A DNA stretch of 64,000 bases from an uncultured delta proteobacterium (GCA_963812015.1 CAWETI010000003.1:1632001-1696000), one strand, 5' to 3'. Shown: positions 1 through 64,000, counted from the first letter of the stretch. Notes: generated by a model not told the origin, from the letters alone. Numbers and translations: made by a program.

Positions 1-1169
1 TGGTCTCGGCCAACCGCCGCCGCCTGCAGCACCGCGCCGAAGAGGGCTACCGGGGCGCCAGAATGGCCCTGAAACTCCTCTCTCGGCCGGAATACCTGCT
101 GGCCACCACTTTGCTGGGGGCTTACCTGTCCTCGGCGGCCAACACCATTCTGGTGACTATATTCCTCCTGGAAAAACTGGGGTCTATGGGAGAAGTGTCG
201 GCCATGCTCATCCTGCCCCCCCTGCTCCTGATTATCGGAGAGATCATTCCTAAATCCATCGGCCGGCAGCAAGCCACGGTGCTGGCCGAAAAGCTGGCCC
301 CGCCCCTCTGGGTAGCCTCCTGGGTCATTTATCCCATCACCCTGATATTCGGCAGCCTGAGCCGCCTGGTCCTCATCGCGGCCGGCGTCAGGAAGACCGG
401 CCAGCTTCCCTTTATTACCCGGGAGGACCTGCGCCTGGTGGTGGCCAAGAGCGGCGCCGAAATGGACCTGGAGCGTAAGGAGCGGGTCTTTATCCATCGC
501 ATCCTGCAATTTTCCCTGCGCACCGTCAAGGAAGTGATGGTGCCGCTGATTCGGGTGACGGCCATCCCGGACACCCTGACCGTGGGGCAAGCCCTGGAAG
601 AATTCCGCACCTCCCGGTTTTCCCGGCTGCCGGTCTATCATCGCCGCATCGACAACCTCATCGGGGTGCTCCATGACTTCGACCTGTTGGGCGAAGAAGG
701 CCCGGAGCGCCCCATGCGCAGCTTCATGCGTTCGGTCACCTACGTGCCGGAGCAAAAGAAAATCGACCGGCTGCTGGCGGAAATGCAGCGTCAGGGGATC
801 CACCTGACGGTGGTGGTGGACGAATACGGCGGCGCCGTGGGTATAGTCACCATTGAAGACCTGCTGGAAGAAATCGTCGGAGAGATCACCGATGAATTTG
901 ACCAGGAGGTGGCGCCCTTCAAGCAACTGGGCGAAGGCCATTACCTGATCAGCGGCAAGACCGAAATCAAGGCCTTGAACGAGACCCTGCACCTGGAACT
1001 GCCCCCGGGGGATTACGAAACCCTGGCCGGGTTCCTGATCTCCCAACTGGGGGATTTGCCCCGGGCCGGCGAGCATCTGCAATACCGCAATCTCAAGTTC
1101 ACCGTGCGCCAGGCTGAGGCCCGGGCCGTGAAGGAGGTGGAGCTTTTTGTCGACGTTGCCCCGAAGTGA
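1..1169 (+). CDS. HlyC/CorC (CNNM/hemolysin-family) membrane protein with CBS pair and CorC_HlyC domain; probably 5'-truncated by the window edge
   Basis: GEIIPKS motif, TM segments, CBS pair (VKEVMVP...FSRLPVY...[25 protein letters not shown]), C-terminal DYETLAGF; frame is open upstream of the ATG at 63. Confidence 0.9.
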
Positions 1170-2325
1170 GCGCTGGGCCTTTTTTGACTGTTTCGCGGGC
1201 CTCAGCGGCGACATGACCCTGGGGGCCTTGATTGACCTGGGGCTCCCGGTGGAAGAGCTGCAGGGGCTGATTGCCGCCCTGGGTCTGGCCGAGGTCTCCC
1301 TGACCGCCAGCCGGGTGGCCAAACAACACCTCACCGGCATCAAGGTGGAGATTCGCTCCCGGGAGAGCCAGCCGGCCCGCACCTACAAAGAAATCACCGC
1401 CTTGATAGAGGGGGCGCCCCTGACCGAGGGGGTCAAGACCCGGAGCCTCGCAATGTTCCGCAGCCTGGGTGAGGTTGAAGCCCGGATTCATGGCCAGCCC
1501 CTGGAAACGGTGCACTTCCACGAACTGGGGGCCCTGGACACCATCGTCGACGTGGTGGGGGTGGCGCACGGCTTAGAGCGCCTGGGGATCACCCAAGTTT
1601 TCTGCAGCCCCCTGCCCATGGGGTGGGGGATGATCGCCGCGGGCCACGGCCGCCTCCCCAACCCGGCCCCCGCCACCCTGGAGCTGTTGAAAGGCCTGCC
1701 GGTTTACGGCACCGACCTGCCCGGGGAGCTGGTTACGCCCACCGGGGCCGTCATCTTGAAGGGCTGCGAGGCCCGGTGCGAGCCTTGCCCCTCCATGACC
1801 TTGGAGCGCGTCGGCTACGGCGCCGGCAGCCGGGACCTGCCGGGCCACCCCAATCTCCTGCGCCTCTACCTGGGGACCCCCCTGGCCGCCGACTTGGGCC
1901 TCCGGGAGAAAGTGCTGGTCCTGGAAACCCACCTGGACGATATGAACCCGGAGTGGTATGAGCCCCTGGTCGCCGCCCTTTTCACCGCCGGGGCCCTGGA
2001 CGTGGCCCTGGCCCCTATTCAGATGAAGAAGCACCGCCCCGGGGTGCGCCTCACCGTGGTGGCGCCCCCGGCGGCCAAAGAAGGACTCCTGGCCCATTTA
2101 TTCGCCGACTCCACCACCCTGGGGGTGAGGGTCATGGAGGTGGAGCGGGTCACGGCCCGGCGCTGGCCGGAGACCATCGAGACCGCATACGGCCCCCTCC
2201 AGGTGAAGGTGATGGAGTACGGTGGCCGCCGCCGCCTGCTGCCGGAATACGAGGCCTGCCGCCGGATGGCCGAAGACCAGGGCTTGCCCCTGATCGAGGT
2301 CTACCGGCTGGTCCCCCGGGAATGA
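1147..2325 (+). CDS. larC: Nickel-pincer cofactor biosynthesis protein LarC (nickel insertase)
   Basis: FDCFAGLSGDMTLGAL, EARIHG...VHFHELGALDTIVD, PAPATLELL, ELVTPTGA, LETHLDD, MKKHRPG motifs. Confidence 0.93.
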   Translation: MSTLPRSERWAFFDCFAGLSGDMTLGALIDLGLPVEELQGLIAALGLAEVSLTASRVAKQHLTGIKVEIRSRESQPARTYKEITALIEGAPLTEGVKTRSLAMFRSLGEVEARIHGQPLETVHFHELGALDTIVDVVGVAHGLERLGITQVFCSPLPMGWGMIAAGHGRLPNPAPATLELLKGLPVYGTDLPGELVTPTGAVILKGCEARCEPCPSMTLERVGYGAGSRDLPGHPNLLRLYLGTPLAADLGLREKVLVLETHLDDMNPEWYEPLVAALFTAGALDVALAPIQMKKHRPGVRLTVVAPPAAKEGLLAHLFADSTTLGVRVMEVERVTARRWPETIETAYGPLQVKVMEYGGRRRLLPEYEACRRMAEDQGLPLIEVYRLVPRE

Positions 2326-3101
2326 TGCCCGGGGCTGCCCGGAAGCCGGGAACAATCTTGACACTCACCTTTTATCTGAGCCTCATCGTCATCCTCCTCA
2401 CTCAGGCGATCCCGGCTGCGGCCAAAGATTTCCTGGTGGCCATTGATATAGGCCACAGTTGCGACGTGCCAGGCGCGATCAGCGCCCGGGGGGTCGGGGA
2501 ATATTGGTTCAATAAGCGGATTGCTGAAGGAGTTAATGCCAGGATTGCGGCGCAAAAAGGCCCGATTAAATCTTTTTTGGTCAATAGTCCCATCAGCGAT
2601 CTGCCTCTGGCGGCCCGACCCCGGTTAGCCCAGGAAAAGCGGGCGGATTTATTGATTTCGATTCATCACGATTCCGTACAACCTGAATGCCTTTCTTATT
2701 GGTGTGTCCAGGGGCAAAAGCAACACTATTGTGATCTCTATCAAGGCTTTTCGCTGTATTATTCCGAGTTGAGTGGCGACCCCGATGACAGCCTGTGGTT
2801 TGCCATAGTTCTCGGCTCCGAAATGTTGAAAAATGGCTTGACGCCCAGTCTGCACCATGAGGCAAAGATGACCGGACCCGATAAGGGTTTGGTGGATAGG
2901 GAACGGGGAATTTTTAAATACAACAAACTGATCGTCTTGAAAAATGCACCTATGCCGGCAGTCTTGCTGGAATGCGGCATAATTGTTAATCGAGACGAAG
3001 AATTAGCCTTGAGCCGGGCGGAATACCAGGAGAAGATAATTACGTCTATCATTGCGGCGATTAAGAAATATTCTCAGTTTATCGGCGCTCACGCCCAATG
3101 A
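2322..3101 (+). CDS. N-acetylmuramoyl-L-alanine amidase (Amidase_3), exported
   Basis: Signal peptide; IDIGH...E...LLISIHHD...PAVLLECG zinc/catalytic motifs. Confidence 0.88.
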   Translation: MMPGAARKPGTILTLTFYLSLIVILLTQAIPAAAKDFLVAIDIGHSCDVPGAISARGVGEYWFNKRIAEGVNARIAAQKGPIKSFLVNSPISDLPLAARPRLAQEKRADLLISIHHDSVQPECLSYWCVQGQKQHYCDLYQGFSLYYSELSGDPDDSLWFAIVLGSEMLKNGLTPSLHHEAKMTGPDKGLVDRERGIFKYNKLIVLKNAPMPAVLLECGIIVNRDEELALSRAEYQEKIITSIIAAIKKYSQFIGAHAQ

Positions 3102-3197
3102 ACCGGACGGGGCGGCCAAGCTTGGCGCGCCGCGGCGCGCCCCTAAGCTCAGCCGCCACCAGGGCCGCCGGGTAATCGGCAGCCTGTCCTCTTCCCT

Positions 3198-3677
3198 TTA
3201 TAGTCCGGGCCCGGCTGCTTTTTGATCTTTTTCTTGGTCATACATCAAAGAGACGGTTTGAGAGACGCGCTTGACCCAGGTTGGATCATCTTTATTTAAA
3301 TCAACTTCATCATAGAAATCGCTAAAATCATGATCAACCAATTTGTAGGGATTATTAATACTATCTGAATCAAAAAATGTATGTCTCAATTCATGTCTTA
3401 TCACTCTTTCAATGTCGGTATCTTCACAATGCCCAAGTAATTTAATATCTAAAAGCATAATGTAATCATAACCATCTTCCGGAGCTTCATTTCGAGATAA
3501 AAACTTAACCAGGGCTGAAGGTTTTACCATTTTACCCAGAACTGTATTGCCTTTTCTCACCATCTTGCTTTTATTAACCAGGAAGAGTATTTTGGCATTA
3601 ACCAAATAAGGGAAATGTTGCGATCTGATTTTTTCACACATTTCCAGAATGTGATCAGAAACATGGTCATACTTCAT
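3198..3677 (-). CDS. Putative HExxH metallopeptidase-like protein (phage metallopeptidase-like)
   Basis: HELRH followed by LVDHDFSDF; AGGAGG RBS before ATG at 3677; AT-rich relative to flanks. Confidence 0.6.
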   Translation of the reverse strand: MKYDHVSDHILEMCEKIRSQHFPYLVNAKILFLVNKSKMVRKGNTVLGKMVKPSALVKFLSRNEAPEDGYDYIMLLDIKLLGHCEDTDIERVIRHELRHTFFDSDSINNPYKLVDHDFSDFYDEVDLNKDDPTWVKRVSQTVSLMYDQEKDQKAAGPGL

Positions 3678-3904
3678 GATAATCCTCCTTTTCATTTGGA
3701 AAAATCTAATCCATAAATATAAACGATAGATCCCCAAAGCCAAAGAGAATTTTTGGGAAACCCGGCATCGCCTCGGCTCTTTCACCACCGGTTGTCGGTC
3801 ATCCCAACCGCCGTCCGGGATTTCAACTCAATAAAAATACATGATATTTCGCTCCGCTCCGCCTGGGCATTAAGGGCAATGGCTAGTTTGCGCCAGGCCA
3901 CTAA

Positions 3905-4033
3905 CAGGCTGTTGAAAAACCATAAGTTCCCCACTTTGTCATTCTGACCGAAGGGAAGAATCTCGTATTTTCAGGTAGATGAGATCATTCGCTGCGCTCA
4001 GGATGACAAAAAAGCCGTTTTCTTAACAGCCTG
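3905..4033. mobile_element. 129-bp MITE with IS5-like terminal inverted repeats and an internal hairpin (copy 1)
   Basis: Ends CAGGCTGTTGAAAAA...TTCTTAACAGCCTG; CTAA direct repeats on both sides; internal GTCATTCTGA...TCAGGATGAC palindrome; second copy at 57587-57715. Confidence 0.75.
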
Positions 4034-4173
4034 CTAAAGGACGGCAATGCGGCCGGAGTATCGGCGAAAGGGAGACATTGGCCGGGGGGCTCGAAATAAT
4101 CAATCTAAAGCTGGAACCGGAGGGCCGGCCGGGTATAATAGCCGGGAAGGGATATTTTTTGGAGGGGTCGCTT

Positions 4174-4623
4174 ATGAACCGGAAGGTGCTCCGACTTATC
4201 GCCATCCTGGCGGCACTGAGCTGCATCGGCCCGGGCCTGGGTTGGGCCCAGGGCCAGACTGACCTGGCCGCGCAAATGAACGCCGGCTACGATCTGTTGG
4301 AACAGGGCAAATTCGACCAGGCGCAAAAGGCCTATGCCGCGGTGCTCCAAAAAGACCCGGGCCACCCTCTGGCCCTGAATAACCTCGCCGCCATCCTGGT
4401 CAAGCAAGGCAAGTATGATCAGGCCCTGGCCTATCTCAAGCAGGCCCTGCCCCGGGCCAAGGGCTTCAAGGTGGACCTCAACCGGGTGTGCAACGTCGAC
4501 GGGGTGTGCGCCGCCAGCCGCATGGGCCAGGACCAGTTCGGGTCCGAAGACCTGGAAGGGGTGGTCAAAAGCAACCTCCTGATGGTGGAAATGGCCAGGT
4601 CCTCCCGCCGGGGCCCGAAATAA
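4174..4623 (+). CDS. Exported small TPR protein
   Basis: Signal peptide ending GWA-Q; TPR units (ALNNLAAILVKQGKYDQALAYLKQAL); GGAGG RBS. Confidence 0.8.
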   Translation: MNRKVLRLIAILAALSCIGPGLGWAQGQTDLAAQMNAGYDLLEQGKFDQAQKAYAAVLQKDPGHPLALNNLAAILVKQGKYDQALAYLKQALPRAKGFKVDLNRVCNVDGVCAASRMGQDQFGSEDLEGVVKSNLLMVEMARSSRRGPK

Positions 4624-4838
4624 CCGGGACCGCCGGCGTTTCCGGCTCCGCCTCTGTTGTCTGCGGCGGCTGTCGCCAGCCCCTGGATCCCTGACTGGCC
4701 TGGGCTGCCCCGGGGCCGGCATGTCTAATGGTATCCTTTTTGCGGACCTGGGGTATAATGAAAACCTTGAGGGCGCGGCAATGGGCCGGACGTTATGCCG
4801 CGGCTCCCGGTTGATTCACTTCTTATCGGCATAACCTT

Positions 4839-6032
4839 ATGAACCGGCAATCTTTTATCACATTCCAGACCCTGGTCTTCGCCCTGGTGGCGGCGGCCCT
4901 TACCACGGTCTATATCACCCAGCCGGTGCTGCCCGTCATCCAGCATGAGTTCGGGGTCAATCCCTCCCAGGCCTCTTATACCGTCTCGGCGGTGATTTTG
5001 GGAATCGCCCTGGCCAACCTGCCCTTCGGTATGCTGGCGGATCGCTTCCCCATCCAGCGTCTCATCCTGGTGGGCGGCGCGGTGGTGGCGGCCTGCGGCT
5101 TATTTTGCGCCGTCACCTCCAGCCTGGCGCTCCTGGTGGGGGCTAGATTCATCCAGGGACTTTTTGTCCCCGCCCTGACCACCTGTCTGGCAGCCTACCT
5201 GTCCACCAATCTGCCCCTGGAGCGGTTGAACGTGGCCATGGGGTCTTATGTCTCGGCCACGGTGGCCGGCGGTTTAGGTGGACGCCTGCTGGGGGGCTGG
5301 ATTCACCCGCCCCTGCACTGGCGCTATGCCTTTATCACTGCTTCCCTGTTGGTGGTGGCCGCCACTCTGGCCGCGGTGCGCTGGCTGCCCCGGGGCAAAC
5401 TTTCCAGGGAGAGCGATGAGGCGGCCGAGGGGTTCCTGGCGCTCCTGGCCCAGCCGGAGCTGCGCCGGTCGTTTCAAGTGGCCTTTGGGGGATTTTTCAT
5501 CTTTTCCTCCATCTTCAATTACCTGCCGTTTTATCTCCATGGGCCGCCGTTCAACGCCTCCACCGAGTTCATCACGCTCTTGTACCTGTCCTATCTCATC
5601 GGGGTCGTCATCGGTCCCATGGCGGGCCAGCTCAGCAACCGCATCGGCAACGGCGGCACCATGGTCCTGGGCTCCCTGGTCCTGGCCCTGGCCATTGCCT
5701 TAACCCTCATCCAAGCAATCTTCGCCATCGTGGCGGCCCTGGTCCTGGTCTGTGCCGGTTTCTTCTCGGTGCACGCCGCGGCCGCGGGCTCCCTGAATCG
5801 TAACCTCACCTCCAGCCGCGGCCGGGCCAACTCCTTGTACGTGCTGGCCTACTACCTCGGGGGGGCGGTGGGCATCACCCTGAGCGGCTATGCCTACGGT
5901 CTGGCCGGCTGGCACGGGGTGGCCGCCCTGGGCCTCCTGATGCTGACGGTGCCCCTGGTTACGGGGTTGCGGGAAATGCGGCAGCCCGCGGCCGACGCCA
6001 ATTCGCGACAAAAGTTGAGTCCCGGCGTCTAA
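4839..6032 (+). CDS. MFS transporter (YnfM-like)
   Basis: About 12 TM segments; YITQPVLP, GMLADRF (motif A), GGRLLGG, ANSLYVLAYYLGG. Confidence 0.88.
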   Translation: MNRQSFITFQTLVFALVAAALTTVYITQPVLPVIQHEFGVNPSQASYTVSAVILGIALANLPFGMLADRFPIQRLILVGGAVVAACGLFCAVTSSLALLVGARFIQGLFVPALTTCLAAYLSTNLPLERLNVAMGSYVSATVAGGLGGRLLGGWIHPPLHWRYAFITASLLVVAATLAAVRWLPRGKLSRESDEAAEGFLALLAQPELRRSFQVAFGGFFIFSSIFNYLPFYLHGPPFNASTEFITLLYLSYLIGVVIGPMAGQLSNRIGNGGTMVLGSLVLALAIALTLIQAIFAIVAALVLVCAGFFSVHAAAAGSLNRNLTSSRGRANSLYVLAYYLGGAVGITLSGYAYGLAGWHGVAALGLLMLTVPLVTGLREMRQPAADANSRQKLSPGV

Positions 6033-6188
6033 TCGGCGATAATAAGAACAGCGGGGCTCCTCTGAAGGGCGGCGGCGGGGATGCGGCGACCTCGGCAGAT
6101 TTAAAAACTTTATCAAAATGATAATCTTATGCTTAACATTTACAGGCTGGTTGGGGTCTATATCAATGAAAGCCGGTAATGAGACCCC

Positions 6189-6782
6189 ATGACTGATGAT
6201 CAGCTCGTGGCCCGGGCCCAGGCGGGAGAACTCCCGGCCTTCGAAGAACTGGTAGTCAAGTACCAGCGGGAGATTTACGGTCTGGCCTGCCGCATGGTAT
6301 CCGATGCGGAGGAGGCTAAGGACTTGGCCCAGCAGGCCTTTCTCCAGGCCTTTGTCCACATCAAAAGTTTTCGCCAGGATGCGCAGTTTCGCACCTGGTT
6401 GTTCAGGATTGCCATCAACCAGTGCTACAATTTTTTAAAGGGCCGTAAAAAGTTTGGCGATCCGATAGACTGTGACGAAATAAGTTTGGCGGGTGACGAG
6501 CCCTCCCCGGAAGCTGAGTTGATCACCCAGGACGACCGCCGGCGGCTCCACGAAGCGTTGGAGCTGCTTCCCGCCAAGCAGCGGGCGGTGATCACCCTGA
6601 AGGTGGAGCAGGGCCTGTCTTATCAGGAAATCAGCCAGGTCCTGGGAGGGACCGCCGGCGCCGCCCGGGTTAATTACTGCCAGGCTTTAAAGACTTTGAA
6701 GAAACATATACGGAGCGAGGACGACCATGAAGTGGCAATGCGCCCTTCTACAAAGGTGGCTACCAGAGTATCCGGACGGTGA
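6189..6782 (+). CDS. ECF RNA polymerase sigma-70 factor
   Basis: Region 2 (AKDLAQQAF...FRTWLFRIAIN) and region 4 (LPAKQRAVI...GLSYQEIS). Confidence 0.92.
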   Translation: MTDDQLVARAQAGELPAFEELVVKYQREIYGLACRMVSDAEEAKDLAQQAFLQAFVHIKSFRQDAQFRTWLFRIAINQCYNFLKGRKKFGDPIDCDEISLAGDEPSPEAELITQDDRRRLHEALELLPAKQRAVITLKVEQGLSYQEISQVLGGTAGAARVNYCQALKTLKKHIRSEDDHEVAMRPSTKVATRVSGR

Positions 6783-7395
6783 TCTCCCCACGCTGGGGAA
6801 ATGGTGGCTAAGATCCCATGTGCCGCACTGCGCCGCCTGCCGCCAGGAAGTGGCGGGGCTCAGGGAGGTAGTTGCCGCCCTTGAGGCCACCCCGGCGCCG
6901 GACCCCGGCCCGGAGTTTTGGCGCGAGTTTTCCCGGGAGATGCACCTTAAGTTAGCCCAGGCCGACCATGCGGGTCAGGCCGCCCCGGAGCCGGTTCGGT
7001 CCCGGTGGCTGCGGCTGCCCTATCTCGTGGGGGCGCCGGCCCTGGCGGTGCTGCTGGTGTGGGTGGCGGTGCAGCTGACGGGGCCTGGCCTCCCGGTTCA
7101 GAACCAGCCCATGGTGAAAAGTGAGGCGGCTCCCAAGATGGCTGCCGCCCCCAAACTGTCGGCCCCGCCGCACGGGGCGGTTGCCGAGCTTGAGGGGATG
7201 GAGCCGTTTGTCCCGGTTGCCCTGGAGGATGCCGAGGCTGCGCCGGTGGAGGAAGAGGAGATTACCGGCTGGGGTCTGGATGCGGAACTGGCGGGCATGT
7301 CCGACCATGAAAAAGAAGTATTTCTCAACAAGCTGGATCAACATAAGAAGGATGGGTCATGCATCGAAAGATTCTCCTATTACTCCTGGGGTTAA
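6727..7395 (+). CDS. Membrane-bound zinc anti-sigma factor (zf-HC2)
   Basis: HxxxCxxC (HVPHCAAC), single TM segment, overlaps the ECF sigma gene. Confidence 0.8.
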   Translation: MKWQCALLQRWLPEYPDGDLPTLGKWWLRSHVPHCAACRQEVAGLREVVAALEATPAPDPGPEFWREFSREMHLKLAQADHAGQAAPEPVRSRWLRLPYLVGAPALAVLLVWVAVQLTGPGLPVQNQPMVKSEAAPKMAAAPKLSAPPHGAVAELEGMEPFVPVALEDAEAAPVEEEEITGWGLDAELAGMSDHEKEVFLNKLDQHKKDGSCIERFSYYSWG

Positions 7396-7934
7396 CCCTG
7401 GCGGGGACGAGTTGGGCCTGGGCTCAGCAGCCGGGTCAGGATTTGGGCGGCGGCTTTCAGGACCGGCTCCTGGAGGTCAAGCGGACCCAGTTGGGCCCGA
7501 CCCTGGGAGTGAACCAGCAGACGGTGGACAGGCTGCTCGCCATTGACCAGCGCTATAAGCCGATCCGGAGCCAGCTGATCCTGGGGATGCAAGCCGATAT
7601 GCGGCATCTGCAACAGCTCATGTCCCAGGCCGCCCCGCCGGAGCAGGAAGTCAAGGCCCTTCTTGCCGACATGAAGCGCAAACGGTTGGAGATGCTTAAC
7701 CTGCAACAGCGCAAGGATGAAGAAGAGTCGGCCATTCTCACCCCCATGCAGCAAGCCCGCTATATCATGTACCTTATGACCCTTCTTAAGGAAGCCCGGA
7801 ATGTCAAGCAGGGTAGCGGGAGAAATGGGGGCATGGGATCGCCGGCCCTGCGCGCCCCCCGGGAGATCCCAGTTTCCCGTCCATCCCAGCCGGCAGACCA
7901 GCAGCCGGCCATGCCCCTCCCTGCGTTTCGCTAA
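7359..7934 (+). CDS. Periplasmic Spy/CpxP-like (heavy-metal sensor family) protein
   Basis: Signal peptide, helical body, ILTPMQ (LTxxQ) motif; typical third gene of such ECF/anti-sigma operons. Confidence 0.7.
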   Translation: MHRKILLLLLGLTLAGTSWAWAQQPGQDLGGGFQDRLLEVKRTQLGPTLGVNQQTVDRLLAIDQRYKPIRSQLILGMQADMRHLQQLMSQAAPPEQEVKALLADMKRKRLEMLNLQQRKDEEESAILTPMQQARYIMYLMTLLKEARNVKQGSGRNGGMGSPALRAPREIPVSRPSQPADQQPAMPLPAFR

Positions 7935-7986
7935 AACCGGCCCGTGGCCCTGTGATCATGCAGGGCTGCGGCCGGTTTTTTTGTTT
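7933..7986 (+). terminator. Intrinsic terminator
   Basis: AAAACCGGCC...GGCCGGTTTT hairpin followed by a T run right after the stop codon. Confidence 0.7.
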
Positions 7987-7992
7987 CCCTAC

Positions 7993-8022
7993 TTGCCAAA
8001 TGCCGGTTAAGCGATTTACAAT
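7993..8022 (+). promoter_or_regulatory. Putative sigma70 promoter of tRNA-Leu
   Basis: TTGCCA-N18-TACAAT ending about 10 nt upstream of the tRNA. Confidence 0.55.
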
Positions 8023-8031
8023 AGTCCTGCT

Positions 8032-8118
8032 GCCGGAGTGGTGGAATTGGTAGACGCAGGGGACTCAAAATCCCCCGAGGGCAAGCCTGTGCCGGTTCGA
8101 GTCCGGCCTCCGGCACCA
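8032..8118 (+). tRNA. tRNA-Leu (anticodon CAA), 87 nt, long variable arm, encoded CCA
   Basis: Acceptor stem GCCGGAG/CTCCGGC, D-loop TGGTAGAC, anticodon arm GGGGA-CTCAAAA-TCCCC, T-loop GTTCGAGTC. Confidence 0.97.
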
Positions 8119-8134
8119 TAAGGAAATCAATGGG

Positions 8135-9286
8135 TTAGGCTTCGATAGCCTGACCCTTTTTTGTGGCGCATTTTTGATAGGTGTCATTATAGGTGTCATT
8201 GACTCCCGGATTTTCCCCCACCAGGGCCTTTAATTCATCCCTGCTTACCGCATTATATCGCTTGAAAACGCTCATGGTCTTGTGGCCGGTTGCCGCCATG
8301 ATCCTGAAATAGTCATGTCCCTCAAGGCGCCGGTTGTTTATGAAGGTATGCCGCAAGTCGTGAAAGTTAAAACCGTCTAACCCGGCTTTCCGGCGTGCCG
8401 CTTGAAAGGCTTCTCGAATTGAGGTTATCGGCTTCCCCTCTCTCAAAAAGACCAACACTCCCGGCAAGCCCCTGGGCATGGTCTTGAACATCTCAACCAA
8501 CTCCCCAGCCAGAGGCACAAGCCGCCCCTCATTGGTCTTGCAATCTTCAGGGGCCAGCTTAATGAATCCTTCCTTTAAGTCCACTTGGCCCCATGTAAGC
8601 CCCAGGATTTCACCTAACCTCATGCCGGTATGATAGGCCAGCTTGATTATGGGCTTGAGGTAGGGTGCTGAATGAGTCAAGAGGAGGACATACTCATCTG
8701 AGGATAGCACCCGGTCTCTGACATTGTTTTCTTTCAAGAGTTTCACGCCGTGGGTAGGATTGCGCTCCGCTTTCCCGTTCTTCACGCCTTTTGAGAAGAT
8801 GGTTTTTAGGCAAGCCATTTCCCGGTTTACGGTGGCGGGTTTTGTGGTGCTCCCCTTGTAATTGGTATCGGCAAGGCGCTTTTGCTTATAGCTTTCAACC
8901 ATCGCCGGGGTAATATCCTTCAACAACCGTTCCCCAAAGTGAGGCAAGAGTAACCTCACGCTACGCTGATCCCGGTTGTAACTCCGCTTGGCCTTTACTT
9001 CCGGAAGATCCAAATACCATTTGGCCAGTTCCTTAAATCTGGTCTTGGTATCTGGACTTTTGCGGATATACCGGCCTTCAGTCCTATCCGATAGAACCTC
9101 CCTCAGCCTCTGCTCCGCAGCCGTTTTATTGGGTCCAATCCTCTCCCGCTTACGGTAGCCGCCTACCAGATAGTCAATCCAGTAAACCCTGCCAGCCACT
9201 TTGCTTAGGTTCACCCCGCAGCGGCAACTTTTGGCCTTAGGGCTATTCCGCTTCTTGCAATCGGGGCATTCTACCAGTAGTCCCAT
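8135..9286 (-). CDS. Tyrosine integrase of island 1 with N-terminal Cys-rich ribbon
   Basis: TGMRLGEI (R), CKT (K), FHDLRH, TGHKT, RY catalytic set; adjacent to attL. Confidence 0.95.
   Translation of the reverse strand: MGLLVECPDCKKRNSPKAKSCRCGVNLSKVAGRVYWIDYLVGGYRKRERIGPNKTAAEQRLREVLSDRTEGRYIRKSPDTKTRFKELAKWYLDLPEVKAKRSYNRDQRSVRLLLPHFGERLLKDITPAMVESYKQKRLADTNYKGSTTKPATVNREMACLKTIFSKGVKNGKAERNPTHGVKLLKENNVRDRVLSSDEYVLLLTHSAPYLKPIIKLAYHTGMRLGEILGLTWGQVDLKEGFIKLAPEDCKTNEGRLVPLAGELVEMFKTMPRGLPGVLVFLREGKPITSIREAFQAARRKAGLDGFNFHDLRHTFINNRRLEGHDYFRIMAATGHKTMSVFKRYNAVSRDELKALVGENPGVNDTYNDTYQKCATKKGQAIEA
8178..8199. repeat. Putative integrase arm-type sites, left end (TAGGTGTCAT x2)
   Basis: Two 10-mers at 12-bp spacing; the same pair recurs at 21063-21084 near attR. 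Confidence 0.65.
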
Positions 9287-9473
9287 ACTTACCTCCTTGC
9301 ATTCTATGTTCCAGGGCCTCCAGAGCCAGGGGAAGCAAGGCCGGTATACGAATGGTCCCCCACTCCCACCGGGACACCGTCATGCTCCGCACCCCTAACG
9401 CCTTGGCCAGCTTCCCTTGACTTAAACCCCTGCGTGTGCGCCAGTCTTTGAACTCCCGGTTCGTCATGGTCAT
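9243..9473 (-). CDS. Small XRE-family HTH regulator overlapping the integrase start
   Basis: GLSQGKLAKALGVRSMTVSRWEWG helix-turn-helix. Confidence 0.85.
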   Translation of the reverse strand: MTMTNREFKDWRTRRGLSQGKLAKALGVRSMTVSRWEWGTIRIPALLPLALEALEHRMQGGKYGTTGRMPRLQEAE

Positions 9474-9476
9474 CTA

Positions 9477-9503
9477 TATATACTATCAGTATATAGTAGT
9501 CAA
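9477..9503 (-). promoter_or_regulatory. Promoter/operator of xre-int: palindrome TATATACT-N3-AGTATATA
   Basis: Perfect 8-bp inverted repeat 9477-9495; TTGACT and extended -10-like TGATAGTAT on the minus strand just upstream of ATG 9473. Confidence 0.55.
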
Positions 9504-10253
9504 GAAAAAAAGGGGTGAGGTTCCTGAGCCGCCCCGCCCCTTCCTCCACCATTCCTCAACCGCATGTCAGGTCCCGGTTCCGCTCCTGCTGGTCGGCCCT
9601 ATATATTTTCGCCCAGGGAAGCAAAACCGGGGGATGGGTCCCATACCCCCCCTCCAGTAGTTACTTACCTCCTCCGCACCCCAGAACGGTTTTTTCCGAT
9701 TGCCGAAACTGTCAAAGGCTTTCAACCCTGATTATTACCGACTCAACCTATTATTACGGGGTACTCAGGTCAACGGCTGGGGGGTGATTTTGGGAAGAGC
9801 CCCCCTGGTCCCCCCAATCCCCAAAATATTCAAAGCAAAAATCCGGCCGGGGAACGGGGTGTGGTGTTGAGGCTTTTGGGGCTGATTGGGTAATTGGTGA
9901 TCGCCGAGCTCCATTCCAACAGCACGCATCTTTTCCTGGAGATCTTCATACCAAGATCAGACAACCGCCACCTAATCCTCCACCACATCCACATATTGCT
10001 CCTTGGCACTTTCTATTGAAATATTCGCCTACCTGTGGGATAAGTTAGATCATCTGGATAAAACCCCAGGAGGGGTGCAATGATTCTTGTTGATGAAAGA
10101 GCCGGGATGCCCCGAGGGTGCAACTCGGTTTTTTGTTTTCCTGGCCTCTACACGCTCCATTCCGGGCCCGAACCGTTTATTCAGTTTTAGGGAACATTGT
10201 GGGGAGTGGCTTGAGAAAGATGTCGAAGCCCTAATGGTTGGAGAAGATTAACT

Positions 10254-11258
10254 ATGAAAAAACCTAAACTACCCCCCGGTTTTGAACCTGTCTATGACAA
10301 GCCCTTTGTCCCATGGTGGCAAAAAAAGGAGCAATGGGTCTGGATCATTTTTGTGGCGATCTATGTCACATTGCGTCCTTATTTCCCTGGTTGGGAATTC
10401 CTTCTGATTTACTGCTTGATAATAACGATAGGCCAGACTCTCTTGTCAAAGTTCGGCAAGGAAAAGAATTCGAGCAAGCAGGCTGAGCCATTAGCCAAAG
10501 AAATTCAGGATGAGGCGATTAAAAGTAAACATTATGGTGAGTGGTTGGAGAAGGAGGTAAAAGACCATCCTTCTCAAGTAGTTGAAGTAAAGAATATAGA
10601 GATTACTGGACCCAAAGATAAAGATACTGCCCTCACAGAATCCGATGAGGAGATCAAGAAAAAAATAGGAGCCGAACAAAGAAAGCAAATACCTATTGAG
10701 GAATCAAAAGATAATGTGACTACGATAATCGTTTGGTCGGTTATTATAGGATTGGTATTGATGCTTATTGCGGTAGTCATTAATAGCTCTCATACACCGC
10801 AAACAACAGGCCAATCTACAATACAGTTAGAACAGTTATTGAATAGAAATGGAATTGCTTTAATGGGAGAAGGCAATTATCATCAAGCAATCACCGAGTT
10901 TGATAAAATTATTGATTTAGAACCGTTGGATCATGCTGCATATAACAACCGGGGAGAGGTCTATCTAAGATTAAATAATCATAAACAAGCTATGGAAGAT
11001 TTTAATAGAGCAATAATTGCTATTAACCATGGACATGAACCTAATCCTAATGGTTTAGCAAGTTTTGCAGAAAGTAATAAAAGATTTGGTCTCTATATAC
11101 TAGAAGATTCTCTTCAAGCTAAGTATTATAGAAATCGTGGATTGGCTTACGAAAAATTGGGCAATAAGAACCAAGCAATCAAAGATTTGAAAATCGCTGC
11201 TAGGGTAGGCGATAAAGAGGCACAAAAGTATTTACTTTCAAAAGGGATGACTTGGTAG
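10254..11258 (+). CDS. Membrane-anchored TPR protein
   Basis: About 3 TM segments, then TPRs (AYNNRGEVYLRL...; YYRNRGLAYEKLG); AT-rich. Confidence 0.8.
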   Translation: MKKPKLPPGFEPVYDKPFVPWWQKKEQWVWIIFVAIYVTLRPYFPGWEFLLIYCLIITIGQTLLSKFGKEKNSSKQAEPLAKEIQDEAIKSKHYGEWLEKEVKDHPSQVVEVKNIEITGPKDKDTALTESDEEIKKKIGAEQRKQIPIEESKDNVTTIIVWSVIIGLVLMLIAVVINSSHTPQTTGQSTIQLEQLLNRNGIALMGEGNYHQAITEFDKIIDLEPLDHAAYNNRGEVYLRLNNHKQAMEDFNRAIIAINHGHEPNPNGLASFAESNKRFGLYILEDSLQAKYYRNRGLAYEKLGNKNQAIKDLKIAARVGDKEAQKYLLSKGMTW

Positions 11259-11586
11259 ATTTATCCCTCTGATCGCCGGTCTAATAAGGCCCGGTTAGCC
11301 CGTCGCCATCGGAAGACTACCCCCCGCCCAGGAGTGGATCATCCCACCTTGGTTTTCTCAGCAACCTTTATTCTTGGTTTAGGGAGAAGATGGTCCAGAT
11401 GGACAACCTCGATTTCGCCGCCGCCACCACCGCCACCGCCGACCAACGCTCCAGGGTCCTGGCCCGACCCTCGCCACCACCATCGCCTCTACCACCGGCC
11501 GCCCCCTGCCTGGAGCGTTTTCGGCCCTATCGAGGGGACATTCGGCCTTGCCGCCTCGCCTGCTCAGGCTGGACTGATTCCCCTTC

Positions 11587-12666
11587 CTATACCAGGCTAC
11601 GCCCTACGCCTTGGCCTCGGCGATAGAGGATATCAAGGTTCTTCTGGGCATTCACATCTCCCTGGTCGGCGGCCTTGCGAAACCACCTGGCCGCCTCGAC
11701 ATAATCCTGGGGTACGCCTTTGCCATCGTAATACAGTCCTCCAAGATTGTTCTGGGCAGCCGCATAACCCTGGTCGGCAGCCTTACGATACCATCTGGCT
11801 GCCTCGGCATAATCCTGGGGTACGCCTTGACCATAGTCGTATAGGAGACCCAGGCCGTACTGGGCAGCCGCAATACCCTGGTCGGCGGCCTTGCGATACC
11901 ACCTGGCCGCCTCGGCATAATCTTGGGGTACGCCTTGGCCCTTTTCATACTGGACTCCCAGGTTCATTTGGGCATCCGCATTCCCCTGGTCGGCGGCCTT
12001 GCGAAACCACCTGGCCGCCTCGGCATAATCCTGGGGTACACCTTGGCCCTTGTAATAAAGTTCTCCCAGGTTAGCCTGGGCAGCCGCATATCCCTGGTCG
12101 GCAGCCTTTCGGTACCATCTGGCCGCCTCAGCATAATCCTGGGGTACGCCTTGGCCCTTTTTATGCAGGACACCAAGGTTTCTTTGGGCATTCACATCTC
12201 CCTGGTCGGCGGCCTTGCGAAACCACCTGGCCGCCTCAACATTATCCTGGGGTACGCCTTGGCCCAGGTAATACAGCGCTCCCAGGTTATTCTGGGCATC
12301 CGCATAACCTTGGGCCGCAGCCTTCCGATACCACCTGGCAGCCTCAGCATAATCCTGGGGCACGCCTTGGCCCTTGTCATATAGGTAACCAAGGTTCTTC
12401 TGGGCAACTGCATTCCCCTGGTCGGCGGCCTTGCGAAACCACCTGGCCGCCTCGGCATAATCCTGGGGTACGCCTTTGCCATCGTAATACAGCCTTCCCA
12501 GGTTCTTCTGAGCATCCGCATCCCCCTGGTCGGTGGCCTCCGTCAATGGCCCACCAGCAGTAGAGATTGCTGTAGATGGGATTTCAGTTGGACTTGTGGT
12601 TACACAACCAGCCCCAGATAAAATCAAGGATCCAATGAGAAGAAAAAATGTTAAATTCCGCAACAT
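11587..12666 (-). CDS. Sel1-like repeat lipoprotein (8 full and 1 partial 36-aa repeats)
   Basis: Lipobox-like GAGC; repeated AQxNLGxLYxxGQGVPQDYAEAARW(F/Y)RKAADQG. Confidence 0.92.
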   Translation of the reverse strand: MLRNLTFFLLIGSLILSGAGCVTTSPTEIPSTAISTAGGPLTEATDQGDADAQKNLGRLYYDGKGVPQDYAEAARWFRKAADQGNAVAQKNLGYLYDKGQGVPQDYAEAARWYRKAAAQGYADAQNNLGALYYLGQGVPQDNVEAARWFRKAADQGDVNAQRNLGVLHKKGQGVPQDYAEAARWYRKAADQGYAAAQANLGELYYKGQGVPQDYAEAARWFRKAADQGNADAQMNLGVQYEKGQGVPQDYAEAARWYRKAADQGIAAAQYGLGLLYDYGQGVPQDYAEAARWYRKAADQGYAAAQNNLGGLYYDGKGVPQDYVEAARWFRKAADQGDVNAQKNLDILYRRGQGVGRSLV

Positions 12667-12681
12667 ATTGATCCTCAGCTA

Positions 12682-13008
12682 TCAATGATTTAATTGCCAA
12701 GAATTATGGGATTTCTGACCCTCTCGCATCTTTTTGACCTTTTTCTTATTGGCAACCTGTGATTGGCTGTAGGCCGATTCCCGGCGGCTATTTGCCGCAC
12801 TTTCTTCTGCCGCCTCTCTTTGCTGGCGAGCTGCTCTTTCCCCGGCTGCAGATTTCTCCTGGTCTCTCCTTTCCATCTGTTCCAACTTCTGTTTGACAAA
12901 AGGGTCATCAATATATTTCTCTGGATGTGGGGGGTGGTAATCTCCCGCAGAGGATATAGAAGTCCAACACCAAGAAATGACCAAAAGAACCCACACCATT
13001 TTCTTCAT
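12682..13008 (-). CDS. Small exported hypothetical protein
   Basis: AAGGAG RBS, MKKMVWVLL signal peptide, co-oriented upstream of the Sel1 gene. Confidence 0.55.
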   Translation of the reverse strand: MKKMVWVLLVISWCWTSISSAGDYHPPHPEKYIDDPFVKQKLEQMERRDQEKSAAGERAARQQREAAEESAANSRRESAYSQSQVANKKKVKKMREGQKSHNSWQLNH

Positions 13009-13490
13009 AGCGGCCAACTCCTTTGCCAACCACCTTAAAAGATATAGGACCAAAAGATATAGGGGACTTTCTGAATAATACGGCTAAAAATTCTTATTTT
13101 AATTGGAGAAACCCCTGATGAGACTTAGCCCAAAGCGCCCCTTCCCTTATCATCCCCCGACTTTGAAGAAACCCAGCTCCATAAGTTCATAGGAAAAACT
13201 GACCGGATGACATGACCTTCAGGGGCGATTCCTGGACTTCTATGTGGGGCACCCTTACTTTACCCCCCTGGCCCACACCTGATCGTGCCTTTTTGGCTTT
13301 CAAAATGGGCCCTCAGCCCTGTGACCACCTCCAATCGATCCATCACTCTAATATAACCTGTGGATCAGTTTGCTGGGGAGGCAGATCAGGAGTCTCATCT
13401 CTGGGTTTGAAGACTCTAATAAGCCTTGTCAAAACCCCTTTTTTGAAGGTATGCTGAATGAACTAAATAGATCAAAATGAGATCCACGCC

Positions 13491-14465
13491 ATGGAATTCG
13501 ATAGCTTATTGGAATTTATTGGGAAGCAGATGAGCATGAGCCATATTTATCAACCCCTCCTGATAAAATCTCTTGTAGAGGCAGGGGGGTCAGCAACTCT
13601 GAGGCAATTAGCTCAAGCCTTTCTTCTCCAGGATGAAAGTCAACTGATCTATTATGAAAACAAAATCAAACAAATGCCTTTGAGGGTTTTATTAAAACAT
13701 AATGTAATTAAGAGAGATGGTGAATTTATTTCACTAAACACTAAGAATCTAACTTACCAACAAAAAGCCCAAATAAAGATGATTTGTGGAAAGAGGTTGC
13801 AAGAATATATCCAGAAAAAGGGTCTGGGCATATGGGATTATCGAATACTTGATACTGAACCAGTTTCTGGGAGTTTGCGATCCATAGTTTTTAATGAAAG
13901 TGGAGGCCGTTGTGCCAAGTGCGGAATAACTAAAAGAGACCGACCATTAGATGTAGACCACATAAAACCTCGCTCAAAAAAAGGGAAGACTGTTTACGAA
14001 AATCTTCAAATTTTATGCTCAAAATGTAATCGTGAAAAAGGAAATAAAGAAGAAATTGATTACAGAAAAGACCTCCCCTCAGACTCTGATCCATCTTGTC
14101 TTTTTTGTTCTGCGGATATTCGGGACAGAAAAATTGAAGAGTATGAATCTGTTTTTGCCGTAAAAGATAACTTCCCAGTTTCTCAAGGGCATCTTCTTGT
14201 CATTCCTTTTAGGCACTCTCCCGATTTTTTCAGCATGACTTCAAGGGAAAAAATGGAAGCAGCGGATCTAATCCGCATCTTGCAAAAAAAAATATCTCAA
14301 GATGATCCATCAGTCACAGGATTCAATTTAGGGGTAAACTGCGGCATATCCGCTGGGCAAACCATTATGCACGCCCACATCCACTTAATTCCCCGGAGAG
14401 ATGGCGATACTCCTGACCCCAGAGGTGGGGTACGAGGGGTGATCCCAGAAAAGATGGCTTATTGA
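13491..14465 (+). CDS. HNH endonuclease-HIT hydrolase fusion
   Basis: CAKC...LDVDHIKP...ENLQILCSKCN (HNH), then CLFC...FPVSQGHLLVIP...AGQTIMHAHIHLIPRR (HIT triad). Confidence 0.9.
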   Translation: MEFDSLLEFIGKQMSMSHIYQPLLIKSLVEAGGSATLRQLAQAFLLQDESQLIYYENKIKQMPLRVLLKHNVIKRDGEFISLNTKNLTYQQKAQIKMICGKRLQEYIQKKGLGIWDYRILDTEPVSGSLRSIVFNESGGRCAKCGITKRDRPLDVDHIKPRSKKGKTVYENLQILCSKCNREKGNKEEIDYRKDLPSDSDPSCLFCSADIRDRKIEEYESVFAVKDNFPVSQGHLLVIPFRHSPDFFSMTSREKMEAADLIRILQKKISQDDPSVTGFNLGVNCGISAGQTIMHAHIHLIPRRDGDTPDPRGGVRGVIPEKMAY

Positions 14466-14869
14466 TCGTGACTCCTATGAAAACTGTGACTGCGGCGATT
14501 TTGATTGTCGAAGGCAGGATATTGATTGCCAAAAGAAGGTTTGGGGACAGACTTGCGGAAAAATGGGAGTTTCCTGGGGGGAAGATAGAGCATGGAGAAA
14601 CCCCAGAGCAATGTTTGAGGAGAGAGATACTGGAAGAATTTCAGATCAAAGTTTCCATAGGCCAATTTTTTGGCGAAAGCATTTACCATTATGACCATGG
14701 CTCCATCAGGCTATTAGCCTATCGCACTTATTGGGAAAGTGGAGAATTAATTTCCAAGGCCCATGAGGAATATCAATGGATATCCCAGGATCAGCTAAAA
14801 GATTATGACTTTGCTCCTGCTGATATTCCATTCGTCGAGATGTTGAGGAGGGGTGAAATTGAGCTTTGA
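14462..14869 (+). CDS. MutT/NudG-like NUDIX (d)NTP pyrophosphohydrolase
   Basis: WEFPGGKIEHGETPEQCLRREILEEF Nudix box; C-terminal FAPADIP. Confidence 0.92.
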   Translation: MIVTPMKTVTAAILIVEGRILIAKRRFGDRLAEKWEFPGGKIEHGETPEQCLRREILEEFQIKVSIGQFFGESIYHYDHGSIRLLAYRTYWESGELISKAHEEYQWISQDQLKDYDFAPADIPFVEMLRRGEIEL

Positions 14870-15677
14870 GCATGGCCTAAAGCCTGGAAATACCATCTCC
14901 AATAAGGAGCTCCAGGAGCTATTCAAATGCAGTTCGCAAGGGGGCATGCGTCGCTCTCATCAAACCAATACTCTGGTCATCGTCTCCGATCCTACCAAAG
15001 CCATTTATGAAGACCGCTGGATAGATGGCATGTTTCATTATACAGGCATGGGGTTGGAGGGTGATCAGAGTCTTAATTTTGCCCAAAACAAGACATTAGC
15101 AAGATCTCAAAGCTCTGTGATTGAAATCTTTCTGTTCGAGGTCTTCGAGCGGGGCAATTATACCTTCATCGGTAAGGTGGAATTGGCAGGCTCTCCTTAT
15201 CAAGAAGAGCAACTTGATAAAAATGAAAACCTGCGCAAGGTATGGGTATTCCCGCTAAAAACAGCAGCGGGGGAAGCCCATGTTTCTTTACCAGAAACCA
15301 CTTTTTTGAAAAAGGTGAAGCAAAAGGAGAGAGAGGCCAGAAGGCTTTCCAACAAAGAACTGGAAAAGCGAGCCACCTTCTCTAAGAAAGGAGTGGGAGT
15401 TAGGGAAGTTTTTTCGAAAGCCTTCGAGCGCAATCCTTATGTGGCTGAACTCGCCAAACGGAAGGCCAACGGTCTTTGCCAGCTTTGTGAGAACCCCGCC
15501 CCTTTTCAGGATGGGGCTGGAAAACCCTTCTTAGAGACTCACCACATCGAGTGGCTATCTATGGGTGGGGATGACAGTATTGTTAATACTGTTGCCCTTT
15601 GCCCCAATTGCCACAGGAAGATGCACATCCTAAACCTCAAGGCAGATATAGAGAAGTTGGAATCCAATGCTCCCTGA
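14853..15677 (+). CDS. SRA-like domain + HNH nuclease (McrA/ScoMcrA-like, putative modification-dependent restriction enzyme)
   Basis: QGGMRRS...TNTLVIVSD...YEDRW...HYTGMGLEGDQ N-domain; ERNPYV...CQLC...FLETHHIEWLSMGGDD...NTVALCPNCHRKMH. Confidence 0.85.
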   Translation: MKLSFEHGLKPGNTISNKELQELFKCSSQGGMRRSHQTNTLVIVSDPTKAIYEDRWIDGMFHYTGMGLEGDQSLNFAQNKTLARSQSSVIEIFLFEVFERGNYTFIGKVELAGSPYQEEQLDKNENLRKVWVFPLKTAAGEAHVSLPETTFLKKVKQKEREARRLSNKELEKRATFSKKGVGVREVFSKAFERNPYVAELAKRKANGLCQLCENPAPFQDGAGKPFLETHHIEWLSMGGDDSIVNTVALCPNCHRKMHILNLKADIEKLESNAP

Positions 15678-16696
15678 GAGTTTCTGGCGGCAGTCCCAGG
15701 ATCCAGTTTGGAGCGTTGAGGGCAATCTGGGACTCTTGCCAGGGCTGCAGCCTTTCCTTCAATCTGCCGCATCTTATCGCTTCAATTTTTAGCATAAGGT
15801 CCTATCATGGCCGAAAAGCCCTAAAAAGCTCCAGAAGTCGATTTCAAAACGGCCATCACCGGCGCCACCACCACCGCTGCGGCCGCAGCCACGGCAGCCA
15901 CCGCCTCCATCTGGCCCAGCCTTGGTGTTGACCATCAAAAAAGAGGGCGGCGCCACCGGACAGGCTGCCCCCCCCGATCAGATCGCCCCGCCTGAGAACT
16001 CTCACGCAGTCAAATCCTGGCCAGGGAGGACAAAATGCCCAAAAAGCCCACCATCGAGCAGGATATCGACTGGGACGCTGCCGTCACGGGTCCCGCCATC
16101 CATGCCGTTACCCGGACAGATTAGTCTCCCGTAAAAAACGACTCCCGGCCAGAACCGATAAGCCCGCTAAGGCCCGGAATATGCATTTATTACATGAAAG
16201 TCATTCTGGCAATAATTCCAATAATGTTCTTATCTCAGAGAAGGTCGTTGATGGGAGAGATATGGAGAATGTAGGTATTGGAGATAAGAGCAGCCGGGAC
16301 TTCCAGTTCGCCCCGTAGGACCTCAGATTCCTGGTCCTATTCCTATCAGGAAAGTAAACCATAGATTCCGCAATGATTAAAGTAACTTATGCGGATCTTC
16401 CCAAAACCACCAGGTACGATAGGGCCCGGAAAGTCGTAAAAACCTTTTGCGTCTTCGGTGGAAGACAAGGCAAATATGTTTCTGGATGTGCGCCCGAGAG
16501 AGGTAGAAGTAGCCGCAAATATATAGAAATTAGTCGATAAGGGGAGGTGTTAACAGGTCAAGCTCAACGCCTTATCCCTGGCGGCCAAATGCCTCATGCT
16601 CACCCAGGAGCCCGGACAGACCCACTACGGGGTGCTGGCATCCTTTCTTAGGTTTGTTGCGCTTCATTAAGGCTGCATTGTCGGGGTCCCCCCCCT

Positions 16697-17002
16697 TCAC
16701 CCTTGACCTTCATCCTGGGCGTTTGACAATTTTTCTCTATTCTCTGATAGAGTTGAATCCGAAATCCGGCCCTTTTGACGGGCTTCTCTGGCCTTTCTGA
16801 GCCTCTCTATCTGGGCCGGGGTTGCTTCCCGTTTTACCGTCCCCGGCCGCTTGCCGGATCGGTACGGATGCAAGGAGCAGCTATGAACTGGACAAAGGCT
16901 CACCTCTTGGCTTGACCCGCAGCAACAATCCAAGCATCGGCGCCTGATTGCCCGCAGGGGGCTATAGATATGGATCTCACCATCTTTAGTTCCGCAAGAC
17001 AT
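16697..17002 (-). CDS. Cys-rich hypothetical mobile-element protein
   Basis: SPLRAIRRRCLDCC...EVSLCP...CSLHPYRxG pattern; GGAGG RBS. Confidence 0.6.
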   Translation of the reverse strand: MSCGTKDGEIHIYSPLRAIRRRCLDCCCGSSQEVSLCPVHSCSLHPYRSGKRPGTVKREATPAQIERLRKAREARQKGRISDSTLSENREKLSNAQDEGQG

Positions 17003-17043
17003 GGTTTTTCCCTCCTATCGGTCACCACAGGAATAGCTTGGCA

Positions 17044-17340
17044 TCAATGACGCACCCTCAAGCTGGGGTTGAACTCCTCCAACTCCCCCCAATAACAAGC
17101 CATGCACAGCGGCACCCCGTTGAAGGTCCCGAAAAATACGCCGCCGCATTGTGGGCAGAAGGAGCGTAGAAAATACAAGACGGCATCTTTATGCTGGCGC
17201 ACCAGGTCCAGGAGAGGGGACACCGCCGCTGGGTCTGGGGCATCCTGACCTTCGTACCTTAACCGGATACTCTCGCCTTCCAGGTGGGGCCGGTAGCCCA
17301 TGTGGGCCAGCTTCCGCACCGCCTCAATTCCAGGGTTCAT
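17044..17340 (-). CDS. Small hypothetical protein (TubC_N-like N-terminus, zinc-finger C-terminus) coupled to the primase gene
   Basis: ATGA overlap with the primase stop; LEGESIRLR...VRQHKDAVL; CPQC...CMAC. Confidence 0.6.
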   Translation of the reverse strand: MNPGIEAVRKLAHMGYRPHLEGESIRLRYEGQDAPDPAAVSPLLDLVRQHKDAVLYFLRSFCPQCGGVFFGTFNGVPLCMACYWGELEEFNPSLRVRH

Positions 17341-19682
17341 CGGATCACCACCTCCTTGAGGTCTTTATCGGGATTCAGGGGCTGCCCCTCGACCTTAACA
17401 ACCTGGTCTATGGCCTCATCCCGCCCATCAATTATCGACAAACCGGGGTCCGGGGTAGCCGGGTCATTTGGCTCCGGGTCACGCATCTCAGAAGGAGGGG
17501 GATTAGATTCATCGGTATCCCCTGCAACAGTGCAACACCAGGAATCATCGTTAATGATTTCAGCATCTTGAGGTGTTGCACCAATTGATGCGCTATTGGG
17601 AGCAGGTGCACCAGCGCAACAGGCTTTCAGCCACTGAGGGTCAGGCAATCCCTGGATTTCTGGCAGTGGTTCACCCATTTGCAGGTCCCACGGTTGTCCC
17701 TTTTTGGTTTCCCGGTTGACTATCCAGCCCCGTTTAATGGCTGCGTTCACCCGGCGGGAGGCCGTACTGCGGTGGATGCCAAGTCGAGCCGCCAAAGTGG
17801 TGGCCGTGATGCTCTTGCCCCTATCGAGCATCTCCGTGACCGCCTGAACAGTGGCCCGCAGTTCTGTTGATGCCCCGGTCAAGGTGGCCTCATACATCGG
17901 CCCCACCAGTTCATAGACCGTGGCGTAATCCTCAATCTGGGCGATGACCTGTCCGTCCTTATTTCTTTGGCGCTGCCTATGACGGATGATTGCCACAGAT
18001 TTAATCAAGGAAGTGAGCCTGGCAAAGTCCCGCATGATCCGTGTCGCTGTGGCCCTGCGTGCAATCTCAGATGCAAGTTCCTTGATAAAGGGCACTACCG
18101 CCTCCCAAGGAACCAGGGATTGAAGGTAACTTTGAAAGGCGATAAGTGCGTCATCCGGGGCCGTGGCCCCGTTCAGTTCCAGTTCAGCCTGGGCAAGAAG
18201 GGCCGCCCCGATTTTGTCCGGGGTATCCATCACATCAAGGGAAAAAACTCTGGTATCAAGCTGGTATCCCAAGCGTCGGGTTGAGGTAGAGATCATCACG
18301 GTGGGGCCGGGCTTGTGGATCTCTTTGACGCCGTATTCCCCTGTCTCGGGGTTTTTGATGGTTACTTTGTAGCTTAAGCTATGCTCTTGCAGGAGTGTCC
18401 GCACCGCCGATGCCGCCGGATTGTCTTCGCCTGCTGGTAAGGAGTCAGCCTCCCCAAAAATCAGGACCCGGTGTTGGAGGTCGGCATCGTCATAAATCAG
18501 TACCCGTGGAGAACCGGCGTCAATGACATGGTAGGCTTCTTCTGGTAGGAGCCGGATAACGATCCCCAGGAGATAGGATTTCCCGGCACCGGCCTGAGCC
18601 ACCAGCAGTAGGTGGACCGGCATAGCCCCGGATCGCATCGCCAGCAACCGTGAGGTGGCGGCAAGATAGGTAATCATCGGCTGCCCCACATCGCCGCCAT
18701 ACCCCTGGGAAAGAATGGCCTGGCGCACGAGGGCCAGAGGGTCAGGGGTCAATAGGACTGCCTCAGCAGCCTTTTCCAGTTCTTTTAGCCTGGCTGCACG
18801 CTCCGTCTGGCGAAGCGTCTCAGCCGGGATTGCTGCCGATTTGAGTTTGTCCAGCAGGGCCGGAATATCTTCACCTTTGAGGTGGGCTTCATTCAGGTCT
18901 TTGAAGCCATCCGGGGCCGGAATGACCTTCAGAGCAGGGATGTGTTTGAGAATCTTTCCGGGTAGTTCCGGTGCGTCGGGCTCCTGCCAGAGATAGACCG
19001 TCAATCCTTTCAGGAGTTCAACCCACGCAGGCTTTAATGTGGATTTTCCCGGCAACCCCAGGGCGGGGATACCATGAGGCCAGCATGTCCAGCAGTCGGT
19101 TTCTCCTTCCACCAGCAGAACCCAACCGGCCTCCCGAATATGCCGAAGCCGCCAGAGCCCATAGAGCAGAACCTTATCGCCTTTACGCCAGGTAAAGCGT
19201 TGGGCTCCGGTGAGGCAATGCCGGAAACGCACCCCCACAACTTCGCCAGCTTCATTCATGTATGGAATTCGTACGACTATTGCACCACGCTGTTTAGCCT
19301 GCAATACCCCCCAGGCTTTCAACCCTGTTGGGCCATCTACTTGAAAACCCTTGGCCTTCGCCAGTTCTTCAAGGGTCAAACCGGGAGGTGTTGCGGTGTT
19401 GCACCCCTTACCGGCAGATTTATCACCCCCTCCCTTCCTCTTCCCGTTGCCGGAAGTCCATAAACCCCGTTCCTTCAGGGAGGCAATCACCCGATCTTGG
19501 GGGCAGCCGCCGAAACATTTAACCAAGATTTTCCCGTCTTTCTCGGTCACCGATAGGGAAGGGGTAGAATCGTCGTGAGCCGGACAATGCACCAAGCCAC
19601 CGGGTTTGTGGCAACCACAGGCAGGATCATCGCATTGCAGGGCCTGCCGGATGGTTTCGACGGTAGGCGTCTGGGGGTTCAT
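17337..19682 (-). CDS. Primase-helicase-like replication protein (zinc finger, TOPRIM, P-loop ATPase, wHTH)
   Basis: CPAHDDSTPSLSV...CFGGC; LVEGETD (TOPRIM); AQAGAGKS Walker A; C-terminal TLAARLGIHRSTASRRV HTH. Confidence 0.85.
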   Translation of the reverse strand: MNPQTPTVETIRQALQCDDPACGCHKPGGLVHCPAHDDSTPSLSVTEKDGKILVKCFGGCPQDRVIASLKERGLWTSGNGKRKGGGDKSAGKGCNTATPPGLTLEELAKAKGFQVDGPTGLKAWGVLQAKQRGAIVVRIPYMNEAGEVVGVRFRHCLTGAQRFTWRKGDKVLLYGLWRLRHIREAGWVLLVEGETDCWTCWPHGIPALGLPGKSTLKPAWVELLKGLTVYLWQEPDAPELPGKILKHIPALKVIPAPDGFKDLNEAHLKGEDIPALLDKLKSAAIPAETLRQTERAARLKELEKAAEAVLLTPDPLALVRQAILSQGYGGDVGQPMITYLAATSRLLAMRSGAMPVHLLLVAQAGAGKSYLLGIVIRLLPEEAYHVIDAGSPRVLIYDDADLQHRVLIFGEADSLPAGEDNPAASAVRTLLQEHSLSYKVTIKNPETGEYGVKEIHKPGPTVMISTSTRRLGYQLDTRVFSLDVMDTPDKIGAALLAQAELELNGATAPDDALIAFQSYLQSLVPWEAVVPFIKELASEIARRATATRIMRDFARLTSLIKSVAIIRHRQRQRNKDGQVIAQIEDYATVYELVGPMYEATLTGASTELRATVQAVTEMLDRGKSITATTLAARLGIHRSTASRRVNAAIKRGWIVNRETKKGQPWDLQMGEPLPEIQGLPDPQWLKACCAGAPAPNSASIGATPQDAEIINDDSWCCTVAGDTDESNPPPSEMRDPEPNDPATPDPGLSIIDGRDEAIDQVVKVEGQPLNPDKDLKEVVIR

Positions 19683-19885
19683 TCTCCCGCTCCCCGCCGG
19701 GTCCGGGGTTCAACGACGGCATTATTTATGAATTCTTGAATGTCTTCGACATGAAGCATTGTACGCCTCCCGATCTTCCGATAACGGATACGCCGCTGAC
19801 TGATCCAGCCACGCAAAGTAAAGACTGAAATGTTCAATCGTTCGGCTGCCTCTCCCACACTAAGAAGTTGATGAACTCGATTCAT
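19679..19885 (-). CDS. Excisionase-like HTH_17 DNA-binding protein
   Basis: LLSVGEAAERLNISVFTLRGWI...YRKIGRR. Confidence 0.88.
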   Translation of the reverse strand: MNRVHQLLSVGEAAERLNISVFTLRGWISQRRIRYRKIGRRTMLHVEDIQEFINNAVVEPRTRRGAGE

Positions 19886-20174
19886 TTGCTTCCCCTTTCT
19901 GAATAATTAATAAGATCCATAGGCATTATTATCAGGGAAACAAAACCAATGTACAACAACCAACATTATATGTTGTTCATTATTGCTTGGCAAAGAACAT
20001 CAAGATTTCTGGGAAACACTTATTTTCTGCCAAATTGAATAAAAGTGGCGTAATTAAGATGGCAAAAATTAATCAGAAATCAGAAAATAAGCGATTTATT
20101 GCCAAGTAACTTTATGGGGGTATGAATTTTTCGGGGCAGGGGTATTAGTGAGGCGGTGTGATTATTATATCAAG

Positions 20175-20867
20175 CTAATATCCGCTATTTTCAATATCTT
20201 CTTTCAATTTCTTTACTTCTTTTCGAAATGTCTCAATATTAACATCTACATCAAAAGAAATAGTATGCAATAACACACTTACACATTTAGCAATTCTCAA
20301 TGGTCGAGCTTCTGGAACATGTATTATGAATAACTTTGCAAGATAATTTTTTATGTTATCTTCATCGATCCTGGGCTTAATGTTTTTTAATGCCGTTACT
20401 TTCCATCCTTCAATTATTTTTCTAATATTTGAAATAGTAGTTTTCTTAATTTTGGTTCCCTGAACTAATCTCATAAAGGAAACTCCCTCGGCCATTGCGT
20501 CATAAGACTGAAATAATCGATCAAACAAGGCTGTAACCCATTTAGTGGGACCTTCGCTATCTGTCCACTTCTCCTCCTTGAACAGCAGCCACATAAAGAG
20601 CGCCAAGGCGGCTTCTCTTACCAAGTTTTCCAAATCCTTAATTGGGTGGGAGTTATATTGAGGTCTGCCTGCAGTCGCCTTCTTACTACCCTTCAGTCTT
20701 CCTTCATGGAAGATTTCTTTTGACTCCTTTGATTCCATTATCCAAATCGCAATGTCAAGGTCAGTCAAACGATTGGCGGGCGTTTCGGTAACTGCGTTGG
20801 GGGGATAAGGGCTGGAGTTCTTCAGCCGGGATAGAAGTTCACTAAAACACTCTTCTTCTGGGGTCAT
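20175..20867 (-). CDS. Hypothetical protein
   Basis: 230-aa ORF with GAGGAGG RBS, AT-rich; no family recognised. Confidence 0.65.
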   Translation of the reverse strand: MTPEEECFSELLSRLKNSSPYPPNAVTETPANRLTDLDIAIWIMESKESKEIFHEGRLKGSKKATAGRPQYNSHPIKDLENLVREAALALFMWLLFKEEKWTDSEGPTKWVTALFDRLFQSYDAMAEGVSFMRLVQGTKIKKTTISNIRKIIEGWKVTALKNIKPRIDEDNIKNYLAKLFIIHVPEARPLRIAKCVSVLLHTISFDVDVNIETFRKEVKKLKEDIENSGY

Positions 20868-21203
20868 GGGCCACCTCCTCTTGTGATCCAGCGGTTCCTG
20901 AGAAAAACTCCCCCCAGGGTGGTGAGGAAGCCACCTTGTCCTCCCGGGGATCAGCCAGGGGTTAGGGGGGTGAGGCCAGTTTAGCAGAGTGTCATTTTGG
21001 TGTCCATCGGCAGTCTCCTCCCTTAGTCTACCTATGAATAATCAAAAAGATAGCGCAGGCGGTAGGTGTCACCATAGGTGTCATTCATTCCGGCAAATCG
21101 GCCCTAATCAGGATCACTCCATACCAATATGATTTTGGCTAACACATTGATTAAACTGTATAGAAACCACTTAGCGCCAATCCAGCCAATAGGATAAAAT
21201 CGC

Positions 21204-21259
21204 ACTCAAAATCCCCCGGGTGAAAGCCTGTGCCGGTTCGAGTCCGGCCTCCGGCACCA
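21204..21259 (+). repeat. attR of island 1 (displaced 3' half of tRNA-Leu); its 3' end is also the left att of island 2
   Basis: Matches 8063-8118 at 53 of 56 nt. Confidence 0.93.
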
Positions 21260-21514
21260 CCTGATAATCCAAAGAGATCTTGTAAGTTCTAAAAGCCCAC
21301 ATCTAGTAAGAGATTGTGGGCTTTTCTTTGTCTATTGCCGTCCTGTACTTTCTATGGACAGCCGGGGTAAATGGGGGTAGAATAAGGGGTATATCGGCGC
21401 TGGGGGTATATAAAATACCCCCAATTAACCCTGTCTCTTTGTATAGAGCGGGTTACAAGGCGAATGGGATAGACACCGGAATAAGTGTGATTCCCACGCT
21501 CGAGGAGGTACCCT

Positions 21515-22738
21515 ATGCGCACCGATAAGCTGACCGATCCAAAGATCCGGCAAGCTAAGCCGGCAGACAAACCCTACAAACTCTTCGACGGCGGCGGCCT
21601 GTTTCTGCTGGTTCAGCCAAGTGGTTCGAAGCTCTGGCGGCTAAAGTACCGCTTCGGCGGAAAGGAAAAGCTCCTTGCCATCGGCAGCTATGACAAGCGC
21701 GTCTCGCTAAAGAAGGCTCGAGAGGAGCGCGACAAGGCCAGGGATCAATTGGTGGAGGGCATTGACCCAGCCGCCTCAAGAAGAAAGGAAAAGTATGCCG
21801 AGCGGGAGCAGGCTGAGAACACCTTCCGGGCTATTGCTCTAAATTGGGCCGAGACATACGGTGCCCGCTGGACTGAATCGCACCGTGCCCGGGTGGTGGC
21901 CTCCCTGGAGGCTGACGCCTTCCCTTCCCTTGGCGACCTTACCATCAAGGAAATTAGCCCACCGATGGTCCTGGAGGTCATCCGGGCAGTCGAGTCCCGC
22001 GGCGCGCTCGATGTCGCATCCCGGGTTTTACAGCGGACCAATGCCATTTTTCGATATGCCATCCAGACCGGCCGGGCGATTTATAACCCGGCGTCAGACA
22101 TGAAGGGGGTCCTGAAAACCCGCAAGGTAGAGCATCGTTCCACAATCTCCCGAGGTGAGCTGCCGCACTTCCTCATGAAGCTCGATTCTTATTCCGGCAA
22201 CCCTATCACCAAACTGGCCCTGAGGCTCATCATATTGACCTTCGTACGGACTGGAGAGCTTCGCGGCGCACGCTGGGAGGAATTCGATGTCGGACAGGGG
22301 GAATGGCGCATTCCGGCAGAGCGCATGAAGATGCGGTCGCCGCACATTGTCCCCTTGTCGCCTCAAGCCCTGGCCGTCATCGAAGTATTGAGGCCGCTAA
22401 CCGGTCAATTCGATTTACTCTTTCCGTCTCAGCGAGACCAACAAAGGCCTATCTCCGAAAATACTCTCCTTTATGCCCTCTACCGCCTCGGCTATCATAA
22501 GCGCGCTACTGTGCACGGGTTCCGGGCATTGGCGAGCACGATCCTAAACGAGACCGGATTTCGGCCGGATGTCATTGAGCGCCAGCTTGCCCATGTTGAG
22601 CGGAACAAAGTCCGGGCAGCATATCATAGATCTGAATACTTGGAAGAGCGCCAAAAGATGATGGACTGGTGGGGAGAATGGATTGAATCTATGGCGAATG
22701 AGCAGAAAGTTGTTCTCCTCCGGAGACAGCCGACATGA
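21515..22738 (+). CDS. P4-family tyrosine integrase (Arm-DNA-bind_3)
   Basis: KLTDPKIR...KLFDGGGL...GSKLWRLKYR; RTGELR, MKMR, TVHGFR, QLAH, AAYHR. Confidence 0.96.
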   Translation: MRTDKLTDPKIRQAKPADKPYKLFDGGGLFLLVQPSGSKLWRLKYRFGGKEKLLAIGSYDKRVSLKKAREERDKARDQLVEGIDPAASRRKEKYAEREQAENTFRAIALNWAETYGARWTESHRARVVASLEADAFPSLGDLTIKEISPPMVLEVIRAVESRGALDVASRVLQRTNAIFRYAIQTGRAIYNPASDMKGVLKTRKVEHRSTISRGELPHFLMKLDSYSGNPITKLALRLIILTFVRTGELRGARWEEFDVGQGEWRIPAERMKMRSPHIVPLSPQALAVIEVLRPLTGQFDLLFPSQRDQQRPISENTLLYALYRLGYHKRATVHGFRALASTILNETGFRPDVIERQLAHVERNKVRAAYHRSEYLEERQKMMDWWGEWIESMANEQKVVLLRRQPT

Positions 22739-22746
22739 TCAGATGA

Positions 22747-22849
22747 AAGCATCTAAGGGAACTGTGGCGGATGATGCAGGGCTGGAGCCGACTACCTGGA
22801 AGGGATCAAGTCCAGGGCCAAAATCATTCCGATACGGGCTACGGGCTGA
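22747..22849 (+). pseudogene. Relic C-terminal tail of another P4-family integrase
   Basis: Reads KHLRELWRMMQGW / (frameshift) ADYLEGIKSRAKIIPIRATG*, resembling the ER..MMQ.WADYL...KV(I)PI tail of this family. Confidence 0.6.
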
Positions 22850-23040
22850 AAAAGTGGCCACTCAAAAGAAAATCACTTGTAATGACCAAAATGTGAGCTG
22901 ACAACCATCAAGCCGAGATCAAATCAGACCTGACTGTTCACCTGGCACTTGGTATTAAAACTTTACATGCCGCCGGAGTTTTTTAGATATAGCTATCATA
23001 TCCATATCAAAACGCTTTAATGAATTTTCAACCTGCGGAG

Positions 23041-23175
23041 ATATAGCAGATAGCGAAAGCCCTGAAGTCGGGGTTCCTCTTAGATGGTAGACCGCTTCCC
23101 GCTCATCTCCCTGCCTCCCTTCGATCCATTACTCTAAACATAGCTCGTAGATCAGTTTTCAGGGGGTATGTCACC
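23041..23175 (+). repeat. Module-junction repeat, right portion (copy R1)
   Basis: Aligns by eye with 28697-28827 (ATAGCAGATAGCGAAAG...AAGTCGGG...ACCGCTTCC.GCTCATCTCCC...GATCAGTTTTC.GGGGG). Confidence 0.7.
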
Positions 23176-23264
23176 TTCGATACAGTCCCTAACAACTCGG
23201 ACCTGATGGGTGGGGTGCAACTTGCCGATAAGGCTTTGAACCTTGCCGGGCACGCTGACCCCCC

Positions 23265-23879
23265 TCAGTGCTTCCCAGCCCCTTGAATCGCCTCGGCAAT
23301 CTCCTGGCTGAGCTGGGCCAGCGCCCGGCTCTGTGCCGCAACCAACGCGGCATAATCCGCACCCGTCACCGGCTCGCGAATACTGGACCGATTCATTTTG
23401 AGCAGCTTTTTCTCCGGTCCCCCGAAGATGCTCCAGCGCGCCTCCAGCCAGGCGGCGTCGCCCAACCGGCCATCACAACGCACGATATCCACTACCACTT
23501 GGTAGTCGATGGGCACGGACATGCGCCAGGGATAGAGATAAATCCGTTCGGTCAACAGGAGAACACCAATATTGTCGGCCAGAACATTAATGAAGTTATC
23601 CTTGAAGGAGCCCACCCAGCGATCGAACTGGGCTTTTACCGCCTGATTGTCGCTGGTGCGGGTGACCAGCATAGACTGGTCGAGGTAATCGGCCAGCTTG
23701 ACGGGGCCGATGCCGATAACCGCGTTCTGGGCCGGGCTTTGCCTCTTTGAAATCACCTGGTCTTCCTGTATGGAGTTCAAGGTGTAAAAACGCGGCGATT
23801 GACTCCTACAGCCGCCTAAAAAGAGGGCCGCGGTCGCCAGGATGACCGCTAAGCCGCGAGAAAAAGGCACTACTCTCAT
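23265..23879 (-). CDS. PqiC-family (ABC_trans_aux) lipoprotein
   Basis: LGGC lipobox; FYTL, IGIGPVKLADYLDQ, FDRW motifs; last gene of a Mla-type operon. Confidence 0.85.
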   Translation of the reverse strand: MRVVPFSRGLAVILATAALFLGGCRSQSPRFYTLNSIQEDQVISKRQSPAQNAVIGIGPVKLADYLDQSMLVTRTSDNQAVKAQFDRWVGSFKDNFINVLADNIGVLLLTERIYLYPWRMSVPIDYQVVVDIVRCDGRLGDAAWLEARWSIFGGPEKKLLKMNRSSIREPVTGADYAALVAAQSRALAQLSQEIAEAIQGAGKH

Positions 23880-23880
23880 G

Positions 23881-24831
23881 TTATTTCCCTCCAGGCTTCC
23901 CTTTGCCGCGAATCAGGGCTTCGGGATGCTGGTCAAGATAATTGGTCAACTGCCGAATTGACCTACTCATGGCAGAAATCTCCTGCAGCGTGTTCTCCAA
24001 ATCTACTATCAGCGGTGAGTCTTGGGAGAGGATACCTCTGGCCGTGGACATGGTTTTATCCAAACCGGTCGCCACCCCTCCCACCTGGCCGTCAATATTG
24101 CGGGCCAGCTTGCCGAAATCTTTGACGGTTTTTTTCACGTCGTCCACCAGCGGGTCCACCTGGCGGTCCACCCTGGTGAGGAGCTTGCGGGCGTCCTCAA
24201 GAGTATCATGCAGGGCACGAATGCTGGCGGCCAGGTCCGGGTTGTTAACGAGTTTAGAGATGCCTTCCAGGGTCGATTCCAAATGCTTTTCCAGGGCCGT
24301 GAGATCCAGCTTCCCCAGGGCATTGGCCAGCTTTTCGGAGGTGGACGGGCAGGTTGGAATCACCACATAGTCCTTATAGTCTTTGTCGATTTGGGCTGGA
24401 GCATAGCAGAGACCTGACCCGGGAGCAAAATCAAGCTGGATCATTAACTGACCGGTAATAAAACTCTGCGTAATCAGCTGGGCCCGCAGGCCCCTTTCGA
24501 TGAGCTTCGTCGCAACTTCCCGGTAATTTCTTTTTCCAGCTCGCACCTTCCATCGGTCCGGATCGATTTCGATGAGGATGGGGATTTGTGTTGTCATCTT
24601 AGCCAGGTCGGCTTGGAGAGTAATGCTGGTCACAGACCCGACCTGAACGCCCTGGAACAGCACCGGTGCGCCCACATTCAATCCGGTGATGGATTCATTA
24701 AAGTACAAAATGTATTTGTTGGTTTTCTGGAAGAATTTGCCCGAACCGAATACGACCAGGCTGGCGGCCATAAGGATCACTGCGAGGACCACGAAACCGC
24801 CGATCATCATTCTGTTTGCTTGCTTAGCCAT
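23881..24831 (-). CDS. mlaD: MlaD/MCE-domain protein
   Basis: N-terminal TM; SITGLNVGAPVLFQGVQVGSV MCE motif; GLRAQL; helical tail ending YLDQHPEALIRGK. Confidence 0.85.
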   Translation of the reverse strand: MAKQANRMMIGGFVVLAVILMAASLVVFGSGKFFQKTNKYILYFNESITGLNVGAPVLFQGVQVGSVTSITLQADLAKMTTQIPILIEIDPDRWKVRAGKRNYREVATKLIERGLRAQLITQSFITGQLMIQLDFAPGSGLCYAPAQIDKDYKDYVVIPTCPSTSEKLANALGKLDLTALEKHLESTLEGISKLVNNPDLAASIRALHDTLEDARKLLTRVDRQVDPLVDDVKKTVKDFGKLARNIDGQVGGVATGLDKTMSTARGILSQDSPLIVDLENTLQEISAMSRSIRQLTNYLDQHPEALIRGKGKPGGK

Positions 24832-24849
24832 CTCTGCCCATCCTATCGG

Positions 24850-25638
24850 TTAAGATTTCTCGCCCCGGGTTAAAAACAGGCGCAAATCGGGATCCCGGGT
24901 TTCGGCCAAAAGCTGGTTCGGGTTGCCCATGGCCGTCATGGTTCGTTTGGATACATCCAAGAATACGGAATTGCTGCCAATCGCAAATATGCTGGCCAAC
25001 TCATGGGTCACTACCACCATGGTGGTGCCCAGGCTGTCACGCAGTTCCAGGATCAGGTCATCCAGACGGCGGGCGCTCACCGGATCCAACCCGGCGGAAG
25101 GCTCATCGAAAAACAGGATCTCCGGATCGAGGGCCATGGCCCGGGCGATACCGGCCCGTTTCTGCATCCCGCCGCTGATCTCCGAGGGATAAAACTCTTC
25201 GAATCCGGCCATCCCCACCAGGGCCAGTTTCAGTTTGACAACCTCACGAATCTGGCCCGGGCTTAAATCCGTATAGAGCTCCAGGGGCAGGGCGATATTC
25301 TCGGCCAGGGTCATGGAGCTCCAGAGCGCCCCGCTCTGGTACATCACCCCGGCCCGGCGAATGATCCGGTCGCGGGTCTGTTGATCGGCTCCCCAGAAAT
25401 CGACATCTCCATAAAAGACCTTGCCCTTGGCCGGGGCCTTCAAGCCGATTAAAATGGTCATCATGGTGCTCTTGCCGCAGCCGCTGCCGCCCATGATGAT
25501 GAAGATGTCCCCCCGGTTTATGGTAAAAGTCAGGTCCCTCATAAGGACAAAGTCGCCATAAGCCATGGTGAGATCGCGCACCGTTATGTGGGCTTCTTTT
25601 TCCGTCATTGTCACTTTATCCTGAGGCGCTGTTGGCAT
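24850..25638 (-). CDS. mlaF: MlaF-like ABC ATPase
   Basis: GGSGCGKS, EISGGMQKRAGIARAMALDP, FFDEPSAGLDP, VVTHE. Confidence 0.9.
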   Translation of the reverse strand: MPTAPQDKVTMTEKEAHITVRDLTMAYGDFVLMRDLTFTINRGDIFIIMGGSGCGKSTMMTILIGLKAPAKGKVFYGDVDFWGADQQTRDRIIRRAGVMYQSGALWSSMTLAENIALPLELYTDLSPGQIREVVKLKLALVGMAGFEEFYPSEISGGMQKRAGIARAMALDPEILFFDEPSAGLDPVSARRLDDLILELRDSLGTTMVVVTHELASIFAIGSNSVFLDVSKRTMTAMGNPNQLLAETRDPDLRLFLTRGEKS

Positions 25639-25642
25639 TCCC

Positions 25643-26776
25643 TCATATCCCCAGCATGTTGCACAAAATGGTGATCACGGCGGTGGAGAGGATAATCCCG
25701 ACAATGGCGGTGACCACCGCGGATGTGGCCGCGTCACCCACCGCCGAGGCGCTGCGGCCGCACTGCATGCCCCGCATGCAGCCGGCCAGCGCCACAATGA
25801 CGCCGAACACGAGGCCGGAAAACAGGCCGATGCCCAGATTCCAGAGACCCACCGCCTTCGCCGTCTCGTTATAGTATTCTATAAAGCCGATATTGAGCAG
25901 CCCTACCCCCACCACCATGCCCCCCAGTATGCCCATGATATTGGCGTAAAGACACAGCAAGGGCATCATCACCGCCAGGGCCAGCATACGCGGCAGCACC
26001 AGAAACTCCATGGGTGATATGCCCAGGGTTTTCAGGGCATCGATCTCCTGGTTCACCTGCATGGTCCCCAGCTGAGCGGCAAAGGCGCCCCCCGTGCGGC
26101 CGGCCATGACGATGCCGGTCATAATCGCCGCCATCAGGCGAACCATGGCAATGCCCACCAAATCGGCCACATAAATCTGGGCCCCGAAGAGCTTCAACTG
26201 GATGGCGCCGATAAACGCTAGGATCAACCCCACCAAAAAACAGATGAGGGAGACGATGGGCAACGCCTGGGCGCTAACGGCCTGCGTGATTAAGCCCAGG
26301 TCGGAGCGGCGGTACTGGGCCTTGCCCCGCAGCAGATTCAGGACGGCAATGACCGTATCGCCGAGGAATTCCAGCATTTCACCTGCAGATCGGAAGAGCT
26401 CGACGGTTTGGTTACCCAAATGGGTGAGAAACGACACCCGCCCCTCAGCCTGGCGGGCATCTTTCTTTTCCGGTACCGCCAAGGCCAATTCCAACAGTCT
26501 CTTCGCTCCTGGGGGCAGTCCGTCGCGGTTCAAGAGAATTTTTTGCTGGGAGCAGAGCGTGCCTAAGTTCATCAGGAAGGTCAACAGCCCGGAGTCCCAC
26601 TGGGTCAGCTCCCGGGTGTCGAAGACCAAGTTACGGACCCCGGCCCTGCCTGCGAGCCTTTGTTGAACCTTATCGGCCCCGGGCAGTTCACCCCCCAGCT
26701 TCCACTCTCCGGAAAGAATCACCTTCAGCGTGTCTGCTGAGGGTTGCTCCAGGATCATTTCACCACGGGCCGTCAT
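25643..26776 (-). CDS. mlaE: MlaE-family ABC permease with N-terminal STAS-like domain
   Basis: AGRTGGAFAAQLGTMQVNQEIDALKTLG...LVLPR; AVGDAATSAVV. Confidence 0.9.
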   Translation of the reverse strand: MTARGEMILEQPSADTLKVILSGEWKLGGELPGADKVQQRLAGRAGVRNLVFDTRELTQWDSGLLTFLMNLGTLCSQQKILLNRDGLPPGAKRLLELALAVPEKKDARQAEGRVSFLTHLGNQTVELFRSAGEMLEFLGDTVIAVLNLLRGKAQYRRSDLGLITQAVSAQALPIVSLICFLVGLILAFIGAIQLKLFGAQIYVADLVGIAMVRLMAAIMTGIVMAGRTGGAFAAQLGTMQVNQEIDALKTLGISPMEFLVLPRMLALAVMMPLLCLYANIMGILGGMVVGVGLLNIGFIEYYNETAKAVGLWNLGIGLFSGLVFGVIVALAGCMRGMQCGRSASAVGDAATSAVVTAIVGIILSTAVITILCNMLGI

Positions 26777-26821
26777 GTGCCATTTTCTCCATGGTAGCTC
26801 TTGAGCTAATAATTGGGGGCT

Positions 26822-28186
26822 TCATCCTTCCTCTGACCCAGTCCGAAGCATTGCTTCAGGAATAGATTTGAGGTGCACATCCCGTTGGGGATAGGGCATT
26901 TCTATACCATGCTCCTGGAACCGCTGCAAGATGCCCCTGAAGAGATCGCTCTTGACAGAGGCGATGCCGTTCTGCGGGTCGTTAATCCACACCCGTACTT
27001 CCAGGTTGACGGCATTATCTCCCAAACCTGTTATAAGGTAGGCAGGTTTAGGATCTTTGAGTACCCGGTGGGTATCCGTAGCCGCCGCCAACATCAGTTC
27101 CCTGGCTTTCTCCAGATCAGAACCGTAGGCAACGCCAACGGGAACTCTTAACCGGACGAGGTTCTGACTGTAAGACCAGTTGATCACTTCTTCGGTTATC
27201 AGGTTTTCATTGGGGATAAGATGCTCGATGCCGTCCCGGGTGACCACGGAGACATAGCGGCTTCCCAGAAAATTGATCCAGCCGTAGGTGTCCTTTAACT
27301 GTATCACATCGCCGGGCTTGATGGATTTGTCCCCCAGAAGGATGAAACCGCTCACCAGGTTGGCAAAGATTTTTTGCAGGCCGAAACCCAGCCCCAATCC
27401 CAGGGCGCCGCCGAAGAGGGCGAAGACGGTGAGATCGAGCCCCAGGTAATGTAAGACTATGACGCCACAGGCGGAAACGAGCAGAATGCTGCCGAGCCTA
27501 TACAATAGGATTTGGACTGCAGAAGTTAAACCTGATTTTATTGTCAGCCAGAAATGAAAAAATATCCGCAGGTTTTTAGATACCCAGTAAAGCGCTAACA
27601 CCAGGAAAAAGGCCCGATTAACCTGTAAGAGGGAAAAGTGCACTTGCCCGAGATGAAAATCAACACCCTGCAAAAAACGGAACCATAAGTCGATGTAATT
27701 GAAAAGACCGAGAGAGGACAAGAGAACGGCGTAAACCCAAATAGCCATGGCCAGAATTTTGGCCCCAAAGCGGTTTTTCATCCTGTCGGTGAATAATCGC
27801 ACCAGGGTCAGGCCAACCAGCAACATGCCTGCGGCGTACAATTCATTGTGGCGCCACTGGAAATGGTCGGCGATATTATAGGCAATCGCCAATAGAATAA
27901 AGGCGAGAAAGGCATCAATAACCTTGACGAAATGCACGAGTATCGCCAGGTCGGCACCAGCTTCTGGATTTGTTGCGTGTTGCTCCTGTTGGCGGCGCAA
28001 CCAGGCGCGCATACCCCCGCTTATTTTGTAGGCTAACAGAAGAGCGCAGCCGATAACCACGATCTGGGCCGCCAGGGCCCAGGAAAGCACGTGCTGAAAG
28101 AAATATTCCCGGGCCTGGGACCCGATTTTGTCCAACTGGGCCAGATCAAAAAGACTACCCATGATGCCTCTCCCTGTGGAAATCAA
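26822..28186 (-). CDS. MscS-family mechanosensitive channel
   Basis: GALGLGLGFGLQKIFANLVSG...IKPGDVI...IPNENLIT...NWS...GIEMPYPQRD; true start may be the ATG at about 28162. Confidence 0.9.
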   Translation of the reverse strand: MISTGRGIMGSLFDLAQLDKIGSQAREYFFQHVLSWALAAQIVVIGCALLLAYKISGGMRAWLRRQQEQHATNPEAGADLAILVHFVKVIDAFLAFILLAIAYNIADHFQWRHNELYAAGMLLVGLTLVRLFTDRMKNRFGAKILAMAIWVYAVLLSSLGLFNYIDLWFRFLQGVDFHLGQVHFSLLQVNRAFFLVLALYWVSKNLRIFFHFWLTIKSGLTSAVQILLYRLGSILLVSACGVIVLHYLGLDLTVFALFGGALGLGLGFGLQKIFANLVSGFILLGDKSIKPGDVIQLKDTYGWINFLGSRYVSVVTRDGIEHLIPNENLITEEVINWSYSQNLVRLRVPVGVAYGSDLEKARELMLAAATDTHRVLKDPKPAYLITGLGDNAVNLEVRVWINDPQNGIASVKSDLFRGILQRFQEHGIEMPYPQRDVHLKSIPEAMLRTGSEEG

Positions 28187-28486
28187 CCGATCTCGGCGAA
28201 ATCAAGCTCCGGTGTGCTTGTAGCCTTTCCTTTCAGCTCTCCGCAAGAACCGATAATCTTATCAACGGCAAGATAGCATAAGTTTCCTCGCAAAAATATC
28301 TTTTCCCTGAATTTTGGGCAAACCAATCCCTTGGCAACCAGATGCTATCTGGCTCTGGTTAGCCTGAGGACTCCAGGCCAGCACTGATCGGCAATGGTGC
28401 GGCAGGAGAAAGGCGGAGGCTACATACATGGAAATACCATCTCCGGGCTTGGTAAGAAATCCTGGTGCCCCTGACTGCAAGATATC

Positions 28487-28827
28487 TTGCCAAACCCTTC
28501 ACTTATCACCGAACCGGCAAAAACTGCAGATATGATCTTCTTATCTTGCACCGGCATCTGTGGAGAGGAAGATTTCAGATGTCGTCGATAGGAGAACGCC
28601 AGGTTATCGGTGGAAACTGCAGGCGGCCATCAGTTTGAAAAGAGTCGATATGGTCTGAATATAGAAGGTTTTTGGCTTCGTGATAAGTGTCGGAGCATAG
28701 CAGATAGCGAAAGACTTAAAGTCGGGCTTTCTCCTGGTGGGCAAACCGCTTCCTGCTCATCTCCCGGCCTCTCTTTGACCCACTACTCGAACATAACTGG
28801 TGGATCAGTTTTCGGGGGGGCAGGTCA
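28487..28827 (+). repeat. Module-junction repeat, longest copy (R2), ending in an IS3-like terminus GGGGCAGGTCA
   Basis: Left about 220 bp aligns with 35176-35397 and 46783-46960; right about 130 bp aligns with 23041-23175 and partly with 13335-13388. Confidence 0.75.
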
Positions 28828-28854
28828 GTTGCTTTTTATCCCTTCCGAAAACGA

Positions 28855-30837
28855 TCAGCCAATTTTGATCGCCCGGACCTCTCTGGCGCGTTCATCGACC
28901 GGGATCACGGGCAGTTCGCCCTTGTTCTTGACCGGCAGGCTGCGGAGGTGGTCCATGATCGCCTGCCATTCCTTGATCTCCCGGGAGGCTTTCTTCTTCC
29001 CCCCAGTGGCGACACTGCGCTTGTCCAACGTACCCTTCGGCGGTAGCAGGTCGGGCGTGCTGCTGCGGGGGTCGTCGAGTGCCTCGACCTTCGACTTGAG
29101 GGGCTGTCCCTTCTTGTCCTTGGGAACAAGAGCCAGTTTACCCTTGGTGTACTTCGGGATGGCCATGACAATCATGCCGAGCATCAGGGGGCAGGTGAGG
29201 CTGTACAACCGCTCGTCCTTCCCGATGATGTCGATCGCGCGGTAGCCGCGATCGAGGTCTCCCATCTCGATGGCCGTCACGACGTCGAACTTGGGCCGCG
29301 ACTGGTCGTAGCGGAACCTCATGCCGGAGGTGCGGGGGAAATACTCGCCGGGGTGGGCCGGGCTGTCAACGAGGAAAAACTCGAGCAGATTCTTCAGCTC
29401 TTGGCCGGTGAAGTAGCCAGTCACGAGTGCGCTGCCGGCCGTGGTATCCACGACACCGGCGCCGAGGGGCGCCACGGCGAACACATCATAGACGGTTTGC
29501 ACGCCTGATTTTCCCCGGGTCAAGCCGGCGCGCATCAGCCCGTTGGCGGTGAATGCGATGTCCGCTTTCGTGGCCTTTCTGAAGGCGTCGGTACAGAGGT
29601 TGGCGAGGAGGGTGCTGGCGGCGATGTCGGTGAAGGTGTTGGGCAGGTCCCGCGGCGCCACCGCCAGCGGCTGATCGATGCTGTAACCACGGGATGCGAA
29701 CACGACCCCGGTGACACTCTTCTTGAGCTTGTCGATCTCGTCGGCAATGGCCCGATCGCCGGCAATAGTGTCGTCTATCGGGTAGAGCCGGTAGGACTCG
29801 ACCGTCAGCTTGCCACCGTCCATTGTGACCACCAGCTCGCCAAGGTTCTCTCCATACTTCCCGGTCTGGACCACTGGGGTGCGGCCGTTGACGATGATCG
29901 CCTCCTGCAGCTCGGTGTGGCTGTGGCCGCCGATCACCACGTCGATGCCCGGCACAGCCTTGGCCAGACTCACGTCGTCGCCCTCGCTGAAGCGCCCGTC
30001 CTTCCCTTTCTGCACGCCGCCATGGCTGAGACAGATGACCACATCCACCTTCTCTGTACCGCGGAGAAGCGTCACCATCTCCCTGGCGGTCTCGATGGCG
30101 TCGGTGAACGCAACGGCACCTGCACCACTGGTGTAGAACTGGGCCTCCTTGCCGAGCACCCCGAAGATGCCGAAACGAATGCCGCCGCGCTCGATCACGA
30201 GGTGGCGGCGGATCACCCCGGCCTCGGCCAGACGCTGGAGATCGGCCAGCGCTGCGTCTTGCTGCGCGAAGCCGCTATTCGAGGCAAGCACCGCCGGAAC
30301 CCGGCCGGCTTTCGAGGCCACGCCGATGGACCTGCCCAGGCCGTCAGGCCCGAGGTCGAATTCATGGTTTCCGAAGGTGGTGGCGTCATAGCCCATCAGG
30401 GACATGAGCTGCAATTCGCCACCGGTCTCGCGGGTAGCGGCGCCGAACGCAGTCCCCATGCTGTAGTCACCCGCGTCAAGCACCAGCACCGGACCCTGAT
30501 CTTTGCGCGCCTCCTTCCTCTTAGCAATCAACGCGGCCAGACGCGCGTACCCGCCCCGGGTCGTGTCGTCGTTGAGCGCGAATGGGGTGTAGTCCTGGGC
30601 TGGCCCCATGCCTATGAAGTTCGAGTGCATGTCGTTGGTGTGCAGGATGGTGAAGGTCTTCTTCCCGTTCGGGGCCGCGGATAGTACTCCAGGCAGGAAG
30701 ATCGTCACGCCGAATGCCGCTGAGAGAACCAGGAACTCGCGACGGGAGATCGTTTCGCGTGACATGAGAGTGAAGGTCTCCTTCCCGTCTGCTATTGAGG
30801 GCGGATCTTTGTCTGTGGTTTTCATTGTTGTGGCCAC
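28855..30837 (-). CDS. Tat-exported 5'-nucleotidase/UshA-family metallophosphoesterase
   Basis: SRREFL Tat motif; ILHTNDMH, LDAGD, GNHEFD, LSH, GGHSH; 5_nucleotid_C-type C-terminal domain. Confidence 0.9.
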   Translation of the reverse strand: MATTMKTTDKDPPSIADGKETFTLMSRETISRREFLVLSAAFGVTIFLPGVLSAAPNGKKTFTILHTNDMHSNFIGMGPAQDYTPFALNDDTTRGGYARLAALIAKRKEARKDQGPVLVLDAGDYSMGTAFGAATRETGGELQLMSLMGYDATTFGNHEFDLGPDGLGRSIGVASKAGRVPAVLASNSGFAQQDAALADLQRLAEAGVIRRHLVIERGGIRFGIFGVLGKEAQFYTSGAGAVAFTDAIETAREMVTLLRGTEKVDVVICLSHGGVQKGKDGRFSEGDDVSLAKAVPGIDVVIGGHSHTELQEAIIVNGRTPVVQTGKYGENLGELVVTMDGGKLTVESYRLYPIDDTIAGDRAIADEIDKLKKSVTGVVFASRGYSIDQPLAVAPRDLPNTFTDIAASTLLANLCTDAFRKATKADIAFTANGLMRAGLTRGKSGVQTVYDVFAVAPLGAGVVDTTAGSALVTGYFTGQELKNLLEFFLVDSPAHPGEYFPRTSGMRFRYDQSRPKFDVVTAIEMGDLDRGYRAIDIIGKDERLYSLTCPLMLGMIVMAIPKYTKGKLALVPKDKKGQPLKSKVEALDDPRSSTPDLLPPKGTLDKRSVATGGKKKASREIKEWQAIMDHLRSLPVKNKGELPVIPVDERAREVRAIKIG

Positions 30838-31004
30838 CGCTTAAAAATAGGTTTTGGAGATCTCTTTCCCGAGTACGTGGCGGGAATTCCTGGAAGCTCT
30901 GCAGCCAGTTACCCATTTCATTTGTTCCTCTCGCCTCGACCGAGAATTCGCGGGCCACCCCGTGGAGGCAGCGGCCCGTGTGGTTCACAAACGAACCAAT
31001 CGGA

Positions 31005-32597
31005 TTACTTCGATCCAGCGCCCTCCTGCAGCTTTTGCATGACCTGATCAATGCTGAAGCTGGCTGGCTTCTGGCTCGGCGGGAAATCCTTGAACGTCTT
31101 CAGGAACTTCCCAACGTAGGCCTGCGCCGGCACCAGCAGGAACGCATGATCGAGCAACCAATCGTAGTAGGTGTTCGAGGTGATTTCCGCGCGTTCATAG
31201 GGATCGGTGCGAAGGTTGAAAATTAGGGGCACACGCAGATCCGTGAACGGTTCGGCCCAGATTCGCATGGTGCCCGGTGCCCGCTGCTCAGCAAACACGA
31301 GTTTCCAGTTGTCATAGCGGAGAGCTATCAGTCCGCCTTCGTCGCTGAAATAGAAGAACTCGGTTCGCGGACCCTTCTTTTCCTGACCAGTCAGGTAGGG
31401 CACGAAGTTGTAGCCGTCCAGATGCACTTTGTAGGTCGTTTTGCCAATATGGTAGCCCTTGAGGAGTTGCTCTTTAATATCCGGTACGCCCGCGGCCGCG
31501 AGCAACGTTGGGGCCCAGTCCAAGTGCGACATGATGTCATTAGAGACCGTGCCGGGTTTGATCTTGCCAGGCCAGCGAACCATGGCGGGGACGCGATACG
31601 CGCCTTCCCAATTCGAGTTCTTCTCGCTGCGGAAGGGCGTCATCGCCGCATCCGGCCAGGAGTTCATGTGCGGACCGTTGTCGGTGCTGTAAAAGACGAT
31701 GGTGTTGTCGGCGATCTTTAATTCGTCAAGCTTGTTGAGTACCGTGCCGACGTTTTTGTCATGGTCGATCATCGTGTCGTGGTAGGGACTCTGCCAGCGG
31801 CCGGACTGGCCGAGGCTTTCCGGCTTGGTATGGGTGCGGAAGTGCATGTGTGTGAAATTGACCCACACAAACACCGGCTTGCCAGCCTCGGTCTGCTTCT
31901 CGATGAACTCAGCCGCGCGAGCCGCGATGTCGTCGTCGATGGTTTCCATGCGTTTCTTGGTCAGCGGGCCGGTGTCCTCGATCTTCTGCGTGCCATCAGG
32001 CAGCGCCCAGGAGTGGATCACGCCCCGGGGACCGAACTTCTTGCGGAAATTGGGGAAGTCAGATTCCTTCGGATAGTCCGGGAGTTCCGGTTCCTCCTCC
32101 GCGTTGAGGTGGTAGAGGTTGCCGTAGAACTCGTCGAACCCATGATTTGTCGGCAGGTGCTCGTCCTTGTCACCGAGATGGTTCTTGCCGAACTGCCCGG
32201 TGGCGTAGCCTTGCGCCTTGAGCAATTCCGCAATCGTCACATCCCGCTTCTTCAAGCCAAGGTCCGCACCTGGCAGGCCCACTTTGGTCATGCCCGTTCG
32301 CAGGCCGACTTGGCCCGTGATGAACGAGGCTCGACCCGCCGTACAGCTTTGCTCGCCGTAGTAGTCGGTGAACATTACTCCCTCTTTGGCGACCCGGTCG
32401 ATGTTGGGGGTCTGGTATCCCATCAGCCCTTTTGTATAGGCGCTGATGTTGCTCTGGCCGATGTCGTCACCCCAGATCACCACAATGTTAGGCTTGTCGG
32501 TTTTCTTCTTCTCCTGAGCCGCGGCAGGGCCGGAGACGGCTAACACTAACGCAACCATGATGGCCAGGGATAAGATTAGTCTTGAGACCCGGGGCAT
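31005..32597 (-). CDS. Exported Cys-type arylsulfatase
   Basis: KPNIVVIWGDDIG, SCTAGR (formylglycine motif), GKNHLG, STDNG, WEGAYRVP. Confidence 0.93.
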   Translation of the reverse strand: MPRVSRLILSLAIMVALVLAVSGPAAAQEKKKTDKPNIVVIWGDDIGQSNISAYTKGLMGYQTPNIDRVAKEGVMFTDYYGEQSCTAGRASFITGQVGLRTGMTKVGLPGADLGLKKRDVTIAELLKAQGYATGQFGKNHLGDKDEHLPTNHGFDEFYGNLYHLNAEEEPELPDYPKESDFPNFRKKFGPRGVIHSWALPDGTQKIEDTGPLTKKRMETIDDDIAARAAEFIEKQTEAGKPVFVWVNFTHMHFRTHTKPESLGQSGRWQSPYHDTMIDHDKNVGTVLNKLDELKIADNTIVFYSTDNGPHMNSWPDAAMTPFRSEKNSNWEGAYRVPAMVRWPGKIKPGTVSNDIMSHLDWAPTLLAAAGVPDIKEQLLKGYHIGKTTYKVHLDGYNFVPYLTGQEKKGPRTEFFYFSDEGGLIALRYDNWKLVFAEQRAPGTMRIWAEPFTDLRVPLIFNLRTDPYERAEITSNTYYDWLLDHAFLLVPAQAYVGKFLKTFKDFPPSQKPASFSIDQVMQKLQEGAGSK

Positions 32598-32679
32598 TTT
32601 TTGATCCTTTAATTATTTTTTGACCGCATTTTTAATCCTTAACTTATAATCAATCCTCGTCGCATTGTCACCAACTGCC

Positions 32680-35085
32680 TTAGGGGTTTTGGGTTTTGAT
32701 ATTTAATTTCTGGAGGGCCGCGGCCACCCGGACCCGGTCCCGGGGCGAGAGACTCTCCACCTGTTGGGCCTGGCGGAGCACCGCCTCGGCCTGGGGGCGA
32801 TCCCCCTGTTGCACGTAAATCTCGGCCAGCAACAGATAGCCGTCTGTGAAGCCGGGCCGCCGTGTAAGAAAATCCTGCAAAGTCATAGCGGCATTCTGAA
32901 AGTCCCCCTGCTCCTTCTGGTAGAAGGCCAGGGTATAGGCGTACTTAGGCTCCTGGGGGTTCAGCTCCACTGCTTTCTTGCACCAGGACACAGCCTCCGC
33001 CGGCCGGTCTTTGGCGGTGAGAATGCAGAGGTTGTAGGCCGCCGGCGCCATCTTGGGGTCGAGGCGAAAGGCTTCCCTGAGCTCCCGCTCAGCGTCCTTT
33101 ACCCGGTTCTGCTCGGCCTTAAGCAGCCCCAGGTTGAAGTACGCCGCGGCGTTATTCGGAGCAATTTTGATGGCCATCACCAGGGACTTCTCCGCTTGGT
33201 CCGGCGCGCCCATCTTAGCGTAGGCCATGGAGGCGTTGACCATCACCATGGCCGCCCTGGGCTCGATTTTGAGAGCGGTGTCGTAAGCGGCCAAGGCTTC
33301 CTTGATCTCCCCCCGGTTAAGATAGTAGTTCCCCAGGTTATAATGCGAAGTCCACTGGTCCGGCCGGGCCGTCAGGGAGTCCAGGTACTCGTCCGTTGCT
33401 TTCTTCACCTTATCCTGGTTTTCTCCCTGGAACCAGGCGGCAGGATAATGGGCAAGAGAGGCCGCGGTCCTGACCCGCACCAGCCGATAGCTGTCCCCTA
33501 CTGCCGCCACCAGGGCCTGGAAGCTTTCCCGGCTCGGCCGGACTGACAAGGCTTCCGCCGCTGCGGCCCGCACCAGGGGAGAGGGGTCCTGGGTGGCTTT
33601 GAGTAAGGTGGGTTGTATCCGCTCATCCGGGGCAGTCATGGTCAGGCGGATCAGGGAGGCGGCGAAGACCTCGTCCCGCTCTGGGCTCGTAATGTAGGTC
33701 ATCATCTCCGGGAGCTTTTGCCAGTCGCGCTTACGGGCCGCCTCGATGAGCCCAGCCCGCTGGAGGACAGGCGCCTGGTAGTCCCGCGCACGCCACTTCC
33801 TGACGTTCTGGTCGGCCCAGGCCGCGTCTTTATCCTTGTGGCACAGGTTGCAGGCATTGGGGGGGCCGAACTTAATCGTCGCAGCCGGCGCCGGCGGCAG
33901 CATGGAGTGATCGGTCCTGTTCATCCGGGCAAACGCGGTCATGGGCATGTGGCAGGTGACGCACTTAGTAGGAACCCCCGGCTTGTCCGGCGGGTGATGG
34001 ATGTGCTCCGCGGCCTTGGCCACCCGTTCGGCGTGGCAGGGGAGGCAGGCGTCGTTGGCCTTGGCTTCGTCTTTAAAGCGATAGCGGCCGCTGGAAGTGT
34101 GGCACGTGATGCAGTCGAGCTGCCCAGCCTTGACGCAGGGGCTCATGAGCCAGGTGGTGTAGGTGTAGTTTTCTCCCAAGTCACGGCCATCGGGATAGTA
34201 GTCTGGGTTTTCCAGGGTCACCAAATCAAAGTGGTCGAAGAACCGGCCCCCGGGCGGAAAAACCGTGGTGAGGGGGGAGGTCTTGGCATGACAAGAGCCG
34301 CATGAGGCGTTGTGTTGCTCATGGGTGAACTTTTTCACACTGATGATCTTGAGGTCCGGGGGCACTTGTCCTTTGGGCGCGGCCTGCATAACTTCGTTGT
34401 GCGCCTTGGAGGGGCCGTGGCAGCTCTCGCAGTTGATACCCGCCTCCGCCCAGGTGGTGCGGTAGGTGTCGGTCTTCAGATCATAGTTGGTGTTGTACTG
34501 GCTCACATGGCAGTTGTAGCAGGCGGTGTTGAAGGTGTAGGGCCACTCCTTCCAGTGGACCGGCTCATCAGGCGGCCCGGAGCCGAAGTGACGCACCCCG
34601 CTGGCCGCGGTGTCAAACCATTGTTTGGTGCGCGCGTCATAGGCCACCGGCAAGGTCTGGAGACGTCCTCGTTCGAGGGGAGTCAGGAAGTAATAGACGT
34701 TCTTGCCGCCCAGGGCGTGGAGGATGGGGTATTTTTTCTTCTTGCCTTTGGAGTCAGTTTCCAGGACCCAGCCGGCCTGGGGGTGGATGTCAGCCCGGTA
34801 ACGGCACTTGCCGATGACCAGGTTTTTCGTCTGGGGTGTCAGGTTGGTCCGGGCGAACTCCGCGGTGTAGGGTTGCATGGCCAGCCCGTGCCGGGAAGAA
34901 GCCCAGAGCTGGTAGAATTTTCCGTGACATTCGATACAGCTCTTAGAGCCAGCGTAGAGTGAGAGTTCCTGAGGCAATGTCGAGTCGGCCGGCTTCACTT
35001 GCGCATCCGCAAGGCCAGTAACGCAGAACATCACTGCTACGGTCGCTAATGCCGCTCCGATGGTCAAGCTGAAAAGCCTTGGCAT
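32680..35085 (-). CDS. Exported octaheme c-type cytochrome with HEAT and TPR repeats
   Basis: Eight CxxCH (CIECH, CYNCH, CESCH, CGSCH, CITCH, CLPCH, CVTCH, CNLCH); DPSPLVRAAAAEAL HEAT; C-terminal TPRs. Confidence 0.88.
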   Translation of the reverse strand: MPRLFSLTIGAALATVAVMFCVTGLADAQVKPADSTLPQELSLYAGSKSCIECHGKFYQLWASSRHGLAMQPYTAEFARTNLTPQTKNLVIGKCRYRADIHPQAGWVLETDSKGKKKKYPILHALGGKNVYYFLTPLERGRLQTLPVAYDARTKQWFDTAASGVRHFGSGPPDEPVHWKEWPYTFNTACYNCHVSQYNTNYDLKTDTYRTTWAEAGINCESCHGPSKAHNEVMQAAPKGQVPPDLKIISVKKFTHEQHNASCGSCHAKTSPLTTVFPPGGRFFDHFDLVTLENPDYYPDGRDLGENYTYTTWLMSPCVKAGQLDCITCHTSSGRYRFKDEAKANDACLPCHAERVAKAAEHIHHPPDKPGVPTKCVTCHMPMTAFARMNRTDHSMLPPAPAATIKFGPPNACNLCHKDKDAAWADQNVRKWRARDYQAPVLQRAGLIEAARKRDWQKLPEMMTYITSPERDEVFAASLIRLTMTAPDERIQPTLLKATQDPSPLVRAAAAEALSVRPSRESFQALVAAVGDSYRLVRVRTAASLAHYPAAWFQGENQDKVKKATDEYLDSLTARPDQWTSHYNLGNYYLNRGEIKEALAAYDTALKIEPRAAMVMVNASMAYAKMGAPDQAEKSLVMAIKIAPNNAAAYFNLGLLKAEQNRVKDAERELREAFRLDPKMAPAAYNLCILTAKDRPAEAVSWCKKAVELNPQEPKYAYTLAFYQKEQGDFQNAAMTLQDFLTRRPGFTDGYLLLAEIYVQQGDRPQAEAVLRQAQQVESLSPRDRVRVAAALQKLNIKTQNP

Positions 35086-35175
35086 TTTGACCCCCCGGTG
35101 ATTCTAACAGGGTTAAGATTAGATGGGAAGCAAATCAAAATTCTTTGGTGTGCCGGTGGGAATCTGAGCGATAAC

Positions 35176-35397
35176 TTGCCAAACCCTTCACTTATCACCG
35201 AGTCAGCAAAAACTATGGATATGATCTGCATATCCTCCAATGGCATTTGTGGGGAGGATGATTGCAGGTGCCCGCGTTTGAACGGGGCCAGATTAACGGT
35301 GGGAAAGGCAGGGGGCCATCGCGTCGAAAAGAGTTGATATGCTCTGGATATGGGAAGTTTATTGGCCCGGTGATAAGTGTCGGATCATAGCAGTTAG
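35176..35397 (+). repeat. Module-junction repeat (copy R3)
   Basis: TTGCCAAACCCTTCACTTATCACCGA...GATATGATCT...GAAAAGAGT.GATATG...GTGATAAGTGTCGGA.CATAGCAG shared with R2. Confidence 0.75.
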
Positions 35398-35615
35398 GTT
35401 GAATTTTTCTCCGATAAGAAACGGCGGCATAGCCCAAAAAAATAGAAACTTCGATATAAACAAAGAAGTCAGGCTCGCCTCAACTCTGTGGAGAAACATT
35501 CCCGGTTAGGTGAAAGTTGTGCTATTATCGCTCCTGCCAAAGGATTCAGCGTCATGAGAAGGTCAGATAGGGTCTTTTCACCGGCTAAAGTGATCAATAG
35601 TTTATTTTAGGCCAA

Positions 35616-35891
35616 AGGCCTATCACTATGCAAGGCCAAGTCTTCGGGGTCAACACCTTTTTCCTGAAGGGCGGCCAGATGCTGAACTTTGCTTCCTCTG
35701 GCCAGAACATCCTGGACCTGAAGCGGGGTCCGGGTCTGAGCCTGGAAGATTGGGCAGAAGGTTGGCGAGCCGAAGCCAAGAACCCTGGGCCGCCCGGCAG
35801 AGGCCCGGGAGGCCTACACCGCCTTCTCCGGCATGCCCCTCCGGAAGCCAAAGAGCAGATTGAACAGGCCAGGCGGTGGTTGGAAAAATAA
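35616..35891 (+). pseudogene. Internally deleted trypsin-like protease-TPR gene remnant
   Basis: MQGQVFGVNTFFLKGGQMLNFA resembles the end of an S1 protease domain; joined to the RHAPPEAKEQIEQAR tail shared by the downstream TPR genes. Confidence 0.55.
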
Positions 35892-35915
35892 CCGGTATTA
35901 TATTATGGTGCCCTC

Positions 35916-37172
35916 ATGCGGGCGAAATTTTTCATCGGATTGATTATGGCAGCGATTATTGGGTCGGACTACGCCGCGATCCCTGTCTTCGCGGCCCAGG
36001 AGATCCAGGGATACTGGAAACCTCCTAAAGCCATTAAGTTTGCCACCCAACCAGGGGGGGGGTATATAGATATCAGAAACGCCACAATGCATCAACAGAA
36101 TCCTGATGACATAGCCTACAACAATGCCTTTGATTTTATCAAGAACAGGAAATTCAGCCAAGCCATCTCCGAGCTCGATAAACTGCTCAATAAGAACCGC
36201 ATGTATTTAGACGCCTATTACGGCCGAGGGCTGGCGTACGCCCTGGAGGGCAAATACGATGCGGCCATTGCTGACTTTACCCGCTACCTGGAATTTGAGC
36301 AAAAAGACGCCGACTCCTACTGCAACCGGGGCCTGGCCCGGGTCCTCCAGGGCCAATATGACCAGGGCCTGGCTGACTTGAACAAGGCCCTGGAGCTAAA
36401 CCCCGATGATTACCTGGCCCTTTATCTCCGGGGCTTTGTGCATTTTAAACAGGGCCGGGCCGCCGCGGCCAGGGCGGACTATGAGAAGGCCTTGCGCCTC
36501 AACCCGGATTTCGGGGAGCGGGAAGGCAAAGGGCAGACCGAACTGGACACGTATCCATTGGTTTTGCAGGGTAAAGCCCCCGCCCGGGCCGGTGCGCCGG
36601 GTCCATCACCGGAAAGTCCAACCCATGAGAAACAGGCCCTGGCCGCGGCGCAAAAAGGGGATTATGACACGGCCCTGGCCGAATTCAGCAAGGCTCTGCA
36701 GGCTGACCCCAAGAATCCGGAACTCTACAACAACCGGGGCAGCATTTATACCTTCAAGGGCAGCTACGATCTGGCCCTGGCCGATTTCACCAAGACCCTG
36801 GAATTGGATCCCAGGTATGCCAGGGCCTACTACAACCGGGCCCTGGCTTATTACTACCAGGGTAATTACGACAGGGCCATCGCCGATCTCACCAAGGCCA
36901 TCGAATTGAATTCCAAGGACGCCGAGGCCTACAACAATCGGGGTCTGGCCTATGATCAGCAAAAGCACTATGATAAGGCCATTGATGACTTCACCAGGGC
37001 GCTGCTCCTGAACCCTAAGTTGGCGGACGCCTATTTCAACAAAGCGATATCGTGTGAACGGAGCGGCCGCCAGGCAGAGGCCCGGGAGGCCTACGCCGCC
37101 TTTCTCCGGTATGCTCCCCCGGAAGCTAAAGACCAGATCGAGCAGGCCAGAAGCAAAATCAGCAGGCGATGA
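35916..37172 (+). CDS. Exported TPR protein, array member 1 (divergent N-terminal half)
   Basis: Signal peptide; two TPR blocks; C-terminus AFLRYAPPEAKDQIEQARSKI shared with the array. Confidence 0.9.
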   Translation: MRAKFFIGLIMAAIIGSDYAAIPVFAAQEIQGYWKPPKAIKFATQPGGGYIDIRNATMHQQNPDDIAYNNAFDFIKNRKFSQAISELDKLLNKNRMYLDAYYGRGLAYALEGKYDAAIADFTRYLEFEQKDADSYCNRGLARVLQGQYDQGLADLNKALELNPDDYLALYLRGFVHFKQGRAAAARADYEKALRLNPDFGEREGKGQTELDTYPLVLQGKAPARAGAPGPSPESPTHEKQALAAAQKGDYDTALAEFSKALQADPKNPELYNNRGSIYTFKGSYDLALADFTKTLELDPRYARAYYNRALAYYYQGNYDRAIADLTKAIELNSKDAEAYNNRGLAYDQQKHYDKAIDDFTRALLLNPKLADAYFNKAISCERSGRQAEAREAYAAFLRYAPPEAKDQIEQARSKISRR

Positions 37173-37209
37173 AACCTTCTTTCCTTTTACTTGACGGCGG
37201 GAGGAGAAA

Positions 37210-38517
37210 ATGACCAGGGGTGCCAGGATTATCATAAGCTTCAGCTGCTGCTTCATAACCGGGTTAATCTTCTTTGGGGGAGCTGCGCTGGAAAGAAGAA
37301 CGATCCTGGCGGCGGAATATTCGGGGCGGATGAGGGAAGAGATGGCATCCCGCTTCCGGCTCGAGGACGAGGAAGACCTCCACTGGAAGCCCCTGGCGCA
37401 TGAAGATAGATTCTATGTTGTGCACCAAGCCTCTTTTGCCGGGCAAGAACCAATTTTACATAACAATCTTGGTATTGATCATGCTGACCAGGGCCGGTAT
37501 GACCAGGCCATCGCCGAATTCACCATGGCCGTGAAGAACTTGCCAATCTATGGCAGGCCCTATTACAACCGAGGCACAATCTATGCCCGTCAGGGGCAGC
37601 AGGATCTCGCCATCGCTGACTTTAGCCAGGCGATAGAAATAGACCCCGATTCTGGCGATGCCTGGCACAATCGCGGGGTCGTTTATACGCAAAAAGGGCA
37701 ATACGAGCAGGCCCTGGCCGACTTCAAAAAGGTCTTGCAACTTAAGCCCGAAGATGCCGAGGCTTACTACATGCGGGGGGTGGTCTATCTGAAACTGGGG
37801 CAGAATGACCGGGCCATCGCCGACTTCACCAAGTCCCTGGAACTGGACCCCAAATTTGCCAAGGCCTACTGCAACCGGGGGGTAACTTATGCCATGCAGG
37901 GTCAGATGGACCGGGCCCTGCCCGACCTGAATAAGGCCTTGCAGACTAATCCCAGATACAGCAAGGCTTTATACATACGCGGCCTGATCTACACCCAGCA
38001 GAAGAAAAACGAGCAGGCCCTGACGGATTTCAATAAAGCCCTGGAAATCAACGCCGGCAATGACAAGGCCCTCTATTTCCGGGGCATTCTCTATTTCAGC
38101 CAGGGGCGATATGACTTAGCCCTGGCGGACTTCAACCAGGCCCTGAAGATCAATCCCAAATATGCCGAAGCCTACAATAACCGGGGCAGTATCTTTACGG
38201 CCAAGGGCCAGTATGACCAAGCCCTGGCCGACTTCAACCAGGCCCTGCAGATAGACCCCAGGCATGCCAACGCCTACTACAACCGGGGAGTGGCCTACTT
38301 TAACAAGAGCCTTTATGATAAGGCCATTGTCGATTTCAATAAATCCCTGGAACTGGACTCCAAACTGGCCGACGCTTATTTTAGCAAGGCCCTGGCTTTG
38401 GAGGCGGCGGGCCGCCAGGCAGAGGCCCGGGAGGCCTACGCCGCCTTTCTCCAGTATGCTCCCCCGGAAGCTAAAGACCAGATCGAGCAGGCCAGAAGCA
38501 AAATCGGTAGGCGATGA
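37210..38517 (+). CDS. Exported TPR protein, array member 2
   Basis: Hydrophobic N-terminus, EEMASRFRLEDEEDLHWK, variable segment, about 10 TPRs. Confidence 0.92.
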   Translation: MTRGARIIISFSCCFITGLIFFGGAALERRTILAAEYSGRMREEMASRFRLEDEEDLHWKPLAHEDRFYVVHQASFAGQEPILHNNLGIDHADQGRYDQAIAEFTMAVKNLPIYGRPYYNRGTIYARQGQQDLAIADFSQAIEIDPDSGDAWHNRGVVYTQKGQYEQALADFKKVLQLKPEDAEAYYMRGVVYLKLGQNDRAIADFTKSLELDPKFAKAYCNRGVTYAMQGQMDRALPDLNKALQTNPRYSKALYIRGLIYTQQKKNEQALTDFNKALEINAGNDKALYFRGILYFSQGRYDLALADFNQALKINPKYAEAYNNRGSIFTAKGQYDQALADFNQALQIDPRHANAYYNRGVAYFNKSLYDKAIVDFNKSLELDSKLADAYFSKALALEAAGRQAEAREAYAAFLQYAPPEAKDQIEQARSKIGRR

Positions 38518-38554
38518 AACCCTCTTTTCTTTAAGTTGACGCCGGGAGGAGAAA

Positions 38555-39856
38555 ATGACCAGGCTCGTTGGGATTATTTTTGGCCTTAGCTGCTGCTTAA
38601 CTGCCGGTCTCATCATTTTTGGGGGCGGCGGGCCGGAGAACGGACCCCTCATGGCGGCGGAATATTCCGGTCGGATAAAGGAAGAGATGGTGTCCCGCCT
38701 CCGGGTTGAGGATGAGGATGACTTCCACTGGAAGGATATGGACCCTGGGAATACGGGCTATAGTATGAACCCTAACGCTTCAGCTCGAGCCACATTTCAA
38801 GCAAACGATTTTGGTGTTCGGTTTGCAGAGGAAGGTCGCTATGATCAGGCCATCTTGCAATTTACCAAAGCCATAAAGGATAGCAGCTTATGGTACGCTT
38901 TTTATAATAGAGGGACAACTTATGCCCGCACCAGTCGGGCGGACCTTGGCATCGCGGACTTCAGCCAGGCGATAGAAATGAACCATAATTCGCTGAGCTC
39001 TTTTCACAATCGGGGAGTCGTCTATACACAAAAGGGACAGTATGACCAGGCTCTGGCCGACTTCAACCAGGCCCTGAAACTCAAGCCAGAAGATGTTGAT
39101 GCTCACTACATGCGGGGCGTGGTCTATCTGAAACAGAACCAGCAGGACCGGGCCATCGCTGACCTCACCAAGGTCGTGGAACTGGCTCCCAACTTCGCCA
39201 AGGCCTACTGCAATCGGGGGGTGGCCTATGCCATGCAGGGAAAATTAGAACAGGCCCTGGCCGACCTGAATAAGGCCCTGGAGATCAACCCTAAATATGG
39301 CAAGGCATTATACATACGGGGGCTGGTTTTTTCCCAGCAAGGCCGCAAAGAACAGGCCCTGGCGGATTTCAATAAAGCCCTGGAAATCAAACCCGGTAAC
39401 GACAAGGCCCTCTATTATCGGGGGATTCTTTACTATAACCAGGGACGGCAGGACCAGGCCCTGGCCGACTTCAACCAGGTGTTGAAAATCAACCCCAAAT
39501 ATGCGGAAGCCTACAATAACCGGGGCAGCATCTTTACGGCCAAGGGCCAGTATGACCAAGCCCTGGCCGACTTCAACCAGGCCCTGCACATAGACCCCAG
39601 GCATGCCAACGCCTACTACAACCGGGGAGTGGCCTACTTTAACAAGAGCCTTTATGATAAGGCCATTGTCGATTTCAATAAATCCCTGGAACTGGACCCC
39701 AAACTGGCCGACGCTTATTTTAGCAAGGCCCTGGCTTTGGAGGCGGCGGGCCGCCAGGCAGAGGCCCGGGAGGCCTACGCCGCCTTTCTCCGGTATGCTC
39801 CCCCGGAAGCTAAAGACCAGATCGAGCAGGCCAGAAGCAAAGTCGGCAGACGATGA
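38555..39856 (+). CDS. Exported TPR protein, array member 3
   Basis: Paralogue of member 2. Confidence 0.92.
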   Translation: MTRLVGIIFGLSCCLTAGLIIFGGGGPENGPLMAAEYSGRIKEEMVSRLRVEDEDDFHWKDMDPGNTGYSMNPNASARATFQANDFGVRFAEEGRYDQAILQFTKAIKDSSLWYAFYNRGTTYARTSRADLGIADFSQAIEMNHNSLSSFHNRGVVYTQKGQYDQALADFNQALKLKPEDVDAHYMRGVVYLKQNQQDRAIADLTKVVELAPNFAKAYCNRGVAYAMQGKLEQALADLNKALEINPKYGKALYIRGLVFSQQGRKEQALADFNKALEIKPGNDKALYYRGILYYNQGRQDQALADFNQVLKINPKYAEAYNNRGSIFTAKGQYDQALADFNQALHIDPRHANAYYNRGVAYFNKSLYDKAIVDFNKSLELDPKLADAYFSKALALEAAGRQAEAREAYAAFLRYAPPEAKDQIEQARSKVGRR

Positions 39857-39888
39857 AGCCTCTTTTATCTTAAAGGCGAGGTGAGGAA

Positions 39889-41193
39889 ATGACCAGGCTC
39901 GCCAAAATGATTTTAAGCCTTAGCTGCTGCTTGATAACCAGTCTAATCATTTTTGGGGAAGGCTGGCAGGGAAAAGGAATCCTCTTGGCGGCAGAATCTT
40001 CCCTCCGAATGAGAGAAGAGATGGCATCCCACTTTCGGGTCGAGGATGAGGAAGACCTCCACTGGAAGGCTATGATGGCGTTTGCGCGTGGCCTGGGACC
40101 GAGGTCCCCAGCCACTTATACCAGTGTTGCTTTTCATAACAATCGTGGTATTGACTATGCAGAGCAGGGCCGGTATGACCAGGCCATCCCAGAATTCACC
40201 AAGGCCGTGCAAGCAGATTTAACATTGATAGAGGCTTATTACAATCGAGGGATCGCCTACGCCCGTCAGGAGCGGACAGATCTCGCCCTTGCTGATTTCA
40301 ACCGGGTAATCAACATGGACCCGCAATCTACTGACACCATCCATAATCGCGGCGTGGTTTACACCCAAAAAGTGCAGTATGACCAGGCCATGGCCGATTT
40401 CAACCAGGTCCTGAAAATTAAGCCCGAAGATGTGGATGCCCAATACATGCTGGGGGTGATCCACCTGAAGCAGGGCCAGAATGACCGGGCCATCGCTAAC
40501 TTCGCCAGGGCGGTGGAACTGGCTCCCAACTTCGCCAAGGCCTACTGCAATCGGGGGGTGGCCTATGCCATGCAGGGAAAATTAGAACAGGCCTTGGCCG
40601 ACCTGAATAAGGCCCTGGAGATCAACCCTAAATATGGCAAGGCATTATACATACGGGGGCTGGTTTTTTCCCAGCAAGGCCGCAAAGAACAGGCCCTGGC
40701 GGATTTTAATAAGGCCCTGGAGATCAAAGCCAGCAATGACAAGGCCTTATACTTCCGGGGGATTCTTTACTATAACCTGGGCCGGCAGGACCAGGCCCTG
40801 GGGGACTTCAACCAGGTGTTGAAAATCAACCCCAAATATATGGAGGCCTACAATAACCGGGGCAGCATCTTTACGGCCAAGGGCCAGTATGAACAAGCCC
40901 TGGCCGACTTCAACCAGGCCCTGCAGATAGACCCCAGGCATGCCAACGCCTACTACAACCGGGGAGTGGCCTACTTTAACAAGAACCTTTATGATAAGGC
41001 CATTGTCGATTTCAATAAATCCCTGGAACTGGACCCCAAACTGGCCGACGCTTATTTTAGCAAGGCCCTGGCTTTGGAGGCGGCGGGCCGCCAGGACGAG
41101 GCCCGGGAGGCGTACGCCGCCTTTATCCGGTTCGCCCCCCTGGATGCCAAAGACCAGATCGAGCAGGCCAGAAGCAAAATCGGCAGGCGATGA
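39889..41193 (+). CDS. Exported TPR protein, array member 4
   Basis: Paralogue of member 2. Confidence 0.92.
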   Translation: MTRLAKMILSLSCCLITSLIIFGEGWQGKGILLAAESSLRMREEMASHFRVEDEEDLHWKAMMAFARGLGPRSPATYTSVAFHNNRGIDYAEQGRYDQAIPEFTKAVQADLTLIEAYYNRGIAYARQERTDLALADFNRVINMDPQSTDTIHNRGVVYTQKVQYDQAMADFNQVLKIKPEDVDAQYMLGVIHLKQGQNDRAIANFARAVELAPNFAKAYCNRGVAYAMQGKLEQALADLNKALEINPKYGKALYIRGLVFSQQGRKEQALADFNKALEIKASNDKALYFRGILYYNLGRQDQALGDFNQVLKINPKYMEAYNNRGSIFTAKGQYEQALADFNQALQIDPRHANAYYNRGVAYFNKNLYDKAIVDFNKSLELDPKLADAYFSKALALEAAGRQDEAREAYAAFIRFAPLDAKDQIEQARSKIGRR

Positions 41194-41231
41194 GACCTTC
41201 TTTTCTTTTATCTTGATACCGGGATGAGAAA

Positions 41232-42539
41232 ATGACCAGACTCGCCAAAATGATTTTAAGCCTTAGCTGCTGCTTGATAACCAGCCTAATCATTTTTGGG
41301 GAAGGCTGGCAGGGAAAAGGAATCCTCTTGGCGGCGGAATATTCCGGTCGGATAAGGGAAGAGATGGCATCCCGCTTTCGGGTCGAGGATGAGGAGGACC
41401 TTCACTGGAAGGCTATGATGCGGGGGGTGAGTAAAAACATGGGTCTGCTGGGCGCACGCGCTTATACCAGTGTTAGTTTTCATAACAATCGTGGTATTGA
41501 CTATGCTGAACAAGGCCGGTATGACCAGGCCATCCCAGAATTCACCAAGGCCGTGCAAGCAGATTCAACATCGATAGAGTCTTATTACAATCGAGGGACA
41601 GCTTATGCCCGCAGTTGTCAACCCGATCTCGCCATCGCCGACTTCAGCCAGGCGATAGAAATATATCCTAATTCGGTGGACTCTTTTCACAATCGGGGGG
41701 TCATCTATACGCAAAAGGGACAGCATGACCAGGCCCAGGCCGATTTCAACCAGGTCCTGAAACTTCAGCCCGAAGATGCTGATGCCCAATACATGCTGGG
41801 GGTGATCCACCTGAAGCAGGGCCAGAATGACCGGGCCATCGCTAACTTCGCCAAGGCGGTGGAACTGGCTCCCAACTTCGCCAAGGCCTACTGCAACCGG
41901 GGGGTGGCCTACGCCATACAGGGTCAGATGGACCGGGCCCTACCCGATCTGAATAAGGCTTTTGAGATCAACCCAAAATATAGCAAGGCCCTATATATGC
42001 GGGGGCTGGTCTATTCCCAGCAAAAGAAAAACGACCAGGCCCTGGCGGATTTCAATAAAGCCCTGGAAATCAAACCCGCTAATGACAAGGCCCATTATTT
42101 CCGGGGGATTCTTTACTATAACCTGGGTCAGCAGGACAAGGCCCTGGGGGACTTCAACCAGGTGTTGAAAATCAACCCCAAATATGTGGAGGCCTACAAT
42201 AACCGGGGAAGCATCTTTACGGCCAAGGGCCAGTATGACCAAGCCCTGGCCGACTTCAACCAGGCCCTGCAGATAGACCCCAGGCATGCCAACGCCTACT
42301 ACAACCGGGGAGTGGCCTACTTTAACAAGAGCCTTTATGATAAGGCCATTGTCGATTTCAATAAATCCCTGGAACTGGACCCCAAACTGGCCGACGCTTA
42401 TTTTAGCAAGGCCCTGGCTTTGGAGGCGGCGGGCCGCCAGGACGAGGCCCGGGAGGCGTACGCCGCCTTTATCCGGTTCGCCCCCCCGGATGCCAAAGAC
42501 CAGATCGAGCAGGCCAGAAGCAAAATCGGTAGGCGATGA
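41232..42539 (+). CDS. Exported TPR protein, array member 5
   Basis: Paralogue of member 2; stop overlaps the kinase start (ATGA). Confidence 0.92.
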   Translation: MTRLAKMILSLSCCLITSLIIFGEGWQGKGILLAAEYSGRIREEMASRFRVEDEEDLHWKAMMRGVSKNMGLLGARAYTSVSFHNNRGIDYAEQGRYDQAIPEFTKAVQADSTSIESYYNRGTAYARSCQPDLAIADFSQAIEIYPNSVDSFHNRGVIYTQKGQHDQAQADFNQVLKLQPEDADAQYMLGVIHLKQGQNDRAIANFAKAVELAPNFAKAYCNRGVAYAIQGQMDRALPDLNKAFEINPKYSKALYMRGLVYSQQKKNDQALADFNKALEIKPANDKAHYFRGILYYNLGQQDKALGDFNQVLKINPKYVEAYNNRGSIFTAKGQYDQALADFNQALQIDPRHANAYYNRGVAYFNKSLYDKAIVDFNKSLELDPKLADAYFSKALALEAAGRQDEAREAYAAFIRFAPPDAKDQIEQARSKIGRR

Positions 42540-45064
42540 AACTTAAACTCAAAAATTATCGGGTCATCAAAAAGATTGGCCAAGGTGGCATGGGGCTGGT
42601 TTATGTGGCCGAGGACCTGGCCCTGGGGAGGCTGGTAGCCCTAAAAGTTCTGGCGCCTTATCTGGTCCAGGACCCCGAGATATTGGAGAGGTTTCGTTTT
42701 GAGGCCCGCAACCAGGCGCAACTGGTGCATACCAACATCACCATGGTCTATTCCTTTCTGGTGGAGGATGAACAGGCCTTTTTGGTACTGGAGTTTATAG
42801 ATGGTGAAACGCTGGAGAACAGGATTAACCGCGAAGGCAGGATCGTCGCCATGGAGGCGTTGCCTATCTTCCGGAAGATTCTGGACGCCTTAGGTTACGC
42901 CCATTCCAAAGGTGTGATCCATCGGGACATTAAGCCCGGCAACATCGCCTTTACCTCCGAGGGCAATGTCAAGATTATGGATTTCGGCATCGCCCTTAAT
43001 ATTGAGGAAACCGGCCGCCTGACCAGAACCGGACACGTCCTGGGCACTCCCCATTACATGGCCCCGGAACAGATATTGGGTAAGGAGTTGACGTTCCGTA
43101 CCGACATTTATGCCCTGGGCATCACCCTGTTCGAGATGCTCACCGGCCGTCTCCCCTTTGACAGCAAGAGTGACTTTGAAGTCAGGGTCGCCCAGATCTC
43201 TCATCCTCCCCCTTCCCTCCGGGCATTCGGATACCAGGATATCACTCCAGCACTGGAGGAAGTAATTCTCAAGGCTCTGGCCAAAGAGCCGGAGGCGAGG
43301 TTCTCCAGCGCCAGAGAATTCCTCCAGGCCCTGGAGGCGGCGGTGGGACGGGACCATTTGGTCACTCGCGTTAAGGGCGTGCATCTGGACAAATCCACCC
43401 AGATACTGGAGGCAGACCGGGAGCCCGGGCCGCTGCCGTCTGAGCCGGAGGGGGAGGAGCCCGCGGCTCCCCTTGCTGAAGCGCAGCTGCCAAAGGCCTT
43501 GGGGCAACCGCTTCCGGCGCCGGAGAGAGAAGCAGCGCCTGGGCCGAGCCTTGACGAGGTCCAGGAAATCTCGGTCGCGCCGCCACCCCGTGAAGAACAT
43601 CCGACCCCGCCGGCATTCGAAGCCACGCCGGCAGCGCCTCCGCCTTCACCTCCTGAAGCGCAAATTGAAGAGTTCGCGCCGCCATCGCCTTCCCAGGGAG
43701 AATTAGAGGCAGCCTCTGGCCCGGCCCTTGCGGAACCGAAGCTGGAGGCCCCGGCTGTCCCGCCACCCTCAGAGCCTGAAGCGGAAGCGCCGCAGCCTCC
43801 TGCTCCGCTGTCTGAGCCGGAGGGGGAGGAGCCCGCGGCTCCCCCTGCTGAAGCGCAGCTGCCAGAAGCCTTGGGGCAACCGCCTCCGGCGCCGGAGAGA
43901 GAAGCAGCGCCTGGGCCGAGCCTTGACGAGGTCCAGGAAATCTCGGTCGCGCCGCCACCCCGTGAAGAACATCCGACCCCGCCGGCATTCGAAGCCACGC
44001 CGGCAGCGCCTCCGCCTTCACCTCCTGAAGCGCAAATTGAAGAGTTCGCGCCGCCATCGCCTTCCCAGGGAGAATTAGAGGCAGCCTCTGGCCCGGCCCT
44101 TGCGGAACCGAAGCTGGAGGCCCCGGCTGTCCCGCCACCCTCAGAGCCTGAAGCGGAAGCGCCGCAGCCTCCTGCTCCGCCGATTGCCGAGCCGCCGTCA
44201 AGTCATGAACCCACAACTCATGCGGTTCCAGAAGAAGCCCTCGTCGCTCCCGCGGTCCAAGCTAGTTGGTTTTCTCGACCCCGGCTGATTTTCCTCCCCC
44301 TGGCCCTGCTATCCGCGCTTGCCTTAGTCATCTTCTTTCGGGTCCTCTTTCCCCTCGGACCCTCACCGACTTCTCAAGGTCTGGCCCCCCTTCAGCCAGG
44401 GGCCACGCCTCAGAAGAGTGTGGCGCCTCCTGCCCATCAACCTGAAAAAAAGCCCCAGGTGGCGCTGTCGCCCCCGGTGGCACCCACGGTAAGCCCCGTC
44501 CCCAAAGAATCACTGTCGGCAAAATCGCCAGAAGTGGCAACAGAACAATCGGATAAAGAAAAGCCTATGCCCCTGGCAGCCCTTCCCCCTCCGGAGAAAA
44601 AGGCGGAAACCCCGAAGGCAAAGGGGCCCCAACCGGATGAACTGCGGAAAGCCATTAAAGACAGCTTGGCGGCCCAAGGTTTCTCCGACTTGGAGGTGCA
44701 GGTGGATGAAGGGAAGGGAGTGGTAATTTCCGGTAATGTTAAGAATGCAAGTCAGAAGAATAAAATAACCCAAATCATCAATGCTATGGGCCTGGCGGTG
44801 CCGACAGACTATAGCAGGTTGAAAGTCATGAAAGAAGCAGTGGCTAAGACTGTGAAAAGCAAGAGACCAGAAGCCCCCTCAACAACCCACGAGATACTCG
44901 AGACTGCCCCGAAGCTGGCGCTGCCCGAGGCCTCCCGCAAACCCCTGCCCCCCAAGCTGGACCGGGGCGGTAAAGAACCAGTAGCTGAGACTGTGGAACC
45001 AAAGGGACAGGCTCCTCGGAAACCTTTGCCCCCCAGGATAGACCGGGGCAATATTCAGTTTTGA
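42536..45064 (+). CDS. Hanks-type Ser/Thr kinase with Pro/Glu linker, TM helix and BON-like extracytoplasmic domain
   Basis: IGQGGMG, VALK, HRDIKPGN, DFG, GTPHYMAPE; TM LIFLPLALLSALALVIFFRVLF; AIKDSL...LEVQV...VVISGNV. Confidence 0.93.
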   Translation: MKLKLKNYRVIKKIGQGGMGLVYVAEDLALGRLVALKVLAPYLVQDPEILERFRFEARNQAQLVHTNITMVYSFLVEDEQAFLVLEFIDGETLENRINREGRIVAMEALPIFRKILDALGYAHSKGVIHRDIKPGNIAFTSEGNVKIMDFGIALNIEETGRLTRTGHVLGTPHYMAPEQILGKELTFRTDIYALGITLFEMLTGRLPFDSKSDFEVRVAQISHPPPSLRAFGYQDITPALEEVILKALAKEPEARFSSAREFLQALEAAVGRDHLVTRVKGVHLDKSTQILEADREPGPLPSEPEGEEPAAPLAEAQLPKALGQPLPAPEREAAPGPSLDEVQEISVAPPPREEHPTPPAFEATPAAPPPSPPEAQIEEFAPPSPSQGELEAASGPALAEPKLEAPAVPPPSEPEAEAPQPPAPLSEPEGEEPAAPPAEAQLPEALGQPPPAPEREAAPGPSLDEVQEISVAPPPREEHPTPPAFEATPAAPPPSPPEAQIEEFAPPSPSQGELEAASGPALAEPKLEAPAVPPPSEPEAEAPQPPAPPIAEPPSSHEPTTHAVPEEALVAPAVQASWFSRPRLIFLPLALLSALALVIFFRVLFPLGPSPTSQGLAPLQPGATPQKSVAPPAHQPEKKPQVALSPPVAPTVSPVPKESLSAKSPEVATEQSDKEKPMPLAALPPPEKKAETPKAKGPQPDELRKAIKDSLAAQGFSDLEVQVDEGKGVVISGNVKNASQKNKITQIINAMGLAVPTDYSRLKVMKEAVAKTVKSKRPEAPSTTHEILETAPKLALPEASRKPLPPKLDRGGKEPVAETVEPKGQAPRKPLPPRIDRGNIQF
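43438..44180 (+). repeat. 372-bp (124-aa) tandem duplication in the kinase linker
   Basis: GTCTGAGCCGGAGGGGGAGGAG at 43438 and 43810; units differ at three residues (L/P, K/E, L/P). Confidence 0.93.
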
Positions 45065-46542
45065 TCCGGACGTAGCCGGTAAACTTCCATCTCCTGTTTG
45101 CCCTTGGGAGTCTCCATCCGGCGCACAAATTCCGCCGGATATTGTTGCTTTACCGCCTGATAGGTTTCTCCTCCCAGATAGATAGTCCCCGGCTCTGCCA
45201 TGGATTGCAGCCGATTGGCGATATTCACTGCGGCGCCTAACGTGGTATACTCCATTCTCCTGGGAGATCCCATATATCCTGCCACTATTTCCCCAGTATT
45301 GATCCCGATCCGGATGACAAACCTCTTGTCTTCCGGCAGCTTGGCCACGAACTGCTTTTGTAACTCCAGCATTTCCAGCCCAGCCCGGACGGCCCGGAGA
45401 GGATGGTCGGGGTAAGGAAAAGGCGCACCGAATATGGCCACCAGGCCGTCCCCCATGAATTTGTCCAGGGTCCCTTCACCGGCAAAAACGATTTCCGTCA
45501 TCAGGGTAAAATAGTCGGTCAACAGGTTAGCAATCTCCTGGGGGTCCAGCTTCTCGCTCAGAAGGGTGAATCCTTGGATATCGCTGAACAAAACGGTGGC
45601 ATTGATTCTTTCTGATCTTAATAAAATATCCCCCTTATCGATACAGTCCCGGGTTATTAATTCCACCACCCCGGGAGAAAGAAACCGCTCCAGATTGCTC
45701 CGCAGCATGGATTCTCTGTGGAGTCTTTCATTGAGGGAAACTTTTTCTATGCCCGTGGCCACCTGGTTGGCAAACAGGGTCAGGAGGATCAAGTCTCCAT
45801 CGCTAAACCTGCCGGGCAGCGGATCTTCCAGGTAAATAACCCCTAAGACCTCTTGGTCCTTGAGCAAGGGGGCGCAGATGGCTGACTGGACGCCGCGCAA
45901 CACCATGGTCTTGGAAGCATCCAGGTCGTAGCCCACCAGCAGGGATTTTCTGTTGTGGATCACCTGCCGCACCACGTCTTCACTGAACAATACATCTTTC
46001 CCTATGGTGACGATCTGCCCGGGTTTGCCCTCGGAGTCAGTGAGCATCAATACACCTCTGGCCGCCCGGATGCTTTCCATGACCAAGTTCATGACTGCCT
46101 GTAAGAAATCAGGAGGGCTGGTTTCAGTGGTGAACATTTCACTGAGGCGTTCGAGGATAATGTAGTTGGAATCCAGCGTCTTATGATAATTCAGTTGCTT
46201 GTCGTTGATGATGAAATCCAGGGGATTAACGGTTACGGACTCCTGGCATTCGAAGAGCAAGGTATTCTTGCCGATTGAAATGGTGTCGCCATGAGTCAGT
46301 TTCGTTTTGCCAATGGCCTGGCCATTGACCGCGGTGCCATTGGCGCTCCCCAGGTCTTCGATGCAGTACGCGTTGCCCTCGAGGGCAATCCTGGCGTGGG
46401 AACGGGAAACGGTGGAATCAGCCAGGTTGATATCGTTGAAAACGCCCCTGACAGGATCATTCCTCCCGATCGTAATCACTTTCTCCAGAAGGTCGAAAAC
46501 CTCCCGTTTTCCCTTTTGCCGTTTTATGACCAGTCTAACCAT
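45055..46542 (-). CDS. FHA-GAF-class III adenylate/guanylate cyclase
   Basis: ITIGR...VSRSHA...DLGSANGT (FHA); SAICAPL...GVIYLE (GAF); TVLFSDIQGFT, DKFMGDG, IGINTG, EYTTLGAAVNIANRL (cyclase). Confidence 0.93.
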   Translation of the reverse strand: MVRLVIKRQKGKREVFDLLEKVITIGRNDPVRGVFNDINLADSTVSRSHARIALEGNAYCIEDLGSANGTAVNGQAIGKTKLTHGDTISIGKNTLLFECQESVTVNPLDFIINDKQLNYHKTLDSNYIILERLSEMFTTETSPPDFLQAVMNLVMESIRAARGVLMLTDSEGKPGQIVTIGKDVLFSEDVVRQVIHNRKSLLVGYDLDASKTMVLRGVQSAICAPLLKDQEVLGVIYLEDPLPGRFSDGDLILLTLFANQVATGIEKVSLNERLHRESMLRSNLERFLSPGVVELITRDCIDKGDILLRSERINATVLFSDIQGFTLLSEKLDPQEIANLLTDYFTLMTEIVFAGEGTLDKFMGDGLVAIFGAPFPYPDHPLRAVRAGLEMLELQKQFVAKLPEDKRFVIRIGINTGEIVAGYMGSPRRMEYTTLGAAVNIANRLQSMAEPGTIYLGGETYQAVKQQYPAEFVRRMETPKGKQEMEVYRLRPDQN

Positions 46543-46782
46543 CCTGCCTCCCCGGCTCTGTGCCCCCAGCGCCCTTTCACCTTATGGTCCAAGACCGACC
46601 CTCTTGTCTATTTGAGGATAAACTTAGCCTAAAAATCATTTTTAAGGAATACATTAACGCGTTGACGGGTTTTGCCATCGGCGAGAGGAGGTAAGACTGG
46701 CCAAGAATCGGGCTTCAACAAAGAGGATAAAAACCGGTTAGCATATTGCATTGTAAATTTAATATTGTGAAATGAATATATC

Positions 46783-46960
46783 TTGCCAGACCAGAAACTT
46801 ATCGCCAAGCGCCAAGAAGCTGCAGATATGATCTCCATATCCCCCAAGGGCATTTGTGGGGCTTATAATTTCAGATGTAGGTGATAGGGGAGTGCCAGGT
46901 TACCGGAGGGAATGGCAGGGGAGCATCGGGTCGGAAAGAGTTGATATGCTCTGGATAGCG
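46783..46960 (+). repeat. Module-junction repeat (copy R4, most diverged)
   Basis: TTGCCA...ACTTATC...CTGCAGATATGATCT...GGCATTTGTGGG...TTTCAGATGT...GCCAGGTTA...GAAAGAGTTGATATGCTCTGGATA. Confidence 0.65.
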
Positions 46961-47058
46961 AAATTGACCTTTTGTGGGGGGATTTCCAAAATCCCCTTTT
47001 GGCCGATTACATTATGCCTTGATGGAGAGGTTGGCTGGTCAAGTCTGACCATTACAAA

Positions 47059-47346
47059 TCATTCCTTCCACACCTCGGCGGTCAGCGGCAGCTCATTGAG
47101 CTCAGCGCGAGCTTCGCTCCAGGTTGGGTAATGCTCCCTAAGGAGTGCCATGAAGCGATCGCTGTGGGTGGGCTCCAGCAGGTGCACCATTTCGTGAACG
47201 GTAACGTATTCGAGCAGATCCTTCGGCTTCTTCACCAGTTCTGTGAACAGGACGTAGTCCTTGTACTGGCTGGCATCCATGCCGCCGCGAAGTTAATCGC
47301 AGGAGGCCCAGAGAGAGGAGTAGAGGTCGGATTTTTTGATGGCCAT
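47059..47346 (-). pseudogene. hsdM: Deletion scar: hsdM 5' end fused to the 3' end of a YgjP/M48-like metallopeptidase gene
   Basis: MAIKKSDLYSSLWASCD*LRGGMDASQYKDYVL (HsdM N-terminus with internal TAA) continues in frame into TELVKKPKDLLEYVTVHEMVHLLEPTH. Confidence 0.85.
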
Positions 47347-47462
47347 ATGTGTTCCTTGGAGAGGCTGTTATTTTCATTTTGTAATTTTTTATCTTAGAAG
47401 TACAGTAGAATACAACACTGTCCGGCAATGTCCAACAGGTAGCATGATTGAGGGAGGAAAAG

Positions 47463-48671
47463 ATGGCCCGCCACTACTCTACCAGGGATTTCTTCCGCCA
47501 GATGCCGAATGTCCTGCTTGCCCGCTACTTTCAGGATCGGGGCTTGTTTGGCAATCTTGATTTCGCCGCCATGAAGGAAGGCAAGCCGGATGAGTTATTT
47601 GCGGCATGGCTGGCTCTGCCAGACAATCACCGTAACGCGATGGATGCGGAATTTTGGGACATCTTCGAGATGAGCTGCGAAAAAGGCTTTCGGGCAATCA
47701 TTGACGAGGCGACCTGGCAAATGCAGGAAGAGCCGGATGCTATTATGTCATTTATTGAAATGCTGTCGGCCCTTTCCAACCACTATGAAAGGGCGATGAT
47801 TACCTATTTGGATCACAATATCCTCTGGAAGGGGGCGACGCTCTTCTATCATGCGGATACGCTGCCTTATTGGCGGAAACGAAAAAATCTTTCCCACCGA
47901 TCAGCAGCGGTGGACGAGGCCAGCGTTCAGCGATTGGCTGCACTGATCCGCAATTACTTCCACCACACCGAGGGACGAGGAAAAAACTGTGTGATAGAAG
48001 CGTTCCGCCGAGGTGAACTGGACTATTTTTTTGCTTACCCTGAAGACTATTCACAGCAGAGCATCGAGTGGGTAAATGGGGAGTTTGACCGTCGCCCGCA
48101 CAATCCCGCCTTCGAGGTTATTTATGTCTATTCACAAAAGGAAGGCTCGCTAGACATAAACCTTCGAGGGTCCTACAAGGCCATCGAGCCGCTCCAGGGG
48201 ATGTTCGCGCAGGCGATACTAAAGCTCGACGGACTGCCGCCCGACCCAAAGGACGAGCGCGTGTATGACCTGAACCCACTCCTCCAGAAGGGTTTTAATT
48301 TTATTTACGATGCCGGCAGCGGTATCGAAAGAGTGACGGTAAAAAAACTGCGCCTCTCTTCACGGGTGATTAGGGGCTACCGAATTACCCTGGAAGCCGA
48401 TTCGTCCGATAATCCCGATGCCGTCTACGATTTACTCGACGAGATCAGAGCATCCTTGCGCCTGAGTATGTATAGCGTCACCCAGGTGGAATTGGCCGCT
48501 TCGGTGGTGACGGATGCGGACAAGCCGGCGAAAAAGGTGACCATCCGCATTACTTATCCCAACTCCTGCTCGCTCAGGTATGACGAGATCGGGCTCAGGC
48601 TGCGCACCATGCTGGAAGCCTCTGGGATCGAACCCAAGGAGCCGCCCAAAAACGCCGGGGCTGAAGCATGA
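47463..48671 (+). CDS. Hypothetical island backbone protein
   Basis: Long ORF; GAGGGAGG RBS before ATG 47463; overlaps the next gene. Confidence 0.8.
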   Translation: MARHYSTRDFFRQMPNVLLARYFQDRGLFGNLDFAAMKEGKPDELFAAWLALPDNHRNAMDAEFWDIFEMSCEKGFRAIIDEATWQMQEEPDAIMSFIEMLSALSNHYERAMITYLDHNILWKGATLFYHADTLPYWRKRKNLSHRSAAVDEASVQRLAALIRNYFHHTEGRGKNCVIEAFRRGELDYFFAYPEDYSQQSIEWVNGEFDRRPHNPAFEVIYVYSQKEGSLDINLRGSYKAIEPLQGMFAQAILKLDGLPPDPKDERVYDLNPLLQKGFNFIYDAGSGIERVTVKKLRLSSRVIRGYRITLEADSSDNPDAVYDLLDEIRASLRLSMYSVTQVELAASVVTDADKPAKKVTIRITYPNSCSLRYDEIGLRLRTMLEASGIEPKEPPKNAGAEA

Positions 48672-49456
48672 AGCCGGTGGATGCACTGGTTGAGCTATGG
48701 GACCGCGTAGGCGCCAACCACGGTGCTGCTGTCCTGGTCAATTACGACGAGCTGCGTCAATGGCCGTCCGAAGCAGTTAAGGCTATGCAATCACAAAGGA
48801 TAGTTGCCAAGGCACGCCCAGCTGCCAGCGCCATCTGCCCTGGGTGCGAGGATGAGTGTGTAATGCCGGTGCATACCGCGCCCGCCGCAGCACGCAGTGC
48901 GGTGTCGTTCATCGTTTGCGACAAACGCAGCGACACCAATAGGGTGCCGGTTTCTGCCAGTCGGCTGACCCAATGGCAGTGCAATGCTGAGTTAGTGTGC
49001 GGATTTATTGCGGCTTGCCTGGGATTGCGCCGTCGTAACAGGCAAGCGGCTAACGTCGATCTGTGGGAAGTTGGTATCGCCACCGGCAACAAGCGCAGCC
49101 AGATGCTCTGCCTGCAAGCCGATGGCGGATTGACCCTGGTCGTTGGCGGCAACAAGGTGCCGTTGGCTGAGTTAATCAAATTTTGCGACGGGCAATACTC
49201 GCTTGACGGCGCCATGATCCTCCGGATGGTGGATGCCGCGATTACGGCTGACAGCCGCTACACGCCAAGTCTGGCCAAGCGCGAGGTCCGCAAGCTGGAG
49301 ACCCAAAAACTGCATGCAACCTGGCAGAAAAAATATCGTGAGCTGAAACGCAGTAAACCCGGAAAAACCGATAGCTGGTATGCGCAGCAGATTGCAAAAA
49401 TGGACATTACCCCGCAACGCAATTCCGGGACCATCCGAAAAAACATGAAGAAGTGA
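48668..49456 (+). CDS. Hypothetical protein with Cys cluster and C-terminal HTH-like segment
   Basis: ATGA overlap; CPGCEDEC...CDK; basic C-terminus. Confidence 0.75.
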   Translation: MKPVDALVELWDRVGANHGAAVLVNYDELRQWPSEAVKAMQSQRIVAKARPAASAICPGCEDECVMPVHTAPAAARSAVSFIVCDKRSDTNRVPVSASRLTQWQCNAELVCGFIAACLGLRRRNRQAANVDLWEVGIATGNKRSQMLCLQADGGLTLVVGGNKVPLAELIKFCDGQYSLDGAMILRMVDAAITADSRYTPSLAKREVRKLETQKLHATWQKKYRELKRSKPGKTDSWYAQQIAKMDITPQRNSGTIRKNMKK

Positions 49457-49694
49457 AAAAAGTTGGGCGGAATTTTTTCGCCCAATCCGCCCGCCTGCTA
49501 TCCCTTTATTTTCCTGCTCTTTATCTCATCCCCTTACCATTGTTCCATCCAAAATTGTCCATCAGATATTACCTAACCATTTGTATTTGCAAATAATGCT
49601 GCGCTGGTGCCCGGCGTTGCACAGGCATTGCATCGCCCAAATCGCCATAAGACGCTTCACTCAACAATCCACTACAACGTTAGGAGGTTTAAAG

Positions 49695-49937
49695 ATGAAG
49701 CGTACCATACTAAGGATTCCGGCTGTTAAGTTTGAATCAGGACTTTCTCGCTCCACCATCTATCAGCGCATTGCGGAGAGACTGTGGACAAAGCCGGTAA
49801 GTCTTGGCGCTCGCGCGGTGGGGTGGCCTTCTGATGAAGTCGATGCGATCAATTCCGCGCGCATTGCCGGGAAGACCGACGAAGAAATCCGCACCCTGGT
49901 GGCGAAGCTGGAAGCTGATCGGAAGGTTGCGAAGTAA
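49695..49937 (+). CDS. alpA: AlpA-family regulator/excisionase
   Basis: ILRIPAV...SGLSRSTIY...KPVSLGARAVGWPSDEV; AGGAGG RBS. Confidence 0.9.
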   Translation: MKRTILRIPAVKFESGLSRSTIYQRIAERLWTKPVSLGARAVGWPSDEVDAINSARIAGKTDEEIRTLVAKLEADRKVAK

Positions 49938-50059
49938 GGGAATATGAGGATGAATTTTTTGTCGACAGTCTTTTCACCCGATTTGATGATGGAATCGGTT
50001 TCGTCGGTTTCAGTCCCGACAAGCGGCGAAAATGTGAGCAGTACTCGATGCAGAGGTGA

Positions 50060-50533
50060 GTGATGCAAAAACGACATCCAAACCACCGCCTCGTGAAAAT
50101 TCACCGCAGTTACACGGTGGAAGAAATCGCCGAACTGTTCGCCATTCATAAAAATACTGTGCGCAACTGGGTCAAGAGCGGCCTTTCCACAAGCGATGAC
50201 AAGCGCCCCATGCTTATTCTTGGTATTGACCTTGCGGCATTCCTTCAGGCCCGCAGGACGAAAAATAAGCGACCTTGCAGGCCGGGGGAGATCTACTGCG
50301 TCCGGTGCCGCGCTCCGAAATTCCCGGCCGCGAGCATGGCGGAATATGTACCAGTCACCGAAAAGTTTGGAAACCTGGTAGCGATTTGCCCGGACTGCGG
50401 CGCCATCATGAACCGGCGCGTCAGCTTGGCCAGGATCGGCCAGATACGCGGCGGAATGGACATCAGCTTTCCGCAAGCACTGGAACATATAGTCGAGAGT
50501 GCCAAACCCACCGTGAATAGTGACTTGAGATAA
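50060..50533 (+). CDS. HTH DNA-binding protein with C-terminal zinc ribbon
   Basis: YTVEEIAELFAIHKNTVRNW; CVRC...CPDC. Confidence 0.8.
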   Translation: MMQKRHPNHRLVKIHRSYTVEEIAELFAIHKNTVRNWVKSGLSTSDDKRPMLILGIDLAAFLQARRTKNKRPCRPGEIYCVRCRAPKFPAASMAEYVPVTEKFGNLVAICPDCGAIMNRRVSLARIGQIRGGMDISFPQALEHIVESAKPTVNSDLR

Positions 50534-50546
50534 GGGGCAATAAACC

Positions 50547-51650
50547 ATGAAAAAGCACTGTGCAGAGAATGAACGCATTAAACGTCGGTACTTCGCGTTC
50601 ATGAAGGAGGCCAAACGTCACAGTGAGCCGACGGTCGATGCGGCTGCAAAGGCTCTAAATCGGTTTGAGGTTTATACCAAGTTCAGAGATTTCAAGACAT
50701 TTCACTTCCAACAGGCAATCGCGTTCAAGAGGCATCTTGCAGAGCAGAAGGGACAGCAGTCCAGGGAGAAATTGAGCAAGGCGACCTTGCATGCAACACT
50801 CATGCAGCTCAAACGATTTTTCCAGTGGCTTGCGTGGCAACCGGGCTACAAGTCGCGTTTGCAGTATTCCGATGCCGATTACTTCAATTTATCGAACAAG
50901 GATATCCGCATCGCTACAGCTCAACGACAACAAAAGGTGCCGACCTTGGAGCAGATCGAGCACGTCATTAAGACGATGCTGGCCAAGACGGATATTGAGC
51001 GCCGCAACCGCGCTTTGGTGGCATTCACACTGCTGACTGGTGCACGGGATAGTGCCATAGCCTCGATGAAGCTAAAGCATGTTGATCTGATCACGAACAG
51101 CGTCAATCAAGATGCGCGGGAAGTAAAGACAAAATTCAGCAAAACCTTCAGTACCTTCTTCTTTCCGGTGGGTGAAAAAGTCCGCGAAATTGTGGAAGCG
51201 TGGGTATCATATCTCCGGAATGAAAAGCTATGGGGCAATGATGATCCACTATTCCCGGCGACATATATTTCGCTGGGGGCTAGTCGCCAATTCGAAGCGG
51301 CAGGGCTGACACGGAAACATTGGAGTAGTGCCACGCCCATTCGAACAATCTTTCGCGAAGCCTTTGCCAATGCTGGTCTACCATATTTCAACCCGCATAG
51401 CTTTAGGAATACCCTTGTCCAACTCGGCCAGGATATTTGCAAGACCCCTGAACAGTTCAAGGCGTGGAGCCAAAATCTGGGGCATGAGAAAGTATTGACG
51501 ACCTTTCTAAGCTATGGTGAGGTTGCGTGCCAGCGTCAGGGGGAAATCATCCGCGATTTGACGACGCCTCAAAGGGCCGTGCCAACGGATGCCGACGAAA
51601 TCGCCGAGGCGGTGTACAAAAAGTTGCGTTTGTCGGGGATGAATGTGTAA
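50547..51650 (+). CDS. Second tyrosine recombinase (no P4-type arm domain)
   Basis: RNRAL...LTGARD, KTK, PHSFRN, QNLGH, SYG catalytic set. Confidence 0.88.
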   Translation: MKKHCAENERIKRRYFAFMKEAKRHSEPTVDAAAKALNRFEVYTKFRDFKTFHFQQAIAFKRHLAEQKGQQSREKLSKATLHATLMQLKRFFQWLAWQPGYKSRLQYSDADYFNLSNKDIRIATAQRQQKVPTLEQIEHVIKTMLAKTDIERRNRALVAFTLLTGARDSAIASMKLKHVDLITNSVNQDAREVKTKFSKTFSTFFFPVGEKVREIVEAWVSYLRNEKLWGNDDPLFPATYISLGASRQFEAAGLTRKHWSSATPIRTIFREAFANAGLPYFNPHSFRNTLVQLGQDICKTPEQFKAWSQNLGHEKVLTTFLSYGEVACQRQGEIIRDLTTPQRAVPTDADEIAEAVYKKLRLSGMNV

Positions 51651-51820
51651 GAATGAAGCAAAAAGCGCGCATGGAAGCGGGAATAAAAATTTGCCGTGGA
51701 GGTGGATCTGCCAATCTAAGCTCCTCCAGCAGTCAACATTTGGGGGTATTTTTGGGGGTATTCTAAAATATAAATATTAAGAAATGTCATGATTACATAA
51801 AGTTGATATGATAATGTGTC

Positions 51821-51837
51821 TCCGGCCTCCGCACCAC
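51821..51837 (+). repeat. attR of island 2 (tRNA-Leu 3' end with a 1-nt deletion)
   Basis: TCCGGCCTCCGCACCAC vs TCCGGCCTCCGGCACCAC. Confidence 0.82.
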
Positions 51838-51939
51838 TTAATCATATTAATCATAAGGGTTTGCGGGCTTAATGGGTTCGCGGCCCTTTGTTCTTTTTGA
51901 GGCTTGATGAATATAATATCTAGGTGAATGCCAGTACCG

Positions 51940-52203
51940 ATTTTCCGCCCTCAATGCTTCCTCCAGCTTCTCGATGATCTGCTCCGGTGTATAACGTTTC
52001 TTGCCCATCTCCCTGTCTCCCTCGTCCTTACTCTGTTGGCTGGGTAATTTATGGCTATCGCAGACAGGATATCCCATGACCCCCAAAATGGAAAAAAGCG
52101 GCATATTTTCACTCAAAATGGTTCCCAAAAGAGGGCATCTCCAAAAAGTGAAATTTTCTTACTAAATTTGGTCCACAAAAGAGGCATCTTCAGAGGCAGG
52201 TCA
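51940..52203 (-). pseudogene. IS3-family left-end remnant (truncated orfA)
   Basis: TGACCTGCC terminus at 52203 (minus strand); MGKKRYTPEQIIEKLEEA resembles the IS3 OrfA N-terminus. Confidence 0.65.
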
Positions 52204-52540
52204 GGACTTTTTGTTGATATTTTATAATTATTATGGCGATAATGAAGTTTATAAGCTCAAAATAACCTTCAAGGAGGAGGGTGGGGGGTTGAGTATCCCC
52301 AGTAAAGATAATAACTATATTGTCGGTCCCAGCTTTCCTATAAAATTACGGAAAAGTTGTCCGTGTCAACTCAATATAGTTATTCAGGGGCAGAGAATTT
52401 GGTTGCCAATGGCGGCTCCGCTCATTTACATCAGGCCTGGATAGAATTCACCTATACCTACCCCCTGCATTATCAGAAATGACAGGTCTTGCCTTTTGAG
52501 GTAGCTATGATAAACCGTAGTAACGATCGAGAGGCGTAAC

Positions 52541-53557
52541 TTGCCTGAGTCTTTAATAAATAAAATGCCTGCCTCGAAACTGGCCGCAGATTGGCAAAAA
52601 ATCGCCCAAGGGGTGCTGGAAGCCGAGGCGCAGGCCCTGGTCGCGGTGGCAGCGCGCCTGGACCATAACCTGAGCCAGGCGGTGGGGCTACTGTTGCGCC
52701 ATAACGGCAAGGTGGTGGTCAGCGGCATCGGCAAATCCGGGCATATTGGCCAAAAAATCGCCGCCACCCTGGCCAGCACCGGCACCCCGGCGGTGTTTCT
52801 CCATGCCGCCGAAGCCGTGCACGGCGATTTGGGCATCTATACCCCGGGGGACCCCAGCATCCTGATCTCCAAGAGCGGCAGCACTGCGGAATTGCTGCGG
52901 TTCATCCCCGTGTTACGGCAATTCCAGTCGCCGTTGATCGCCATCCTGGGGAACCTCAACTCCCCCATGGCCAAACAGGCTGACGTGGTTTTAGATGCCC
53001 GGGTGGAAAAAGAGGCTGATCCCCTTAACCTGGCGCCCACCTGCAGCACTACCGCAGCCTTGGGCTTGGGGGATGCCTTGGCGGTGGCCCTCATGCTAGC
53101 CCGTCGGTTTACCGATAAAGATTTTGCCCGTTACCATCCCGCCGGCCAGTTAGGACGAAGTTTATGGTTGAAAGTATCGGATGTCATGCACCAAGGTGAT
53201 GCTGTGGCCTGGGTGCAACCGGATACCCCCTTGCGCCAGGTGATCGTTGCCATGTCCCAGCGGCCCTTGGGCGCGGCCTGCGTGGTGGATGAAGATTGGC
53301 GGTTGCTGGGGATTTTTACCGACGGTGACCTGCGGCGCGTGCTACTCACCCACGAAGAAATCCGGCCCCTCACCGCCGCCGACTGCATGACCAGAGAACC
53401 CATTACCATCACCCCGGAGGCCAGCTTGAAAGAAGCCACCCGCCTTATGGAAGACCGGGCCTCCCAGATTTCCGTCCTGCCGGTGGTGGACCATTCGATC
53501 CAGCGCTGCCTGGGCTTAATCCGGATTCATGATATTTATCAACCGGAGTTAATCTAA
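52541..53557 (+). CDS. kdsD: KpsF/GutQ-family arabinose-5-phosphate isomerase (SIS + CBS)
   Basis: SGIGKSGHIG, ASTGTPA, EAVHGDLG, ISKSG, LAPT, YHPAG, TDGDLRR; start may be ATG 52565. Confidence 0.9.
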   Translation: MPESLINKMPASKLAADWQKIAQGVLEAEAQALVAVAARLDHNLSQAVGLLLRHNGKVVVSGIGKSGHIGQKIAATLASTGTPAVFLHAAEAVHGDLGIYTPGDPSILISKSGSTAELLRFIPVLRQFQSPLIAILGNLNSPMAKQADVVLDARVEKEADPLNLAPTCSTTAALGLGDALAVALMLARRFTDKDFARYHPAGQLGRSLWLKVSDVMHQGDAVAWVQPDTPLRQVIVAMSQRPLGAACVVDEDWRLLGIFTDGDLRRVLLTHEEIRPLTAADCMTREPITITPEASLKEATRLMEDRASQISVLPVVDHSIQRCLGLIRIHDIYQPELI

Positions 53558-53954
53558 AAGAATATGGGGCTTCTTTTGGACCTCGCAATCTTGATGAAAA
53601 CCATCCGCATCGTGCTTTTCGGCCACGGCAAATAGCCTGGCGATTCCCGTAGTGTCAAATCCAGTATCTGCTCTGGGGCCACCACCGGGTCCCCCATCCC
53701 CCGGCCAGCATTACGCCAGAGAGAGGATTTTTGGGGCATCAACCATGCTGGCTCTCTTCCCTGAACAACCGACCCATGGCAGATCTCTTTGGTGTCCGCA
53801 TTGCCTGAGAACCGCATCGCCCCCGCCCGAGTCCCCCGGGTTATGAAAAAATTCCCCCCTCCGAGTCTTCACCTGGGTGCATAACCGCGGTATACTCGCC
53901 TTCGCCGATCTCACCCTATCTTCATCCTCAAAAAAATCCGAGACGGGAGGTTTC

Positions 53955-54311
53955 ATGAGCAAATTTCTCTTTGTCCTGACCAGGGGGCCGGAAGACCCCA
54001 CCCGGGCGGTGCGCTGCTTCCAGTTCGCCAAGATCGCCGCGGATAAGGGCCATGACGTGACCGTGTTCCTGGTGGATGACGCCGCCTATTTCGCCAACCT
54101 GTCCCTCACCGAGCGGGTCAAGGCCCCCACCGGAGACGAACTCATCACCTACTGGAAGTTCCTGGTGGACAAAAAAGCCACCATCCTGGTGTGCAAACCC
54201 TGCGCCGAGACCCGTCTCATCAGCGCCGAGGACCTGCCTCCGGGCACGGCCATCGGCACCGGCGTCACCCTCATCGACCTGGCCGCGGAGTCCAAGGTAT
54301 TTACCTTTTAA
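53955..54311 (+). CDS. DsrE/DsrF-like protein
   Basis: FLFVLTRGPEDPTRA...VFLVDDA...VCKPCA; GGAGG RBS. Confidence 0.82.
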   Translation: MSKFLFVLTRGPEDPTRAVRCFQFAKIAADKGHDVTVFLVDDAAYFANLSLTERVKAPTGDELITYWKFLVDKKATILVCKPCAETRLISAEDLPPGTAIGTGVTLIDLAAESKVFTF

Positions 54312-55050
54312 AGACGTCTTCTCCGTTTATCCATCTCTCCACCGGGTTTTCCTGGGCAAAAAAATCGTGCAGGGCCCGGGTCAGGTTAAGGGTGGTGGCC
54401 TGGCAGCCCACCTCCCGGCAACCCTCCAAGACGCCGGCGCTCACCGAAACCGCGATCTCGTGGCGGTGGGCGTAGTAGCGGCTGGCGGCCAGGCTGCCGG
54501 CTCGTAATTCGGCTTCGCAGCCCTCCCGGTCCAGGCCGTGCATGGCCCGGCACACCAGGGACCGGATGGGATAAATCGAGCAGGTTCGTTTGGCCAACAA
54601 CGGACAGGGAATCTGACCGCGCCGGGCCGCAATTTCGGCCTTGCCCTTCCCGGCGGTGAGTTGCATGATCCGGGCTACATGTGCCAGGAGCAGGTCTTTG
54701 GCAGCCTCATGGAAATATTCCTCAATATGGTGGCCTATGAGCAACGCCTCCGGGGGGGTCAGTTCCACCTGGTTATAGCAGCAGGCATCGCAGCGGGCCT
54801 CACAGGCGATGGGCTGGGGAAGCGGGTTTTCCGCTTCAAACCGGCCCGTCAGGTGATCGGTCAGATAAAAGGCGCTGGCCGCGATCTCCAGGGCTCGTTC
54901 CGCCACCCGGCCCTGGCCCACGATGGCAACGACGTTGTCCCGGGCCGCGGCGGCAATGCTTTGATCGACCCGACTCACGGGCCGGCGCTCTGAGACGCCG
55001 CGGCTTCTCCGGGCCTGCTTGGCCATTTTTCTTCTCTGCTCCCGGTTCAT
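54301..55050 (-). CDS. YkgJ-family cysteine-cluster protein (CxxxCxxCC)
   Basis: CEARCDACC...CPLL...CSIYPIRSLVCR. Confidence 0.82.
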   Translation of the reverse strand: MNREQRRKMAKQARRSRGVSERRPVSRVDQSIAAAARDNVVAIVGQGRVAERALEIAASAFYLTDHLTGRFEAENPLPQPIACEARCDACCYNQVELTPPEALLIGHHIEEYFHEAAKDLLLAHVARIMQLTAGKGKAEIAARRGQIPCPLLAKRTCSIYPIRSLVCRAMHGLDREGCEAELRAGSLAASRYYAHRHEIAVSVSAGVLEGCREVGCQATTLNLTRALHDFFAQENPVERWINGEDVFKR

Positions 55051-55233
55051 CTGGCTACGCCCTCGGCAAAGATAATCCCCGCCTTTGTTTTCACCAGTGG
55101 TTATCATTGAAACTCGGCCGGGGCAAGTAATTTGAGATTTCTGTCGAAATCTTTGGGAGAGAGGCCCAGGCGTTTTGGCGTAAGTGGCTCGTGCGGTCGT
55201 CGCGTTCCCCCCTTATCCAACTCCTACATCAGT

Positions 55234-55263
55234 GGTGGCGGCGGTTCGCGAACCGCCCTTACG
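55234..55263. repeat. REP-like palindrome
   Basis: GGCGGTTCGCGAACCGCC hairpin in an intergenic region. Confidence 0.5.
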
Positions 55264-55397
55264 CGGGCTGAATTTGGAGGGAGGGTAGGGTAGGGGAAGA
55301 CCTTACAAAAAATAAGAAAAACTTGCTCCGGTCCTCTCCTCAAAATTGTTTTCAGCGGTTGACCTATCCGCCATTTTAGCATTAATTATTAAGTTGG

Positions 55398-57527
55398 ATG
55401 GAAGCGCTTTCTATGAGCCTGGCGGACCGGAAAGAAACCCTGCTGCGCATCGAGAACCTGACGGTGCATTACGGCGCGGCCCAGGCCCTGTTCGGCATCG
55501 ATCTGGAGGTGCGCCAGGGTGAGACCGTGGCCCTGGTGGGGGCCAACGGGGCCGGCAAGACCAGCCTCCTCAAGGCCGTCATGGGCCTGGCCCCGCCCTC
55601 CGGGGGCCGCATCTTCCTGGACGGGGTCGACGTCACCGGCTCGTCTCCGGCCGCCATGGCGTCCAAAGGCGTGGCCCTGTGCCCCGAGGGGCGGGAGATG
55701 TTCGGGGACCTGACGGTGAAGGAGAACCTGGAACTGGGTGCCCTGGCCCTTCGCATCAGCCACCCGGAGATGGCCCGGCGTATGGCCGCGGTCTATGCCC
55801 GGTTCACCAAACTGCAGGAGCGGGCCGGACAGCGCACCAACACCCTTTCCGGCGGAGAGCAGCAGATGGTGGCCATGGGCCGGGCCCTGATGGCCCAGCC
55901 CCGGCTGCTGCTCCTGGATGAGCCGTCCCTGGGGCTGGCCCCCCTCATCACCGACGAGATCTTCGACATCATCAAGCAACTCACCCGGGCCGGGGTGACC
56001 ACCCTCCTGGTGGAGCAAAACGCCGCCCGGGCCCTCACCGCATCCCGGTCCGCCTATCTTTTGGCCAACGGCCGCATCGTCGGCCAGGGCCGGAGCGACG
56101 AGCTTTTGGTGGACCCGGAACTGCGCCGGGCCTTCCTGGGGGCGGGTTCCGACCACAACCCTGCCGCGTCCCGCCTGGGCGCGACGGGATTGACCAATAT
56201 CAGATTGGAGAAACCGAATTTGAGTCAGCAGACCTTTGTGCCACCTTTCAAGACCATGGACGAACTCAAGGACCATCAACTGGCGGGCCTCAAGTGGACG
56301 GTGCGCCACGCCTATGAAGGCTCCAGCTTTTACCGGGCCCACCTGGACGCCGCCGGGGTTTCCCCCGCTGCTATCCGCTCCCTGGAGGACTTACAAAAAC
56401 TCCCCCTGACCACGGGGGAGGACTTACGGGACGGCTACCCCTTCCCGTTCCGGTCCGTGCCCTATGAGCAGATCGTGCGCATCCACGCCTCCAGCGGCAC
56501 CACCGGCAAGCGCAAGATCCTGTGCTACACCGCCAAGGACGTGGCGGACTGGCGGCACTTCTTCGCCCGGTGTTACGAGATGGCCGGGGTCACCCCCTTG
56601 GACCGGGTGCAGATCGCGGTGGGCTACGGGGTCTGGACCGCAGGGGTGGGCTTCCAGGCGGGCTGTGAAGAATTGGGGGCCATGGCCGTGCCCGTGGGGC
56701 CGGGAAACGTGGACCTGCAATGCGAGTTTTTGATGGATCTCCAGAGCACGGTGTTGTGCTGCACCGCGTCCATGGGGCTCTTAATGGCCGAAGAGGTCAA
56801 CCAGCGGGGCATCGCCGACAAGATCAACCTGAAGAAGGTCATTTACGGGTCGGAGCGCTCCTCCGTGTCCATGCGCCGCAAGGTCTCCGAGCTGTTAGGG
56901 GGCGTGGAACTCTTCGACATCCCGGGGATGACGGAGCTCTATGGGCCGGGGAGCGGGATCGAGTGCCCGGACCACGACTGCATCCACTACTGGGCCGACT
57001 ACTACATCCTGGAGATCCTGGACCCGGAGACCCTGACGCCGGTTCCTGACGGGGAGTGGGGGGAGATGGTGGTCACCACCCTGGGCAAGGAGGCCGCGCC
57101 CCTGATCCGCTACCGCACCCGGGACATCACCCGCATTATTCCGGGGCCGTGCACCTGCGGCGCCCTCCTGCCCCGGCATTCCCGTCTCCGGGGCCGCACC
57201 GACGACATGTTCAAATTCCGGGCGGTGAACATCTATCCCTCCAGCGTCGACCGCATCCTGTCCGAGGTCCCGGGCCTGGGCTCCGAGTACCAGATCCACC
57301 TGACCCGGGACGAGGCCGGCCGGGATCACATGCTCCTCAAGGTGGAGCGGGGCGAAGGGGTGGAAGCCGGTCGCACCGACGAGTTGGGCCGGGAAGTGCG
57401 CTACGTGGTCAAACACCGGCTCATGGTCACCCCGGAGGTGGAGGTGGTGGACTACGGGAAGCTGCCCCGGTCCGAGCGCAAGAGCCTGCGGGTCTTTGAC
57501 GGCCGGCTCACGGATTCGGTGGTTTAG
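55398..57527 (+). CDS. Fusion of a LivF-type ABC ATPase and a phenylacetate-CoA ligase (PaaK-like)
   Basis: GANGAGKT, LSGGEQQM, LLDEPSLGLAP, LLVEQN; then RIHASSGTTGK, GMTELYGPG, PLIRYRTRD, GRTDDM in one frame. Confidence 0.88.
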   Translation: MEALSMSLADRKETLLRIENLTVHYGAAQALFGIDLEVRQGETVALVGANGAGKTSLLKAVMGLAPPSGGRIFLDGVDVTGSSPAAMASKGVALCPEGREMFGDLTVKENLELGALALRISHPEMARRMAAVYARFTKLQERAGQRTNTLSGGEQQMVAMGRALMAQPRLLLLDEPSLGLAPLITDEIFDIIKQLTRAGVTTLLVEQNAARALTASRSAYLLANGRIVGQGRSDELLVDPELRRAFLGAGSDHNPAASRLGATGLTNIRLEKPNLSQQTFVPPFKTMDELKDHQLAGLKWTVRHAYEGSSFYRAHLDAAGVSPAAIRSLEDLQKLPLTTGEDLRDGYPFPFRSVPYEQIVRIHASSGTTGKRKILCYTAKDVADWRHFFARCYEMAGVTPLDRVQIAVGYGVWTAGVGFQAGCEELGAMAVPVGPGNVDLQCEFLMDLQSTVLCCTASMGLLMAEEVNQRGIADKINLKKVIYGSERSSVSMRRKVSELLGGVELFDIPGMTELYGPGSGIECPDHDCIHYWADYYILEILDPETLTPVPDGEWGEMVVTTLGKEAAPLIRYRTRDITRIIPGPCTCGALLPRHSRLRGRTDDMFKFRAVNIYPSSVDRILSEVPGLGSEYQIHLTRDEAGRDHMLLKVERGEGVEAGRTDELGREVRYVVKHRLMVTPEVEVVDYGKLPRSERKSLRVFDGRLTDSVV

Positions 57528-57586
57528 CTGGCGCTGCATAATTACTCTGACCGGGAAAACCAGGGTTTTTAACCCTTTGTTTCTAA

Positions 57587-57715
57587 CAGACGGTTGAAAA
57601 ACCACAAATTTTCCAGTTGGTCATTCTGAGCGAAGCGAAGAATCTCGTATTTTCAGGCAGATGAGATCCTTCCCGGCGCTCAGGATGACAAGAAAGCCAA
57701 TTCTTCAACAGCCTG
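57587..57715. mobile_element. 129-bp MITE (copy 2)
   Basis: CAGACGGTTGAAAAA...TTCTTCAACAGCCTG with CTAA/CTCA flanks; same internal hairpin as 3905-4033. Confidence 0.75.
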
Positions 57716-58106
57716 CTCAAGGGGGGGATGGGGATTTCATATAACTCTCCGATAATCCCCCTAAATCCCCCTTTTCCCTAGGGGTACTTTAAGACCCCTC
57801 CAAGCCTGGTTTCCTTCCAGCCCTCAATTCCCTAATCCCCTTAACCCCAACAACCCCTTCCCCCTGATCACTTTTTTCCTGAAGAGGAATTGTCGAGAAG
57901 TTTCGTTGACAAAATTATCCAGAAGTCCCTAGGCAAAACAGCACCTTGGAGAACGGTAGCGGCGACACTTAGGGAAAATAAGGGAAAATCATTGATTTTC
58001 TTAGATTTATGTGGTATCGGCCTTATCACCTTTTTAGGGTGCAGAAAAAGCTCTACTAATTTGGCACAGTCGTTCAGATGGGAGGATTATCGAGAGGGAG
58101 AAGATT

Positions 58107-58298
58107 ATGCTATGCGAAGAAATCAAGACGGCCATCATGAATCTTGATGAACGGGATCAAAGACGGCTGGTGCTGGAGGTCCTGCCGGCAATCTGGCCGA
58201 ACCTCGTCAATGATGATTCCTGCATCAAACTCCTGCGAAACTTGGTTGATGAAGAAAGTGTCAGGAGATACCAGGATGAACACATGGACCACCTTTAG
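58107..58298 (+). CDS. Small hypothetical protein
   Basis: 63-aa ORF with a purine-rich RBS, co-oriented with the next gene. Confidence 0.55.
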   Translation: MLCEEIKTAIMNLDERDQRRLVLEVLPAIWPNLVNDDSCIKLLRNLVDEESVRRYQDEHMDHL

Positions 58299-58368
58299 GC
58301 CGTGTGCCGAAGTTGCAGTGCGGATTTACGGTCACCCCTATGGGTGATTAGCACAAAGGAGGGAGAAT

Positions 58369-59655
58369 ATGACCAGCCACGCCCTTCGGCCCCGCTGGGG
58401 CCAACCCGCTACGGGCGTCATTTCGTTCATCGTGTTCCTCTTTATCGCCTGGCTGGCCTGGTTTATCTTTAGCGATCCACGTGGCCCGGTCGGTTCCTTT
58501 CCCTACCCCTTCGTCATGTACCTGGCCATGATGATTCTGGTGGGACTCTGGCAGCATATGTTTTTGGGCGATTGGCCCTTCCAGGACATCCCCCAGCCGG
58601 CCCGGGGGATCATCGAAACTTTGGTCAACCTGGCCCTGGTGTGGTTTGTCATTCACGTGGTTTTTTATCGGGTTTTAGGACTGGGCTTCAACTTTCTCAG
58701 CCAGGTCAATTTGGAAACTCTGGCCGCGGCTGGGCGGACGGCCATACCGGAGGTTTGTGGCAAGACCTTGACCCTTAATATCTTGACCACCGCCCGGTTG
58801 CCTGAAAGGGCCGTGGTGACCTTCGTCTTGATCGGCTTTTTTTCTTATCCCTTTGTCACCATCCTGTTTGGCAAGTGGCCCATCCGCCCCAGCGATCTGA
58901 CCCAGCCCCAGGCCGGTCTGGCCGAACTGGGCTGGTGCAGCATGTTGACCCTGTTTTTCTACACCATCCTGATTGTGCCATTCTGGGGAGTGGTCTACGG
59001 CAAGACCTACGGGACCTCCTTCGGACTGAATTTCCCCTGGTGGAGCGGCATCTGCGGCATTGGCCACGTGCACTGGGTCTTTGGCTGGTGGGAATGGGCG
59101 ATTATCATCCTGTTCATGACCCCCAATGTGTGGCGGATGAAACCCTGGTCGGCAATCACCGTGCCGCAGCCCTGGAAAGGCCTGATCTCCTTGGCCGGCA
59201 CTTTTATTCTCGGTTATAGCCTGGCGCTGGTCTGCGTGAACCTCGCCCCCTTGTGGTTGCCCATGCAAGAGGTCATCAAGCATTTGCCCGCCTCAGACCT
59301 GGGCATCCCCATACGTTTTCTGTGGTATCATGCCGCGGAAATCGCCGGCTTTACCCTCATCCCCTTTCTCATTTGGCATCATTATTTTGATGACCTGGCG
59401 CCAGTCGCGGACAAAGATGCCTGGGGCGCCTTTTGGTTCCGGAGTTTAGGCGTTCTCATTCTTTGCATCCTGAACTATCTCTTTTTCTATTACGTCAATT
59501 TCGGGCATTGGGGCCTGGGCAATCATCATATGGCCGGGAGTCTGGCTGAACGGGTGGTGGGAGGAGAATCCCTCATCTGGAACTTCTGGTGGATTATTCC
59601 TCTCCTCTGGAATGAATGGTTTTTCCATAAATGGCCATTCTATGCGCCTGCCTGA
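58369..59655 (+). CDS. Multi-pass Trp/aromatic-rich membrane protein (putative transporter)
   Basis: About 9-10 TM segments, recurring GxWPF motifs; AAGGAGG RBS. Confidence 0.75.
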   Translation: MTSHALRPRWGQPATGVISFIVFLFIAWLAWFIFSDPRGPVGSFPYPFVMYLAMMILVGLWQHMFLGDWPFQDIPQPARGIIETLVNLALVWFVIHVVFYRVLGLGFNFLSQVNLETLAAAGRTAIPEVCGKTLTLNILTTARLPERAVVTFVLIGFFSYPFVTILFGKWPIRPSDLTQPQAGLAELGWCSMLTLFFYTILIVPFWGVVYGKTYGTSFGLNFPWWSGICGIGHVHWVFGWWEWAIIILFMTPNVWRMKPWSAITVPQPWKGLISLAGTFILGYSLALVCVNLAPLWLPMQEVIKHLPASDLGIPIRFLWYHAAEIAGFTLIPFLIWHHYFDDLAPVADKDAWGAFWFRSLGVLILCILNYLFFYYVNFGHWGLGNHHMAGSLAERVVGGESLIWNFWWIIPLLWNEWFFHKWPFYAPA

Positions 59656-59739
59656 CCCTGAGGCGCCACGGCCGGATCACGGATTCAACGGTCTAATACC
59701 AAGTCGCGTTCAAATAGGTAATTTACCTTTAATTCTTTT

Positions 59740-59798
59740 GTAGGGGCGGACCCATGTGTCCGCCCTCAAGAGGGCGCACACGCCAGGTATGTCCCTAC
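59740..59798. repeat. REP/REPIN-like doublet
   Basis: GTAGGGGCGGACCCATGTGTCCGCCC followed by a degenerate inverted partner ending CCCTAC. Confidence 0.6.
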
Positions 59799-60040
59799 AA
59801 TAGCTTTTCTTACTTCTATGAGCGCAACTTGGTATAAGGGGAGGTTTCCCGGGAGGGGATTTGCCACAGTGAAATGAGGAATTACCGTTCACCCTACCAA
59901 CTATAGTGGCAATAATGGCAAAAATGGCCAAGGGAGGGGCAAGAGCCCAGGCGGGCTCCCCCCTCCCTTGAATTCATCTGAGTTATTCACCTGCTTCGGT
60001 TCTTCCCGACCACACCCTGTGATTCCTGATCGTCAGCAGT

Positions 60041-60784
60041 CTAGATTACCCCTGAAGGCGATTGGCTTTGAGGCTGAGGGGTATTTCCGGAAGTTGCGGG
60101 GCGGCCAAAACCGGGCTGCGCGCCGGTCTGACCCGCCGGGATAGTGGTAGTATGGGAATAGCCTGACGAACTGGGGGCAATAGTGGGAGATTGGGGCTGG
60201 GCCGGGTAGCCGGCACGATTATTAGAAGAACCGGCATTAGTTAGCTGACCCCCATTGGGCGGCTGGAATTGCGGGTTGCCGGGGCGACCCCCCTGGGCGA
60301 TTGAAGAACCCGGCTGTTGCCACTGGCCCTGGTGATTATTTTGGCCGTAGGCATTTCTCTGCTGGTTCCACTGGCCCTGGTGATCATTCCGTCTGTAGGC
60401 ATCCCGTCGCTGGTCCCACTCGCGCCGATGATCATTACGTCCATACTCATTCCGGCGCTGGTCCCACTGGCGCTGATGATCATACCGTCCATCGGCATTC
60501 CTCTGCTGGTTCCACTGCCGGTTGCGGCCATTCCAGCCGTAGGCATTGCCCCGGGGTTGCTGCCACTGACGGTTTTGGCCATTCCAACCATAGGCATTGC
60601 CACGAGGCGGCTGCCCCTGATGCGCCTGGCCGAAAACATTGCCACGCGCCTGGGGCGGGGTGAAAGCCTGGCGATTCGGCTGCGGCGCAAAGGGACGATT
60701 AGGTCCGGCCTGGGCGCTCAGCGGGCTCAGGGCCATAAACAGACCCATCGTGAGAATCACGCTCCACCATCTTTGCGGGCTCAT
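60041..60784 (-). CDS. Exported low-complexity Q/N/G/R-rich repeat protein
   Basis: GAGGAGG RBS, signal peptide ending AQA, approximately 16-aa repeats (RGNAYGWNGxNRQWxQ). Confidence 0.7.
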   Translation of the reverse strand: MSPQRWWSVILTMGLFMALSPLSAQAGPNRPFAPQPNRQAFTPPQARGNVFGQAHQGQPPRGNAYGWNGQNRQWQQPRGNAYGWNGRNRQWNQQRNADGRYDHQRQWDQRRNEYGRNDHRREWDQRRDAYRRNDHQGQWNQQRNAYGQNNHQGQWQQPGSSIAQGGRPGNPQFQPPNGGQLTNAGSSNNRAGYPAQPQSPTIAPSSSGYSHTTTIPAGQTGAQPGFGRPATSGNTPQPQSQSPSGVI

Positions 60785-61028
60785 ATAATTTTCCTCCTCA
60801 AAATAATCCTGCACTCCGGATTTATTAATTTAGATGGCCGCCCGCCTGAAAAGGTTAATGAATTTTCCCCAATCTTTAAAAATTCTTGGTTGGCATTACG
60901 ACCATAAATCTGGTGATCATCGCTGGAGCTTGCAGGATCTGATGATTAACCATCCGGTTAAGAGAGGGGTGCGGATCGACCTTGGCGCCGGGGGCAGGGT
61001 GTCTACACCCCAAAGCCCAATTCAGCCT

Positions 61029-61160
61029 AAAACCTATTTCAAAACCTCTTTTTGTGCCGGTTTGTCATTCTGAGCGACGCGAAGAATCTTGTCTTTCCCA
61101 TAACCTAGACCTTGCGTGGGCGCTCAGGGTGATAAAATAAACCGTTTTTGAAATGCTTTT
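61029..61160. repeat. Degenerate MITE-like element with the same internal hairpin but different ends
   Basis: AAACCTATTTCAAAAC...GTTTTTGAAATGCTTT around GTCATTCTGAGCGACGCGAAGAATCT...CGCTCAGGGTGA. Confidence 0.5.
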
Positions 61161-61199
61161 TGTAAGCGCAATTTAATGGCACAAAAATAAATTATAGGG

Positions 61200-61224
61200 T
61201 TGACATCCCGGTCTAAATTAGACC
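61200..61224 (+). promoter_or_regulatory. -35 box and palindromic operator upstream of the SBP gene
   Basis: TTGACA at 61200; perfect GGTCTAA-A-TTAGACC at 61210-61224. Confidence 0.5.
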
Positions 61225-61261
61225 ATCAATGATGAAATATTTTTTAAGGAGGAGGGAGCAC

Positions 61262-62434
61262 ATGCGCAACGGACTCATAAGGGTTCTCGCGGCGGCGGCT
61301 CTGATGCTGCTCGCAGCAGGCGGCGTCCAGGCGGCGGACCAGAAGCAACCCATTAAAATAGGGGCCTTCTTTGCCCTGTCGGGGCCGGCCGCCCCCATCG
61401 GCACCCCCACCAAGTTGGTGGCGGAAATGGCCGTGGACCAAATCAACAAGGCGGGGGGCATCAATGGCCGGCCGCTGGAGTTGATCATCGGTGATACCGA
61501 GAGCGACCCGGCCAAGGCGGCCAACATCGCCAAGAAATTCATCCACTCCGATAAGGTGGCTGCCATCATCGGGCCCACCTCCACGGGGGAAGGGATGCAA
61601 GTCAAGAAGATCGTGGAAGAAGCGGGCATCCCCATTTTCATGACCGTGGGAGGCGATCCGCCTATTATGAAGGAGACCGGGCCCTTCACCTTTATCTTCA
61701 AGTCGCCCCAGCGCTCCTCCACCGCGGTAACCAAACTTCTCGAATACTTAAAAGAGAAAAAACTGACCAAGGTGGCCCTGCTCACCGCCTCCGACCCCTT
61801 TGGCAAGGACGGCGCCGTCTGGCTGGAAAAACTGGCCCCGGACTTCGGCCTCACCTTTGTGGCCAAGGAGTCCTTCGGCCCGAAAGACACCGACATGACC
61901 CCCCAGCTTACCAAGATTAAAAACGCCAACCCTCAAGCCGTTATCTGTTGGACCATCGGGCCGGCGGGGTCCATCGTGGCCAAGAACAAGGCCCAGTTGG
62001 GCATTACCATCCCCCTGTTCCAATGTCACGGCCAGCCGGGACCGGAATATATCCAACTGGCCGGCAAGGCTTCCGAAGGGGACCGCATGCCCTCCACCAA
62101 ACTGATGGTGGCGGCCCAGTTGCCGGATAACGACCCCCAAAAGAAGGTCATCCAGAACTTCATCCAGCTCTACAAGGACGTCTACCACTACGATCAGCAG
62201 TTTCCCATTAACACCCACTCGGGCTACGCCTGGGACGCCATCAGCATCGTGGCCCAGGCCATGCAGAAGGCGGGCACCGACCCCAAGGCCCTGCGCACCG
62301 CCATCGAGAACACCCGGGGTTACGTGGGGGTGTCCGGGATCTATAACCTGAGCCCCGAAGACCACAACGGCCTGAGGCCCGATTCCATGGTCATCATCCA
62401 GGTCAAGGACGGCAAGTTCGAGACCGCGCCATAG
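61262..62434 (+). CDS. Branched-chain amino-acid-type (Peripla_BP_6) ABC substrate-binding protein
   Basis: Signal peptide; PIKIGAFFALSGPAA...INKAGGINGRPLEL...DTESDP. Confidence 0.9.
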   Translation: MRNGLIRVLAAAALMLLAAGGVQAADQKQPIKIGAFFALSGPAAPIGTPTKLVAEMAVDQINKAGGINGRPLELIIGDTESDPAKAANIAKKFIHSDKVAAIIGPTSTGEGMQVKKIVEEAGIPIFMTVGGDPPIMKETGPFTFIFKSPQRSSTAVTKLLEYLKEKKLTKVALLTASDPFGKDGAVWLEKLAPDFGLTFVAKESFGPKDTDMTPQLTKIKNANPQAVICWTIGPAGSIVAKNKAQLGITIPLFQCHGQPGPEYIQLAGKASEGDRMPSTKLMVAAQLPDNDPQKKVIQNFIQLYKDVYHYDQQFPINTHSGYAWDAISIVAQAMQKAGTDPKALRTAIENTRGYVGVSGIYNLSPEDHNGLRPDSMVIIQVKDGKFETAP

Positions 62435-62606
62435 GGCGGCCTTTCCTGCTGCAAACTTATCCCCTTAGGGGCCTGGGCAACCGGGCCCCGCCCTCATTTC
62501 CGCGGGGATCCCCCTTGCCCCGCACCTCACCAGTAAATTTGCCATACGAATCCGCTGCCGCACTTCCGCGCCCGGATGTACCGCAGCCAGGTTTGGACGC
62601 GGTGAA

Positions 62607-64000
62607 TCAGATCCAAGCCTTACGCAGCAGCCACACCTTCACCCCTTGGGTCAGAAAGACATAGCATATCAAGGTCAAAGCCACCAAGGGCCAATAGAGG
62701 GAGGGCAGAGCTTTGAAGCCCAACGCTGTGGCGATGGGCGAGATGGGCAACCACATGCCGATCATCATAATGATCGTGGTGGTGACGATCACCGGCCAAC
62801 TTGCCCGGCTCTGCAGGAAGGGGAACTTATTGGTCCGGATAACATGAATAATCAGGGTTTGGGTCAGGATCGATTCGACGAACCAACCGGTCTGAAACAA
62901 GGCTGCGTCGTTCCAGCAGTTGAAGAGGTAGAGCATCATAAAATAGGTTGTGTAATCAAAGATAGAACTGCACGGGCCAATAAAAATGATGAACCGGGAG
63001 ATTTCCCGCATGGACCAGGGGCGGGGCTTGGCGACTTGCTCCGGGTCCACGTCATCTGCAGGAATGGGAACTTGGGAAAAGTCATAGAGCAAGTTGTTGG
63101 TCAGTATCTGGATGGGAGCCATAGGGACGAACGGCAGAAAGGCGCTGGCCCCTATGACGCTGAACATATTCCCGAAAGCGGAACTGGCCCCCATGCGGAT
63201 ATACTTGAGGATATTGGCAAAAATCTTGCGCCCTGATATCACCCCTTCGCCCAGCACCAGAAGACTCTTCTCCAACAAAATAACGTCGGCAGTTTCCTTG
63301 GCGATATCTACCCCCGAGTCCACCGAGATCCCCACATCAGCCGCCCGAAGCGCGGGCGCATCATTAATGCCGTCACCCAAAAACCCGACCACGTGGCCTC
63401 CACTCTGCAGGGCTTTGATAATTCGCTGTTTATGCCCCGGCGTGAGGTGGGCAAACAGGGTGGTCTGTCCCACCATTTCAGACAATTCTGTGTCGGACAT
63501 ATGCTCGATCTGTGTCCCCAGGAGGACATGCTCGGTGTCGATTTTCACTTCCCGGCAAATCTTCTTGCTCACCAACTCATTGTCGCCGGTGAGGATCTTC
63601 ACATCGACGCCATGGGCGTTCAAGGTCCGGATGGCCGCAGCCGCGGTGTCTTTGGGTGGGTCAAGAAAAGCAACATATCCCTTGAGAACCAGATCAACCT
63701 CATCAGTCACGGAATAGGAGGACTTCGGTTCCAAGTCCTTATACGCCAATGCCAAAACCCGGAAACCGTCATTGCTGAGCTTTTCGTACTCTTCTCGCAT
63801 GTCACCGATGAAGAGATGATCCATGGGGTAAAACTCGCCCTGGTATTCGAACTGGGCGCATCTCGTAAAAACCTCTTCCACCGCACCTTTGCAAATTAAT
63901 CGGGGTTTGCCGTCGGGAGTCTCCACCACCACCGACATCAGTTTGCGGGAAAAATCAAAAGGGATTTCATCAATCTTGCGGTAATTGGGGATCTGAAAGT
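62607..64000 (-). CDS. mgtA: Mg2+-importing P-type ATPase, 5' part outside the window
   Basis: KGAVEE, FLDPPK, KILTGDN, GDGINDAPAL, MGASSAFGNMFSV, NNLLYD, FQTGWFVES, IHVIRT. Confidence 0.92.
   Translation of the reverse strand, partial: FQIPNYRKIDEIPFDFSRKLMSVVVETPDGKPRLICKGAVEEVFTRCAQFEYQGEFYPMDHLFIGDMREEYEKLSNDGFRVLALAYKDLEPKSSYSVTDEVDLVLKGYVAFLDPPKDTAAAAIRTLNAHGVDVKILTGDNELVSKKICREVKIDTEHVLLGTQIEHMSDTELSEMVGQTTLFAHLTPGHKQRIIKALQSGGHVVGFLGDGINDAPALRAADVGISVDSGVDIAKETADVILLEKSLLVLGEGVISGRKIFANILKYIRMGASSAFGNMFSVIGASAFLPFVPMAPIQILTNNLLYDFSQVPIPADDVDPEQVAKPRPWSMREISRFIIFIGPCSSIFDYTTYFMMLYLFNCWNDAALFQTGWFVESILTQTLIIHVIRTNKFPFLQSRASWPVIVTTTIIMMIGMWLPISPIATALGFKALPSLYWPLVALTLICYVFLTQGVKVWLLRKAWI

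What the first reader, a model, noticed from the sequence alone, without database searches (positions are those of the whole stretch)
13491..15677. Candidate anti-phage operon: HNH-HIT fusion + NUDIX + SRA-like-HNH
Seen: three overlapping, AT-rich genes in a satellite cargo slot, with intact HNH (twice), HIT (HAHIH) and Nudix motifs. Established: SRA-HNH/McrA-type proteins cut modified DNA; HIT and Nudix enzymes hydrolyse nucleotides; satellites are defence hotspots. Inference: a two-pronged system against phages with modified bases, cutting modified DNA while destroying modified dNTP precursors, or with HIT acting as a nucleotide sensor that gates its fused HNH. No cognate methyltransferase is present, consistent with type IV logic. 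I do not recognise this trio as a named system.
Basis: partly seen in the sequence, partly recalled or inferred. Interest (0 to 1): 0.78.

Follow-up and report, generated by a model that had tools for sequence, protein, structure and literature searches.

The report
Restriction nucleases paired with nucleotide cleaners
These three intact genes are two separable modules, not one conserved trio: a widespread pair (a nuclease predicted to cut DNA with modified cytosines plus a small enzyme that likely destroys modified nucleotides) and a mobile nuclease fused to a different nucleotide-processing domain, whose target is untested.

Summary
The three ORFs and their catalytic motifs are real and lie in a 13.1-kb element integrated at tRNA-Leu.

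The trio is not a conserved unit. None of the loci fetched held all three genes. Of 64 loci of gene 1 (winged helix-HNH-HIT), 1 had a Nudix and 0 an SRA gene.

Genes 2 and 3 are the conserved unit. A Nudix abuts or is fused to the SRA-HNH nuclease in 52 of 121 loci (29 of 78 clusters), with three fusions. Related Nudix genes also flank SauUSI-like enzymes, a link published in 2011 whose purpose is still unknown.

Gene 1's N-terminus is a winged helix. Its best folds are Cdc6 and the phosphorothioate reader of ScoMcrA, tied, and a deeper profile test did not support that kinship. Its HIT slot holds a MazG-like tail in one relative, and the same HIT subfamily is fused to a SauUSI-like enzyme.

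Best reading: type IV restriction nucleases carrying accessory nucleotide-pool cleaners. HIT gating of HNH has no support. New variant of a known kind.

The parts
13491..14465 (+). Gene 1, 324 aa: winged helix (res ~1-112) + zinc HNH (141-186) + HIT (203-324, HAHIH at 294-298)
13491..13826 (+). Winged-helix domain of gene 1, predicted DNA reader; no Pfam family; fold ties Cdc6/ORC winged helix and the ScoMcrA sulfur-binding domain
   Evidence: profile test negative
14477..14869 (+). Gene 2, MutT/NudG-class Nudix hydrolase, 130 aa from ATG 14477 (longest ORF starts at TTG 14462); matches PADLOC PDC-S07
14853..15677 (+). Gene 3, SRA (res ~3-140) + McrA-type zinc HNH (185-262); overlaps the end of gene 2; start GTG 14853 or TTG 14859
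8063..8118 (+). Left att copy, 3' end of tRNA-Leu (8032-8118)
21204..21259 (+). Right att copy, 95% identical, 13,141 nt from the left copy
8135..9286 (-). Tyrosine integrase of the element
17337..19682 (-). Primase-like replication protein of the element
   Evidence: phrog_239, phrog_47
19679..19885 (-). Excisionase-like HTH_17 protein

Best explanation
The locus is a conserved Nudix + SRA-HNH gene pair joined by a separate winged helix-HNH-HIT gene; the SRA-HNH protein is predicted to cut DNA carrying 5-methyl- or 5-hydroxymethylcytosine, the Nudix likely destroys the matching modified dCTP, and gene 1 is likely a second reader-nuclease with its own nucleotide-cleaning domain. Shown: domain anatomy, intact active sites, the pairing and fusion of genes 2+3, and the loose linkage of gene 1. 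Inferred from family knowledge (TagI, ScoMcrA): SRA binds the modified cytosine and the HNH dimer cuts nearby. Inferred from kinship to NudG/Orf135 and gene context: the Nudix removes 5m/5hm-dCTP made by phage enzymes or recycled from digested DNA. That would keep the mark out of the host chromosome, where the nuclease would attack it, and would also drain a phage that needs the precursor. The Nudix would be an accessory, not needed for cutting. Gene 1's mark and its HIT substrate are unknown; a cleaning role is inferred because Nudix, HIT and MazG-like domains fill the same slot beside such nucleases.
For: Nudix adjacent or fused: 28 of 77 metagenome, 23 of 41 viral and 1 of 3 phylum loci with a close SRA domain; 29 of 78 clusters at 70% identity. 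Controls: 0 of 17 distant SRA loci, 1 of 64 gene-1 loci over 668 kb, and only 1 of the 29 best Nudix relatives in the host phylum lies beside an SRA-HNH (neighbours mostly housekeeping). Fusions in both orders: L131, L282, L142. Stand-alone two-gene operon with a 4-nt overlap on a Priestia plasmid. One branch (SH-aLRT 96, quick tree) mixes SRA-linked Nudix with Nudix beside SauUSI-like and DUF3427 enzymes. Fold of gene 3: ScoMcrA E 4e-12, TagI 8e-8, SUVH5 SRA. TagI and ScoMcrA prefer 5mC/5hmC DNA and act on T4gt (passages). E. coli Orf135 hydrolyses 5-methyl-dCTP (passage). Deleting the Nudix beside sauUSI did not lift restriction (passage, 'data not shown'). The HIT subfamily is fused to a SauUSI-like PLD-helicase in L495; a MazG/PRA-PH-like tail replaces HIT in L063 (weak, E 0.019).
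Against: No activity is measured. 69 of 121 SRA-HNH loci have no linked Nudix (some have short flanks). The Nudix scores as well against MutT (92.9 bits, cut-off 97.9) as against NudG (91.9, cut-off 156), so its substrate is open. SRA-linked Nudix genes are not one clade and interleave with housekeeping ones (15 changes; unfinished, poorly resolved tree). The pocket Y52/D54/Y63 is one residue shorter than TagI Y55/D58/Y67, and the ScoMcrA SRA is reported not to conserve the classic pocket. The S. aureus Nudix deletion strain was obtained with SauUSI intact, so self-protection is not essential in lab growth. The host has a C5 methyltransferase with Vsr, a possible conflict. Gene 1 and gene 3 share contigs more than chance (3 against 0.18 expected).
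Confidence: 0.5

Rival explanations
1. Same two modules, but the Nudix is a general MutT-type cleaner (oxidised dNTPs) that limits mutagenesis during repair of breaks, with no link to the base the nuclease reads.
For: NCBIfam scores tie MutT and NudG; best PDB relatives include MutT proteins; SRA-linked Nudix genes interleave with housekeeping ones; related Nudix genes also sit beside type I HsdR/HsdM genes.
Against: Repeated fusion and translational overlap with 5mC-type readers; a branch shared between unrelated modified-cytosine nucleases; the host has five other Nudix matches; phage relatives lie beside thymidylate-synthase homologues, pointing to pyrimidine dNTPs.
Confidence: 0.2
2. A dual-mark cassette, like ScoMcrA split in two: gene 1 reads phosphorothioate DNA through an SBD-like winged helix and its HIT desulfurates released dNMPS, while gene 3 reads modified cytosine and the Nudix removes modified dCTP.
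For: SBD structures give the longest alignments to the N-domain (5zmo Z 8.3, rmsd 3.5, 99 residues; 8h0l Z 7.4, 95). Y20/Q21 and M62/P63/V66 mirror SBDSpr Y31/Q32 and Y78/P79/A82 and are conserved in 54-60 of 61 sequences. Human HINT1 desulfurates dNMPS. No dndC found in the host.
Against: Cdc6/ORC winged helices score as well or better (Z 9.2). Profile comparison with 20 SBD sequences scored 12.7 against shuffles of mean 10.9 and max 17.2; the 4-sequence result (21.5) did not hold. No NF045808 hit for gene 1. P63 is replaced in 4 of 8 divergent homologues. 0 of 19 SBD-HNH loci have a HIT within 1.5 kb. The HIT is also fused to a SauUSI-like enzyme.
Confidence: 0.12
3. One reading: an integrated three-gene system in which HIT senses a nucleotide and gates its fused HNH.
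For: Tight packing in the window; three gene-1/gene-3 protein pairs share source, contig count and contig length; L094 has both genes with another gene between; a ~95% identical relative in run X2 has a contig across the gene 1/2 junction and pieces of gene 3.
Against: No fetched locus holds the trio; HIT is absent or replaced in many relatives; its catalytic triad is invariant, as expected of an enzyme rather than a binding sensor; GC falls from 47% to 40% across the cassette.
Confidence: 0.1
4. Gene 1 is a signal-linked effector: HIT turns over Ap4A or another adenylated signal, as proposed for Thoeris ThsC, and the nuclease acts as an abortive-infection toxin rather than a modification reader.
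For: HIT resembles Ap4A phosphorylases and Fhit; weak ThsC hit (E 9e-10); TIR, Schlafen and Abi_alpha genes are among its neighbours.
Against: No conserved partner: the commonest neighbour cluster occurs in 10 loci and is another HNH nuclease; reader-HNH architecture is typical of type IV enzymes.
Confidence: 0.08

Closest known systems
SauUSI + linked MutT/Nudix gene (Xu 2011, PMC3141236; Monk 2012, PMC3312211)
   Same: A 5mC/5hmC-type IV nuclease tightly linked to a ~130-aa MutT-like Nudix of unknown role; Nudix relatives share a tree branch.
   Different: The nuclease here is a 274-aa SRA-HNH, not a PLD-helicase-DUF3427; fusions exist; a third gene is added.
TagI / ScoA3IV SRA-HNH and the SRA-HNH half of ScoMcrA (PDB 6ghs, 5zmm)
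   Same: SRA reader plus zinc HNH; best structural matches.
   Different: About 17-21% identity; HNH closer to EcoKMcrA; pocket spacing differs; 'nudix' does not occur in the TagI, Han 2015 or Lutz 2019 texts (counts).
PADLOC PDC-S07
   Same: Gene 2 matches almost the whole model at 154 bits.
   Different: Listed as a single-gene candidate; the preprint's main text does not mention S07; here it is half of a pair.
SBD-HNH phosphorothioate-dependent enzymes (SprMcrA, EcoWI)
   Same: Winged-helix-like N-domain plus HNH; similar YQP and (Y/M)P motifs.
   Different: No profile-level kinship shown; shorter domain; C-terminal HIT.
Thoeris type II ThsC (PMC8565338)
   Same: HIT protein as an accessory of a defence system.
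   Different: No ThsA/ThsB; HIT is fused to a nuclease.

Membership tests
SRA-HNH type IV restriction enzymes (gene 3) | N-terminal SRA fold | tested here: met
   Model pLDDT 85; Foldseek hits ScoMcrA, TagI, SUVH5, MspJI
SRA-HNH type IV restriction enzymes (gene 3) | Intact zinc HNH catalytic domain | tested here: met
   C209/C212/H230/H231/N245/C250/C253/H254 conserved in 117-120 of 120; EcoKMcrA E 3e-17
SRA-HNH type IV restriction enzymes (gene 3) | Tyr/Asp/Tyr pocket for the flipped cytosine | tested here: inconclusive
   Y52, D54, Y63 conserved (119, 109, 110 of 120) but spacing is one residue shorter than TagI Y55/D58/Y67; no residue-level structural alignment obtained
SRA-HNH type IV restriction enzymes (gene 3) | Cleavage depends on 5mC/5hmC | not testable with these tools
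   Needs an assay
SRA-HNH type IV restriction enzymes (gene 3) | No cognate methyltransferase nearby | tested here: met
   None among the 14 ORFs in and beside the element scanned; a C5 methyltransferase lies ~175 kb away
SauUSI system | PLD-helicase-DUF3427 nuclease | tested here: not met
   No such domains in the three genes
SauUSI system | Linked MutT-like Nudix gene | tested here: met
   Gene 2 overlaps gene 3
PADLOC PDC-S07 | Full-length match to the profile | tested here: met
   154 bits, model 8-130 of 135; PADLOC's own rule file not run
SBD-HNH (gene 1) | SBD fold | tested here: inconclusive
   5zmo Z 8.3, rmsd 3.5, 99 aligned, tied with Cdc6 Z 9.2, rmsd 2.6, 90 aligned
SBD-HNH (gene 1) | Sequence kinship (NF045808 or SBD profile) | tested here: not met
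   No NF045808 hit; hhalign within shuffle range
SBD-HNH (gene 1) | Sulfur pocket residues | tested here: inconclusive
   Y20/Q21/M62/P63/V66 resemble SBDSpr pocket; Pro lost in 4 of 8 divergent homologues
SBD-HNH (gene 1) | Binds and cuts phosphorothioate DNA | not testable with these tools
   Needs an assay
Thoeris type II / Septu | ThsA+ThsB, or PtuA ATPase, beside the HIT or HNH gene | tested here: not met
   Only domain-level ThsC and PtuB hits; no partners in the element
Phage satellite | Integrase, att repeats, excisionase, primase, no virion genes | tested here: met
   (no structural hit among the 11 ORFs scanned by PHROGs)
Phage satellite | Helper-hijacking or packaging genes; excision | tested here: inconclusive
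   Several small ORFs have no family; no excision joint in shallow contigs

The most novel reading that the evidence does not exclude
Type IV restriction enzymes carry mark-matched nucleotide cleaners as self-protection, and this cassette holds two such units: a phosphorothioate reader-nuclease whose HIT domain desulfurates thio-nucleotides, and a modified-cytosine reader-nuclease whose Nudix destroys modified dCTP.
Probability: 0.12. Interest if true: 0.8.

Novelty: new variant of a known kind. Interest (0 to 1): 0.42.

Why it matters
Why type IV restriction genes travel with a Nudix gene has been open since SauUSI in 2011. This work shows the link extends to compact SRA-HNH enzymes, including fusions, and that HIT and MazG-like domains appear in the same slot. 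The two-gene pair is about 1.2 kb and occurs on plasmids of cultured Bacillota, so it is an easy system for testing whether restriction enzymes need nucleotide-pool cleaning to avoid self-attack or use it to starve modified-base phages. Gene 1 represents a large uncharacterised reader-nuclease family whose target mark is unknown.

Tried and rejected
Trio conservation: sought in GTDB genomes, metagenomes and viral contigs; not found. The GTDB pattern scan missed divergent gene-1 members that one search found, so it is incomplete, and the metagenome scan read 10 of 64 parts.

SBD kinship by profile: promising with 4 sequences, lost with 20.

Nudix tree: careful search unfinished, quick tree only, 125 columns; monophyly neither shown nor excluded.

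Nudix hit list did not contain the three contig lengths shared by gene 1 and gene 3; only the best 120 of 1605 are shown, so this is no evidence of absence.

Plasmids hold no full-length gene 1 at E 1e-20.

Expression: no RNA holder listed. Excision: no att joint in shallow contigs.

Promoter and terminator scans were at chance level.

ESM Atlas gave only unnamed or HNH clusters.

The VIA search for gene 3 and the representatives search for the N-domain were not obtained. No complex prediction was sent, as no binding is claimed.

Full report
Observation. Three open + strand ORFs lie at 13491-14465, 14462-14869 and 14853-15677. Gene 1 has HNH and HIT domains, gene 2 is a Nudix, gene 3 has a C-terminal HNH. 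Catalytic and zinc residues are conserved in 117-120 of 120 sequences of each nuclease family and the Nudix box glutamates are invariant in 29. GC is 39.7, 43.4 and 47.0% against 55.1% for the window. The genes lie in a 13.1-kb element bounded by a 56-nt repeat of the tRNA-Leu 3' end, with integrase, excisionase and primase. No match to the gene-3 profile was found in the 12 same-family genomes searched.

Gene 3. The model (pLDDT 85) matches ScoMcrA, TagI, EcoKMcrA, SUVH5 and MspJI. The HNH is closest in sequence to EcoKMcrA. Homologues carry PF26348 (I recall this as a ScoMcrA-like SRA family, the name comes from no call). Y52, D54 and Y63 are conserved and resemble the TagI pocket Y55/D58/Y67 (passages) with one residue less; the ScoMcrA SRA is said not to conserve the classic pocket (passages). 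TagI and ScoMcrA prefer 5mC/5hmC DNA and act on T4gt (passages). Modified-cytosine dependence is therefore inferred, not shown.

Genes 2+3 are the conserved unit. Of 80 metagenome, 80 viral and 5 phylum loci fetched, 77, 41 and 3 had a close SRA domain (the rest were dropped before counting). A Nudix was adjacent or fused in 28, 23 and 1 of these; with at least 500 nt on both sides, 17 of 45 and 22 of 39; after clustering at 70% identity, 29 of 78. Controls: 0 of 17 distant SRA loci; 1 Nudix in 64 gene-1 loci; 1 of the 29 best phylum Nudix relatives beside an SRA-HNH. Three single-chain fusions occur, in both orders. A Priestia plasmid carries the pair alone with a 4-nt overlap.

The Nudix. 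It matches PADLOC PDC-S07 at 154 bits. PDC systems are untested candidates found embedded in BREX, DISARM, type I RM and Hma (passages; the preprint's supplementary tables were not visible and may describe S07's context). It scores equally against MutT and NudG models, below both cut-offs. Viral relatives sit beside SauUSI-like and DUF3427 enzymes, type I RM genes and phage thymidylate-synthase homologues. In a quick, poorly resolved tree of 107 rows, one branch (SH-aLRT 96) mixes SRA-linked and SauUSI-linked Nudix, but SRA-linked ones are scattered overall. Xu 2011 noted at least 60 SauUSI-like enzymes linked to a Nudix of unexamined function (passage). Monk 2012 reported that deleting it did not lift restriction (passage). 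E. coli Orf135 hydrolyses 5-methyl-dCTP (passage and reference title).

Gene 1 is a separate module. The search gave 2123 hits, the best 120 at 59% identity or more over full length. Of 64 genome and viral loci with its N-domain (46 with a HIT match, 41 of those with 1300 nt or more downstream), one had a Nudix and none an SRA gene; five more from Pseudomonadota had neither within 1.5 kb. Neighbours vary and are often defence genes: an HNH_2 nuclease cluster in 10 loci, McrA-type HNH, Mrr, type I RM, a SauUSI-like enzyme, Schlafen helicase with MazG. Against my reading, gene 1 and gene 3 do meet more than chance. L094 has both (1 of 77 metagenome loci). Three protein pairs share source, contig count and contig length, against 0.18 expected from offset controls; I could not read those contigs, so a full trio there is possible. 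One of them, P0161, begins with the same VKL extension that here arises from the Nudix overlap (inference). A ~95% identical relative in run X2 has a contig across the gene 1/2 junction and separate pieces of gene 3; no contig spans all three.

The N-domain of gene 1. It models as a winged helix. Best folds are Cdc6/ORC (Z 9.2, rmsd 2.6, 90 residues) and the ScoMcrA sulfur-binding domain (Z 8.3, rmsd 3.5, 99 residues), which the tool counts as tied. Y20/Q21/M62/P63/V66 resemble the SBDSpr pocket (passages). A profile comparison looked positive with 4 SBD sequences and fell to shuffle level with 20, and P63 is lost in 4 of 8 divergent homologues. A phosphorothioate reader is thus a lead only. 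It would fit the HIT, since human HINT1 desulfurates dNMPS (passages), and no dndC was found in the host. But 0 of 19 SBD-HNH loci had a HIT nearby, and the same HIT subfamily is fused to a SauUSI-like PLD-helicase. In L063 a MazG/PRA-PH-like tail replaces the HIT (weak match).

Mechanism. Most likely, gene 3 cuts DNA with modified cytosines, and the Nudix removes modified dCTP, which keeps the mark out of host DNA and may starve phages that use it. Gene 1 is probably a second reader-nuclease with a built-in cleaner, picked up separately. The anatomy and linkage are shown; all substrates are inferred. One C5 methyltransferase with Vsr elsewhere in the genome could conflict with gene 3 unless sequence contexts differ.

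Literature. Ten searches found no paper describing a Nudix + SRA-HNH pair or a winged helix-HNH-HIT fusion. The library lacks most subscription journals, I read passages only, and no supplements were opened (those of Lutz 2019 and Payne 2024 may bear on novelty).

Verdict. Real and intact; a new variant of known type IV restriction logic rather than a new three-gene system. Interest 0.42.

Noticed in passing
window 10254-11258 (+) and 11587-12666 (-): Other cargo of the same element: a membrane TPR protein and a Sel1-repeat protein with 108-nt repeats.
   Followed up: no
window 21515-22738 (+): A second, P4-like integrase directly after the right att copy with no cargo behind it; looks like the remnant of another element at the same tRNA.
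   Followed up: partly
window 13328-13378 and 23114-23165: A ~50-nt non-coding sequence upstream of gene 1 recurs after the second integrase (D15/D18) and matches short pieces in unrelated runs; possibly a mobile-element end or recombination site.
   Followed up: no
G000:C3:1469183-1472995 (L438): C5 DNA methyltransferase with a Vsr-like gene and an integrase fragment in the same genome.
   Followed up: partly
L367, L368, L371 (viral contigs), ~3010-4410: Related Nudix genes overlap thymidylate-synthase homologues in phages, suggesting a base-modification cluster.
   Followed up: partly
L076:1879-3555: Nitrosopumilus protein holding both a gene-1-like winged helix and an SRA domain, followed by a tiny HNH ORF; supports the winged helix as a reader module.
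   Followed up: partly
L495:1-1923 (-): HIT domain fused to the N-terminus of a SauUSI-like PLD-helicase.
   Followed up: partly
L128:2122-3378, L143:784-2043: EVE-SRA-HNH proteins with two readers in tandem; L143 is followed by a Nudix fragment.
   Followed up: no
L095:4446-6850: SRA-HNH, stand-alone HIT and a second HNH protein in a row: the window's ingredients in another order, without Nudix.
   Followed up: partly
L015:6291-7159; L054/L055/L057 downstream of the match: Gene-1 relatives followed by HD + 5'-nucleotidase genes, or by Schlafen helicase + MazG-like genes.
   Followed up: no
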